A stretch of 64,000 nucleotides of DNA, from NCBI GenBank assembly GCA_900088475.1, contig FLMG01004315.1:1-64000 (forward strand). The letters run 5' to 3'. The notes under the pieces were generated by a model. That model ran no database searches, had not been told where the DNA came from, and saw only the letters and a program-made list of their open reading frames with translations. This stretch comes from Hyphochytrium catenoides. Lineage: Eukaryota > Protista > Hyphochytriomycota. Below, in pieces: positions 1 to 64,000 of this stretch. Every line of letters begins with the position of its first letter. Position 1 is the first letter of the stretch. A program made the translations under genes and the position numbers.

Positions 1-2060
1 TCGGAAAAAATTCTGCACCGCCTGACGCAAAAACCTAAACAAAAAAGCTTCGCCCTTCGGGCTCGCCAATTACATCATTATTACATTACAGATTACAGAG
101 TTTTAGTTTGTTGACTGTTATTGAGACACCGCCAGCCCATTCATTACCCTCCAAGTGTACATAGATGGAACAGCGGTATTGATCAGTGATCAGATGGTTC
201 TCAACCTTCACAAACCAATCATGATGTCGAAGAATTGATTACTGCTGGCCCTGGTCCTACGTTTGGTCCTCCTACAGATACAGCAACAATAGTTGATGTG
301 TCATGAGTATGATTTGTTAGGGAGCAGTAGTGCAACCAATGACAATGACTCTTCTCCCCCACTCACTCGATGCATGATGATAGTGCTTGTTGATGGCGTA
401 GTTGTGGTGGGGTGGCAGCAGGGTGCTTATCACTGCTGGTGGGTGGTGGGAAACTAAGCCACGGGCACAATCATCTAAAAGTTGAGAAGAGTAGTCTTAC
501 GTTTTCAGTCAAGATAGTAAAAATGAACTTCAGGTTGGCCTACAAGGTGAGAAGCCCCAACAAGAAGCCCTGCCGATTCATCTCCCCCGAGGCAGTAGAG
601 GGTATTAATGCCCGCGAGATTCTAGTAGAGCCTGCAATAGAGGAACGGCCAGCCATTGGGTTTACCTGGGTCACCATAAAAGCACGTTCCTTGTTGTCAG
701 AAGAAGTAACAAAGCATTTTGCCTACCTCCTCTTGTAAAGGAATAATGTTATATGCTAGCTAGCTACATCCTACTAAAGCCGGCCCGCGCTTCTTTCTTC
801 TTTCCCCCTTATTGTTCATTGGAAGAACAAACAGACTTGACAGGTAGTAGTAACTTATTACAGAACCGATGAGACGGACTATATGAGGCATCCACACTGT
901 AATCTTCAGCTGTTAGGATAGCTTCTTCTCCTCGGTTCCTCTAAGTAGCTTTGTCTACTATACATTTAACGCAGCACTTTTGTCTCTGTTATACTATCAT
1001 CTAACTTTCCTAGTAGGAGCATATGCTATTGCTGCGCCCAGTGCTTGGAGGATGTCTGGGACGCTCTGCAAGCGATCTTCATCACTTAAACATAGATCAA
1101 GTGCCATCATAAGAAATAATTCTCGCCTTAGAAAACCTTGTTGCTCATCACCGCATAATTATTTATGTAGAGAAAAGATCGGATTCCAGTGCACTGTTGT
1201 GGCTGCCCCAACAAGAATGCTTCTGAATGGCTACTACTGCCGTGCGAGCCGACTAACACCTGCCCAAGAAGAAGGCACCATAAGGCACCCCGACAGTTGT
1301 GATTGTCTGAGAAGTTTGAACAGGATCTCTTCGACGAGAGTTCCGTAACCTACTATAGATGTTTCTCGCTCCATTGGCTTCTGGGGCATGCTATCATCAG
1401 TATGATGATGGTTCAGGAATGGAAGCTTTCTAAAGGCTGCGTTGATCATGATGCTGTCTGGGGGTTTGATGATGATGATGGCCTCTCTTTCAACAAGGAG
1501 AGGTATGCTGGTTCTATATTACTATCTATCACCATCCCAGCACCAAGGAGTTTACACTGCTAATAAAACTTGCAATAACGTCATATGCTCTTCACTTACA
1601 GAAGAAGCTCAACCTGCCATCAAGAGGACAGTCACGGGCTGGGCACGAGGAGGAGTAGGACCGAACGACTGGAGAGCCACCAGCAATCAATAATCTCCTA
1701 CCCGAAGACCATTGTCCGACCCACATTCTTAGCTGGATGATGAAGTACCAAACGGGTAGTTCCTTGGAGTCTCATCAACTTTTTCTTCCACAGAAACAGC
1801 TTATCACAGGTAATACCTATAAGCAGGTAAGCTATCTGCCGTCAGCTCTGTCGAAGAGACCTTGTCGTTACGCCATCGTCCACTGCATCTTAATGGAGCA
1901 CCAAACAACAACGATTCCTTGGTCGCTGTTTCTTGTACATATAAAAGCCTTTGCTTTGACTGTATTATCTTAGTCCTTGATAGATTGTTATGAATAAAAG
2001 ATGCAATATTTTGTATTGCAGTTGCCCCTAAGTGACGGGCCTAGGCCGACTCGCATTTTC
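1..2060. other. Non-genic, probably decayed repeat/pseudogene DNA
   Basis: No spliceable gene found. Protein-like frames are broken by stops (e.g. + strand EDVWDALQAIFIT*T*IKCHHK near 1048; ...KAPRQL*LSEKFEQDLFDE near 1300). CpG-poor. A GC hairpin gcccTTCGggc at 52-62 sits next to a short (ATTAC)-like repeat run at 69-97. Confidence 0.35.
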
Positions 2061-3167
2061 CACTTTTCCCATAAAGAAACAACAGTGATGACTGAAGAGG
2101 GGAATCAGTGGAAACAGACACAGGGATAACTTGTACTGTCCCGCAAATTTTCTGCTGAGCGTTTCCATGACTGTTTCCGGGAACATTCACTTATGATTTA
2201 TCCACCCTCCATGAAGTATTTGAAACCTTTTGAAAGCTTCAATGGGTTTCTGAGAGAGCCAGCAGGGAGGACCTGGGAAGCCAGGAAGCAATAAAAATCG
2301 ATAGGAGGGCAGAGACAGAGTCAGAAGAAAGAGCTGATGACGTGACAGACAGAGTGGCATGAGTCAGAACCTAGCCTTCCAACAAACATATAATTCGTAG
2401 GGAAGTCCCACCTCATGAGACACTAGCCAGAGTACTGGAGAGATATTTGACACAGAGACGACAAGACAGAGCGAGATGAAGAGACGACAAGAAGTAAAAG
2501 AAGAGATTTGGGCCAAATGAGAGACCTTCTGATCTCCACCTCGCTCCAACTCTGTCTATCATTGGCTACTCTACTTTCCCAGGCTTTCGACCTCTCTGTT
2601 GCGCTCTGTCTCTTGTCTTTTCACTCTGGTGTCTCTGCCAGACCATTCTGATCGCCGCCAGCTGTTGGTCTCTTCCAGCGCAAATGGAACTCTGAGAGGG
2701 AACGACCTCTCGTCCTTATGTCGCCACAACGACAAGAAAGAGACAGAGACGCCATTGATGTGTGCAAGATGTCTAGCGCATTCTGCGCAGGGCGTCCTAG
2801 GGAACGCTGCTGACGGCAGGAGATTCGTCGACAGAGCCTCTACTGACCTAGTCGCTGTGTCGCTCTCTATTGGGGCACAATTGCTCTGGTTGTGCTGCAA
2901 GCTCCAGGAGTCCCGGTGCTTGGACACTTGCCACCTTCAAGCTTAACTTCAATTTGACGCTTAAAGCTTACACAGAGAGAGAGCAATAGAGATGCGGTCA
3001 ACTGGGTAAGCCTTCACATCCGCTTCTCAGAAAGGGAGGATATAACGACAGCTGGGACTTGGTCGTGACCTAGAGTCGTGGCTAAAACCGACCTCTACGG
3101 TTCCAGCCAGAAGAGGACTGGCGATCACCTTGTGCTTTCTATCTTTGCATCACCCGTCGTCAGGAAC

Positions 3168-6100
3168 ATGCAGCATGATAGTGACTCAGACGATGATGAA
3201 CTCATGGCGCATTTCGGCCTCGTCATGGGCTCAGAGGAGACTTGTGCCTTCTGTGCTCGGGTAGGAGCACGCGCTAGGTGTAAAGTGTGCCATGGGACAG
3301 TCTATTGCGACCAGGATTGCTTAAGGAGAGACTTTCCGAGGCACAGGCCTGCTTGTCTGTCCTTCACACAGCGTTAGTGGCGTTCTAACTTCGTTCTAAC
3401 CTCGCTATCTTGTCTGATATCGCTCCTATGCACGTTATGTCTTTAAGGTTGTTTGCTCTTTGAGTCGCGTTTAACAATGCAATTATTGACTCTGTTCTGC
3501 AGCCTGCTGCCGCCATCGTTCTCGTCTACAGCTGCTCAATATCTCCGCCTGCATCACCCATCATTTGCTCAGAGGCTGACCTCCGTCGGCTGCTTCTTCA
3601 TCCGTCTTCGAGTGGTTCTCGTTTCTTATCTTAGCCAAAGCCTGTAGAACATTTTTAAGATCTCGAGTTTTCTCCCCCTTCCTTGCTCTGTCCGTGACCC
3701 ATTCCCTTGACCGATGGTAGGCAACCGCCCTGCTGAGACAGATGAGGAGGGTGAACACTCAAGCAGCGAAGAAGAGCGACCGTCACGCTTTTCTAGAAGG
3801 GAGAGCTCGCGGGGGAGCCAAGTACTGCGGAGAGAGAGTAGTCGGCGAACGCCTTCTCCTGCCAAAGTCAGCGGTATCCCCAAAAGTGCAAGTAGCAAGA
3901 GTCTTCAGGAGTTTCGTAAGCCTCCTCCTTCCAACCCAAGCCCAAGCCACGCGCCTTCGGATCCTCGACGCCTTCCTCTGTCATTGCCCGCCTCAGTCCA
4001 AATTAAACGGGCTTCTGCATTGACTGAAGAAGAGAAACGAAGCATGCTCCAGTTAACAGAGAAGATGGAGCAGGTGCACTCTAGCTTTTGCGACGATGCC
4101 TTGTCGTCTCCTATCTCTGTGTCTCTCTTTCTCTACCTCTTTGTCTCTTTCACTGCGACCTCCTTCTTCATGATCATTCTCGGCGCTGCGCTGTCTGTAA
4201 GACCATATGTGTTTCAGCTTAGATTTTTTTGATTCATCTTTGCTGTTCACTGCCTTGGAATCAACCTTGACTTCATAGGTTCGATACGGGTTTTCATGAT
4301 CCCGCATGGCATCATCGGTCCCATTTTGCCACTCTCGCCTCCTTCGTAGTGAGTTTACAGTGCTCTTCTTTGGCTTTTTTTACTTGCTCAATGTTCCTAA
4401 TCCGGAGCATTCTCTGCGTGGTCGCGACGCTTACGTGGTTTTACTCTCTCAGGTGGAGATTTCGCAAGCACTTAAGATCAAGGAGCTAGAAAGTCAGTTA
4501 GAAGCGCTGAAACAAAGAGCGGACGCTGTGCAGAAGCAGCAGGCCGATAGAGAGAAAGAGCTGCGCGGAAGTAGCGGAAGTCTAGATAACAGGAGTAGTG
4601 TGACCAGCATTACTTCGTCCTTTTCTAGCAGTGAACAATCCTCTTCGTCAATAGTACATCCCTCAACCCCCTCCGCAGCTGATGCGGTGGGAATGAGCAG
4701 TGAGGCTTATCTAGGTGAGCTCCGAGCTCAGATCGATGAGCTCAGGAAGACGCTACAAGCAATTAGCAGTCCATCTGAGGAAGAGAAGATGGAGGTTGAA
4801 GACAGAAATAAAAGCTCAGCGGCGTGGATGGCTCAGGTAATAATGTCTCCTCAAGTACCTATCTCAGCCTTGGCTGAGAGTTTTCTTCAATCGCTCCATG
4901 TTCACCTCACTTGCCCCGCTTGTTCGCTCTGGTCCGAACTGCTTCCTCACTCACTTTGCCTTACTTTCTGCCAAAACAATCGCATCTTGAGCTAAGCAGT
5001 TGCGTATTCACCTGTCAATTGAACTTCAATCGTTTCAATCGTTTCACATGCAGTCTCTGTCCCCCTATGAGCCACTCCTGGTTAAGGACGATCCTGCTTT
5101 TGCCAAATATTTCAAGCTCAGGTAAGAGGTTCGGCAACCACGGCGGTTGAAAGTGAGAAGTAGGAGAATTGGTAGGGAATCTAGAAGGAGCTTAGAGAGC
5201 GGATAGACATTGGAAATGCCTGGCTTTGTCAGGGGGATGTGGAGGGATGGTCGTCCAGGCAGTTGTGAATACGTACGTAAACAATGCGAAGCGACGGTGG
5301 GCTTCAAGGGAAAGTCGCCTTCATACTTAAACGGCTTTGCTTCCTCGTTTACTCATTTAAAGATCACTGGGGATGACGACGGAGCAAGTGCAGGCGAAAA
5401 TGCAGATGGAAGGGGTTGATCCCGAACTGCTTAACCGCCCAGACGACAACTCTCCCAATGATAGAGGACCTCCCTCTCTTTCTGTACCTTTCTCTCTATC
5501 CGGAAACCCCTCTGCCACCGCGAGCCAAGTGGCTAGATCTGTTTCCATTGAAGATTTGGTGGCCATGGTTCTTCAGCATCAAAAATATTTTCAGAATGGA
5601 TGTAAGCTCTCATTGCTCTTCCCCACTGTCATCTACTTCAAATCGTTTTCACGGTTTGGGTCTTGCCTTTCTCGCTTCACTTATCACTCTCCCCTCTTCT
5701 GGTTGTTTTCGGTGCTTGAAAGCCTCAGCGCCGTGTGTACAATCGGGCTTGCTATTCCTTGGAGCCGTAGGGCTCATTGCGCATCCGCTAATCAAGGTTA
5801 ACATATTCCTTACACGTCTCTATATTCATGTAGTGGGTGCCTCGGAGCAAAAAGCTAGCAAAGCTACACCTCCTCTTCCACAAGTGGATATGGGGAGCGT
5901 GGCAGGCACTGCCATGGAGACTGAACAGAATAGTTTAGAGGACCAGATGGCCAGAGAGCTAGAAGAAGCAGAGCAAGCAGCAGAAGATCTATTCGGGACG
6001 GAGGTGAATGCTCCGGTGCAGCCAGGAGCGACCCTCATCCAACAGGTACGTGACTCAACTTCCGGATTGCGTCTCTTCTTATTGCTTTCTTTTGACATCA

Positions 6101-7923
6101 CCTCTCACCTTTACACCTCTTTGTTCTTGCCAACCTGACACTGCTGGGGGCTCGCGTTTGATCGACGCCAATGTATTCTGTTTGACGTTGGTGCATTCCT
6201 AGCTGGAGAAGCGGGCTCGACGGGAAGCCAACTTGGTTCTGGTCAACAATAGAGAGCAGCTGATGAAGCTCATTCATAGAATTAATAGCGAGAATATCGA
6301 GACGCAGGAGGTACATAGCTTCTGATATTCTTTCCTTCTGTAAGGGATCAACTCATATTTGCCGACTGCTCTGTCTGGTCCTTGCCTTCATGTGGCCTAT
6401 CTGAACATAATCGTCGCATCTAACGTGACTCTCATCACACCCCTCCTCTCTTCCTCTCATCCTTGCTATTGGTGTATGTACGCCTCCCCCGCTTGCGGAG
6501 TAGGAAGGCATAAAGCTCTATCAGGAGGTGTATCCGGAGGTGAGCAAAGAGAGTGATGTAACTACTGACACAGACTTTATCGCTTGTCGGCTCCTTATTC
6601 AATTTTGGTGCATTTGCTGTGCGGCATGGATGCTTGGCTTTACCTTGTGCGTCTCTATACGTGTACTGCTCTTACGCTCCCCGACTCTCAACTGGCCTTT
6701 AGCTTGAGAAGCTTGGGCTTGTGCTTGGCACAGCACCCGTTCAGACATGGTCGGCCAGGTATGGCGCCACAACTTGTCCTCCTCTTCCTATTCTGTCTTC
6801 TCTTTTCTCCGACCAGGGGGGTCGTCTGTATCCTATCTCTATCTAGACGTACTTGATGGTTGGTACTTTGTCATGGTCTAGACCGCTGGTCTCTCATTTA
6901 CGCTCATGCCTATTGATAGCTGTTTTGATCTCATGCCTTACTTGGAAGCTGTGTGACTTGGTTTTCACAGTGAATCTCTTTCTGTTTACCCTTCGTTTGT
7001 TACAACCAGGCTCCTCATAAAGAGACGTGAATCTGGAGACTGGTGGTTTTCTGAGACAGAGCGATTGGACGCAGGGAGGGCATACTGCCGTCTCTGGGCG
7101 CTGGCCTCTCTTTCCATCTTTGTGGCACAGATAGACGAGAAGAAGAGACAGATTGAGGCTGCTCCATCGGTGCTCCCCAAAGTCTGCAAGACCAAGGCAG
7201 AGGTCGTAGAGCGATACACACAACTGCTCAAGGAAATGGTAAGAACATTTGAGCCCTGTCTTGCTAGGTTGAGAGTCGGGAGAGTCTTCATCTCACTTCG
7301 CCACTGTGACGGGCTTGTAGGTGAAGCTTCGCCATAAGATCTTCCGATCAGCAGACTTTCACACCGAGCTCAAGCGTTTGCAGCAAGAGAGTATCCCGCA
7401 CCGTCTCGTTGAGTTGGAGGGAGAGCTTACTCAGGCCGCCGCCGTGCTGGGGAACTCATCTCTCGCCTTAGCGCTGGAGGACGTCAATGGCCTAAATAGA
7501 GAGAATGAGAGAGGGAAACGGCTGATGGCTCCTGCCGTTATATATCTTGGTACGAAACTCTGTAGAGAACGTCCAGATGGACGACCGGCCTTTTATCCTA
7601 TTCTAGTAGGGGCCGCCCATCTGGACTATGACGTACTCTAATTCCTGGACCAGCAAAAAGATTTTTCGTTGTTCCTCCTACTGCGATCAAGCACGTTAGC
7701 TTTCTCATCTATTCTGCTCTCTACACGCTGTTGACTGTTGGCTTCTTCGCATTTCATGTGTGCCGTAGGCGAGAAGGCTCTTCAGCTTTATCAGATTGTG
7801 CAGAAAGTTGACTCTAGAGGCCTGAAGGAGGATGAAGCAGCTTCCCTCTCTCAATCCGTACAAATGCTGAAGTCTGTCTATAAAGGGCAAACAGAGGAGG
7901 AGGACGATGCTGACGCATTATAG
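3168..7923 (+). CDS. Multi-exon protein: N-terminal MYND zinc finger, Ser/Pro-rich linker, coiled coil, CCDC53/WASHC3-type motif, C-terminal helical domain resembling CHUP1-C
   Basis: About 12 exons join in frame through GT-AG introns. MYND pattern CAFC..RCKVCHGTVYCDQDCLRRDFPRHRPAC. The spliced motif is VKDDPAFAKYFKLRSLGMTTEQVQAKMQMEGVDPELLNRPD (5081-5445). Stop TAG at 7921-7923. Confidence 0.8.
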
Positions 7924-8286
7924 CTCAAGGCACCCTTCTATCGGCCCATACAGCCTCTCTTGCCATTGCTTATCTTAGCGAATGATAGAGGCATTCCTAG
8001 AGAAGAGAGGTCTTACTAGGAGAAGAGCTCGCCACTCATAGACATTCACGGGAACAAGGAGTACTTTATAGAGCAGTGGCTGGAAGAGAGACTACGTTTG
8101 GTCCCCCAATGTACCATTAAGATGTAATATGTTGACACCACTAACTATTATCAAAGGGGGAAGCTACATTCCCGCCACCCCTAGAGCAAAGTGCATTTCT
8201 CCTCTCCGTCTTATAACCCTGTTGTCTTCCTCGCCCACATCCTTGGTCCCTCTTGCGCTGCTAGGTCCCGATTCTCGTTTCACATT

Positions 8287-11200
8287 CTACGGCGCGATGC
8301 TATCGACTACCATCTGACTGACAGCAGTATCCTCGGATCGAACGGCCATCTGGAGAATGGGAAAGAAAGAGCAAACATATGGGAGCGTAAAGATAGTCCG
8401 ATAAGCTCCGTGCCATTGGGTTATCCGTTGCACGATGTTGTCGCGTCTAACTCACCTTTAACACGGTCTGACCTCCTTCCATGGCAAGCATGACCCTAGC
8501 CAACACCTTGACGCCGCCAACATAAACTCCTGCATGGTGTGTTTAGCAGAGTGTTGCCCAACGGAGGTCAAGGAGAAGAGAACCGGTTGTCGTTACGCTC
8601 AGAAAAGAGAGAGTCACTATATATGCGACAAAGAGAAAGAAACGTTGGGGCCTGGGCAAGGAAATGGGCAAGATGCAACTGTGGTGTATGCACATCAGCA
8701 AAGAGACTAAACTTCCGAAGTAGATAGATCGGCGGTATTTGCAGGACGGAGACCAACGGCTCACCTGACAGAAGTATCATGTGCTGCTTGGCCTTGGGCT
8801 GCACAGAGGCGGTGCCTTCACAGGGTTGCATACCCAAGAAGTCAATGACCTGGATCACTCCTTCCTCCAAGGACTTGAACTGCAGTGAATATGCTTCTCT
8901 CTCTTCATGCTCGTCACCCAGCTGCGGGGACAGCACTTTAGTCATGACAGCAGCTACTTGAAGTCAAGAGCTTGAGAGAGGTACATGCAGAGTAAAGAAC
9001 ACTGAAGATAGAGGTTGACCCCATGGCGGTATGACAAAAAGAGGGCTCAAACTGTGGCTAAGACAGAAAAGTAGATGGGATAGGTACCTCCTAGATAGAG
9101 AAGAAATAGTCACAGTCAATGAGAGGCACCGGGCCTATGCCAACGGGAGCCGGGTCGGCCGAGGAAGCCTAAGAAGCACTCAATCACCTGTTCCCAAGCA
9201 GATCGAAAGTCTTGAACTTGGACCTTAGCCATGAAGTCCGCAGCTGCAAGCTCAAGCTCTTCGAGCGGATACTGCTCATCATATCCTTCACCTTCCGCCT
9301 CCCCAGTTGCTGGGTCACAGTCATAGAGTTGGAATTGTAGCTGCGAGACATGAAGGTAAGCGAGGGACAGCGTGGGATCAAACGACTCGCCGTCCTAGTT
9401 CTGTTCACCCCCACTGGATAACGGAATCATGCCTCGGCAGGTGTGCGTGCCTAAGCCTAACATTCATGTTGCTGAAGACCTTAAGCCATCCCTTCTATGA
9501 GCCATCTTTGACCTCCATTGCTGTTTCGCTCCTGTTACGCTTCCTCCCTCTCTGCCTCTGTGTACGCCACTTCTGTCTGTTGTCCTTTGCCGTGGCCGCT
9601 CTTGTGCTTTAGACAACCCGCCGTACCTCGTTGGCTAAGTTGGTGACGCCTAGACCAGCTCCTGCTACGTTCTTTAGACAGACATATGCCCTTCCAGGTT
9701 TGCCATAGGGCACTCGCTCACAAGGGATGACAGGACCCATTTCCCACGCTCCTTGCTCAGCCGGGGTAACCTTGACGGTCACATTACCTAGCAGCTGGTC
9801 GTTCACCGTGTTGTTGATGTTATACTGGAGAGAGAGGATCAACAGAAGGAACCAATGAGACCCCAACAATGGTTCCACGCAGAGCCAAGAACGAGTACAG
9901 GGTTCATAGGCCATGGAGGAAAAGGAAAAAGTAGTGAGAATAGCGAGACTCTGATGGTGGAGTTCAACCCAACGTTTGAAGATTCTGATCCCAGCACTGC
10001 TAGTCACGCGCGTTTCCTCGCTTCTCATATTGTTCCTTGTTACTCGCGAACAATAGTCGAGCAACCTGCGCTCACTTTTTGATATCGTCGCACCAAATAT
10101 CTCTCGGCCTCGTCGTCCAGCAGATCTCTATTATCTGACTCTCTCTCGCCCATTTATGTTTCAAAAACCACTCAGTCCGTACCTGTAGGACAACATGCTG
10201 GGGGAAAATGTGCTTGGTGACCGTAACGAAGTATTCTGCCTCTTGTTCAGTCAGCTCAACAGGCCGAGAACTGCGGAATAACTGGCCCAAGTTGGCAAAT
10301 TGTGGGAGCTGGACCACAGCAGTAGGAGGGCGGACGGGGCGTGGTGACAAGGCTCAGCAATGCACGTGAATAGGAAAAGGTAAGAGAGAAAGTAGAAGAA
10401 TATATGTCTCGCACTTGCTAGATATGTGAGACAAGAGGTAGACGAAGAGTGATAGAGATTGAGAACTGGAGTTTACGCGGAAACGACCTACGAAGTTCAC
10501 CACATATATGCACAAGGGGTACTAGTCCAGAACGGAGAGAGAGGGGACAAAACGATACAAGCACAACTCGACCTTATAGAGCTCTTGTGCCGCTGAGACT
10601 TCTTCACTCTTTGTCTCCTGACCTGGAAGAACAGGCGAAGCAGCAGCCGGCGCATTGACTCCTGTGTAGGGAGATGAAAGAGTTAACCTTTAGAGGGGGT
10701 GGCAAAAGACCTGTCCACGAGCGGCATACAGTTCACATGAGAATAACAACAACCAACATGCTAGAGGCGTAGCCACGAGGGATGATATGGGGAAGAAAGT
10801 TAGAAATGGAAGAAAGTTAGAAATGCGGGTCCAACCGCGCTACCTCTTTTAACAGGTTCAGGTGCTCTTTCTTCTACAACTGGCAGTGCCGCGAAAGTGA
10901 CTGGACCTTCACTTGGCCTTAGCATGTACGTCTCCAAGGAGCGATTAAGAGCGTCCGCTGACATCGGAAGAGCTGAACCCAGAATTGAAGCACTTAGCGA
11001 AAGGGTAGTAACCACGGTGCAAGAACAGAAAGGAAACATTCAGGAATATCAAGAAGAAAGTGAAAGAAACAGACTCAACCCATTGACTAGGGCAAGTCAG
11101 GAAGACTAACAGAGCTCCTCGACCGGCATCTCTCTCTCGGATCCCCAGCCCAGACCCCGCACGATAGAAGAGCAAGCCAACGTGCGTGATCTCTTGTTAG

Positions 11201-14200
11201 AAGCCTTGAAGGCATTCACGTTCTCTCTTTACCCAAGGGACTCTGTTAGTCTCGTCTCTTACCAGTAGTGAAAACAGGTCTCGACTGTTCTTCTTCTACC
11301 TCCAGCACCTTCAGGTACGTTGTGGCTCTATCCCGAACCTCATCATCCTCATCTACAGCGATATATATCGTCAATAGGGAGAAAGGCTATCGGTGAGCAG
11401 GTTAAGGAGAGCTGAGATTTTACACAGATCAGGGAGATGATTGAAAAAGCTAACAAATGATTCGCTCGTTGATGTACCTTCTACCGATCTCTTTATCAGC
11501 GCGACTACTCCCGCCCTTAGCGCAGGGATCTTGGAAGCAAAAGCAGAGAGGGCGGAGACTGCGGAGGCTCTTATAGTAGGATTTTCTAGGATCACACGGT
11601 TATAGATGAACCGGACGTAACGTGCCGGGGCGCGAGTAGTGGGACCTAGCTCTCCTAGGACGTACAGAACCTATCATAGAAGGATAGCCAGGCAAATAAC
11701 AGTCCCGGTCAGTGACGCGACAGTTCAACATAGACGTAAGTATGGCCTCGCAGTCTTCTGCCTCTTGCCTCTCCCTCCTCCTCAATACCGAATCCGTCGG
11801 TCTCCACGACCAGCAGCCACTATTATGTTAACTTACCTGGACGGATAGCTGGGTGAACTCGCAGTCTTCGATAAATTCACAAAGGTGGAGAAGTCCAGTC
11901 TCTTTGCTGTCGGGCACCCTGCTGATAACCTCCAAGATGGCGTCGGTGATGGTTTTCTTGAAGTCATAACCTCCCTCCTCTCTAAGAAAGTTGGAGAGGA
12001 AGTTCAACAGGATGCGATACTTCTGGGGATATCTGTACCATCGACAGGGGCGGCGTGAGAAGGTCATATAGCTAACTGGAAGCAAACAGATGCATGGCAT
12101 GTAAGAAAGACACTAGACAACAGCCAAAATATTTGCACGAGACACTTTATGCACATTAAGCACAATCAAACCCATTGACTACAGATGTCAACCTATAACA
12201 AAGGCAAGAACAGCTGGGTTGAGCTGGTGATTGTTTAGAATACCTGAGGCAGAGGTTTCGTATGGCATCAACGACAACAATCTTGAACTCATCCGCAATC
12301 TCGCCCATAAAGTTAGTGATTTGCTTCATCAGTCTGTCGATTGAAGACTCGCTACCAGTCTTTAAGAGAGTCGTGATCGCTAAAGAAAAGAGCACAAATA
12401 ATTAGCCAAAGCCCCAACCAAAGAGAAAGAGAACCTTCTCCGAAGTGATAGCAGCTATGGCTATGGCCCGTCACTATAAGAAAGATCCAGCAGGGCTATA
12501 ACCAATGTTTCGATGGGAACGAGAAAGGAGCCTCGTAATGCCCGGCAGTCATAGAGCGAAAAGAGAGGGAGAGAAAGAGAGGACGTGTTGGGTGAGAGGT
12601 CGTACCCAAGGTCGCAATAGATCTATTGCCATCTGAGATCAACGACTCCATTTCCTCGTTGCACTTGCTAACAGCTAACGGATTGGTTTGGGATACCGTG
12701 CTGAGCGTGCGAACAGCCGCAAGCTTGACGGCAGGCTTTGGAGATGAGAGGAATAGCTGCAAGCATGTGATAGCAGGAGCCAAGTCCTGGGCATCGACTC
12801 CTGGGAGAGAGCAAATAGCTCGTGCCGCTTCATAAATGACCATCTGCCATACCCAAAAGAAGGTTAGACGTAACTTCTGACGTCTGAACCGCTTGATAGG
12901 AGTCAAATAAGCGTGTTCTCGCTCTCTCGTTGCTATCCTTATATATTCCCGCAATCGACCGATGGCCCCTGCGGCCCCGCATTTCTAGGCTCGCGTTATC
13001 GTACCTCGTTCTTTTGCCGGAGGCAGCTCTCAAGGAATTGGTAGGCTGCTCTAGCATCAGTTGCGGACAGATCTTCCTGCATCAGCTTGGAAGTATAACG
13101 TATGAGGAGGCACATCCCCAGAGGCGATCGCAGCCCGTTTCTGGATAACGTTGTGACCAGCTACAGAGAGGGCCAAACATCAGACACGACCCGCAAAGGG
13201 ACCAGCTGTCGCCCGAGCTTGAGGTACCTTGGAAATCGCCAGCTTATCGTGCTTCTTGATAGTATAAAGAAGAGACAGGGCATGGTACTGCACCATCTCA
13301 TGTGGAGAATTGAGAGCCTCCTGCACCTCATTCACCCATTTCCTTATTATCTCTGGGCTTTTCTTGAAAAGGTGCATGCCAGAGACCAAAGCGGAGCTGC
13401 TAACTAAAGGGTTGCGATCCACGATTGCCTGCTTGATGTACCTCTCAATGCTCCCCAGCATAGTCGCCTGAGAAAAAAACACGGATGTGAGCACTTAGTA
13501 GGGCCACTACGATTTAAAGCCAAAGACTAGGAAAAGCGCGACGCCAGAGGGGTAGCGCGACGCCAGAGGGGTACTTCCCTTCTACGGACGCGTCAGGCTA
13601 ATTGTACTAGGCTCCATCAATTGAAGCTCCAAATGAAGTAACAAGGACAAGAGAATGTTTGAGGGTGACTCACATCAATTATCTTGCTTAGCACACGAAC
13701 AGAGTTGGCTCTGTACAGGTCAACATCTGCATTCATGTCCTTCCAGAGGCTCTGCGTGACGATGATGACCTACATCCAAAGACCAAACAGTCAAAGAAGA
13801 GATAGTTTACGTCCTCATGGCTCGCCTTACCTCATCGGCGGCAGTAGATTCTGATTCTGCTACTTCTTTGAGGAACAAATACATCATACGCCGTAGGTTC
13901 GGCTATATTACATGGCAAGTCAGGTCACCGTCTGGGACGATAGGAAAAGGGCGGGAGAATGCAGACGCAGACAGGCACCCAGAACCTCCTCGGAGGCCCA
14001 GGAACGCATTTTACGCACAGAAGACCAAGAGAAAGGGCTAAGACAACACGCTTCCACACGCAAAGTAATCGGCGTCAAAGCAGCAGCAAGATATCATCTT
14101 CATGGAGGTCTCACATCTTTTGACTGAAAGAGCTTTGTGACTCCAAAAAAGACTTCTGAAGACTCTGTCCTAGAAAAAGGCTCTCCTTGCGTCAGGATGT

Positions 14201-14538
14201 GCATCAGCTTCGCGATCAGCAGGGCGCACTTCCGAGGATTATTAGTAACAACATTCCCGTCATTGAAGGCGTCCCGGCACTCGAGCACCACGTTTGCCTT
14301 CTCAAGACCAACGAAGGGTGATACTGGTACAGTGAACGAGGAGTTAGGTAGCGTAAGACAGAATAGAAGAACAAGTGGACTAACCATAGCCGTGGTCATC
14401 GTCTTCACCCTTTAACTTGTCCCTTATTCCCTGAACCTCCTTCATGAGCGAACCGATCGTAAGCACCGGAGAGGGCAAGGTATTGACATTGTTATCCTGA
14501 TCATCCGACATGGACGTTCCGGAGAAAAGCCTGCTCAT
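8287..14538 (-). CDS. COPG: Coatomer subunit gamma (COPI)
   Basis: Spliced translation gives hallmark stretches: [116 protein letters not shown]. The start could instead be ATG 14511 or 14445. Stop TAG at 8287-8289. Confidence 0.96.
13535..13572. repeat. Perfect 19-bp tandem duplication in a COPG intron
   Basis: AGCGCGACGCCAGAGGGGT x2. Confidence 0.9.
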
Positions 14539-14941
14539 GGTTCCCTATCAACGCTTATAGATTCTCGTCCAACCGCCAACAAGCTTGCTGTCAGGCCTTA
14601 TGGGCAATCAGACTGATAACGAAGAGATGTAAAAAAGTTAGACAGCGTCTGAGATAAACGTAGATTGTTCCTCATCAAGCACCAAGAGTCAAGAAATGCA
14701 TGTCAAAGAGAATAGGCCGTAACAAAGCATTTCCGATGCACCTCTATTATGCAAGGGCCGACTTCTACAGATCTTAGTACCTGCGTGCAACAGCCTTAAC
14801 CCTGCTCCCTGGGGATGGCCAGAAGTGATAGAGCCCTAATGGGATGAGAGCTCAACAGCTCTTCGCCGCAGTTCCGGATGAGGATCGCGGCATAGAAGAT
14901 AGAGAAAAGTGATTTTAGCAGACCTCTATTAAAAGAGACAG

Positions 14942-15110
14942 AGACAGAAGACACAGAGCGGGACAAGAGAAAGAAGAGTTTCAAAGAGAGAGACAGAAGA
15001 GACAGAGATAGAGGCAAGAGAGACACAGACAGAAGACACAGAGCGGATAGAGAAAGAAGAGTTTCAAAGAGAGAGACAGAAGAGATAGAGATAGAGACCC
15101 AAGAGAGACA
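14942..15110. repeat. ~85-bp imperfect purine-rich tandem duplication in the COPG/NO66 divergent intergenic region
   Basis: agacagaagacacagagcgg...agagaaagaagagtttcaaagagagagacagaagaga... starts at 14942 and again at 15027. Confidence 0.85.
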
Positions 15111-15655
15111 GAGACAGAGACACAGAGCAGAGAGGAGTGCTGAAGGTCTTTCCTTAGCAAACAGACAGCGCAGAAAGATTCGCCAAGTCACAGTCCCAAA
15201 CACAGAGAAATGCCTCATTGAAAATCTCCCATCCACCCTCTCTGAACGAAAGAAACATACATTCCTTTCATAGATTTCCAGAGAAGCTTACTAAGAGCGA
15301 AGTTCCAGGGAATAGAGTGCATTGACGGCGGTGTATATTTCAAGCAGTAAACTTCTGGCCCCATCCGTTCTTGCCTCTGTTTAGAATATGTGAGATTCTG
15401 GTTCCTTATCATGTGCCGCCGATTCTTGATACGAGGGATTGTCCTGAGATCCCAGCCATCATGATTTTCCTGGTTGCCGCAGAATATGGGCAATATCTAC
15501 TGAACTTCATCTTCATGTTGCTCTCCAGATCTTCATGAAGCTCCTAACAGCAATCCGAGAAGCTTACGTTATAAGAGACGTGATAGTAGACTGCTCACGG
15601 GAAGAGGTTCGAGTCACTGCAACCTTTGCGAAGACCGACATCTTGACAGAGAATT

Positions 15656-18600
15656 ATGGCGCGGAAGAATCGGAATCCGAAGCGTCGACAGCCTTCGGAG
15701 GATAGTGCACAGGGTGGAGAGGAAGAGCCAAAACGAATCAAGGTACCTAGGGACTCTTCTAAGTCAAACGTGCATAGCCCTGGCAGTGGAAGTGAGAGTG
15801 GACGCTCTATTCTAAAGGACAGAGGGTCAGTTGGAGATGCTAGTCCCAAGAAGAATGTAAAATGGGACGCCAAAGTGATCGAGTCCGCGCCAGTTCCTGA
15901 AGAAGAGCCTTCCATGAGAAAGAGGCCCGCAAAAGCTATCAAAGCGTCACCTAAGGCTGCAACTGGGGTTGAGCCTGAGAAGACACCTCCACCAGTACAC
16001 TTCTTTGGGCCAGATGTGACTCTGGAGACTGGCGAGGAGATGCTACAGTTCCTTCTTGGTGACATCCCTGTTAAGAAGTTCTTCGCTGAGTACTGGGAGA
16101 AAAAGCCTTTAGTGATCCATAGAAAGCGCAAGGTAAGGTCCAATACGACGAGTACTAGAAGTAGGGAGTTCATTCGCTAGAAAGGGAGGAAGCACATTCA
16201 ACTGTCGCAATAGTTACAGAAGGACGGGAGTGATGATGGAGCAGCATGGCCGTGATCATCACATCAGCTAATCTGTTCTCTATCTACCCCTTTCCTAGGA
16301 CTATTATCGGCAGGCGTTTAACAAAAAGGTGTTCCTTGATATTGTTGAGGAGAAGGACTTACCCTTCCAGCAGAACATGGCCATCGTGCGCTATGCAGAC
16401 GGAGAAAGAATGAACGTTGAGCCAATAAAGGCGAGAGCAACCAGGGAGGAGCTGGAAACACTGTTTGACAGTGGCTGTACAGTTCAGTTCTTTCAACCTC
16501 AGCGTCATGTCGATGCGTTGTGGCAAGTGAACTCTCTCCTGGAGAACTACTTTGGAACCCTTGTAGGTCTGTAGAGCGCAACAAATCGGCTCTCGTCCTT
16601 CAACTCCATTCTGCTTGACTTATGATGGCGAATGCGTTACTCTTAGGTGCTCTTGGCTCTAGTTGATCCCCTCGTTCTGACCGCGAGTCTCTGCTTCTGT
16701 ACAGGTGCCAGTGCCTACTTGACACCAGGGAAATCTCAAGGTCTGGCTCCTCACTACGACGACGTTGATGTTTTCATTTTACAGGTACAAGAGCATCGAT
16801 ACATAAGAAACATCTCGCCCTGGAAGCGACAGTCATCTACGTTCCCCTCGCCCCGCTTTGACCCTCATGACTCATTTTTCTCTGCTTGTTGTGCCGATTG
16901 TGTCGATGCTGACAATAAACTGCCAAGACTGAAGGAAAGAAGAGCTGGAAGCTGTATAAGCCCGTTGACGAATTGCCGATCACGTGCAGTGAGGACCTGC
17001 CGGAGTCAGAAATAGGCGAGCCCACGCATGAGTTTGAGTTGACTGAGGGAGACCTGGTATGTAATCTGTATACTTTCTTTTACTCCATCTCACATCTCAC
17101 AAGGAGACACGCACTCTTGAACCCTTACCTTTTGTTAGCTTTGTGCACCTCTCATTGTCTGACGGTTTACTCAGCACATGTGCTGGTCTTGATATTGACC
17201 TGAGTGGCCTGTGTTATTGACCTAGGCAGCTCCAAAGCCGTTGTACCGTGTGTGTCTGTGGATGCATACTGGCCGTCAGCGTCCTTAAGTACCTTACGTC
17301 TATTTATCCCGCTGACAGTCTTCCGCTCTTCATTGCCCTAAATAGCTCTACTTCCCGCGAGGAACGGTTCATCAAGCGTCAACACCTGGTGCACAATTCT
17401 CTACCCACGTCACTGTCTCCACCTATCAGCAGCACACCTGGGGAGATTTCTTGCAGCTTTCTCTCCCTATTGTCGTAAGGCAAATGATGGAACAGGACGT
17501 GGAGCTTAGAAGAGGTACGAATATACTCTGCACCCGGTCTTGAGTCCGGCTACTGCCCTTGGCTTGGCAAGGCTCTTGGCTCCCTCTACGAAAGGTGCAC
17601 TTGAGAATGTTTAAGCGTTTGCCATGCCTTACCCTTCCCTTCAGTATCCTGATCGCTCTCATTGAGACCCTCACGGAGCTTCTTGCAATTCGTTGCACTT
17701 ACATTGCAAACCTGCATAGGGTTACCCCTCAACTATCTCTCTTATATGGGTACGGAATGGGATGTTGACCTGCAGATAAAGGCGCAGCCCCAATCAAGTG
17801 AGCTAGTGAAGAAGATGGAAAACTTCCTTCACAAGTTCAAAGGAAAACTAGGTAGGTGGCAGTCCTTTATAACTTCTTTCCCGGTTACTTGTCACTCCCC
17901 TTAGGGCTCAAGAAGGGTTTCTCACACGGTGCTTGATGTTCCCATACATGCGGCATTGATGTCGTTGTACCTCTACGTCCAATGACTTATTAGCAACAAT
18001 AAAGGATACATTAGAACTGGGACAGCTTCATATCGCCGCAGACGAGGCATCGTCAGACTTTATGGCGAACCGGTAAGGCCTGAGCATCTAATGAAACCTT
18101 CTTGTGAAGCCGCTACAATCTGAATTGCGCCTTCTCTCTGAGGAGCCAACCTCAGTCTACTGCTTTGTCTTCCAAAACTCCCTTTCCTCTCCCTGTGTCT
18201 TCCAATCTCTATTCTCTGAGCCTGTGTTAGCCATGGGCATCTTTCGTGTAGACGTGTGGTCTCTGTTTGATCGTTCCCCGCTTATCGGCTAATTTATCTG
18301 TCTTGCCTCTCTACCGCAGCCTTCCTCCCCTCATCCAAAGGCCCCAAACTAAATCTCTAGGGCCTAGTCCGCTAGACGAGGACTCGGAATTCAGATTTGT
18401 GGACAAGAATGCGATGAGGATGGTTGTCACTCAGGAAGAAGGTGGCCCAGCTCTTTCCTTGCAATACTCTGTTAAGAACAAGAGGCCGTTCCATATGGGC
18501 CCACCTGGAGCAGCATCAGGGAAAGGCATGGGCGGAGCCTCACTTATGCAAGCAATGTCGATGGGCTTGTTTGGATTTGGAGGTGATGATGGTGACGATG

Positions 18601-19127
18601 AAGATGGAGAGGAGGGTGAGGAGGAAGAAGACGAAGAGGGCGAAGAAGAAGAAAGCAACGAAGAAGAGAGCGAAGAGGAGAAAGAAGAAGGAAAGATAGA
18701 GAAAGGGCAAAGCAAAGGGACTAAAGAGGCGACCAAAAGCGCAGAGGTTAAGAGCAAGGAAAAGATCTCGAAGATGCAGGAAGATTCAGATAATGGTGAA
18801 GGATCTGAAGAAGGCGATGAGGCGGCGGAGGGTGAAGAAAGTGATGAAGACGAAGAGGACAGTGACTACGAAGATGAAGGGGGCATGATGCCAGGGGGCC
18901 TGCCGTTGTCCATGCTTGGGCTGCCAGTCCCACCATCTGCTCCACGGCCTCAATCCATCCAGTTCCCTTTCCAAGCTGCCCTTCCTCTTCTGCATCTCCT
19001 CAAGAGCGGTCGCGGATTCACCACCATCAAGTCATTAGAAGGTGACAGCGAGGTCAAGACGAAGGTGGTAGTGAAGCTCTGGTCCAAGGGGCTGTTGGAA
19101 GTTAGGAAGATCAAAGCCGCACAATAG
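15656..19127 (+). CDS. RIOX1: JmjC ribosomal oxygenase / histone demethylase NO66 (RIOX1 family)
   Basis: Spliced motifs: [102 protein letters not shown]. The HxD...H iron triad is intact. Basic N-terminal extension. Confidence 0.93.
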
Positions 19128-19717
19128 CCCGGAGGGAGGAAAGAAAGACGAAATCCTCATCATCTCTTTGCAGGTTAGGGATTACTTGTCATAGTAAATA
19201 AAGGATTCCTAAATGCATTCCCTTTCAAAGCTTGTGGTTGATCATATCCCGTCAACAATGAAATAGATGAGGAGTAGGTAGTGTCAGCTAAGAGGTATTG
19301 AGGACAGAGGAAGATATCGCTAGTGTTGCTACGCAGTGAAGGAGTTTTAAATTTCTAAAGGCCTTAGGTCTCTAACAGCGGTGGATTGGCTCCTAGTACC
19401 GCCTATATCAATCCTTGCGACTCCTCACACCTGCTCTAAGAAGATTACTCTAAACGTCAAAAGCATGGCACAGAGGATAGAAAGATGCTTCTAAGCAAAG
19501 GGAGAGCATCTCTTGTCCAAGTGCCCGTGACACCGCTGACAGTCGCATGTTTGTCATAGTCTAGGACATGGTAGAATGACATTAGCAGTTAGAGTAGTCG
19601 GACTGTTAGAAGAGGCTTTAGGAACAAGAAGATTTCTGGCTGTGGCTTGGCGTTTATTAAGATGAATCACAGTCTCCCCTTCCCTTAGACTCATTGGGTC
19701 AGCATTCAGAGGCTACT

Positions 19718-20713
19718 CTAAGCAGACTCCTTCTTCTCTGCAGCGCGCTTCTTGCGGATACCGACCAGGCGGGCATCGGAGCGAGCAAGGCGCAGAGTCT
19801 TGTGAGCGTTGAATTGCTACAATAAAAGGAAAGGTTAGAGTTCTGAGCTAAGTAATTTAGGCGACCGGCATATGCAGCAGATGCTGAAGAGATTTAAGGA
19901 AATGGACGACCAACCCGACATCCGAACTACTTTCTAACCTCACAGACTGACACAGACCAATAATCTGCGATAAATAAGAGCTTCGTTCACGCTGAAAAAA
20001 AGTTCAAGTGGCAACTCTCGGCTGGAAGACATACCTTGTGCTCATCGGTGAGCTCAGCCACCACGGACTTCTTAGAGTTCTTGACAGGGAAGACGGCACC
20101 AGCCAGCTGCTGGGCGGTTGAGGTCTCCTCAACAGAAGAGTCACCCTTCTTAGGCTTCTGGTTGCTGCCGCGAGGGAAGACAACAAGCTTGGCCTTGTAA
20201 GCCTTCAGGCGCTGTACATTGGCGCGGAGAGACTCCGCAGACTTGTTGGTTCTGCGGTGGTCTACGGCAATGCCAATAGTGCGAGCTACGTGCTTGCTGA
20301 TGCCAGCCTCCTATCAATCCACAAGAGTCAAGGATGACGTTAGCAAGGCAAAAAGAGAGAAGTAAACATCCCAAAATGTCGAACCTTGAGCTCCTGAAGA
20401 GTAAAGCCACGGCCAGCGCGGATCTTTGAAGAATATCTCTGGGTCTGGCTGTGGACAACAGGACGAAGAGGGCCAGCAGCTGGGCGAGGGGCAATCTGAG
20501 CAGCCTTTGCCTTCCTCTTCAGTCTGCGAGACTTCTTCTTGCCGGGCTGTGAAGGAGCAGCGCAAGCAGCGTCATATAGGAATGAGCTATGGGTTCTCAA
20601 ACAACTGGCACATTTGACAAAAGTAGAGTGCGTACCTGGTCAAACCAGGTCTTCACCCGCAGCTGCCACTGCTTGTGGAAGTGGTTGTTCGGGATGACGT
20701 TGTTGTGCTTCAT
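19718..20713 (-). CDS. RPL13: 60S ribosomal protein eL13
   Basis: [77 protein letters not shown]. Four coding exons. A further 5'-UTR intron is likely at about 20722-20961. Confidence 0.97.
19868..19980 (-). ncRNA. Weak H/ACA snoRNA candidate in the last RPL13 intron
   Basis: Hairpin, AAAGUA (ANANNA H box), hairpin, then AUA (ACA variant) on the sense strand. No target identified. Confidence 0.25.
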
Positions 20714-20781
20714 CTTTCAGTCTGAGCCAACAAAAGACGACAGTGAGGGATCGCCAATAGAGTAAGCGCCTCTACAAAGCT

Positions 20782-20903
20782 ATATGTGGCCCTATTGCTC
20801 AAAGCCCCAAAGTGAGGATATTGGCGTTAAGAACACAGGCCAACAATTTTTGAGAGCTCAGGATAAGAAGAGGCAATCAGCTCCCCTTAATGCCAAACCC
20901 CAC
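20782..20903 (-). ncRNA. H/ACA-like snoRNA candidate in the RPL13 5'-UTR intron
   Basis: Two hairpins (ggggtttgg/ctgagctct with taaggggag/ctcttctta; ggcct/gggcc) separated by an A-rich hinge and ending in ACA+3 nt. The H box is imperfect. Confidence 0.3.
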
Positions 20904-20974
20904 ATAGGTCTTCTCCTTCACCCTAAACAGCTCGTTGCTACCAATCTCCGCGTCATCGTACCTTGATCTCCGCC

Positions 20975-20981
20975 AAAAGAG
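20975..20981 (-). promoter_or_regulatory. Pyrimidine-tract (TCT/5'TOP-like) putative transcription start of RPL13
   Basis: CTCTTTT about 20 nt upstream of the AG|GTACGA donor of the UTR intron. A similar CTCTTTG lies at 21707 upstream of RPS16. Confidence 0.4.
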
Positions 20982-21773
20982 TGAGCAGCTCTGCTGAAGC
21001 CCAATGAATTATCCGCAGATCAGCGGCACTTCTTTCGCTCGGTGGCGCAGATTGCCGGCCACTCCTTTCACTCCAATGATTTTGATGGCGCAATAATAGG
21101 CCCCGCTTATAGAGGAACAACAGGCAAAGAATTATTACTATCCCCTTGATAGCCTTTATAAACGAGTTTTACTTCAGACCAATGTTTCAACTGTTGCGAT
21201 GGAATGTTTCACTCTACAATCTTCAGCGGTCATTGCTGCCATTGGTCGGCTTCAGATTTAACGAAGGCTTAGTCAGGGGAAGGCTAGCGTTTGGAGACCT
21301 TACAGATTTGAAACTTTCCTGCTTTTGGAGCAATTGGTTGGCAGGGCTTCAGGATAATTCCTTCTGAATAACCTCCAAAATTGGATCAACATTCATAATA
21401 GCACACGCCTTCCGTCTCAAATAGAATGCGGTACTACTACGCCAAGAATGTCAGAGAGCTTGAGGTAGGTAGAGCGCTCCGACTATTATTGCTCCTTATG
21501 TCCTTGGTGAAGGGAGATTGAGTGGCTGCTGGTCACGATCAACACAGGAGAGGAAGAAGTTCATCAATCAAAACAAAGTGAGGAGACAGAGCGGAGTGAA
21601 GGTAGACAGAGCAAGAGTTATTTTGGTTTTTATTGAGGTTTGGCAGAGCGAGATACGGAGGGGATAACAGGAGAGATGAGCCTTGAAAGTAAAAGAGATC
21701 TCTGAACTCTTTGCCTTGTAGACTCACAATACTTTCTGGTGATCAGCCTCCAGACGAGCTTCACAGAGAAATC

Positions 21774-22902
21774 ATGGAGTCCAGCAAGGTTCAGTCCGTA
21801 CAGGTCTTTGGCAGGAAGGTGAGTCGTTATCCTTACGAGGCTTATTAGTGAATGCCTGTGATTGAAGCAGAGGAGTGATCATGATGCTTCCTCCTTCTGA
21901 GCAGAAGAATGCCACTGCAGTAGCTTACTGCAAGGCAGGCCACGGCGTTCTCCGTGTAAATGGCCGCCCCATTGAGCTCGTTGAGCCTGAGACTCTAAGG
22001 ATGAAGGCCTACGAGCCCGTCCTTCTCCTTGGTCAGCAGAGATTCGCCAATGTGAGTATCCGCCGCGCCATGAACATCTTTAGTGACTTTAAGTGTGGAA
22101 GTCCATCTCGTCACCGTTGGAAGGCTTAATGGTCACAATCGAACGATGGTCCTCGTCCGCTACACGTCAATGCCAGTTTGAGGATGTGCCCTCGCTCCGC
22201 CTCACCAGTGTGCACGAAAGTGCTGTTTTCGCCTTTATGAACCTTCGACTCATCGGGTGTGCATTTTTCTTGCGGGAATGCATTCGCATTCTCTGCTCGG
22301 ATTATGCTGTTTTCTTTGTATTATAGGTCGACATCCGCCTTCGTGTTAAGGGAGGAGGACAGACGGCACAGATCTACGGTTAGTGCATCCTTCAATGTTG
22401 GACACATAGGATTGCACTTGCTAATTCCCTGCATTTATTCACGTGTTTGCAGCTATTCGTCAAGCTATCGCGAAGGCGCTTGTTGCCTACTATCAGAAGT
22501 GTAAGTTCACCTACTATGTGAAGCTTCCTTTCGCTTTCTTTTCTTCTCAACCTGTCCTTATCCATTATTCATGATAAGAGGGTGAGGAAGTGCCAAGGAT
22601 GGTTATTTAAAGTTTGAGATCATATGTCACATATATGACAACGTCATGCTGAGGCCTGATATCATCTTCGCCCTTGTCTCAACTTCCTGCTCTCTCCTCG
22701 CAGTTTACACCAGCTTGCATATAGCCTAACCTCTTCCCCTTGTGCGCATCTTGTAGACGTTGACGAGGCCTCCAAGAGAGAGATCAAGGAGATCCTCCTT
22801 GCCCACGACCGCACTCTTCTCGTCGCTGATCCCCGCCGCCGGGAGCCCAAGAAGTTCGGCGGTCCCAGCGCCAGAGCTCGCTACCAGAAGTCCTACCGTT
22901 AA
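21774..22902 (+). CDS. RPS16: 40S ribosomal protein uS9/S16
   Basis: [93 protein letters not shown]. Five exons, GT-AG. Confidence 0.98.
22571..22665 (+). ncRNA. Box C/D snoRNA candidate in the last RPS16 intron
   Basis: Terminal inverted repeat ATGATA/TATCAT, C-like GTGAGGA (22582), CTGA at 22649 and 22656. TATTTAAAGTTTGAGA (22604-22619) is complementary to the conserved LSU rRNA segment UCUCAAACUUUAAAU(A), recalled from memory. Confidence 0.5.
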
Positions 22903-23232
22903 GCGTCGGGCGGAGGGCCCTCTGGGGCTGCACCTGCGCTCCGTTGCTTGGATCTGGGCTGTGTTATATATGGCATTCTTCTGTGCAGTGGAGGGGCTAT
23001 TTAGCTGTCATAGCTATAAATAAATCACCTGATCACCCTGCGAAGTCTCATCAATCTTGCATGACCCTTCTCATTTAGTTTTTAACGTCGGCCTTCTCCC
23101 CCCTATCATCGCACGGTCTGCTAAAGAGGACGTACATACCACTCGATGCAATGACGGTAGAAAACGGGGATACTTTAGACATAACATAGCACACAGATTC
23201 AGATAGATCTACATCGCGTTCAGTCGTCTCCT

Positions 23233-26200
23233 TCAGTCTGACACGGGGTCCTCCTCATCCGAGTAGATGGTTCTGTGGGGACATTTCGAAGCCTTGTGGC
23301 CTTGCTCCATACAATTATCGCAAAGATCTTCAACCTTCTTATCGTCCTCTTCTGGTTCAATGGAAGATATATACGTAAGGAACTTGTACAGAAGGAAGCT
23401 GTTCATCTGTTAATGCTGCCGATTGCAGGTTCAAGGCTTCCTACCTTCTTCCTCATCGCTGGTGTCCAAGTCCTCGGTGCCAAGTATAACAGCTTCTTGG
23501 CGGACGGTAACCTCCTCTTCAGCTTGCACTCTCTTCTGCCACTGTTCCCGTTCGTCAGCTGTAAGGAGGCCAGGAGTATCGACTATTCTCGATAGCAGTC
23601 GCTCCAGATGCATGGATCGTATGGGCGGAGCTTGATTTCTTATTCGACATATTGGACAGTAAGGGTCCTTCTCTAGCGCTTGCGATATACACGATAGGCT
23701 GGCAGAGGTTTGACCAGGAAATAGTATGGAGTTCGTCAGATCACAGAGGGCAATTGGGACGAGCGAAAACATGAAGCGCATAAGTTTGGTGAAGGACACC
23801 GCCTTCAACGAGGGCAGAACAGCGAACATTCATCAAGCTCAAGAGTCGTACTTGCTAAAATGGCAGAGCTGAGGAAGAATCTATGCAATAGAATCAAGAG
23901 CATGTCGGGAGCTGAAGCAACAAGTGGATAACACTCTGAGGGGAACGTAAAAGTCAGGGCAAGCACTCTTAGAACACTCCATCCTTACCAGTAGCCGTGG
24001 GAGCACGGAAGAATGGCTGGATTGAGAAGCAGCCCACTACAGAGACTGCACGACAGATCCGTCTTCAGGCCCTTCATCATCCGTTCTGTCTCCTCCTGGG
24101 CCTAGCAGAGTACAGAGAGGGTAAGCAAGCTACTTTGTCTCACAGGAAGTTGGCCATACAACGTGGCATCGAAAAGTGGAGATGGTGATCGGGCTTCATA
24201 AGTTAGACTTGAGCTAATACAGTCACTAAGCATGTATCGCATGGATTGATATAGGTCATGGCAGAGGAAGTCTTACCTTAGATTCCTTAGATTCCATAGA
24301 AAGTGTTGACTGTTTTGTTAAGGGCGCCGTGGGAAGAACCTTTTGAGAGGTCGCTGTCTAAAATAAGTGGACAAAGACTGATTAGACAGAGGGAAAAGAC
24401 AAACATTCTCACAAATTAACGCACCTTAGTTCGCGGCAGAACTGAGGACATAGGTGATGCTAAAGCTCGTGGCTGGTTGGATGCCGTCGTCGAGTCTGCA
24501 GCAGAGACCGGCGAACCGGCGTTTGCTTCAGCGCTGCAATACGTAGTCTGAGGAGCCTGGCCATCCTGCTTCTGTTCACTCTTTACTGGGGAGGCATCGC
24601 TTACTGATGTCACTTTTATCCTTCTTTGCGGTGATGTGGGGCTTGGCATTCGTGGTTCTTCGTTTCTCTTTGTTCTACTCCGTTTTCTTGACGGCTCAGG
24701 AGTATGAGAAGCTACCTCAGCAAGTACGCGTAGCCTTTCATTGCTCTTTGAGAGCTCTTCTGGGCTACCGGATGATGTTGCTTTCTCTAGAATCTTTTTC
24801 CTAGGAGTTCCGTTCTCCATCGGCTTGAAGGGCTCTCTCCTGTCATTATTGGGTTGTGGGCTTTTCAACTTACTTCTACTTTCCTATTGAAGAAGCATTA
24901 GCTAAGCGACTGAGGAAACCTTCGATTTCCCTTGTGCAAACCCGACCTCTAGAGTGTCCTTAATAGTCTCTAGCCTTGCATGATCTCTGAATCAGCTTCG
25001 TCTAGTCTCATTTACTATCATGTCCATTGAGCTAGTGTCTTACCTCCTTTCTTTCCTTTCTATAGCGAGATCCTTCCGATTTCTCAGTGCTGTCATTAGG
25101 CGATTTCTCAGTGCTGTCATTAGGAGTGCTCTGAGCTTGACCTATTCTGAACCTAAGCGCAATCTTTGACGGCCATTCCACATACGAGCCGAGAGCTATC
25201 TGTGGGCCACCACCGAAGTGAATCACAGAACTGTCCCTGAAGTTTTGGTGAGCGGCAAGAAAGTGAAGCCTCAGACATAGACAAGCAGCACGAAGAAGAT
25301 TTAAGAGAGTTGGTCAAGGTAAGATCTACGTGGTAGATAGGCAGAAGGCAATCTCCGTAATGAGCCGGCTTAGCAGAAGCGGCACAGGAGGGAGCGTTAA
25401 GTCGCCGAAAAATAAAAGGCAGAGGGAAGAGCCCTTTGAGGAAGAAAAGAGAGATCTGGTATGCTATTTTTCCAAGGGAAACGTACTCAAGTCTTGCCTC
25501 TTTCACTTTCACGTGATCCACAAAGAGACCATTCGTTGACTGGGAAAAGGATGCAGTCATGAGCTTCTAATTCACAAAAGAATGAAGACAAAGACATGAT
25601 AACTGCGTAGATAGGGCAGGCTGAGACAGAGAGAGGGAAAGAGAGAAAAGAGAGAGAGTAAGAGAGAGAGAGAGAGAGAAAGGCTCTAGAAGGGAGAGAA
25701 AAAGGTTCTAGTACGAGAAGACGCTGGCAAGTCTTGAGAGGACAAAAGAACGACGGCAAAGAAGAGGGGCGGCGGCGAGTAGCAGCGGAAAGCAGACAGA
25801 AAGTGGCAGCCCAGGAAGATCAAAGCATGAGGCTCTCGTTCTACTCACTTCCAGGTCCTCGATGACCCACATGACCTTTCTCGGATCTGCGGGATGTAAA
25901 CGCCTCTTGACAATAGCGGCATGCGTCCTGTGATGAAGGGGGTTTGATGAGACTGAGAGGACTAAGTGATCAGACCAAACTAGCTCCACCTCGACAGGAT
26001 CTTCTGCTCCGAGCCTGCGTCAAGATGAACATCTACTGTCTTCCGATGTCTTCCGATTAACGTCTGTAGAGTGACACAAGTCTTAGTCTCCGGAGAGAGT
26101 GCTTTTGGTGCACATCAGCAAAGAAGGGCATACTCTATCCTTTTCTAGAACATAAGGACTGGGATGTATCTTGAAGACAGCTCGCTGTCCCGGCGGAGTA

Positions 26201-26286
26201 ATAACTTCTAGATAGGCATGAGACTGGTCCCGCACGCCTGTGCTCGGCAGGGAATGACTACTCTTCATCACTTCCTGCGGCCCCAT
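23233..26286 (-). CDS. FHA + C3HC4 RING E3 ligase (RNF8/CHFR/Dma-like) with a C-terminal CCHC zinc knuckle
   Basis: Spliced FHA: TLIGRH...ILSRTHAAI...IEDLESTNGLFVD...VIHFG. RING: CSLC..PAILPCSHGYCLSC..CPIC. Knuckle: CDNCMEQGHKASKC. Start ATG 26286 or 26268; stop TGA 23233-23235. Confidence 0.88.
25077..25124 (-). repeat. Perfect 24-bp coding tandem duplication (PNDSTEKS x2) in the FHA-RING gene
   Basis: CGATTTCTCAGTGCTGTCATTAGG x2, in frame. Confidence 0.92.
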
Positions 26287-29200
26287 CCTAACAATTGCCT
26301 AACTGACCGCCTTCGAAGCGGGCGAGACCACCTGGCCTTTGCCGGCGTCTCTGCAAACAAGTCCCTTCTCCCTATCTCACAATCCTCCACCGGACTCGAC
26401 GACAACAAACTCAAAGTAAGAAGGCTCAGACAAGCATCGAACTGTAGGTGTCTCTCATTGTTGTCCTGCGCGCAAAGTCCCTTGAGCCGGTGTAGGAAGT
26501 TCTCAGGACAATTGAGCACGATAGCAAAGGCCTTTTGGCGGGAGATCAACCGCTTTCTTCCGTTAGCGGTATATCTAGAGCCGCTGACGGCATTATTGAG
26601 CCTTTTGGATGCAGATTTGTGTTCTGAACTTCGGATGTATGAAAATCCACCAGGAATCTTCAGATTGGCGGTTATTGCGCTGTTATTGCGGCTGAGGGAT
26701 GTTCGCTCCTTACGCATTGCCTTGACTGCTTTACTTGATACCAGGGGTGGACTGATAGCGTGGATCGCCAGGTTGGGCGGAGAGATGGGCCCTTCCTTGG
26801 AAGCCCAGCCGTGCGATGAGTTTATTCGTATTTGCAGTAGGAGTACAACGTTGGCCTTGAAGTACATTCGAGGTGGGTTAGGCTCTGAAGAAATGATAGC
26901 AGACTCTGGGCCTGCGGCTAATCACATTAAACAGAGAACCGCCACCTCGTGACGCAAATTCTGGCGTACCTCTCGAAAGCCAACGCAGTTCCTAATCTTA
27001 TAGACGCCGAGACTCGATGGATTAGGTACTAGATATATGCTTCATTTATCAAGAGCTGTTTCTGAGCTTCACTGGTGTTTAGGACCATTCGCCTCAACCA
27101 CCTTCCAATCAACTTCCAGCGGAACTTCCTGACCCTAGTCTCAATAGATAGCTCGCTGCTGCCGTGTCGGGAAATAAAGCAGCTATTGTTGGATTATGCT
27201 GTAGATCTAGGGCAGAGTAACCCTTCTAATTGCCAGGATCTGCGCACCAATATTGCCGACTCTTGGTGCTGGAACTTATGGTTGTGCCTGAACGATGAAC
27301 ACCAGCTCCTAAATGAAGAGCAGGTTCATCTCATACATGAGAAAGTGTGGAAAGCGGAGCCACTGGCCGCTGTCTTTTCTAGCCGACAAGATCAGAACTC
27401 CCAGCAAGAAGCCCAGGTCGCGGATGCTCCCTTGGTGGCTCACTCTTTTGAGGTATTCAACCATACAAACATTATGCGAAGTGCAGTGGCCAGTGGACTT
27501 AACTGGTCGTGGCAATGGTTAGCATATGCCAGATGTGCCGTGGTTGGGTTCCTCTGTTGGGCCAATACAATCTCAGCCATCACAAGGGGTTGGACTGAAG
27601 CGAAAGCGTGATGACGAGGTGGGACAGCCACCAATGCCTGCTTCACTGCTTGAGGAGGAGAACGAGGACGCGAAAGAGCAGGAGGGTAACTCTGAAGGCA
27701 CAGACGTTGGGCCAGGTATGGAAAAGAGGCACTAAGAAGTTGGTCAAGTCTGTCCTCTGATCGCCAAGGAGTCTAACGCTTCTTCGTGACTCTAGTATCT
27801 ACTCCTGAGAGCGTGCGTACCCTGAACTTAGAGGTAAAAACAAATTGTCAACCCCTTAGGCTGTGCTTCTTGGACTGACAATGGCTCTGGCACCTGATAG
27901 CTGCAGAGAAAGCTAGACAAACTAAGGCTGCTCCTGTCCTCTGTGGATGTACATGCCCCTGGCAATGAGGTTGGTTACCGACCGGTCTTGTGACCTGCCT
28001 GGTCATGATCTTCTTAAGACAAACCTGATAAAGATGTTTGCTGCTACTGCCGTTCCTGGTTATCCACCTGTCCAAGGACGGGAAGTATCATTCAGCCACA
28101 ACTCCATTGGCGCTCTTTCACGTCCAGTGATCTCTACATGGATGACAGGTCCAAAGCGCTAGCGAACAATTACTAGAGTTCCTCTCCACGGCTGAGCAAG
28201 AGTCGGTCTTGGAGGTGGCCATGTCTAGGCTGATGCTGCACACGCTAACGGATGAGGTCTGTCTGGCGCTCACGACGTAAGTGTCGACACTAACCACCTG
28301 TAAAGCAGGTGGTGTCTCACTCTCTGCAAAATGCAAGTTAAGCCTTCTTCTGTATGCCGCGCGAATCCCTTTTGCTCGCTGCAGTAAGGTCGTCGATATA
28401 AATGCTAATTTTGAGCTTTGTCTGAACTTTGTCCGATGGGCTCTATTCGAGAAAGTAAGTGGACGCCCAGAGGACTTAAACCGCTGTTGCTTTTGTTGTT
28501 TCTACGTCAACAAGTGAATACTCCCTTGTACGGCACACTCCTCCAGGCAGCGTTTCTGTCTTTTACATTTTCCTGGGAGTTGCCCAGGCTATAATCTCCG
28601 CTCTACTGCTTCATTTTGCGGCCAATTCCCTTTAGGAGTCCTGCATTGGAAGCAAAACTGAGTTCTCGCAAACTTGCAGGTCCGTCTTTTGGAGTCTCCG
28701 GCCTCCCGTATCCTTATGCAAGCTATCACGCACACGGGTACCGTGCACCCGAAGGTAAGAAAGCAGTGCTTGCGAAATTGCTCAACTGAAAAATAAAATC
28801 TTGGCCGCTAGGCTGTTGTCGATGCGCTTATAGTTCCAGTCATGCAACTACCACATTCTGTTCTGGGATCAGTTCAATGTGAAGTGGTAGTACGCCTGAT
28901 TCGGGAAGCACTAAGGAAGTAAGACAGTAGCAATATTGTCCATCCCTTTCAAGTTGGTCCCCGTCGGCCCTTTCTTTCGCAAAGCTATTCCTATGATAGA
29001 CATATTCTTTCGCAACTCTTCCCTTTGATAACACTTGTCTTTCTAGTAAGGATCAAACCTGTGGCTAAATGCACTCCTTGCAAGGATATAGGACTAACAC
29101 TCTCTTACAGAGAAGAGCTTCCATCAGTCTTAGAAAGAGTTCTGCTATCTTCATCCACACAAGATAGTGCTGAAGAGACTGAACCCCCGCTAAATGAGGT

Positions 29201-29879
29201 CCAACTACCAGTTTACCAGCAATTTCTTAACATGAAGGTGCCCTTGGGTCAGGTAATATGCTACAACTGAGGGAAGAGCGAACGCCTAATTTAGCGTGGC
29301 ACAGCAATAACTTTCTAAACTCCTTCATTGCGCCACCATTGTAATCGCGCATATTAAGAAGCGAACTTCTTGCTCCGATCCTACGCCCTCATTGTTCTGG
29401 TTCTCTCTCTCCTGTCTCTTTTCTCACCTTTCATCTCACTTTTTCATGTGCCAATGGTCTTTAGGAAGCTCTGATTGCATTAATTGAAAAGCTGGATGTC
29501 GCTTCCCAGCATCATGGCTTCGGCGCCTCTGTGAAGTTTTGCAACCTTGCCTTCGCACTCATAACAAAGTATCCCTCTCAGGTAGAACCGCGCAAGCAAT
29601 CTCACAGACAGCTTTCTTAGTCCTTGTCTCACTTCTGTCTATATTTGACCAAATGCTGGCTTCTGTCGGCTCCTTTATCATCACTTTGCTCTGGACAGAG
29701 CTTTTTACGAAAAGAAAATAGTCACATCCAAACCCAGGCCCGCCTTTCATCATTGTAGCTTGTACTAACCGTTAGATGTTTAGATTCAGCCATATCAAGG
29801 AGCTCTGAGGCAGATTCTAAGCAGGTGTACGGGCATGATGGCGAAAGCCGCCCTGAAGGCGCTAGACAAGCCACGCTGA
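26254..29879 (+). CDS. FANCE: Fanconi anemia group E protein homolog
   Basis: Spliced segments match recalled FANCE motifs: LNHLPINFQRNFLTLV (cf. LLRLPRICQRNLMSLL), GLKRKR, LESPASRILMQAI, AVVDALIVPV..LGSVQCEVVVRLIRE, SVKFCNLAFALITKYP, TGMMAKAALKAL*. The start is uncertain (ATG 26218, 26254 or 26635). Confidence 0.82.
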
Positions 29880-30093
29880 CAACCGTATCGCACAGGGCTT
29901 AGTGTTCGTTAAGGTGGTCAATGCCGCAACGATCACTGCATGCTAAGGGTATAAAAATCCCAGGAAACCAGTACTTCTTAGATAACGGGCATATAAATAA
30001 GTTAACCACAAATGCTCGCCTGTATCACAGCTCTTATCGTCACCGTCTGCTCCTTCCTTCGCAACGACTCGCTTGCCTCCTAAGTTGCACTAT

Positions 30094-33000
30094 CTATGCC
30101 TTGTACTTGCTCAAGTCTAGCTTCTGTCCTCTTGTCTGCGCCTTCGCTGTTGGTCTGTTACCAGCTACTGCTGCTCGAAGGGAGGACTCTAGCAGGTGAC
30201 GGTTACCAGGGCTAAGCGCAGAAACCTCCTAAAGGGTATGACGGCCAGCAAGAGAATAACGACGGCATGAGAAGGTGAACGAGCGTTGGCAGATTCCGTC
30301 AGCTCGCATGCTAGAAAGAGAGAGAAGAGCTAGGGGAGGTGGCTATCCTGCTTGAGAAGTATGAAACTGAAAGTTGAGTTGAGCCAAGTGAAAAGAATGT
30401 CAAAGATACATAAAGCCACACAACGCAGATGGAGGCAGAGCCATTTACAGGTAAAGCACAAACAACCCAGGATAGCATGTAAACCCTACCGCTTTGAAGG
30501 CCACAGAAGCTGTCATGGCCAAATGAAGCACAGTCGATAGTGTCAAAGCCCTAAGACTCTCATCCTGGCCATGAAACAAGAGAGAAAAAAGACAACCAGG
30601 TAAGACATGGGAGATATTGTAGTCAATGCCGCCGCACCCGGTGCCCTCACAGGAAGATGATTGCTGTCTTACCTCGCTATTGTTGGCTAGGATGGGCAGA
30701 ATGAGGCCTAGAAGAATATGGATGAGAGGCCCTTGATGGGCTTCGGAGACGAGCGAGGAAGAAAGAAGCAAAAGCTTAAGACATTCCTGCTTAAGAAGCG
30801 ATTGCTCTTGCAACCCCTTCTCCCTTTTCTCTCTTAAATCTCCTATGCTTTCTTCTGGATGCTCTTGGTCTGCACCCTTGATCATAGCCACTAAATCTGG
30901 CCCCAGCACTTTCAGGTAGGCTCCAGCGACAGGCTTGAAGTCAGCATTAGCCAGCCCCCTCTGAAGAAATAGCCTGAGGGTTTCCAGAGCTGCTCTCTTT
31001 TTCTCGTACTCTCGAGGTCTATTGTGGCTGGGTTCTAACACCTTCTTATAGACGTTGAGCAGCAGTCCCTGGGCCTCCTCATTTAGGGTTAACAAAGGGT
31101 CCGCGAGAAGGATTGAGGTCCCAACCACTAGCAACCGGGTAAGCTTTCGCGAGGCCGAAGGTGCGGAAGAAGACACGTGGCTTTCCTCCTCCAATAGCGA
31201 GATTGAGAGGGTGGCGACATCACTCAGAGTGGCCAGCATCATCTGAACGATGTCCTCAGTCACCCGCTCGCCCTTCCTCACGGAGGCTGAAGTTTCTTCA
31301 AGCAGTCCGAGAGAGAGAGAAAGTAGCTCTGGCTTATCATACAGACTCTCGTCCAGAGCAACGGAGAGGGTGGTCTCTAATGCGACAAGACATAACGTTG
31401 AGAACAGCTCGTCCTCAAAAGAGGAGGACTGCGCACTAAGGACCTTGAGTGCTTCTTGATCCGCGGTGGGTTCAGTAGGAGGCATAGAGGACCGTTGAGA
31501 AGTCACGAGGACAAGAAGTTCTCGCATTGACTTCAATCCCAACTCCAAGACACCTTCGCTATACCCTTGGCTGCAAAATCGCGAAACAGTGATTGGCAGT
31601 CAGGAACTCCGTAGGACAAACAAAGTAGAAGATCTCTACTCTTAGATTCACGTAACAGCAAGCCTTGTCAGCTATAACTGATCGCCTTCCTTACCTATCA
31701 ATGGAATTTATTGTCTTGACCCCTGTCTGTGCGGCTACCAGACGATTAAAGTTCAGTCTTTGTTGCAGGCGCGGTAGGCATAGGACGATGGGTCGCAATA
31801 CCGCTTGCAGGGCGGTCTCTAGCATCTCTGCCACCTGATCCCTGTCACCTGGTTCATGGAAGCGTTTATGAGAGAAAAGGCAAGAGATTGGTGAGGTGAG
31901 CGAAGCATGAGAGACTTTGGAGAGTTGGTGTCCAGAGATGTCTAGCGCAAAGCATTGAACTGCTTGCAAAGATTCTCTTTGAGCTGATGAATAAGGGAAA
32001 GATGTCAAAAGGGTGGAGCCAGGTGCAACAAAGGATCAGACTGTGGGTTGACTAGAGCGATGGTATCGTGCTTCTTGCGTGGAGCTACCTTCGCTAATGA
32101 AAGAGCTTCCACTGCCATTCTGCGAGAAGAATTGGTGTATAAAGCGGAGAACAGCCAGTTGTTCCTGTGAAATGTTTCCAATAGGAGACTCAGGGGCAGG
32201 TAGGTGCGCAGTAAACTATAGGTGGTACTAGGGAGGACACCGAAACCTTGAAAATGAAGATAAGCCAATATTCCATCAGAGAGATTGACTTTAGTTGCCA
32301 TGTTGTGTCTGTGCCCAAGACAAGAGCTCGAAAGCCATCACCGCGGGGTGAGACTGAGTAGGCGGGATAAGCAGGGTGATGAAGACTGACTACCTGTGGT
32401 GACCCATGCAAGACTGTACTGTCTGAAAGTATGCGAAGTAGGTCTAACACGGCAACTACGCTTAGGTATTCGGGATGGATGTACTGCAGCGAGAGGTCTG
32501 TGAGAGCTTCTAAGCAGCAGATGGTACTCTCCTTGCCCTGTGCGTCGGTCGGAGACTGCGCAAGTGCGCAAAGGCACGAAGATAAAAGAATCTGGCAAGA
32601 GGACAGGAGTGTTGGTAAAGGGAGAGCGGGCGAGGAACGCTTGGACTTCATCTGTTGCTGCTAGCCAAAAGAACGGGCGGAAGAGCAGCGAGAAGCGATT
32701 AGTTAGGCAAGTTTGACCACATCGGTTCAACCATAAAGAAGAATCATAGGATGTTCGACCGCAGGAAGATAGGAAAGAAAATAGTGCCATAACAATAAGA
32801 CGACTGTCAGTCAACCTGCTGAGCTGCGAGCATGTGAGCTCAATTAGTGCCACCGAGAAATGGGATGGGACGTTGCAAAGGAGAGAAGAAGGGTAAAGAC
32901 AGGTTTTGGGGAAAACGGTCGACTTGACAGAGCTAACTGACAAACGATCTACCCTCAGAGAGCTGCACGAAGGAAAAAGAAAGAGAGGACAGTCACCTTG

Positions 33001-36000
33001 ACAGCTTTCAAGTCCTCTACAGTTACATGGGCAGCGGCCTTGGCCATAACTGTCCAGCCCTTCCCATACATTGGTTTGACGAATCGCTTCGACCCAGCTG
33101 TGAAAAATGCTCCTCCCACGGCCTCCGCAACCTCCTCGTCCATCAACCGGGGCCAATGACCCGTCCCTACAATCAGAGACGCACAAATACCCCGGAAGCA
33201 ATTGCGGATAGCGGGAGACCGTGTAAGATTGTCTCTTGCGACATTGCCGTTTAAGCAGTAAAGACAGATAGCAGTAAACAGGAGACTCAAAGAAACAGAA
33301 CGTCTAAAAGCTTCACCAATATAGCTACTTACCTTGAACTAAGATAGCATAGTCCTTCACCACTGATAGCCAGTGCTTACATAGGGAGGGAAGAAGAGAT
33401 CTCAGTGCCTTTCTCAGCGCAGCAGCAGTCGCTTGTCTCCCGCTGCCCATACTATGACCTCCTGACTGGCCTTCATCGCCGCCGTCTTGCCCATCTTCTG
33501 TGTAGGAGGTCGCAAAATTGTGCAATCTTGCAGCTGCAGTAAGGCGTGCGAGGTGCAACTGGGTAGCAACGTTCTCCTGGTAATTAGAGGCTACGGGAAG
33601 AGACACAGAGTCCAAGGCCTCCGGCAGGAGCATCTGGTACCCACGAGAGCCATTACGGTCGAAACAGAAAGGATGGGAATGGGGCCAATTGAGAGGATAC
33701 AGGGGACAGATAAAGCAAAGTGAGTCAGCGGACAAGGGGACAAGGAACCGGTGAGCTATGGCGAGATCAAAATCCCGGACAGACAGGGAAGTTTCCAAAT
33801 AACGAAGGCACAAAACTAATCTCGATGTGGATCCTCTATCCGCTATCCCAGGATGAACTCTTTTAATATATGTCTAACGCGCTCCATTGTCCGTTCCTCA
33901 GGTTCACGACATCCCACATAGAGCCTCTAAATACCCTGACCTTGATTATGCGCCTGAGCACCACTCCATCCTCTATTAGGCCTTCCTGCACTAGTAAAGC
34001 AGCTAGTCCGCAGCCCTCCACCGTCAGAAAGGGTAAGAGTGCAGGGTGGGAAAAAGCATTCCGAAGAGACGAAACAATTTGTGCCTCATACTGTCGCAGA
34101 ATGCTCGCAGGAACGTCCGAGTCAGGGTCACATATCCTGGGGACCAGCCCAACAGGATAGCGTCAGAACGGGGGATCAAAGTAAAGTCCAGATACCATGT
34201 TGAGGTGTAGATGGGATAGAGCTCCGGTAATACAGAAAATGAGCAGAGCCAATATCAGGCGCCCACAAGCGCCCCAGGGGAATGTCACAAGCCTTAGACC
34301 TCTCTAAAATGCAAAAGAAAGACAAGCCAGCTGCCTAGTAGAAAAGAATGGACGCAAAGCCGTACCTTGCAAAGGACGCGACTATACTCTGCAGTAACTT
34401 AACACCTTGCACCTGCATAGCTGGTAGGTCAAGGCTTTCTGTCGTCGCGGTAGCTGAGGCACAGGCCAGGGCCATGATATCATCAAGGTACATGCTGAGG
34501 AATGTGCCCTTGTGTCCTGTAACAGAGAGTATGAGACAGAAAAGTACATTAAGTAGAAATGCGAAACGACAACTTGTGGGAGATTTGATGTCTGGGAACG
34601 GTGGGAAGGGAAAATGGCTCAACGTAGAGTCTGAGATGCAGCAGGCACCGCCGTAATGATCTTGCCTTTGCACGCGAGTTGCCCCAAAGCGGAAAGGAGT
34701 ACAGAAGACCAGCCACTTTGAACAATGTGCCCAAAGGAAGACTTCTCTCACCATTATTGATACTCTTCCTGGCAAGGCTAAGGTCAAGATTCTCCCTGTT
34801 CCCAGAGCTAACAACATCTTCTAGCACTTGGAGAACGCACCGAAGTGCGAGGAGTTTGCTTTGCCATCTCATAGGTGGGAGGGAGCGGGATAGCAGAAGC
34901 GCTCGAGACCTCGCCTCCATACATAGGGCGTGGTAGGATGAAGAAGTGGATGGTCCTCCGCGTGGTGAAAGCTGAATGTGCACAGAGGAAAGTTAGGACC
35001 AGATGAGCCGCCAGAAAGTCGCAAAACGTGGAGCAGGCATAGCACTGGTAAAAGCATTACAGGACGAAGCCATAGACAGTGAGGGCAGCAAGGACTGACC
35101 TCTCCCACTACTGCTTCTCCAGCAGTAGGGGAAATGGCTGTGGGCATAGCTCCGCTGGCGTTGGACCCTCCCCCCGTCACTGCAGCCTTACAAAAGAGCA
35201 CCCAATGGACTGGACGACCACCATGCCGGTGGCCACCTAGTGAAGGGCGACCGTACAAAAGAAAGGCATTGAGACGGGGAAGGTTTACTCTGGCATAGAG
35301 TATAGGAGAATAGGCACTGTTCTGAACACATTTGGAGAAGACTCCGGGCTATCCAGAGGCACAGAGTGGACCAAAGAAAGGGAGGTAGAACAATTACCGT
35401 CGATCTCAACAAGAGTTTGCAACGTGGTGACAATATCGCCCTGCATTTCTTGCAAGTCCCGACTAGCAAGCGGCGCGTCGTTGTTTACAGTCGCAAGGTA
35501 TGTCAAAGAAGGGGATCGCACCCAACCCGATGAACTGAGGAGAACGTGATGCCGTCCGCGTGGCCGAGAAGGACAGAGAGACGCGAGAAACAAAAGATTG
35601 GTATTAAGGCTTCTACAACGAGAAACAGTGATCTAAGAATAACCGAGGGAGAGGCGGAAAAAACATTTGACCATCACGCGTGATGAGGAGAGACGTGGAT
35701 GGAAGTACAGATCAACGGAGAAGCCAAGAAGAAACGAGTGAGATTACTGAGATGGGCGAGACCGCGAAAGAGGAAAAGCGTGGATAGGTCACCTTCCAAG
35801 CTCCTCTGCTAGCCGCAGCAAAACGAGATCTAGATTCTGCTCCTTAATGACCGTCGGGTCGCGCTCGGCGAGTCGCCTAAAGCAGGATACTGAACAATCT
35901 TTATGTTAGTGCATGAGCATACCAGAATTGGTTCAGTTTCGCCTCAAATCAGCTCGCTCTTCCATTCAGCTCCCTCTTGCTCAGAGGATGGCTACCTCTG

Positions 36001-39000
36001 TTCACCTGCTGGGTCTATCACCGTCTTCGACGGCTGTCTCACCTGCGACTCTTCTGCAACCGTAAGGTAAATCACTGTTGAAGAGCTGTTCGTGCAGATA
36101 AGGCAACATCTGCGGACGATTTAGCGCTTTCGGGGCAAAAAGCGCTAGATGCTGGAAAACGGAAGAGCAACGGGACTTAGACAGACATTGGGAACGCCAA
36201 AAAGACTGACCTGAGAGCAGTGTTCATTTTGGATAGTTCTACTCTCATGCCGCGCTTTCAACCTATCTATTCCTAGCTTAAACTCTGTCGCACCTCTACA
36301 AGGCGCAGACACTCTTGCTGCACAGCAGGCTCCATCTTTCTATGGACCAACTCCCATACAGCCAGGGTCTCGTCCAGAAAACTCCGGCTAAAGGAAACCT
36401 CAGGCCCCAGGGCTGAGACAATTGCGTTTAACAGGCGGGCTACGACCGCGGCGAGCCCTAACAGACGGACATTTTGGGGGACGGTTTTTCAGCGATTACC
36501 AACCACTTCGCAAGGTGAGCATGTGGATAGATCTCAGTGAGAATAAGGGGTAAGAGAGATCGTTGGCGGCAAATGAAGGTGTCGTAAGCATCTCATCTCT
36601 CCATCTCTCTATCCTCATCTTTTTCCCGCTTTCTCACATCACCCTTCCACTGAATTGTCGTAACCTAGCTTTCTCAATTATATACCTGTGTCATGAAGTC
36701 CTCCTTCCGTTGGAGAGAGGGTAATGTCTGCAAGGATGTGTGCATCGATCAGCGAAAAGGTGCTCTTGATATACTGCTCAAACTCCGACCCGACCGCCTG
36801 CAGAGAAAAATCATGGGGGAAATGCTGTCAGCACAAGCGGTCAGTTGGCAGAACTATGCCCTGAGAAAGTCGATTAGAAGGGTTGCGGCAAAGTGAAGCG
36901 CACCAGGAATGCGCAGTCATCGGCCCGACGCGCGACCTAGTTTGAGAGAGGAGATGTGGTTGAAGACAAGGATACGCAGTCATTTTTAGCTAGTCTACCA
37001 TTGAGTCCAAGATGGTCCCCCACGCATGCAGGGCAGTGGTGCGAAGAGGCTGAGCGAGGTCACTGCATGCTTTGTAAAGCAAGCTGGTGTCGATTTGTAC
37101 TCCTGCCCCTCCTCCTTTTCTTTTGAGCAGCGCAAGACACAGCACAGCCCCAGCCTTGGCGTACAAGGAGCTTGAAGCAGATGTAGCATTCGTAGGACTT
37201 TTTTTCCCTTCGTCCCTACCACGGTGTTGGAGAAAGAGGAGATGCATGGTTAAAGCTACTCAACGCAGAGGATCTGTATGGGTTCACAACAAAAACCACA
37301 GTTATGCAGATATACTTAAACCCATTGCGAGGACTCGTGAACAGAGCAGCTCTATAGGGACGACTGGTGACGAGATGGGACAAATGGGCAGAAGATTAGA
37401 CGCTGCGAAGGCTCACTTAAGAATTGCTTCTGTCTGTTTGGTCAGCGCGACCAGAAAATCGGCCCCGAAGTGCAGACCCAAGGACGTCAACGATTCGGCG
37501 GCACTGCGACGCAGTACAGTGCGCGGGCTACCGAGCATGCCTGATGGAACTAAAACTGAGATGGCTTTGAAGATGGCGCAGGGAAGAGATAAAATATAGC
37601 ATGGACGTAGACTTGCACGACCGAACTAATGGCCATATTATAAGCTGTCCCAATGTCCTACGAATAGTGAGGAATGTAAAGAGATGGGCGCACCTATGAG
37701 TAAAGGCTGAAGCATCTGTCCCCAGGCTTCTCCAACTTTGCTGTCTCCCTTTCGTGCTTGCAATAGCCGCAAAGAAGCGTAGATGGCGGTGGCGACGTTA
37801 AATGCGCATACATTGGCTACAGGCATGACCCCCTGTTGCATGGGTGCGGACCCAAACAGAAATGGCGGGATCGTTGACAGAACAGAGGTACGGAGGAAAG
37901 AGGAGTGAGGCTCACAGCGGATAGAAGCTGCGTTCTTTCTGTGCTCTTTGCAGATGCTATGGGAGAACGATACCGGCTATGATGCCTGTAGAAACTCATC
38001 AACAACGCTAGAACTGCCCCACGGTTCACACCGACTTACTGCACTACAGTCCCGTTCCTCTACTTGCTAAAAAGTTTTACTTTACGCCCTACCTGTGCCT
38101 GCCTGTTGGCAGCGTCTGAAATCTTGATAGCTGATGCAAGCATTTGAACTAGCTCCAGCTTCTTGGGAGCCGTGACTTCTTGAAACAATTCTGCAAAGAG
38201 AATAATTGCGGCATCAACAAGCTTGATCTGTAAGAAGAGTAGGAGTGTTGACAGAAAAAGGAACTTTAGTGCTTTGTACGTAGAGCGTCGGTCGTTCTAT
38301 CACGCTTTAGCTGTACTAGCATTCGCTAGACAATTCTCTTCACCCCCTTGAGCAGTAGCCTTTACCCCCAGTGTCCGCATTCAGTCTCGTCAAAGCCTCC
38401 CTTCTTTTCTTGAAATTTGCGTCTACATTCCCCCTTCTTTTTACAGCTCGGCAGAAGCTGCTTTTATATTTAACCTGTCTTTCGTTCTTAAGCATCAATC
38501 CTTCTCCTGCCGTTAGCACAATCGAATGGCTCCTCTACTCCCTACACTAGCAAGACGGTCTCCCAATATCGCGTCAGTACCTGTGTGAAGCCATTGCTGA
38601 TGCACTTCTGCAGGCGATTGGCTCGGCTCCCTTCCAATAGGCCCTGAGACGACGTCCACCAGAGCTGGTTCAGGACAGCATTCTCCCACTCCATGTCGGA
38701 TAGCGTTGCGGCCGAAAGGAGTGAGAGAGAGAAGAGAGTATGATGACTCGCTGTAGTAGCCGAGCCCAGGTCAGCAAGGCGAAGAGACGAAGCAGACGAT
38801 AGAAGGTCGTTCTCCTTCGACAGGGTCTGCGTCAGTAGGGAGGACTCTGTCTGGATGGACTGGGTCTGAATGGCCGAAATGATATACAAGCAAAAATAAA
38901 TGTCAACCGAGAACAACAGCTTTGGCCGCAACTTTTCAGCTTGAACAGCAAAACAGTGTAAGTCAGAAGCGCTACTTCAGGAAGATATTGTGGATGAAGG

Positions 39001-42000
39001 ATGGCAGACCACATTAAGGCAAGTAATTGAAGACCCGATCAAATCAAGAAGCACAAGGAACCCGTCATGAACGGCGTGGATGGTTCTTACCGAGGTGAGA
39101 GATGTTACATTCGTTGTGAAATGTTGTACACACATCTGAAGCAGGGAGTTACCCAGAGACGGATATGAAGAGGGAGGCAGCCAAGAGAAAGCTTCCAGCA
39201 GAAGTGCTCGAAGGCGCAGAAGAGAAGAACGGCCCTTTGGCTTATCAGGAGCTGCCAGGACACCAGCCTGTACACTGATTTGTGAAAGAATCGGTCAGAA
39301 GAACTGCCATGTCAATTCTCCCTTGCAATGCTAAATCTGTCTTGTCATTCCATTTCTCTTCACTTCCGTTACTACAAACTTCCAGAGTTTTCGCTTGAGC
39401 GATGACTTTACCTATTGAAAAGGGTTGTCAGGAGGTCTACTACCTGGACCCTAGTGCCAGGAACCTCGTCCAGGAGCTGAGAGCAGGAGCGGATTAATTG
39501 GAGAAGTGCCACCATTGCGTTCTCTGCACGGATCTACAAAAGAAGAGAATTAACAAGGTTAACAGTTGTCATGGAAAGCTTGAAACGCCCTTCGCTCAAG
39601 ACCTCAGTCCTCGACTATGAAGCTCACCAGACCATGCGTCACGTTCATTGCACTTATATCTTCTGTGCTTCCAAAGACTCTTTTCCAAAGATAGAAGAGT
39701 CTCTTCAGCCATGGCCTGCAAAAGCGTGGACCCAGGCTTACAAGTCCCGTCAAAACGATCCAGCCAGCGCGACTGCAGGTTAGACAGACCCCTGCTAGGA
39801 AGCAGAAAGGAGTTCATATCAGGGCAAACCAGAGAGAAGTAAGATCGAAAAGAGAGAGAGATTAAGCAACCCTTAGCAAACATGAGAAGTTCTAGGGGCA
39901 CGTTACAAAGTGGTCGAAGCGATAGGTGACTTAGAATAGTAAGTAAGAGCACAAATAGCATTAGACTTGCCTCCAGAGGTTTTTAAAGTGTCGTCAAACT
40001 GACGTTGCATGAGTTTCTCGGCCTCTGCGAGCAAGTTCTGTGCGATGACCGACGGGAAACCCTGGCGGTTATCTCTGCTTGCCACCAGGACCAGTGCTGG
40101 GTAACACCGGTCAAGTGTAAGTCAGTCCAATGGCACCTGTGTATCCTTTGTCCTTTCACTTCGGGGCTCCTTCCGGGGCTCCGTAGCACTAAGGATAGCA
40201 TGTCCTTACCTACGGCAGTGCAGCTTCCGTGTAGAGGAAACATTTTGCCTCGAAGGCTGTCTTCAGTTCCTTCTTTTTCACTGCCATGCTGGAGAGCTGC
40301 GGCGGCCACAAGAGCCTCATGCGCTGTCTGGATACGCGAGAGGAGGGCCTCCAATGTCCTTTACAGGCACAGGCAATAAAATGCAGACGCGAACGAGGAG
40401 ATTGTAAGTAAGACCACTTCAGCTCTACTACCCTTTCCGCTTCCCTCAAGTACCCCTGATTGAAGCAGCAAGCTAGTAATCCTCTAGCGTCCTAGCTCCA
40501 TAGTCCAAAACCCTATTCTCTCACACACTCACTCTCCAAGTAGGTGCGGCAAGGCACTAGATAAAGAGCACAAGGCGGTTGCTGCTTGATATCTGACAGC
40601 ATGTTGCTGATGGCTGAGCAACAGAAGAATCTCCTTCCTTGCTTCTTCTTCAAGGACCGCACTGGCCTCACCAAGGGTGGAGAAAAGGTGCGTCATCTCC
40701 AAGAGTATGACCACCAGCTGAAGACAGAAATGAAAGGATCAGCAACAAAAAGAAGAGAGCCCGGAGACAGAAAGTATGTCACCAACCACAAGCAGTGCGA
40801 GCATGGTGCTCATTTAACACAGCACTACAAGAGAGCAAGAAAGCTAGGTAGAAGGTTGGGGCTAAATAGCCAAACTGATAGGTCATCACCTCATCCGGAC
40901 CGCACTGCTTGCTGGTCAACATGACACCCAACTCCTTCAGAATAAGTTGTTGATATCGCTCTGGACAGGTTACGCTGAAGTCTCTACATAGGAAGAGCGG
41001 GAGGACAGTCGCTTAAGAAAGGAAGGCGAGGACTAGAATGGTCCCAGGAAGATTGCACTTCAGGTAGACGGCCATCGAGTAGCTCTAGAGAGCAAAATCT
41101 AGAGAACGCACTGTGGACACAACGATATTATTTTACCTCAAGACGGACCGGGAGAGGGACAGAACATTGATGCTACGAAAGCTAAAAATTAAGTGCTGAC
41201 CTTATAATCTGACCTACGATGGCCCGGAAAGCCACCAGTTCACCTTCTTGCACAGTGGAAGATGTCTGGTCCATGATGCGTACAATAAGCCTTGAGCATT
41301 GGCTGATGCCAACTTCAGAGAGATCGCCTTACACGAGGGTGGAGAAAGGTTGACAGCATATGTTAACGATTGGAAGACGAGGCAGGCTATTGTCAAAGCC
41401 TCAAAGGCATCATCGCCTGTTGGAGAGAGGTTCTTCTCAGGTTTGCTTCGAACCATTTACCTTTGATCGCGGAGAAGAAGGATCGAAACGCGGACACCAG
41501 ACCGACCCGAACTGATCTCGCTGATACCTTCAAAAGATGCTGGACCAAAAATAAGACTGCTCCCTGCACATCGAAGCTAAGGAGAAACGCCCAGTAAAAA
41601 CATGAACTCAATTTAGCGAGAAACATGATCCTCAAATCTAGAATTCAACTCTAAAGGTTCAAAGCGCATTTTAGCTCTCCCATTGAAGTATCTCAAGCTC
41701 CGGATGAAAGGTTATAGACTGCTACACAAAGGACTTGAAAGGTGCGCAGTTAGGCGAAACACACAGCACACGATGCATGGGACCACCTTTGGGGTTTCTC
41801 TTTCTTGCGAGCAAGTGAGCCAGGGAGATGCTGCTGCATTGCTTGTGGGAGGGCCACCGAGGGAAGGGAGGCCATACTTCTACCTATTTTGAAGATATTT
41901 TTCCTCTTGCCGGCAGCTGAGGAGCTTGCCGGCGTACCGACCTCACCAACAGTATCGCTATTTACTTCTTCGTCCGGTTGGGACAGAGAGGAGGAAGAGG

Positions 42001-43369
42001 ATGGCTTAAGCTTTGCGTTGGAAGGAAGGCTCTGGGTTGCAAGAGCAAGGATAAGGCCCAAAGTTGTACCAAAAGCAGCTCGAATCTCTTGTGACTCATC
42101 CTCCAGACCTCTCAGTGAATAGGACAGTAAGGAGTCTAGGGAGAGAGAAGAGAAGTTGTTGCCATTTTTGGCGAGCTCGAGAAGGATTGAGGGACATCCA
42201 GCTCGTACTTCGGGGTATTTGTCAGTAAGCAAGCGTGGAAATTGTTTCCCTATCTCTTGGTGTATCATAGCTCCTAAAGAAGCACAACGTTAACAGAGGA
42301 GAACCACAGTGAAGCAGTGCCGCAGACAATTATACAAGCATTGCCACACAGGTAAAACGTGGAAAGATGAGTTATCCCAGCGCAAACACTCTGCAAAGAC
42401 CCAGTGGCTAAAGCACCACTTTGAAAGCTGCTTGGGATAGAGGATGTAGAAGAGGACGCCAAGGGAAAGTAGTAGCAGGTATGGCCACCAAGACCCTCAC
42501 CACTGACGCCCGCGCCACTGACACAGCAAGCGATTGACTTTACAGCTTCAACTCTCATCGTCACATCGGGACTCTTGGTCTGTTTGAGCAGAAGAGATGT
42601 CACTCCTGCTGCCTCCCTAAGTGCCGTCACAGAAGTCGAGGCGAGGATGCCACCCAGAGCTTGAGTGGCCGCAATCTTAGAGTCCAGCTGGGTGGAGCGG
42701 CTGGATAGGATCGTCTTGAAAGCGGAGGGGAATGTTAGACTAAAGAGTGAACTATGAAACTCGACAAAGTACTGCGGCTAAGCAAGCGCAAGAGGAGAGA
42801 GAAAAGAAAGATGCTCAAGGCAGTATTTTTATAGATGATATTCTTAGATAACGAAGGTATAACAGCAAAGAATGTGGACAGACAACAAAACTGCATGGCT
42901 AGTCTTGTTAAAAGACGATGAAGCCAACGTAATGGCATGTGAGTCGTGGTTTGGTTGCGGCCCGGTCAGGGGCAAAGGATACCTGAATGTTCCCGACGAC
43001 CGTGTCCAGTCTGGATGTTTCTCCGTTTTTAAAAAGGGCGACATAGCACTCAGTAAGAAGCACTCGAATTGCAGATGATAGTTCAATCTTCTTGGACGCC
43101 AACACTTCATAGAGTTTCTCCTCCACGATGCGCTGCCAGGCAATGAGGTCCGCCTAATGGTCCAGCGCCGAATTAAACCATGAGTAGCATGACGACCGCG
43201 CAAACTTTACCTTATCCGACGTGACGATGGCATTGCTAAGGAAGTAAAGGCCATGGTAGACCTTCCTCCTCGCAATCTGCCGCTTAGAAGCATCCTCGGC
43301 GAGCTTCAGAGCGGCAGATACCTCTGAGGCTGCACTGTCTATTGTCTTCATGTTGACGACCCGCGCCAT
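30094..43369 (-). CDS. HEATR5: HEAT repeat-containing protein 5 (HEATR5/Laa1/SWEETIE; AP-1 accessory)
   Basis: Many in-frame exons with family motifs: LTDKYPEVR, RAGWIVLTGLVSLGP..LFYLWKRVF, LVDAAIILFAELF, ALHAWGTILDS, RLLNAIVSALGPEV, LALFAP, RWQSKLLALRCV, DPDSD..ILRQYEAQIVSSLRNAF, C-terminal KLDLSKYKA*. Confidence 0.88.
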
Positions 43370-44538
43370 GCAAAATGACCTCACCTAGTGTACTTACTCA
43401 AGCAGCAAGTATCGGGCTCATCTTGGTCTCAAGCAAAGTGCAGTCCTCTTTTCCTACATGCCTGTTCATCCCTTGCGCCTTCAGCCTCCGTCCTCAATAG
43501 TTAAAGCGATGCTAAAGGGGCCAACAAAGGGCTGCTTCCCAGGTCTGATTCTGCCGCTCAGGTCATCGGATGAGAGTCTTCAGCACCAGACCCACAATCA
43601 ATGAAGAGACTCCACCACGGCACAAAGCTATAAAGGATCTTATACAGCCACTGTAACCACCTTCCAACACTACAACACCAGGTGCGAACAGGGTCCAGAA
43701 TGACTGCCCCATTTCTCCACTTATTTCTAGATTTCACCTACTCATATTCTCAATCGTGAGCGCTAAATGATTATCAGCCTCGGAATCAGACCCGAGATCT
43801 ATCATCAAGTGAAGAAACGACCAAGGCAATGGCAACGAAGACAAAGCTTCTCCATCAGCCACCCGGACCGAACAGTATGGAGGAAGATCAACTGCAGCTT
43901 GGACTTCAGGACCAACGATGAAAGCTCTTGAAGGCCCTAGAGTTCACGAGAGAGAGGGAGGTTTAAGGGGAGCTAGTCAAGGGTTAGGGAAGGACACTCA
44001 CTCATGGCAAGACTGACGTGGCAGCATTGATAACGCATGACGAGATGTTCATTATTGTCTGTTGGTGTTGAGGCTTCAGAGCTCCGCTTCAATGGCCGCA
44101 TGTTCCTTTCGTCACCTTAGTCAGGGTTTCAGGACGGCGGTATAACTATCTAGGTTGCGCTTGTTCGCTGAGGCATTTCTCGAAGTGGTGCTGATCCGAT
44201 CTGAGAGTGTCCAAGGCAAAGGTAAAAAGGAAAGGCTGCACGTCCATCCAACTGATAACCTCCCTGTGCCGGTTAGCTCTTGGAAGAGTAGAGCTTAAAT
44301 CTTTCTTCTGTGGCTGCTAGGCTATGTGTCAACCTCTGGAAAATAGAGCCACTGACCTCTACGTACATACTGCAGGTTGCCATCTTTTGCAACTCTAAAC
44401 TCTCTGAGTCGCTGCAGGTTACACAGTGCTCGTTACACAGAGCTCGTGTTTCATATTATTAGCTTAATTTACACTCTCTGAACGAGGTTCCATTCCAGAC
44501 GACCACGGAACTGAGCCTCGGACTGATATCTTCTGCCT

Positions 44539-47500
44539 TTACTTCTGCTTCTCTTCCTTCTTCTTCTTTGACTTATTCCCGCTTCCAGGGCGGTTGAGCT
44601 GTCTCCCAGAGTCACTCTTTCCCCCTCCAGCTTTTCCTTCTCCGTCCCCTGCTGCACCACCTCCTCCTTTCCCTCCCGAGGAGACCTTGGTCACATCCAT
44701 CGCGAGCAGCTTACTCACCTCCAAGCCCGCAGTGAAGGCTGGGTTGAACATAATCCTTTTTTGGAAGTCTCCAATGAAAGGCAGGAACATTGCGATGATG
44801 AGGATGGGCGCGAAGATAAACCAGCCCACAAAGCGGTCAATCGTGTTGCCCAACGCCTGCACCACGATGTGGTTCTGATAGCCTCTAACTATGAAGAGTT
44901 TCTGGAAAAAGAAAAGGACGAAGAAGAGTATGACCAGGACCTCCAAAAGAGCGGTGAAGTTCAGTCCAATGCCCCAGACGAGGAACAGGAGCACTAGCAT
45001 GGCGAAGAAGAACATGTAGAACTTCAGCTTTCGAAGTTGCCGCTGCTTTCTGGCCCACTTCTTCGCGATTCTGCTGCTAACATAGCCTGAAGATAGAAAG
45101 AAGGACCGCAACAGTTAGGTAGGCATCTCCGAAGAAAAGGAAAGAAAAGACTCAGTTCACCAAAAGAGTTGCCCTCTCAAAAACCTTTGCATCCTAGGAC
45201 TAGGTTGCTCCCCATTTGCCTTACCTATGAGGACAATGACGGCAATGATGACAAAGAATGCGCCCATGTAGATGTAGATGGTCGGGTCGCTAGGATCTAT
45301 CCGCTTGTTCTGTGACTGGTATCTGCAAATCATCAGCGGAGTTATTGATGCCGAGACAATGGAGGAGAACAGAAAGAAGGAAAAGCTGAGACAAGTCTAC
45401 GCGCAGGACCGTCGGAGACAGACACGAAGAGACTCTTTTAACACGAAAGGGCAGAAGAGAACCTCCATTGAGACAACTTGACGCGCTCTTACCTATAACG
45501 GAAGACCAGGTTGAGATACATCAGATAGGCGATGACCAAGAACCTAGAGCTCCGAAGAACAGTGACGAACTTCGCGGCTCCTGTGCTATATTCGAAGTAA
45601 GAGTGTTCCTGAAAATAGGAGGACATAAGTGTCAGGAAAACGTGGAAACAAAGAAAGCAGGCTTAGGAGAACAGGCGCTCAGAAGCGGTTTCGCTATTGA
45701 AAAGAATAGAGAGACCAAAGGCAGATTCCCACCTGCATCCACCATCCCAGCCAACTCTCACTGCTATCATTCTTTGTTCTGAGCCAGTTCTGCCAGTCTG
45801 AGAAGTCAACGATAACTTTATCCCAGTCAAGTCCACTAGGATTGAAGAAGAATGGGGCCCAAAGGAAGGTGCACGAAATAATCCATAGAGAGAAGGTCAT
45901 GAGGCCGTAGTTCTGCTCTGTAGGAAGGATGCACATCTGGTAGTAAACGCTGAGGGAGAGAGAGAGACAGAAAGAGAGAGAAAGCGACAAAGAGAGGTCA
46001 GGTCCTGTTCTTTTGCAGCACGATAGGGGAAGTCAGACAAACAAAGAGAGGAATGACAGCGACAAGAAACTGACGAGGCTTTAACGCTAAGAAGATTAGT
46101 TTGGCGGCTGAGACCAAGCGATAGCAGAGACAGAATCGCTCTTGCGGCTCGGTTCTTTCCCTACTCTGACCCCGGTTCCTGCCTCTCTTCCACAGCCTAC
46201 ATCTTTCTTACCTGTAGCACCGTGCGTTCCAGTCATAATACGTGGGCTCAGTGTTCCCGAAGAACTCAGCGTCAATCGTCCAGGCACAGTTGCACCAGCT
46301 AAAGACACCATATGCCCTGCAGAATAGACATGTGCCATTCTATCAGTCGTTGGGCTCATGGGGCTAATCCTCTTTCGCATTCTCCTTTCCCCTCAAAAGT
46401 CCTCTCATGCTCTTCCTCCCCTCTGTGGCTATGCTCTATTACTTATATCATCTGTACTGCGCTTGATCCCCTTACCGGTAAAGAATGAGCAGCACAATGA
46501 GCTCCAAACCGAGATAGAAGTGGGAGGAGGCATAGAAGCGATAGAGCTCCGCAAACTTCTCATGTCTGATTGTGAAGCCTCTGCCCGTCGCTCTGTACTT
46601 GGCACCGCCATGGATCAGCGTTCGATCAAAGTAATGGCTGAGAGAGGTACGAAGAGAGTGATCGTAGAGAGGAGATTGATTAGCAACAATGGGCCGGCAT
46701 CCGTTGTTCTTTTGGGCTCACTTTTCCCTAAGCTGGTCCCTCTCTCCTCTTCATGTGCATCTTCCCTAACTTAATTCGTGGAGCTCTACAAATTGGGCAT
46801 CCTTTTTATCTTTCCGCTGTCTCTTCTTCTTGTCTTACCTCTTTGTCCCCATGTGGAAGGCGAAGTAAATGGGACCGAGAGAGAAGACATTCCATAAGAG
46901 ATAGGAGAAGCCGTGGCGGAAACCTGTCTCTACTCCGACAACTGCGATGATCGGAATAACCAAGAGCATGCCCATCTGGAAAGCCCAGGAGGTATTCAAA
47001 ACTTCACCGATGCCCAGTCCTCCCTGGGTTAGGAAGAGTTCGCCTATAGAAGGAAACAGAACAGATGAAGCAAAAAAAGATGTAAGAGTGAAGTTGAATA
47101 GTGATGACAGGAGCCGGTATCATGTTGCCCAATCAAACAGAGCGGGCTGTTTGCTTGATTCCTCTGTCTGTTGTCGCCTTACTTACCCTTTCCGCTGAGA
47201 GAATTGTAGACCTTGCCGTAGATGAAGAGATACACGGAAAGCATTGTCAGGGCCTGGGTAATGTACCAGCCCAGGTTTCCATAGAAGAACGTCTGCAGTC
47301 TCCAAAAGGAGAGACGGGATCCCAGACGCGCAACTTCTCGTGACGTGACAGCCTCTCCTGCTCCAGATGCAAGCTTGGCCTCGAAGAGGGTCAACTGCTG
47401 CATACCGACATCCCTTCCTTTCCCGACCTACGTGGTTGAACGTTAACATCACCATGACGCTAGCCATACGCAGAATAAAGCAGATGGTCATAGATGGAGA

Positions 47501-50500
47501 GAGACAGAGCGCGAGGTACGTGAAGGAAAAGGAGGGCAGCAAGAGAGGGGGAAAGTCACATAGATAAACTAAAGAGAGAGAGAGACGCGAGGATGAGGGA
47601 GAGATGCGGCAGACAAAATATGAATTCCACTAGACCTCTCTCTCTCTCTGTCTCTGTATCTTTCTCTCTCTGTCTCTCTCTCTCTCACCTGTATAAACTC
47701 CTCATGGCTCACAAGTCCACCTCTCAATGTCACATTAAAGCCTGCAAAAATATCCTCCGACAGGTTGATACCCTTGCTGGCCTTGCTCATCCCTCCCTTG
47801 GTGATGGCGAAGAGCTTGTCAAACACGTCGGGATGACCGTAGTGCATACGGACACCGAACATAGCTAGCATTCTTTGACCAAGTGAGACAAACGACAGCT
47901 CCTGCAGGTAAGAGGACGGGAGAGAGAAGGATCAGAAGGATCACATCTTTACCCTGATAAACGTCTCCCATTCTCCATCTCTCCTTCAATCCTTTTCCTT
48001 CGCCTTTGAAAAGAGCAAAGCCCTCCTCTCGTAGAGACTCTCGCTTATGTTCTTCGAGGGTACTTGATTGTGTTCCTCTCTCTTCTATTCTCTCTCTCTC
48101 CTCTTCCCAGGCCCTCTCTCCGTTTACCTGTATGCCCATAAAGCTCGCAAGGTTGCTGACACCTCCAGTAAAGATGTGCTCCCTCATTCCAATGAGGTAT
48201 ATGGGTGCCTTGGATTTAGACAGCTCCGCCGTGCGGAGAAGGTTTGGCATCTAAGAGTAAGGGAAGTCAAGGACTATCTTAGTCTCAAAGAAAGAAAAGA
48301 CGGAAAGTCCCAAAGGAAGGCACGCTGACACGTCGAAAAAGGTGTTCCGTTGAGGAAGGGAGTCATCAATCAAAGCTGAAGAAGAGAGACAAGGAGAGAC
48401 ACACTCTTGTGAACGGGGAGAGAAAACAGGACAGAGCCTGCATCGTCGAAGGAAGAAAGTAAAGGTGGACGATGGGAGAGCAAAGGCGTCAAACGAAGAT
48501 ACTGTCCGCATCATCTCTCTTGGCCCCGGTCTTCTCTTAGGTACCTTCAGGCACTCTTCCAAGTATCCGTCCTGGTTCATATCAATGACCTGAATCATCT
48601 CTCCCCGAGAGAAGATTATCGCGTGGTTATGGTTCTCAGGCTTTCCCTCTCCGACGATCGGGTTACCCGGGAGTTCCACACGGTAGACTGAAGCCGGAAG
48701 CGTGATGAAGGAGGAGAGTTAGAATGGGTAGCAAATCATAGACATTGGAGGACATTGGAAGCTGAGGGAGAGACAAAGAGACTAAATGGAAGATAGAAGC
48801 TATGAAACATAGCGTACCTTCAACAATCCTATTCTCCATGCTGCGGATCAGCACCGAGTAGAACCTCGGGGGTCCGTCCTTCACCTTCTTGGGCCCGTCC
48901 ACGTAGGCGACTCGCAGGCCTTTGTGCTTGTGCAGCAAGTAATCAATGTCCGCCGCCTGCTGCTTCTGTTCGTCCTTCATTTTACCATAGATCTGACACG
49001 TGCAAACGTAGGAGAACTTTGTATAGACTAGCTCCTTTAAGCGTTGGCAGCGGTTGCATGCACAGCCTCCAAGATGCATATTCTCATTTTCTCCTACAGT
49101 TGTGGAGGATGGAGAAGGAGAGAGTCAGAGGAAGAAAGGGAACGGCGGCAAGATATGAGGCAAAACCCCGAAAGCCACGCTGAAGCAAGCAGGAGATAAA
49201 ATCAAGCAAGAACAAGGGATTCCAAAGAGCCAAGGGAAGGGATCAAGAAACAGGAGGTGAGATAAAAAGCCATCTCTCTCCTTCCGGCTTACCGATTTCC
49301 AGCCAGTGCAGGAACTTGATCGCTTCCTCATTGTACATCATTCCACGCACAGTTCGTGCCAGAGTCTGCCCACGGTAAGAAGCCCAGAGACGAACCTGGA
49401 AGATAGAGGAGAAACAGCAAAGGAAAGACACGCAGATGGCGTAAAGGGAGAGAGGACACTCAGTGAATGAGAGAGGGAGGCGGCCAAGGCAAATAGCCCA
49501 GACCAAGATGGAGTGTTGACAATGAGAAATAAGGAAGAGAAGAAGCTCTTCCACCTCTACTTGGCTCATGGTCTCTATTCTCACCTCGTCTGGCGCCTGC
49601 TGGACAGCTGAGAGAGCATCTTTAGCCTTTATTCTCTCCAAGAAGTTGGCCCACTCGAAGGGGTAGATCGTGGCTAAGTAGAAGAGAAGACCCATCTGGT
49701 CCTCGTTGACATCCATCAAGTCTAGGCAAAATCGAACAGAGAGAGGGGAGCAAGATAGCGGCAGAGGGAGAAGAGGTGAAGGAGAAAGTGAAGGCTGGTA
49801 TCGAGCCTTTGTTTTCTCGTCTGTTCTGCTTCTAGTACATCTCCTTTCTTCCTCCTTGAAGACTAGCTTTCGCTCCTTCTGTCCCCTCCTTCTCGACCTC
49901 TTCACTCTTTTCTTTCCTCTCCTGCCAACTTTCTTACCCTTGATGCTGTACATGACAATCTCGGAGTAGTACGGGGTGGCGACAGACAAGGACTTCATCT
50001 GCTTGATGGACGTCGCGGTTGGCATGTCCATAAACATCGAATTGCAGAAGAATCGTAACCTCCGCCTGCCTTCCTCGCTACGAGGCTCAGCGTCCTGCAA
50101 GCCAAGGGTTAGCGCGAAAGGATGAAAGAAGAACATAAAAGAAATGAGAGATAAAGAGGGATTTCATTGATGAAGGAAGCGGCTGCTGCTGACCATATTG
50201 TCCACAGTGAGCAGATAATATGCCCGAGTCACAACGTCCGTGGCGGCTTTATCATTCACCACTCGGTGCAGCTGCTGAGAGGCGTAGGTCTGGTTCTCTC
50301 CAGGGAAGAAGAAGGAATCGGGCTGCGGTAGCCGTACACAGAGAGGAAGAGAGACACAAGTTGGCGGAGAGAGTAAGAAACCGATCAGTGTAGTGACTGG
50401 TAATGTCGTCCGAGCATTTGCATTCTCCTATGAACCTCAACAGATGCCTCTTACTCCTTCTACTGTCTATCTTCAGTCGCCCTGAGCCTATTCTTACCTT

Positions 50501-52945
50501 GAGCGGAGTATCGCTAAGGATCTGGACCATGGCTGGCTGTTTCTTTAGAACGCCCTTCAACGCATTCAGGACGCTCTCCACGTGGTCGATGACGAAGTAT
50601 AACCCTCGCTGGAACTTTATGGAGGACATCGGAACATCTCGAGGAACGTCAAGTAGAGACTGTCGAGAGTAAGAGTGAGTCGGAGGGAAGAATCGAGAGA
50701 GCAGAGTGCGAGAGATAGACAGAACGGGATCAGTTGAGCCAGCGTCAGAGAGAAGGAGAGAAGTCAGCCCAAGGAGGAAAAATGTCGTAAGAATACAGGG
50801 CAGGAGTCACCCACCTTCATCAGCTCCGCGCATGAAGTTCTTAGCTTATGTAGATGGACAAGATTCAGCGCTTTCAATATTGTTCTGAGAGAGGCCGGGG
50901 ATGGAAAAAAGAGAGAGAGAGAGAGAGACGACGTATCAGATGGAGTCAGCACCGAATGGCATCCGCACTAAGTCCATATCAAGTGCTTACCCGCTGACCA
51001 CCTGCTCCTCTAAGAACTGGAGGACTTCCTCAATTTCTTTATGCATTGGGCCTAGTAAGGAGACGAGTGAGGGAGAGAAAGGTTAGGAACCCTAAGCCAA
51101 CTACATCGGCCTTGAGAGGAGGAAGTGGGTTAAACCTAGTAGCTGACGAGAAGGGAAGAGGGCGACGGAGAGCGGGAACTAAGAGCAAAAATAGACGAGA
51201 ACGTGGGGACAGAAGAGCGAGTCCTGACCTAGTAGAATTCTTATCACTTGGGACGTGAACTTGTAAGACCCGAGAACTGCTTCCACTCGAAGGTCATCCT
51301 TCGTTAGCCGCTCGTTGAGGATACTCTCCACACGCTGAATTGGCTTGTCTTTTGTCTACAGGCAGTGAGATATTAGTAAGGAGGCGAGTAGAGGGGAGAG
51401 AAAGAAAGAGAGAGAGTATGACAGAGAGAGAGAATATGACAAAGAGAGACAAAGCGAGCATGCATATAGAGAAAGACAGCTGTGTCACACAGAATAATGA
51501 GCTCGTTATATATTGGAACAAAGAGTACGGAAGTGCTAGACAGCGTCACTCCTTGCGAGCTGCTTCAGGCGTGGCACTATCAGCCAATCGCGCCTCAAAT
51601 ATCTCCCTTTTTTGGACTTTTCTCTTTGTGCGGTAACGTCTTACCTTCTTCTTGTCCTGGGCAATCTTCTCGGCTATGGTGGCACACTCCACGATAATGT
51701 CAATGGACTCGTCCAGCTTCCCTGCTGAGAGGAAGGCTGGGGTGTACAGCCGCCTGTGCTCTCCCTTATCGTCGTCAATCAGATAGCTAGAAGAGAGGAA
51801 CAAACCAGCGAGAGAAAGAATGGAGGAACGATCACCGCGTTGCGTTGCTAATTGTTTGCCTAACTCTTTCAACGCTATCAACACGGCCTTCCCTATACCG
51901 TCTCTCTTTGTCACCCTCGCTTCGTCCTCCCCTCTCCCTTCTTCTGCACCTTTCTCTTTCTACACTTCCTTTCTTGTTCCCCTTACCTGAGAACATTGAG
52001 CTCTCTGTTACTGATGATATCTGCCTCCCGAAGTGAGAGAAGACATCGATTCCAGGCCATTGCGAAGGAGATAGTTCTTTCGAAAGCTGAGAAGAGGATA
52101 GAGCGCAGACAAAAGGACCAGAACGAGTGAGCGCAGGAGGCAAAAAGCTCAAATAAAAGAGAGACAGGACGGATGTCATTCTATAGCACTCTGTCATTCC
52201 TCCAGTACCTGCTCCACTCAGTCCACTGACGCTCGACATGGCGCTAAAACCCGAAGACCGACGGTTGTTCCCTTGAAGTCCATTCTGAGGCGTGGCCATG
52301 GCAGAATAGGGAGCAGACTCCGCTGAAAAGAGGGACCGCAAGGTGAGGACAGACGGCGCCAGACGAGGCAAAGATATAGAGAGTCCAGAAGGAGAGACCA
52401 TCGAATAAAGGATAGTAAGGAGGAAGGGTCAGTTTCTCTGCTTCCTTACATCTGTTCCCATTCTCCGCCTCCTCCGGCAGTCTCTCCAGCAAGGCTGCGT
52501 ACTTGGCTGTCTCCACCACGAGAGGCTGGGGGCCTGAGGTGTAAGAAATTCGTTCGAAATGGCGAAGCGGAAGGGCAGCGTTCTCCACCACCGCGCCCTT
52601 TGTTTTCTTCTTCTTCTTCTTCTTCTTTTTCTCTTCTTCGGCAGCTTCAGCATCGTGGATGTTTGGCACCATTTTCTTGTTGAACTCTGCCGCCACGGAC
52701 TTGAACGTCTGTCGAAGGATGCGGAAGGAACGAACTTCTCCAACCTGGAGAAAGTACGCATGAGAAAGGGATTGGCAAAGGAGATATACAGCTCTTTAGG
52801 CAAGGACTCTTAGGTAAGGACGGCGAACAGACGGAGAGAGAGAGACTGAATACACAGACAGATTGCCGGATAGCGAAGGGAGAGAGTTTTATGCAATGAC
52901 AACTCATCACGAAGAAATGGAAAGAACAAAGAGAGAGAGACAGAT

Positions 52946-52980
<35 letters not shown>

Positions 52981-55900
52981 TAAACCGCGAGCGAAAGACC
53001 GAGCGCGAGAGACAGATAGTGAGAGTGAGAAGCAAGGAAGGGAAGAGAGAGAGAGTGTAAGACAGACAGACAGAGGAAACTAGATAGCAAAACCTAAAGG
53101 AGCGCCCATGGTGCCACTAACCTTGAGGTTGAACCCTTTGATCCCTCCAACTACCACTGAGAAGATGGAGTACCAGATCTGAATGTCATACATGAAGACA
53201 ACGAAGGAAGGCAGCCACAGCGCCAGGAGATAGTCAATGTTATGCAGCCCTGGAGAGAGACAGACGCGGGAAAGGTACAACTATAGTCAGCAGGGCTGTG
53301 GTCAGAGAGCCAACGATCCAGAAAATACGTAGAGCATAGCTCCACAGAGGGAGAGGAAGACGGCGAATGTACGTAGTTAAGTCATGGAAACACATTCCAA
53401 CAGAGAGAAAAAAGTGAGGCAGCTGAAGCCGAGTTGGAGAGAAAGAAACCGAGAGCAAGGAAGAGAGAACGACGATCATGAGGGCCGGAGAGAGGCATGA
53501 AATTAACCTCCCAAGCTCTTGTAGAAGGAACAAAGGCTATGGACTTGAGGAGGAGACCTTACCGACAGGCAGCAGGAACCTATAGTAGGCAATGCCAAGA
53601 GAGTCTGGATAGTACCATATGAACATGGAGGCCTCTACCAAGGCCTTGATCATAAAGGTATAACTTGCGAATAGCTTCAGCGCAATCAGAGCCTGGAGTT
53701 AAGAAGAAGAGAGAGAGAGGCAGACGATTAGAAAGAGAGAGAATGAGCCCGCGGAAGGTGCGTGAGTGATTAGCGCTCGGGAATATCCGTATATATGCCC
53801 TCAATCTTACCAGCCAGAAAAACATCGTCTTCATGGACATTGAGAACGGGACTCGCATAGATTTGCCTACAAAGCCGACAGACATTCTGCTGAAGATTCT
53901 TCGCTGGAGCTCAGTGACGAAGAGGATGAGCACCAGTCCGATGCCTGGCCCCGGGATGAAGAGACAGAGATACCGTTAAAAGAGATCTTGTGGAAGAGAG
54001 GATGGGTCGAACTCAAGACCCGCTACTCGCTCTATCTACAGCTAGTGATCTACTTTGGCGATGTCTTTTTCACTCTGCTATCTCTTTTTCTCTCTTTTTC
54101 TCTCTTCTTGTTTCTCTCTCTCTGTCTCTACTTCCTTCTATATCTCCCTCTTCATACCTCCTGCGCCAACCAGCATGGCCATGTCACTGTTAGGGTTGCT
54201 GATCACTCCCTGGGCAAGGCTCACGAAAGTAGAAGAAGAATCGATGCCAATGCCGCACATGCCGCAGTTGAGATAGCCATCCCCGCTCTCTCCTATAATC
54301 TTTAACGCTCTCTCTTTCCAGGTGGGGAAGCATGTCGACTGATCATACACCTGAGCCGCTGACGTGGACTTGGAAGTCCGGTCAAACGTAGTGAAGTTGC
54401 CTTGAACCTAAGCGCCATTACATTGTTAAACGGGGTCAAAGACGAGGGAAAATAGACACGAGAGAAGGAAGAAGCTTATAAAGACGATGACGAGATCAAC
54501 ATAGACAACCAGAAGAAGAAAGGGCGGCGTGAGACAGTACCTGAAAGCACTTCTCAATCCTGTCCAAGTAGCAGGAGCAGCGTCCGGAAGTCTTCGTGAC
54601 GCACGAATCAGCGTATCCCGAGATCTAGGGACGGGTTGAGAACGTTAGCAACATTAGCAGAGTGAGTGAAGGGGCGACATGGGCCCAAGAGTAAAGTAGG
54701 AGGAGGATGGAGCTCTCTACGTGTAGCTTCCGGCCCCTTCTTTTCGTCCCGCGTCTCCCTCTTGATTAAGTTTGCCGTTGTCTTCTGCGCTCTCTGCACT
54801 TCCTCTCTTCTTCTCACTCTTTGTTATCTAACGGCCTTACAGCGCTCACCTGTCCGAAGTCCACGACTCCGATGAGGTCATTGAAGTCTCGAGGAAGAGA
54901 TGCAAATCGTCTCTTTGCCGTGGCAGATGCGTCGCCGACGGGAGACATACCTTATACAAGGCAGAGGCAATAAGAGAGGATGAAAGAGGGAGAAAGAGTC
55001 TTTGTGAGAGAGGATACCCTCCTAGTGTTGTGTGCCTATATGTTCGCCTTCTCACTTGTCCTTTCGTCTTTTTCTCTCTTGTCCCCTTCTGGATGTCCTC
55101 ATAGTTCTGGGCTTCGCACTATCGCGTGTTGAACCTTCTTTCTCCTTCATTCTCTCTCTCTCTCGTGCGTCTATGTGTTCATTCGTCGGTGTATCTGACC
55201 TAAGCAAACAGCCAGCATGACAGGGTTGCAGGTCTTTGGGAACGTAGTGCTTGCAGTCTCCGCAGAGCCTTCGCGATAGAACTTGTGGCCAAGGATCTCA
55301 AGCTTCATGTTTGCTGGCGACTGCTGGAGCTTGTACAGGATCCTACAGTGGAGCAAAAGTTAGACAACGGTAGCACGAAAGAAGCAGCAGATTTGACTGT
55401 GTCTGACAGAGAGAACAATAAGGGTCCAAGCTAGGACAATGGGCAAGCGGCTGACAATAGAAGAAAGCTAGAAAGGAGGAGAGAGAGAGACACCGTAGAG
55501 GAGTTAAGAGCCAGAGAGAACAAGAAGTAACAGAACAGAAGAGTGACATACATGGCTTCAGGACAAAGTATTGTCATGTTAACGGCGAACGCAATGCACG
55601 CCAGGAAGAGCGAGCAGGAAAAGTAGAAGACACGGCGGTAAGACAGAATAGCCCGCATCCAGCTTCTGGTCTCAGTGAACGTCTTCCTTGCGACCATGGG
55701 CTTTCCCTTCTTGTCCACCTTGCTGAACGCTTCCGAGACAGTGTTCGGATCATACTTTAGGCACTTCTTCGTCCAGAAGAACTAGCAATGGGAGAAAAGA
55801 AATAGCGAAAAACAGGGCGAAGTGGGAAAAGAGAGGGAAGTTAGCTAAACAGTCGAGATCTCAATCGTCAAAGTCGTGTCCTTCGTCAACTTCTAACTCT

Positions 55901-58010
55901 GTCTCACTCTTTAACATTTTTCTCGCCCTCTCTGTCTCTCTCTCTCTGTCCTTTCTCGAACTTTATCTCTGCCTCTCCCTCTCCTCTGTCTCTGTCTTCG
56001 CACCCTTTCGCTTCTTCTCTCCTTCTCCTCTTATGGTTGCAGCACCGCTTTCCTCCCTGTCTAAACTCCCCGGCCTACCTCATTGAAGTCATCATAGTTC
56101 CTGATCTCGCAGTGATCCGCCCGCGCGCCCTTCTGGGTCTTCTTGTTATTGTCCTTGTTGAGCTCGTCGTATAGAGGCTTGACGATGGTAGTAAGGAATG
56201 TCCCTGCAGAGCGGACGACATTGAGAGTAAGAAACATGCAGAGATACTCGAAGCAAGTGGGAGTAGAACGAAGAGGCCCAAAATATGAGAGAGACTGCTA
56301 GCTGGACGCTAGATGTCTAGGCTCGTACCAGGCTCTGCGGGCTCGAAAGAGCGGCCACTTGATGAGATAGCTGTGGCGTTCATCTTGTGAAATAGGAAGC
56401 ATAGATACCTGTTGCAAAGAGGAAGAGAGCGACAAAAGAGAGAGTCAGACAGAGAGAGAGAAAAAAGAAAGGCAGGTGGAGAGATACAAAGAGAGAGAAG
56501 AGGCGAGGGAGAACAAAGAGTTAGGGGTCACTCCAGTGCCGAGCCCCAGCTTCCCGTATTAGATAAGACATTCCCTTTCTTTTCTTGTGGGTTCGCTCTT
56601 TTCGCCTCCACCTAGAATCCGCTCTCCTCTTCTAGCTCCTTTCCCTGTCTTCTCCTTCTGACTTACTCTGGCATTTGTCTCATGTTGGCTGCCTCTCCCC
56701 ATATAAGCATGAACAGAGCAATGTCCACAATGGGCTCTGGACCAAAGACGGGCTTACAGCCCAGGTGTTTGCACCACTGCTTGTAATTATCAAAGAGCTT
56801 TGTATGCAGCTGTGAGATTGCTCCCTTGAGAGGATCCTCCTCTCTCTGTCCGCCTCTTCCTCCATCTCTCTGCCTAGCTCTACCGTCCGCCGTGGAGGTT
56901 ATGCCTGCGGCCGAACGAAGAGAGTCGAGATAGGCGGGTGTTTCTAGCTGATACTTCAAGTTCTGAAGGAGAAAGACGATGTGCTCTTTCTGATTCATCA
57001 CGTTCTGCTCCTGGAAGCCAAAGAGACGGCTGAGAAAGTGACAGACTTCTCCGCAGACCGTTGACCTAAAGAGAAGTCATGCCCGAACAGAGGGAGAAAT
57101 ATTCAAAGACGAAGGCGATGTTGATGTTATGTTAGAAAAATGGCAAGACAAAGGGAGAGTGTGATCCAGACTAGCAATCGAGAGAGCAGCACACCGTCAC
57201 AGCAAGCTTAAGGTTAGGGATAAGAAAGTAAACTCCATCCTTCGGAGCGCGGAGTGGGAACGCTTCCACCAAGAAGGCAGAGGTAAGAAACCGAATGTAG
57301 AGACACGAAGAGATTGGGGGAAGATGAGTGGCACAAGCTCAGACTCTTACTTATTTAGAGCTTCAATGACAGGAGCGAAGTCAGCCGGTGGGCTCCTCCA
57401 ATCTAGATAGTTCAATCTCACGGCCGCGTCGCCTCTGTTCAGCATAACATTGGAAGGAGACGCAGGGTTCATAAAGTGGGTCATCTCCCTTTCGTCTCCC
57501 CCTGACCCTCCTTCTTGTTCTCCCCCTGCCGCGGGCTGCGGCATCTGCTGTTTGATCATCTTGACATAGCGCTTGATCTTCTTGTTCAACTTAGTTGCCT
57601 CCTCCTGCTCCTCCTCTGAGAACTGGATCTCCATGGCGAACTCCATTAGCTTTACAGCTGTCTTTAGGCTTTGGTCCGAAGCTAGAAGAAGCAGACAAGT
57701 AGAGTAAGTTTGTGACCATAGAGGAAGTGAGGAGAGATGACACAGGAAGTGCAGGCCAGTCAAGATGATCAATGATCAAGTGTAGGCCTGCTAAGCAATG
57801 GAATATCCTCAGAAGGCAGAGATGAGCGATATTATTGAACAAAGGCTCCGATACGAAGGCTGGACATCGGGAGACACCTGTGGAATCGCCTTGGGACTGT
57901 GCCGTGATGCCCGCATTGACAAGGCTCGTCGCCTTCGTCCATAGTGCTTTCTGGCGCTCAAGCGGGGGAAGACTGCGAGTATCTTTGATAATAGATGCTG
58001 CGGTCTCCAT
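44539..58010 (-). CDS. 1,3-beta-glucan (callose) synthase, GT48/FKS family, ~37 coding exons, N-terminal MIT-like domain
   Basis: Spliced motifs: [176 protein letters not shown]. All introns GT-AG and the frame is intact. Confidence 0.96.
52607..52633 (-). repeat. Coding (AAG)n tract giving poly-Lys in the glucan synthase
   Basis: (TTC)n on the + strand; [13 protein letters not shown]. Confidence 0.85.
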
Positions 58011-58834
58011 CTTTTATGGATTAACAGATCTCGCTGTTGTCTCTTCCGTCGACTTATCTCCGTTGAAAACGTCGGAGGCAGGTTGATACGGAGAGACAAC
58101 CGTGAGGCCAGAAAGAAGGACTCAGTATTCTTCGTAGTAGTCCCTCTCTAATTTTCTTCTATAAACCTCATGAAGCTGCAATGTGTGCTCCAGAGGAAGA
58201 AAGAGGCGATGAGTGAAGCGTACTGCGCCACTCTGTCTCTCTCTCTCTCTCTCTCTTGTCGACCGAATCTGGCCTTGGACCAGTCTGCTTCCCAAGGTAG
58301 ATGAGAGAATGCCTCCTAAGCCCTTTGCCTCGCCGTCTTTCTTTTCTGTTCTCTCTCTTTCTCTGGTGCCTGAGGCTCCCCGCAATCTCTCTGGCACGGA
58401 GCAGCGGAGCTGCACTTTCCGCCTCGGTACTATAAGAGTCAGCGCTGCGAAACGACAGCCCAAGAAGAGAGGAGACGGAAGAAGGCAGAAGTCTAGGTGC
58501 AGCAACAAGCCGGAACAGCCTTATAACTGTCTCACTTTCCAGTCACAGAATAAGTCGAACAGCATCTGTCTTTTTTGCTTGCTATAACCTTTCAATACAG
58601 ATCTTCCCTCCCGCTACGGGGAACAGGAGTGTGAATAGAGATCAACAGCCAGAACCAGCAGACAGAGTGATTGACAGAGTGACAAAAGATGGTAAAAGAC
58701 GTGTTGACAACAAGCATAGAGATGGCTGAGAAAGATAGAGGGAAGACATAAAGAAAGAGACGAAAGACTAATAATAAAATGCAAAAAGACGGGAGGATAC
58801 TGCAGGAAGAGCTTTGCCTGAGAGCCAGAACAGA

Positions 58835-58996
58835 CAGAGAGATAGAGAAAGAGAGAGAGAGAGAGAGGAGGATAGAGAGAGCTAGAGTAGAGGAGAAGAT
58901 GTGAGACGAGAAACGGTGATAGAGAGACAGAGAGATGGCGAGAGAACGAGAGCGATGGAGAGAGCGGGAGAGCGACAGCGAGAGAGAGAGAGAGAA

Positions 58997-59040
<44 letters not shown>
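58835..59040. repeat. (GA)n-rich microsatellite tract, probably a 5'-UTR intron of the glucan synthase
   Basis: Long AG dinucleotide runs (CT on the sense strand), like the other introns of this gene. Acceptor-like CCCCGTAG near 58614. Confidence 0.7.
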
Positions 59041-59041
<1 letters not shown>

Positions 59042-59299
59042 GCAAGAGAGCGGGACCGGTGCCGTGTCATGTCTATCGAGCATCTTAGCACAAGCGCCTT
59101 GACGTTACGATTCGTAGAGAATAGGATAAGGTTTGTTCTGCCAATAGTTTCACTATAAAAGGTCAACTTCGGCGGCTTACTATTAGGTAAAGGGAAACCC
59201 TTTTCCCGTGAGGACCTTCAATATCGGACAAGGATAAGGTAATATTATGTGGACTTGTGTTGCACCGACAACGGCAAAAGAGGACAAGGCTTGGGATGG

Positions 59300-61120
59300 A
59301 GCAGTCTTCCTGGTCAATGACTGTGGAGGAAGTGGTGTAACCGCTGCCGCCTCCGTCCGTTATCGTCTATTTTACGTCCTGCACCCACCCATCTCGGGAC
59401 CCCTAATAAATAGCTGTCGAAGGTGTTGAAGACCCACCCATCCTTGATACTGCCATCGACTCTAACGACGGCAGACAATGGCGACAATAATTGGACAGGT
59501 AAGGTTCCCCTTCTCCCAGGAAGACACGGGCATGGGACTCATGATATTGTAGTGCTCTTCAAACGACAATCCTTGGTCTTCTTGTTCACAGAACTGATGA
59601 GTGATACCCAGTCCTCCATAAATAATCATCAAGTCTCCTTGGTTTACTTCATTTTTTTGTTGATGATGAATCCTCCTCCGACTTTGCTTGGCCCCTTCGC
59701 TCACTGCTGCAGCTCATGAACATCCTGGTCATCTTTTCTCTCCATATTTCTCTTCTCCTCCAGTAAACTGGCAGAAGTAGTATGGCATGCTGCATTGGCA
59801 AGTGACAGACTTAGCAGAATGGGACCTCGTATTGGCTAAACCAGCAGTAAAACTCTACTACATCGTTCAAAGCATCTGGTGACTTTTATCTTATAGATAG
59901 CTGTACAAGACTGTCAGCCTTGTCTTGTTGTCCTTGCCACCATCTTTCTTCTCGTCACTGATGTAAATATGGCCTGATTTGCTCACGTTTTTGAAGTTCT
60001 AGGTATGGGATATGAGACGACAGGGACTTCGTTATCTCCTCCAGAACTATAGCAGAGCTTGCTGCTATTCTTCCTTTTAGAGAGAGTTCAACCACTATGC
60101 ATTTATTAGCCCGATGCATGGTCGGCTTATGTATCGGGAGAGAAGATAGAGTTGATGAGAGACCAAGGCTTTAATAGCTCTTGTTGCCTCTTCTTCTTCT
60201 CTTCATCTTCTTTTCTTCTTCTTTATTAAGTAGTAGTAGTAGTTTCTTCTCTTCCCTTCTTCTTTTATTATCTAATATTGCTACATACTCTATAACTAAA
60301 AAGAAGTACATGAAGGAGAAGGAGGACGAGGAGGAGGAGGAGAAGAGAAGAAGGAGAGAAGTATGAGAAGGAGAAGAAAATTGCTAACCCTTCAACGCGT
60401 TATCCTCCACCCTCACCATCAATGTCGGAAAATAGAGAAAAATCATAGTTGAATTCTTCCGCAAGAATGATAGGAGACGGAGAGGGGAAAAAGAAGAAGA
60501 AGGGGCGTGACGCCAAGACCATCATCGACATCACGCTCAATCATGCAAGCTAGAGCGGGGGCCAACTGCTGAACAGGAATACGCCCAGAATTTGAGTTCT
60601 CTCTATAAAACGTATGCAATAGGTGTGTCTAGGAACTAAAGTCATAACACAGCAGACCATCATTATTCGGGAGGCTATTGAACATCATTTTTCTAATATC
60701 ATGAGCTATCGAATGGGAAGGATGACGAGCTGAGAATGGATGTTGTTGGAGGAATCGAGACCACAGCAAGAAGAGGGTCTACATTGGCCATAACTTGAGC
60801 GATCCAGACGACAACTGTGGGTCACAAGTTGTTATTGATGAGCATTTGCAGGCTACCCAGGCTTAGAATGGAATATGTCTCTACATTAGTACAGCTTTTA
60901 GTGAGAGGAGTCCAGAAACACCACAGTTCCGCCAAGTACATGTTTTGGATACGCGTCATGCTATTCGATAAGCATTTGAATGGCAAGTAGGCATAGATAC
61001 ACCACACCATCCGCACAGTTAGCCTCCAAAAGCTCAAGAATGTCTTCTTCTGGCATGCGTCTCGCAAACGAAACCTCCATTATTACTGTTATCCAGTATC
61101 CATGCATGAGCATTCTAGGC
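59300..61120 (-). pseudogene. Decayed coding remnants of unknown family
   Basis: Long protein-like minus-strand frames (59760-59320; 61113-60721) interrupted by TGA/TAA/TAG. CpG-poor. Confidence 0.35.
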
Positions 61121-61310
61121 CAGATGCAGCGCACGTTGAGCTATGTCTTTCCCAGCCACCAGCAGAAAGCGACTTTTGGTTACAGATAGGACAATCAGTT
61201 AGAAATAAGTCAGTGTGATTAACAAGGCTTGGCAATTTCACTTTGGTCATCGACGATCCCTCCAAAGTCAGCCGCGTCCTTAACTATTATCTGAGGACAA
61301 GTAGCAAGAC

Positions 61311-61371
61311 AAAAGATGTGCCTTCTAGGGTGGACAGGTAAAAAGATGTGCCTTCATGTTGGACAGGTAAA
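61311..61371. repeat. ~29-bp imperfect tandem duplication
   Basis: aaaagatgtgccttc...tggacaggta x2. Confidence 0.8.
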
Positions 61372-62174
61372 AAGAAAATTGGACAGAAACCTTTCAGCAC
61401 TTCTAGAACGAGATAGGAAACCCTACTATTGTTAGATCTACATAGCCAAAATGGAGCAATGGGCAGCCTTTCAGACTGTCCCTCCAAGAGGCACTGGCTT
61501 TGTTATCGCACTCCTACAGCGTACAACAACTAGACTGACCTTTCAGATGGATGATGAGAGCAAAAAGGTGATGGGAAGTATTGGTCATCTCCATCAGAGA
61601 GCATCATCACTTCAGATGGTTGTCAGTTGTCATCCGAAGAAGGTCATCCTCATCTTCTTCTGCAGAAATCAAGCTTACTTTCTTTCTTTTAACAATAACA
61701 TGGTTGTTGTTGTATAAAAACGCTGGATTCCCTACCCACTGTGGACTTCGGAGCAGCCCCAAGTTTCTGCTATGCAGAGCCAGACAATGAGATTGTGAGG
61801 GAATTTTCCGTCGTCTACAAGTACTTGGAGCCTTGGGTCACATTGCGCTGAACTGTGGTGTCTGTCAGCGGGAGAGGTCGACAGCGCGTCAGCAGAGCAG
61901 TCTTCTGCAACTCTAATCGTCTCTTCCGCGTCTGCCGTACAAGCTCTCTCTCTTGTCCGACCAACTAACCAGCACCTCACTCAGCAACAACGGCTGGCTA
62001 GTGCATCTCAGCAGGTCTGGCTAGAGTAGGACTCTCCCTAAGATTGTCCGTCGTCTGGTTGGCACCAGTCCTTTAGGTACATTGTTCAAAGATGAGAGTT
62101 TACATGGATTAACAGTGCCATCAGTTTGTAGGGCTTATAGGCATTAAATCTGCCTTAAATAGTCGCTAATGGCT

Positions 62175-62700
62175 GGGGGGGATTATAACTTCAACTTTGG
62201 GTTTTGATGACCTGTCACCAAGGGTCGATCTTGCTTTCTTCTAAGTGTCCCCAACCAAAAGACGAAGAGGAGGATGGCGCCATGAGGAGCCCATGTGAGA
62301 GCAACTGTGAGAGCTATGAAGAGGAAAGCTGAAAGGAAGGAACAAAAGCAGCGGAGAGAACCAGAGCTGTGGGCCACTGGTCACCACCTCACACAGCTGA
62401 TCCTGATTTGACACGAGAGGCGTCATTGTCTTGCTGTCTCTTGCTCTGGTCCCTTGTTCTCCCTCTCTGGTCCAGCCCTTCCTCCTCCACTTACGATAGC
62501 AGCGTCATCACAGCTTACCTGCTCCATCGTGACACGTTGTTCTTCATCATTGTGCCTCCATCTAATCCAAGCAAATGCAGGAGCCAACGAAGAACAACCT
62601 CTGCACCTGTGTAGTTGCCCAGTTGAAGTCAACCTCCACTTCCTGCTCTAAACAGGTTGAATTCAGCATCAGAAAAGACAGATATGTGATAGGGGTTACA
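62175..62700 (+). mobile_element. Probable degenerate 3' LTR with polypurine tract (LTR retrotransposon relic)
   Basis: A G7A tract (62175-62182) is followed by TATAACTTC (62184), and 517 bp later by GGGGTTACA (62700). The two ends are a transition-mutated TGTAACCCC inverted pair. An upstream GALGHIALNC knuckle-like remnant lies at about 61827-61856. Confidence 0.45.
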
Positions 62701-63625
62701 TCCTAAGCTCTTCTCAGGAATAGTCTGGAAGGGTTGAAGAAAAGTGCTGAACGCCAGCCGAAATTTTGTCCTTAAACTGGTTTTAGAGGGTTTGCTGTGA
62801 GATGGGTGGGGGGAGTTCGAGCAATCGTAACTATTATATTAGAGGGGACACGGAAGGGGTGGGTGTTTGGTAGCGTTGATAGGGTTTTGGAAGAAAAGTT
62901 CTAAGATTTATGAAAAGTCTAAGAAGCTGAGACATCCTCTCGAACACCTGTCCTAAAATAGAAGCCAGGAAAAGAAGAGCCTTCTCGAGGTATTTTGTCA
63001 CGTCTGTTCGTTGAGAAAGAGTAATGGTATATGCTGGGTAAAGTGCAGCACAATGCATTCCGGGAAGCAAGATCTCTAGCAGACAGAGTAAACAGAAACT
63101 GGTATTGGGGGAAAGAGACAGAGGTAAAAAAAATAGAAAAGGAAGGAACGACAGAGGGAATAATGACAGGACTTGCTGGGTGTGGACTAGAACTTTAATG
63201 GAAGCTCCAGAAGCCATTGTTTCCTTTCCACACCAACGGCCTCTCTCTGTCTATCTCTTCCCACTCTTTCTCTCCACTTTCTCTCATAAGAATTCCCTCT
63301 CAAGAGAAGTGCTCTGAAGGAAAGGAAAGAGATAAGAGGAAGAGAAAGGGAAAGTCGTTTGTGCCTGAGAGGATGTGCATGACGCAGGGATGGAGAAGGC
63401 ACAGAAGAGAGAAGCACGAAGCGACAGCAGAACTAGCAGTGGTAGGTAAATATATAAGAAAGAGAGGAGGAGGAGGAGGAGGATCAGGACAAGTGAAGCA
63501 AGGAGAGTGAGTGGAGGACAAACTGGCGAGAGAGACAGCCTCTCAGTACAAGCGACACACATCTGATCCCCAGGTGACGATGATGCATGGGCTTCCCCGC
63601 TTCCCCCCATCTCTACTGAAGAGGA

Positions 63626-63680
63626 CGGACAGAGGGGCGGACAGAGGGACGGACAGAGGGACGGACAGGAGGGCGGATAG
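63626..63680. repeat. 12-bp minisatellite, ~4.5 copies
   Basis: CGGACAGAGGG(G/A) units. Confidence 0.85.
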
Positions 63681-64000
63681 GGCAGGAGCTACTTCCTGCC
63701 CCGTACCTCTTGCTCTCTCCACACTTGCTCTTAGACGCGTCATCACGTTCCTCATCTCACCTTCCCTTCTCCTTCTCGCCAGGTTTCCGTTTCTTTGCTC
63801 TGATAGAGCCAGGAAGAGGTCTCACTCAAGGTATCATCTAGCTATCATATCGCTGCTCGTATGATAACACGCCTCTCTCATCCGAAAGCCCCTACTGGAA
63901 ACAGGCTTATTTTCTCTCTGGCTTGTTCCCTTCTGCTCTACTGGGTCAGCACAATTAGACCCATTGATAAATAGAAGGGAAAGAAAAACCACAAGCTACC

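What the first reader, a model, noticed from the sequence alone, without database searches (positions are those of the whole stretch)
3168..7923. Candidate novel actin regulator: MYND finger + WASH/CCDC53 motif + CHUP1-like C-terminal domain in a non-plant eukaryote
Seen: a cleanly spliceable gene, invisible in the ORF track, with the order MYND - low-complexity Pro/Ser - coiled coil - KDDPAFAKYFKL..G...EQVQAKMQMEGVDPELL - helical C-terminal domain. Known: that middle motif is the conserved C-terminal signature of WASH subunit CCDC53, and CHUP1-C is the plant actin-nucleating domain used in chloroplast movement. Inference: the C-terminal domain (~6030-7880) keeps CHUP1-C spacing in three blocks (CHUP1 from memory). 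(1) TLIQQLEKRA..QLMKLIHRINSENIETQEEGIKLYQEVYPELEKL vs NMIGEIENRS..FVQSLATEVRASSFTDIEDLLAFVSWLDEELSFL. (2) RLQQESIP..ELTQAAAVLGNSSLALALED vs RYKEFGIP..KIKLSSVQLAKKYMKRVAYE. (3) VIYLGEKALQLYQIVQK vs FLLLQGVRFAFRVHQ. Identity is low, but two independent actin-linked modules in one protein would point to an undescribed stramenopile actin-nucleation or organelle-positioning system.
Basis: partly seen in the sequence, partly recalled or inferred. Interest (0 to 1): 0.8.

Follow-up and report, generated by a model that had tools for sequence, protein, structure and literature searches.

The report
CHUP1-type domain in a stramenopile
This protist gene, which water moulds also carry, ends in a domain predicted to fold like the plant CHUP1 actin-building domain, so that "plant-specific" module is probably much more widespread, though its activity here is untested.

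Summary
Window 3168-7923 (+) is one 12-exon gene of 757 codons with GT-AG introns, consistent phases and a length divisible by three.

- **One gene:** every exon lines up, in order, with full-length single-chain proteins from more than 30 oomycetes.
- **MYND finger:** Pfam gives E 7.9e-8, and all eight zinc ligands are present.
- **WASHC3/CCDC53-type unit:** there is one copy, split by intron 4. Oomycete relatives carry three (Pfam 2.1e-25). It models as a small folded three-helix domain, not a linear motif.
- **C-terminal domain:** the Pythium orthologue's domain modelled at pLDDT 90.5. Arabidopsis CHUP1-C is its only strong match among solved structures (Z 15.3-15.8, 213-221 residues; next best 10.8 over part of the domain). 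In the ESM Atlas the best match is the CHUP1 cluster (TM 0.66/0.69; next 0.37).
- **Sequence similarity to CHUP1:** none.

The actin role rests on analogy with CHUP1 and was not tested. The gene is not a WASHC3 orthologue.

This scan already reported the same idea on another piece of this genome (s1-371117). The CHUP1 authors reported C-terminal-only relatives in green algae and a cryptophyte. I found no paper describing this stramenopile/oomycete family.

The parts
3168..3372 (+). Exon 1: start codon, acidic N-terminus (MQHDSDSDDDELM) and the MYND zinc finger (C-x2-C-x8-C-x2-C-x5-C-x3-C-x7-H-x3-C).
   Evidence: Pfam zf-MYND E 7.9e-8, 32.7 bits against a cut-off of 22.7. 44-48% identical to the N-termini of oomycete orthologues.
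3721..4073 (+). Exon 2: Ser/Arg/Glu/Pro-rich, probably disordered linker with no polyproline run.
   Evidence: Translation. No Pfam family. Weak match in the right order to P0003 74-110.
4453..4836 (+). Exon 3: coiled-coil-like helical region with a Ser-rich insert.
   Evidence: Only weak hits, to many coiled-coil families (E 0.005-0.1). Lies where the P0003 coiled coil lies, about 140-245.
5054..5121 (+). Exon 4: first half of the single CCDC53/WASHC3-type unit (YEPLLVKDDPAFAKYFKL).
   Evidence: 83-89% identical to the units of oomycete proteins. Fits the unit alignment A3.
5363..5601 (+). Exon 5: second half of the unit (SLGMTTEQVQAKMQMEGVDPELLNRPDDNSPNDRGPP), a Pro/Ser linker and a conserved helix (SIEDLVAMVLQHQKYFQ).
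   Evidence: Pfam CCDC53 PF10152 E 0.0023, 18.8 bits, profile positions 125-147 of 147. 42-49% identical over 76 aa to orthologues. Unit model pLDDT 94.9.
5834..6045 (+). Exon 6: linker, an acidic helix (EDQMARELEEAEQAAEDLFG) and the first residues of the C-terminal domain (TLIQQ).
   Evidence: 44-53% identical over 38-52 aa to P0020, P0018 and P0037 just before their C-terminal domains.
6203..6758 (+). Exons 7-9 (6203-6310, 6504-6539, 6703-6758): the first three helices of the CHUP1-C-like domain.
   Evidence: E7 is 44% and E9 67-78% identical to orthologues with no indels. E8 aligns in A1. They correspond to model helices H12-30, H32-44 and H50-66.
7010..7238 (+). Exon 10: the most conserved core of the domain (R-LLIKRRESGDWWFSETERLDAGRAYCRLW...) and its long central helix.
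Evidence: 48-53% identical over 75 aa, E about 1e-22. The junction with E9 is fixed by the conserved 'TWSARLLIK'.
7321..7549 (+). Exon 11: helices 6-8 of the CHUP1-C-like domain.
   Evidence: 35-39% identical over 76 aa to orthologues. This was the piece used in the full-library search that found P0003.
7769..7923 (+). Exon 12: last helices of the domain, the conserved acidic tail (EEEDDADAL) and the stop codon.
   Evidence: 31-43% identical to orthologue C-termini. The family ends in EEEDDVL.

Best explanation
The locus is one 12-exon gene for a 757-residue cytoskeletal protein. It belongs to a family conserved in oomycetes and their relatives.

Domain order: MYND zinc finger, disordered Ser/Arg linker, coiled coil, one WASHC3/CCDC53-type three-helix unit with a short Pro-rich tail (oomycetes have three), a linker with two conserved helices, a roughly 270-residue all-helical domain with the fold of the plant CHUP1/IPGA1 C-terminal domain, and an acidic tail.

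**Shown here:** the gene model, the domain identities and the fold match.

**Inferred:** the protein works like CHUP1.
- The MYND finger takes the place of CHUP1's membrane anchor and docks the protein on a partner.
- The coiled coil and the C-terminal domain dimerise.
- The C-terminal domain binds filament ends and promotes actin assembly.
- The CCDC53-type unit sits where CHUP1 and formins carry their proline-rich FH1 region and brings in actin monomers or a cofactor.

Oomycetes have no plastids, so the job cannot be chloroplast positioning. A local actin-assembly or organelle/cortex-anchoring role is more likely.
For: - **Gene model:** GT-AG introns, consistent phases, total length divisible by three. 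The exons follow the order of full-length orthologues.
- **Conserved family:** 38 proteins from Pythium, Phytophthora, Albugo, Aphanomyces, Saprolegnia and Lagenidium share the C-terminal domain, E 1e-40 to 1e-164. Most carry PF01753 plus PF10152.
- **MYND:**
- **Unit:** Pfam 2.1e-25 with three stretches in P0003. The window copy fits the alignment. The unit is confidently folded, pLDDT 94.9.
- **C-terminal domain model:** pLDDT 90.5, pTM 0.81.
- **Foldseek against PDB:** the top three hits are CHUP1-C (8wag, 8waf) at probability 1.0 and TM 0.53/0.63. The fourth hit has TM 0.21.
- **VIA-align:** Z 15.8, 221 of 226 residues, rmsd 4.4 Å; next best Z 10.8, partial. An exhaustive search of 48,161 chains again puts CHUP1 alone on top, Z 15.3 against 10.7.
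- **ESM Atlas:** the CHUP1 / PF26700 cluster has TM 0.66/0.69; the next has 0.37.
- **CHUP1-C biochemistry:** it polymerises profilin-actin and needs its proline-rich region (bioRxiv 10.1101/2020.01.14.905984).
Against: - No sequence-level link to CHUP1. The family HMM against PDB finds nothing, and it scores verified CHUP1 fragments like shuffles.
- All-helical folds can give high Z by chance; the tool notes a typical best Z of about 14 for helical models.
- The equivalents of CHUP1 R820 and F958 could not be mapped.
- IPGA1, in the same plant domain family, is a microtubule-associated protein.
- The window protein has no polyproline tract.
- No solved structure resembles the CCDC53 unit, best Z 3.6, so its ligand is unknown.
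- No RNA evidence.
Confidence: 0.55

Rival explanations
1. The domain is a true CHUP1/IPGA1-type domain but does not nucleate actin here. The protein is a microtubule-associated or general scaffold protein, as reported for Arabidopsis IPGA1.
For: IPGA1 shares the CHUP1 C-terminal region and binds microtubules directly (PMC6793458). The Atlas cluster that matches carries Pfam IPGAL1_C. The window protein has no polyproline tract.
Against: The only member of the domain family with both a solved structure and biochemistry (CHUP1-C) acts on actin. The paper passages I read do not say which part of IPGA1 binds microtubules. The unit placed before the domain is otherwise known from an actin-regulating complex.
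Confidence: 0.2
2. The fold likeness is convergence between elongated helical bundles. The C-terminal domain is a lineage-specific domain unrelated to CHUP1.
For: No sequence signal. The aligner's own note says helical models can reach Z of about 14 without known kinship.
Against: The match covers 213-221 of about 230 residues in the same helix order. It stands about 5 Z units above every other chain in two searches, and the Atlas shape search also puts CHUP1 first. The best local HMM placement, though not significant, has the same offset (749) as the structural alignment.
Confidence: 0.12
3. The gene is this lineage's WASHC3/CCDC53 subunit of the WASH complex, as some database names say.
For: Automatic names such as 'WASH complex subunit CCDC53' or 'subunit 3' are given to several orthologues. 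PF10152 matches.
Against: Only profile positions 98-147 of 147 match. The N-terminal region of the PF10152 profile is not matched, and the coiled-coil exon gives no CCDC53 hit at E up to 1. The unit is repeated three times in oomycetes. The protein is 750-850 aa and has two extra domains. Unit-only clusters are commonest in diatoms (a lead only), which are reported to lack Arp2/3 and WASP-family proteins (PMC3298513).
Confidence: 0.05
4. The MYND exon and the downstream exons belong to two genes, and the 12-exon model is an artefact.
For: There is no RNA evidence. Intron 1 is 348 nt.
Against: More than 20 orthologues carry MYND and the C-terminal domain in one chain. E1 and E2 follow P0003 2-71 and 74-110 in order. 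A metagenome relative also has the MYND start directly upstream.
Confidence: 0.03

Closest known systems
Arabidopsis CHUP1 C-terminal domain (PDB 8waf, 8wag; Pfam PF26700 IPGAL1_C, InterPro IPR040265)
   Same: Same all-helical fold over nearly the whole domain (Z 15.3-15.8, TM 0.63-0.69). Same position at the C-terminus, after a coiled coil and a linker. The overall layout is parallel: targeting module, coiled coil, recruiting region, then the domain.
   Different: 13-16% identity and no detectable sequence or profile similarity. The N-terminus is a MYND finger, not a chloroplast-envelope anchor. A CCDC53-type unit replaces the polyproline region. The hosts are plastid-less heterotrophs, at least for the oomycete members. 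Activity is untested.
CHUC proteins (CHUP1 C-half only) of Coccomyxa, Micromonas and Guillardia theta (bioRxiv 10.1101/2020.01.14.905984)
   Same: They show that the domain exists outside streptophytes and without CHUP1's N-terminal half.
   Different: They were found by sequence similarity in photosynthetic algae. The family here is not detectable by sequence, has a different architecture and occurs in oomycete-type stramenopiles. I could not compare them directly because no CHUC sequence was available by reference.
WASHC3 / CCDC53 (Pfam PF10152)
   Same: The 50-60-residue unit (KDDP.F.KYFKL ... EQ...KM...G.DP.LL..PD..SPND) matches the C-terminal third of the profile.
   Different: There is no match to the N-terminal two thirds of the profile. 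The unit is repeated in oomycetes, and the protein is four times longer with other domains.
Formins (FH1-FH2)
   Same: Same logic of a recruiting region placed before a dimeric helical actin-assembly domain. An earlier scan note (s1-367386, not tested here) reports a formin in this genome with six CCDC53-type units in place of FH1.
   Different: FH2 structures match the model only at TM 0.15-0.18 and are absent from the top 50 in the VIA-align searches. There is no Pfam FH2 hit.
Arabidopsis IPGA1 (PMC6793458)
   Same: Its C-terminal region belongs to the same plant family as CHUP1-C.
   Different: It is described as a microtubule-associated protein of land plants and has neither a MYND finger nor a CCDC53 unit.

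Membership tests
zf-MYND (PF01753) | Profile match above Pfam's gathering score | tested here: met
   32.7 bits against a cut-off of 22.7, E 7.9e-8, profile positions 1-39 of 39.
zf-MYND (PF01753) | Eight zinc ligands in the C4-C2HC pattern | tested here: met
   C26, C29, C38, C41, C47, C51, H59 and C63 of the exon 1 translation.
CCDC53 / WASHC3 C-terminal unit (PF10152, profile 98-147) | Sequence match to the C-terminal conserved unit | tested here: met
   The window's E5 half scores 18.8 bits, E 0.0023, below the 24.6 cut-off because intron 4 splits the unit. The E4 half is 83-89% identical to orthologue units. P0003 scores 90.3 bits, E 2.1e-25, in three stretches. The window copy fits alignment A3.
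WASHC3 orthologue (WASH complex subunit) | The N-terminal part of the PF10152 profile (positions 1-97), which in WASHC3 is the part that assembles into the complex (that role is from my own knowledge) | tested here: not met
   No match to profile positions 1-97 in the window exons or in P0003. The coiled-coil exon E3 gives no CCDC53 hit at E up to 1.
WASHC3 orthologue (WASH complex subunit) | Short single-unit protein (about 190 aa, from my own knowledge) that co-purifies with the WASH complex | tested here: not met
   The window protein is 757 aa with MYND and CHUP1-like domains, and oomycete members have three units. Co-purification cannot be tested here.
CHUP1/IPGA1 C-terminal domain (PF26700, IPR040265) | Same three-dimensional fold as CHUP1 756-982 | tested here: met
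   Tested on the orthologue model, which the window exons match at 36-67% identity without indels. Foldseek top three hits, TM 0.53/0.63. VIA-align Z 15.8 over 221 of 226 residues. Z 15.3 in the exhaustive search. Atlas TM 0.66/0.69.
CHUP1/IPGA1 C-terminal domain (PF26700, IPR040265) | Sequence or profile match to the family | tested here: inconclusive
   The A2 HMM does not find CHUP1 in the PDB and scores CHUP1 fragments like shuffles. The local Pfam copy does not recognise even an exact 34-residue CHUP1 fragment, so PF26700 is probably not in it. No profile-profile test was possible.
CHUP1/IPGA1 C-terminal domain (PF26700, IPR040265) | Functional residues: R820 (actin contact) and F958 (dimer contact) of CHUP1 | not testable with these tools
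   The fold searches return ranges only, not residue pairs. I confirmed where R820 and F958 lie in the 8waf sequence. Any equivalence (for example the invariant R of 'WSARLLIK', or the conserved Leu of 'EKAxQL') is a guess.
CHUP1/IPGA1 C-terminal domain (PF26700, IPR040265) | Promotes polymerisation of profilin-actin in vitro | not testable with these tools
   Needs biochemistry.
CHUP1 proper | N-terminal hydrophobic chloroplast-envelope anchor and a polyproline (FH1-like) region | tested here: not met
   The N-terminus is acidic and followed by MYND. The longest proline run in the window exons is PPP.
Formin FH2 | FH2 fold or Pfam FH2 match | tested here: not met
   FH2 chains 3obv_E and 1ux5 match only at TM 0.15-0.18, E 0.7-0.8, and none is in the VIA-align top 50. 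No Pfam FH2 hit.

The most novel reading that the evidence does not exclude
The CHUP1-C class of actin-assembly domain is not plant-specific. It is an old eukaryotic module that has diverged beyond sequence recognition. In stramenopiles it is fed by WASHC3/CCDC53-type three-helix domains rather than by polyproline. That small domain would then be a so far unrecognised actin- or profilin-delivery (or cofactor-docking) module shared by the WASH complex, some formins and CHUP1-like proteins.
Probability: 0.3. Interest if true: 0.8.

Novelty: new variant of a known kind. Interest (0 to 1): 0.6.

Why it matters
[quoted passage not shown] A relative with the same fold, in a different architecture, in heterotrophic stramenopiles would change that picture.

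- The domain's history would move well beyond plants.
- It could no longer be tied to chloroplast movement.
- Oomycetes include major crop and animal pathogens, and this would give them an unstudied candidate actin-assembly factor.
- The conserved C-terminal unit of WASHC3, whose function I know of no study on, would have a testable role, because here it sits where formins and CHUP1 carry their profilin-binding region.

All of this can be tested directly with recombinant fragments.

Tried and rejected
- **RNA evidence:** no run was listed.
- **PDB sequence searches** with exons E5, E10 and E11 found nothing useful.
- **Full-library search** with E11 gave three hits. Two (P0001, P0002) are repeat proteins and were discarded as spurious.
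- **Word search with one unit** returned only the same family, so it said nothing about other architectures.
- **Word search with the domain profile** returned only oomycete fragments, with no bridge to CHUP1.
- **ESM Atlas feature search** of the domain gave no usable hit.
- **Metagenome scan** with the domain alignment: the first attempt failed because the alignment had partial rows. The second found no relative.
- **Fold searches of the CCDC53 unit** gave only generic three-helix matches, E above 1 and Z at most 3.6.
- **Formin FH2 kinship** was rejected.
- **WASHC3 orthology** was rejected.
- **Literature:** no paper links CHUP1 to oomycetes or stramenopiles, or formins to CCDC53 in oomycetes. 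The published Plant Cell version of the CHUP1 paper is not held, so I used the preprint.
Full report
**Observation**

I read window 2800-8300 and translated it in three frames. A 12-exon model on the + strand runs from the ATG at 3168 to the TAG at 7921-7923.

- Exons: E1 3168-3372, E2 3721-4073, E3 4453-4836, E4 5054-5121, E5 5363-5601, E6 5834-6045, E7 6203-6310, E8 6504-6539, E9 6703-6758, E10 7010-7238, E11 7321-7549, E12 7769-7923.
- All 11 introns (82-379 nt) start with GT and end with AG.
- The five split codons are consistent, and the exons sum to 2274 nt (757 codons plus stop).
- No RNA run could be listed for the locus, so there is no transcript evidence.
- Every search used single exons by reference or database proteins by id.

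**Family scans of the exons**

- E1 holds a MYND finger (PF01753, E 7.9e-8, 32.7 bits, above the cut-off) with all eight zinc ligands.
- E5 matches the last 23 positions of the CCDC53/WASHC3 profile (PF10152, E 0.0023, 18.8 bits). This is below the cut-off because intron 4 cuts the unit in two.
- E3 gives only weak hits, spread over many coiled-coil families.
- E6 to E12 match no family at a meaningful level (best E above 0.04).
- PDB sequence searches with E5, E10 and E11 found nothing useful.

**Relatives**

A search of the 1.84-billion-protein library with E11 gave three weak hits. Two are repeat proteins and spurious.

The third, P0003 (Pythium insidiosum, 789 aa), has the same order of parts. 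It starts with the N-terminus MSDSDSDDELM and a MYND finger (2.5e-7). An acidic/Ser-rich linker and a coiled coil follow. Then come three CCDC53-type units (PF10152, 2.1e-25, three stretches, profile 98-147) and the same C-terminal domain.

A word search with P0003 residues 520-789 found 38 proteins, E 1e-40 to 1e-164.
- They come from Pythium, Globisporangium, Lagenidium, Phytophthora, Plasmopara, Peronospora, Albugo, Aphanomyces, Saprolegnia and Achlya, plus some environmental assemblies.
- Most are named 'MYND-type domain-containing protein' or 'hypothetical'.
- A few are auto-named WASH complex subunit CCDC53 or subunit 3.

Exon-by-exon BLASTP places the window's exons on these proteins in order and without indels.
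- E10 is 53% identical (E about 1e-22), E5 42-49%, E1 44-48%, E11 38-39%, E12 31-43%.
- One-residue gaps fall exactly at the split codons.
- This validates the model, including the E9/E10 junction ('TWSA|R|LLIK').
- It also shows that MYND and the C-terminal domain belong to one polypeptide.
- An environmental relative (P0037) also has the MYND start just upstream of its called ORF.

The window protein is the most divergent member seen and is intron-rich. The organism is therefore a relative of oomycetes, not one of the sequenced oomycetes found here.

**The C-terminal domain**

I aligned residues 505-789 of P0003 with 23 orthologues and with the window's exons as separate rows. AlphaFold2 gave a confident all-helical model: pLDDT 90.5, pTM 0.81, ten main helices.

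| Search | Best match | Next best |
|---|---|---|
| Foldseek, 350,542 PDB chains | Arabidopsis CHUP1 C-terminal fragments 8wag_A, 8waf, 8wag_B at ranks 1-3: probability 1.0, E 1.9e-3 to 8.8e-3, TM 0.53 by query and 0.63 by target, about 256 columns | Rank 4, TM 0.21 |
| VIA-align on Foldseek's list | 8waf: Z 15.8, rmsd 4.4 Å, 221 of 226 residues, model 8-265 on CHUP1 757-982. 8wag_B: Z 15.5, rmsd 3.2 Å, 214 residues | Z 10.8 over 154 residues |
| VIA-align, exhaustive, 48,161 representative chains | 8wag_A: Z 15.3 | Z 10.7 at rmsd 8.9 Å |
| ESM Atlas shape search | Cluster 'Protein CHUP1, chloroplastic' (Pfam PF26700 IPGAL1_C, Streptophyta): TM 0.66/0.69, 232 residues, rmsd 3.5 Å | TM 0.37 |

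Formin FH2 chains appear only at TM 0.15-0.18.

The fold was shown for the orthologue. The window's domain aligns to it at 36-67% identity with essentially no indels, so the same fold is a safe inference.

**Sequence level**

Nothing links the family to CHUP1 by sequence.
- The family HMM finds no CHUP1 chain in the PDB at E up to 10.
- No member hits a relevant Pfam model. However, the local Pfam copy does not recognise even an exact 34-residue CHUP1 fragment. PF26700 is therefore probably missing from it, and that blank means little.
They are exact, at residues 783-816 and 914-933.
- I also confirmed two short fragments typed from my own memory, 817-846 (with R820) and 946-968 (with F958).
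- The family HMM scores these fragments negatively. Pairwise local alignments score no better than shuffles, z 0.9, -0.7 and -1.3.
It is not significant.

**The CCDC53-type unit**

Twenty-two units from eleven orthologues, plus the two window halves, align at 67% mean column identity. The consensus is Y.PLLVKDDP.FKKYFKL..M.MP.EQIK.KME.DGVDP.LLD.PD.VSPNDPGPP, and the window copy fits it throughout.

AlphaFold2 models the 59-residue unit at pLDDT 94.9. It has three helices, and its N- and C-terminal segments pair. It is therefore a small folded domain that includes the 'SPNDPGPP' tail, not a linear motif.

No solved structure resembles it beyond generic three-helix matches: Foldseek E above 1, VIA-align Z at most 3.6.

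Only the C-terminal third of the WASHC3 profile is matched. The unit is repeated in oomycetes, and the protein is four times the size of WASHC3. So this is not a WASHC3 orthologue, whatever some database names say.

Atlas feature neighbours of the unit are CCDC53-domain clusters commonest in diatoms (a lead only). Diatoms are reported to lack Arp2/3 and WASP-family proteins (PMC3298513). That would make the unit independent of the WASH complex.

**What is known**

- The CHUP1 preprint (10.1101/2020.01.14.905984) shows that CHUP1 756-982 is an elongated helical domain whose central three-helix bundle resembles FH2.
- CHUP1-C dimerises, polymerises profilin-actin and needs its polyproline region.
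- R820 and F958 are essential.
- The authors call it plant-specific. They also report C-half-only relatives (CHUC) in Coccomyxa, Micromonas and the cryptophyte Guillardia theta.
- IPGA1, with the same C-terminal region, is a microtubule-associated protein (PMC6793458).
- I found no paper linking CHUP1 to oomycetes or stramenopiles, or formins to CCDC53 in oomycetes.

**Earlier notes of this scan**

- s1-371117 reported the same idea on another piece of this genome. Its follow-up concluded that the fold is the same and that relatives occur in water moulds and haptophytes. My tests agree on the fold and on water moulds. I did not test haptophytes.
- s1-367386 reported a formin in this genome with six CCDC53-type units in place of FH1. 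I could not test that. If it is true, it strengthens the idea that the unit stands in for FH1.

**Mechanism**

Shown: one gene; the MYND finger; the coiled-coil-like region; the folded CCDC53-type unit; the CHUP1-C fold; the conserved acidic tail.

Inferred, by analogy with CHUP1 and formins:
- MYND docks the protein on a partner.
- The coiled coil and the C-terminal domain dimerise.
- The C-terminal domain acts on actin filament ends.
- The unit recruits monomers or a cofactor.

Oomycetes have no plastids, so chloroplast positioning is excluded for them.

Rivals:
- an IPGA1-like microtubule or scaffold role (0.2);
- fold convergence (0.12);
- a WASHC3 orthologue (0.05);
- two separate genes (0.03).

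**Verdict**

The function is untested. I rate it a new variant of a known kind, with interest 0.6.

Noticed in passing
window 7890-7923; family C-termini in alignment A1: Every family member ends in a conserved acidic tail with a hydrophobic end: EEEDDVL in oomycetes, EDDADAL in the window. It has no tryptophan, so it is unlike the acidic Arp2/3-binding tail of WASP-family proteins. Its role is unknown.
   Followed up: no
window 5500-5600 and 5930-6000; P0003 470-504: Two short conserved helices lie between the CCDC53 unit and the CHUP1-like domain (SIEDLVAMVLQHQKYFQ and EDQMARELEEAEQAAEDLFG). They lie where CHUP1 716-755 carries the extra helix that contacts a second molecule in the crystal. 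Neither model included them.
   Followed up: no
L001:1463-1699: The environmental relative P0037 was called without its MYND finger. A 78-aa 'gene' just upstream begins MASDSDDDELI..C.FC..., then leaves the frame inside the finger, so an intron splits MYND there and the public gene call is truncated.
   Followed up: partly
P0006 (Globisporangium splendens, 1055 aa): This family member is named 'Peptidyl-tRNA hydrolase 2, partial' and is about 270 aa longer than the others. It is probably a fused gene model.
   Followed up: no
window 5122-5362 (intron 4): The single CCDC53-type unit is split by a phase-2 intron between its first and second helices. That is why Pfam sees only half of it in the window.
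   Followed up: yes
Pfam library used by the tools: An exact 34-residue CHUP1 fragment matches no local Pfam model, while the ESM Atlas cites PF26700 IPGAL1_C (Pfam 38.1) for CHUP1. The local copy probably lacks that family, so a blank for this domain is not informative.
   Followed up: partly
window 1-3100: The 3 kb upstream of the gene has lower G+C (0.45 in the first 2 kb) and only short ORFs. I saw no obvious gene there.
   Followed up: no
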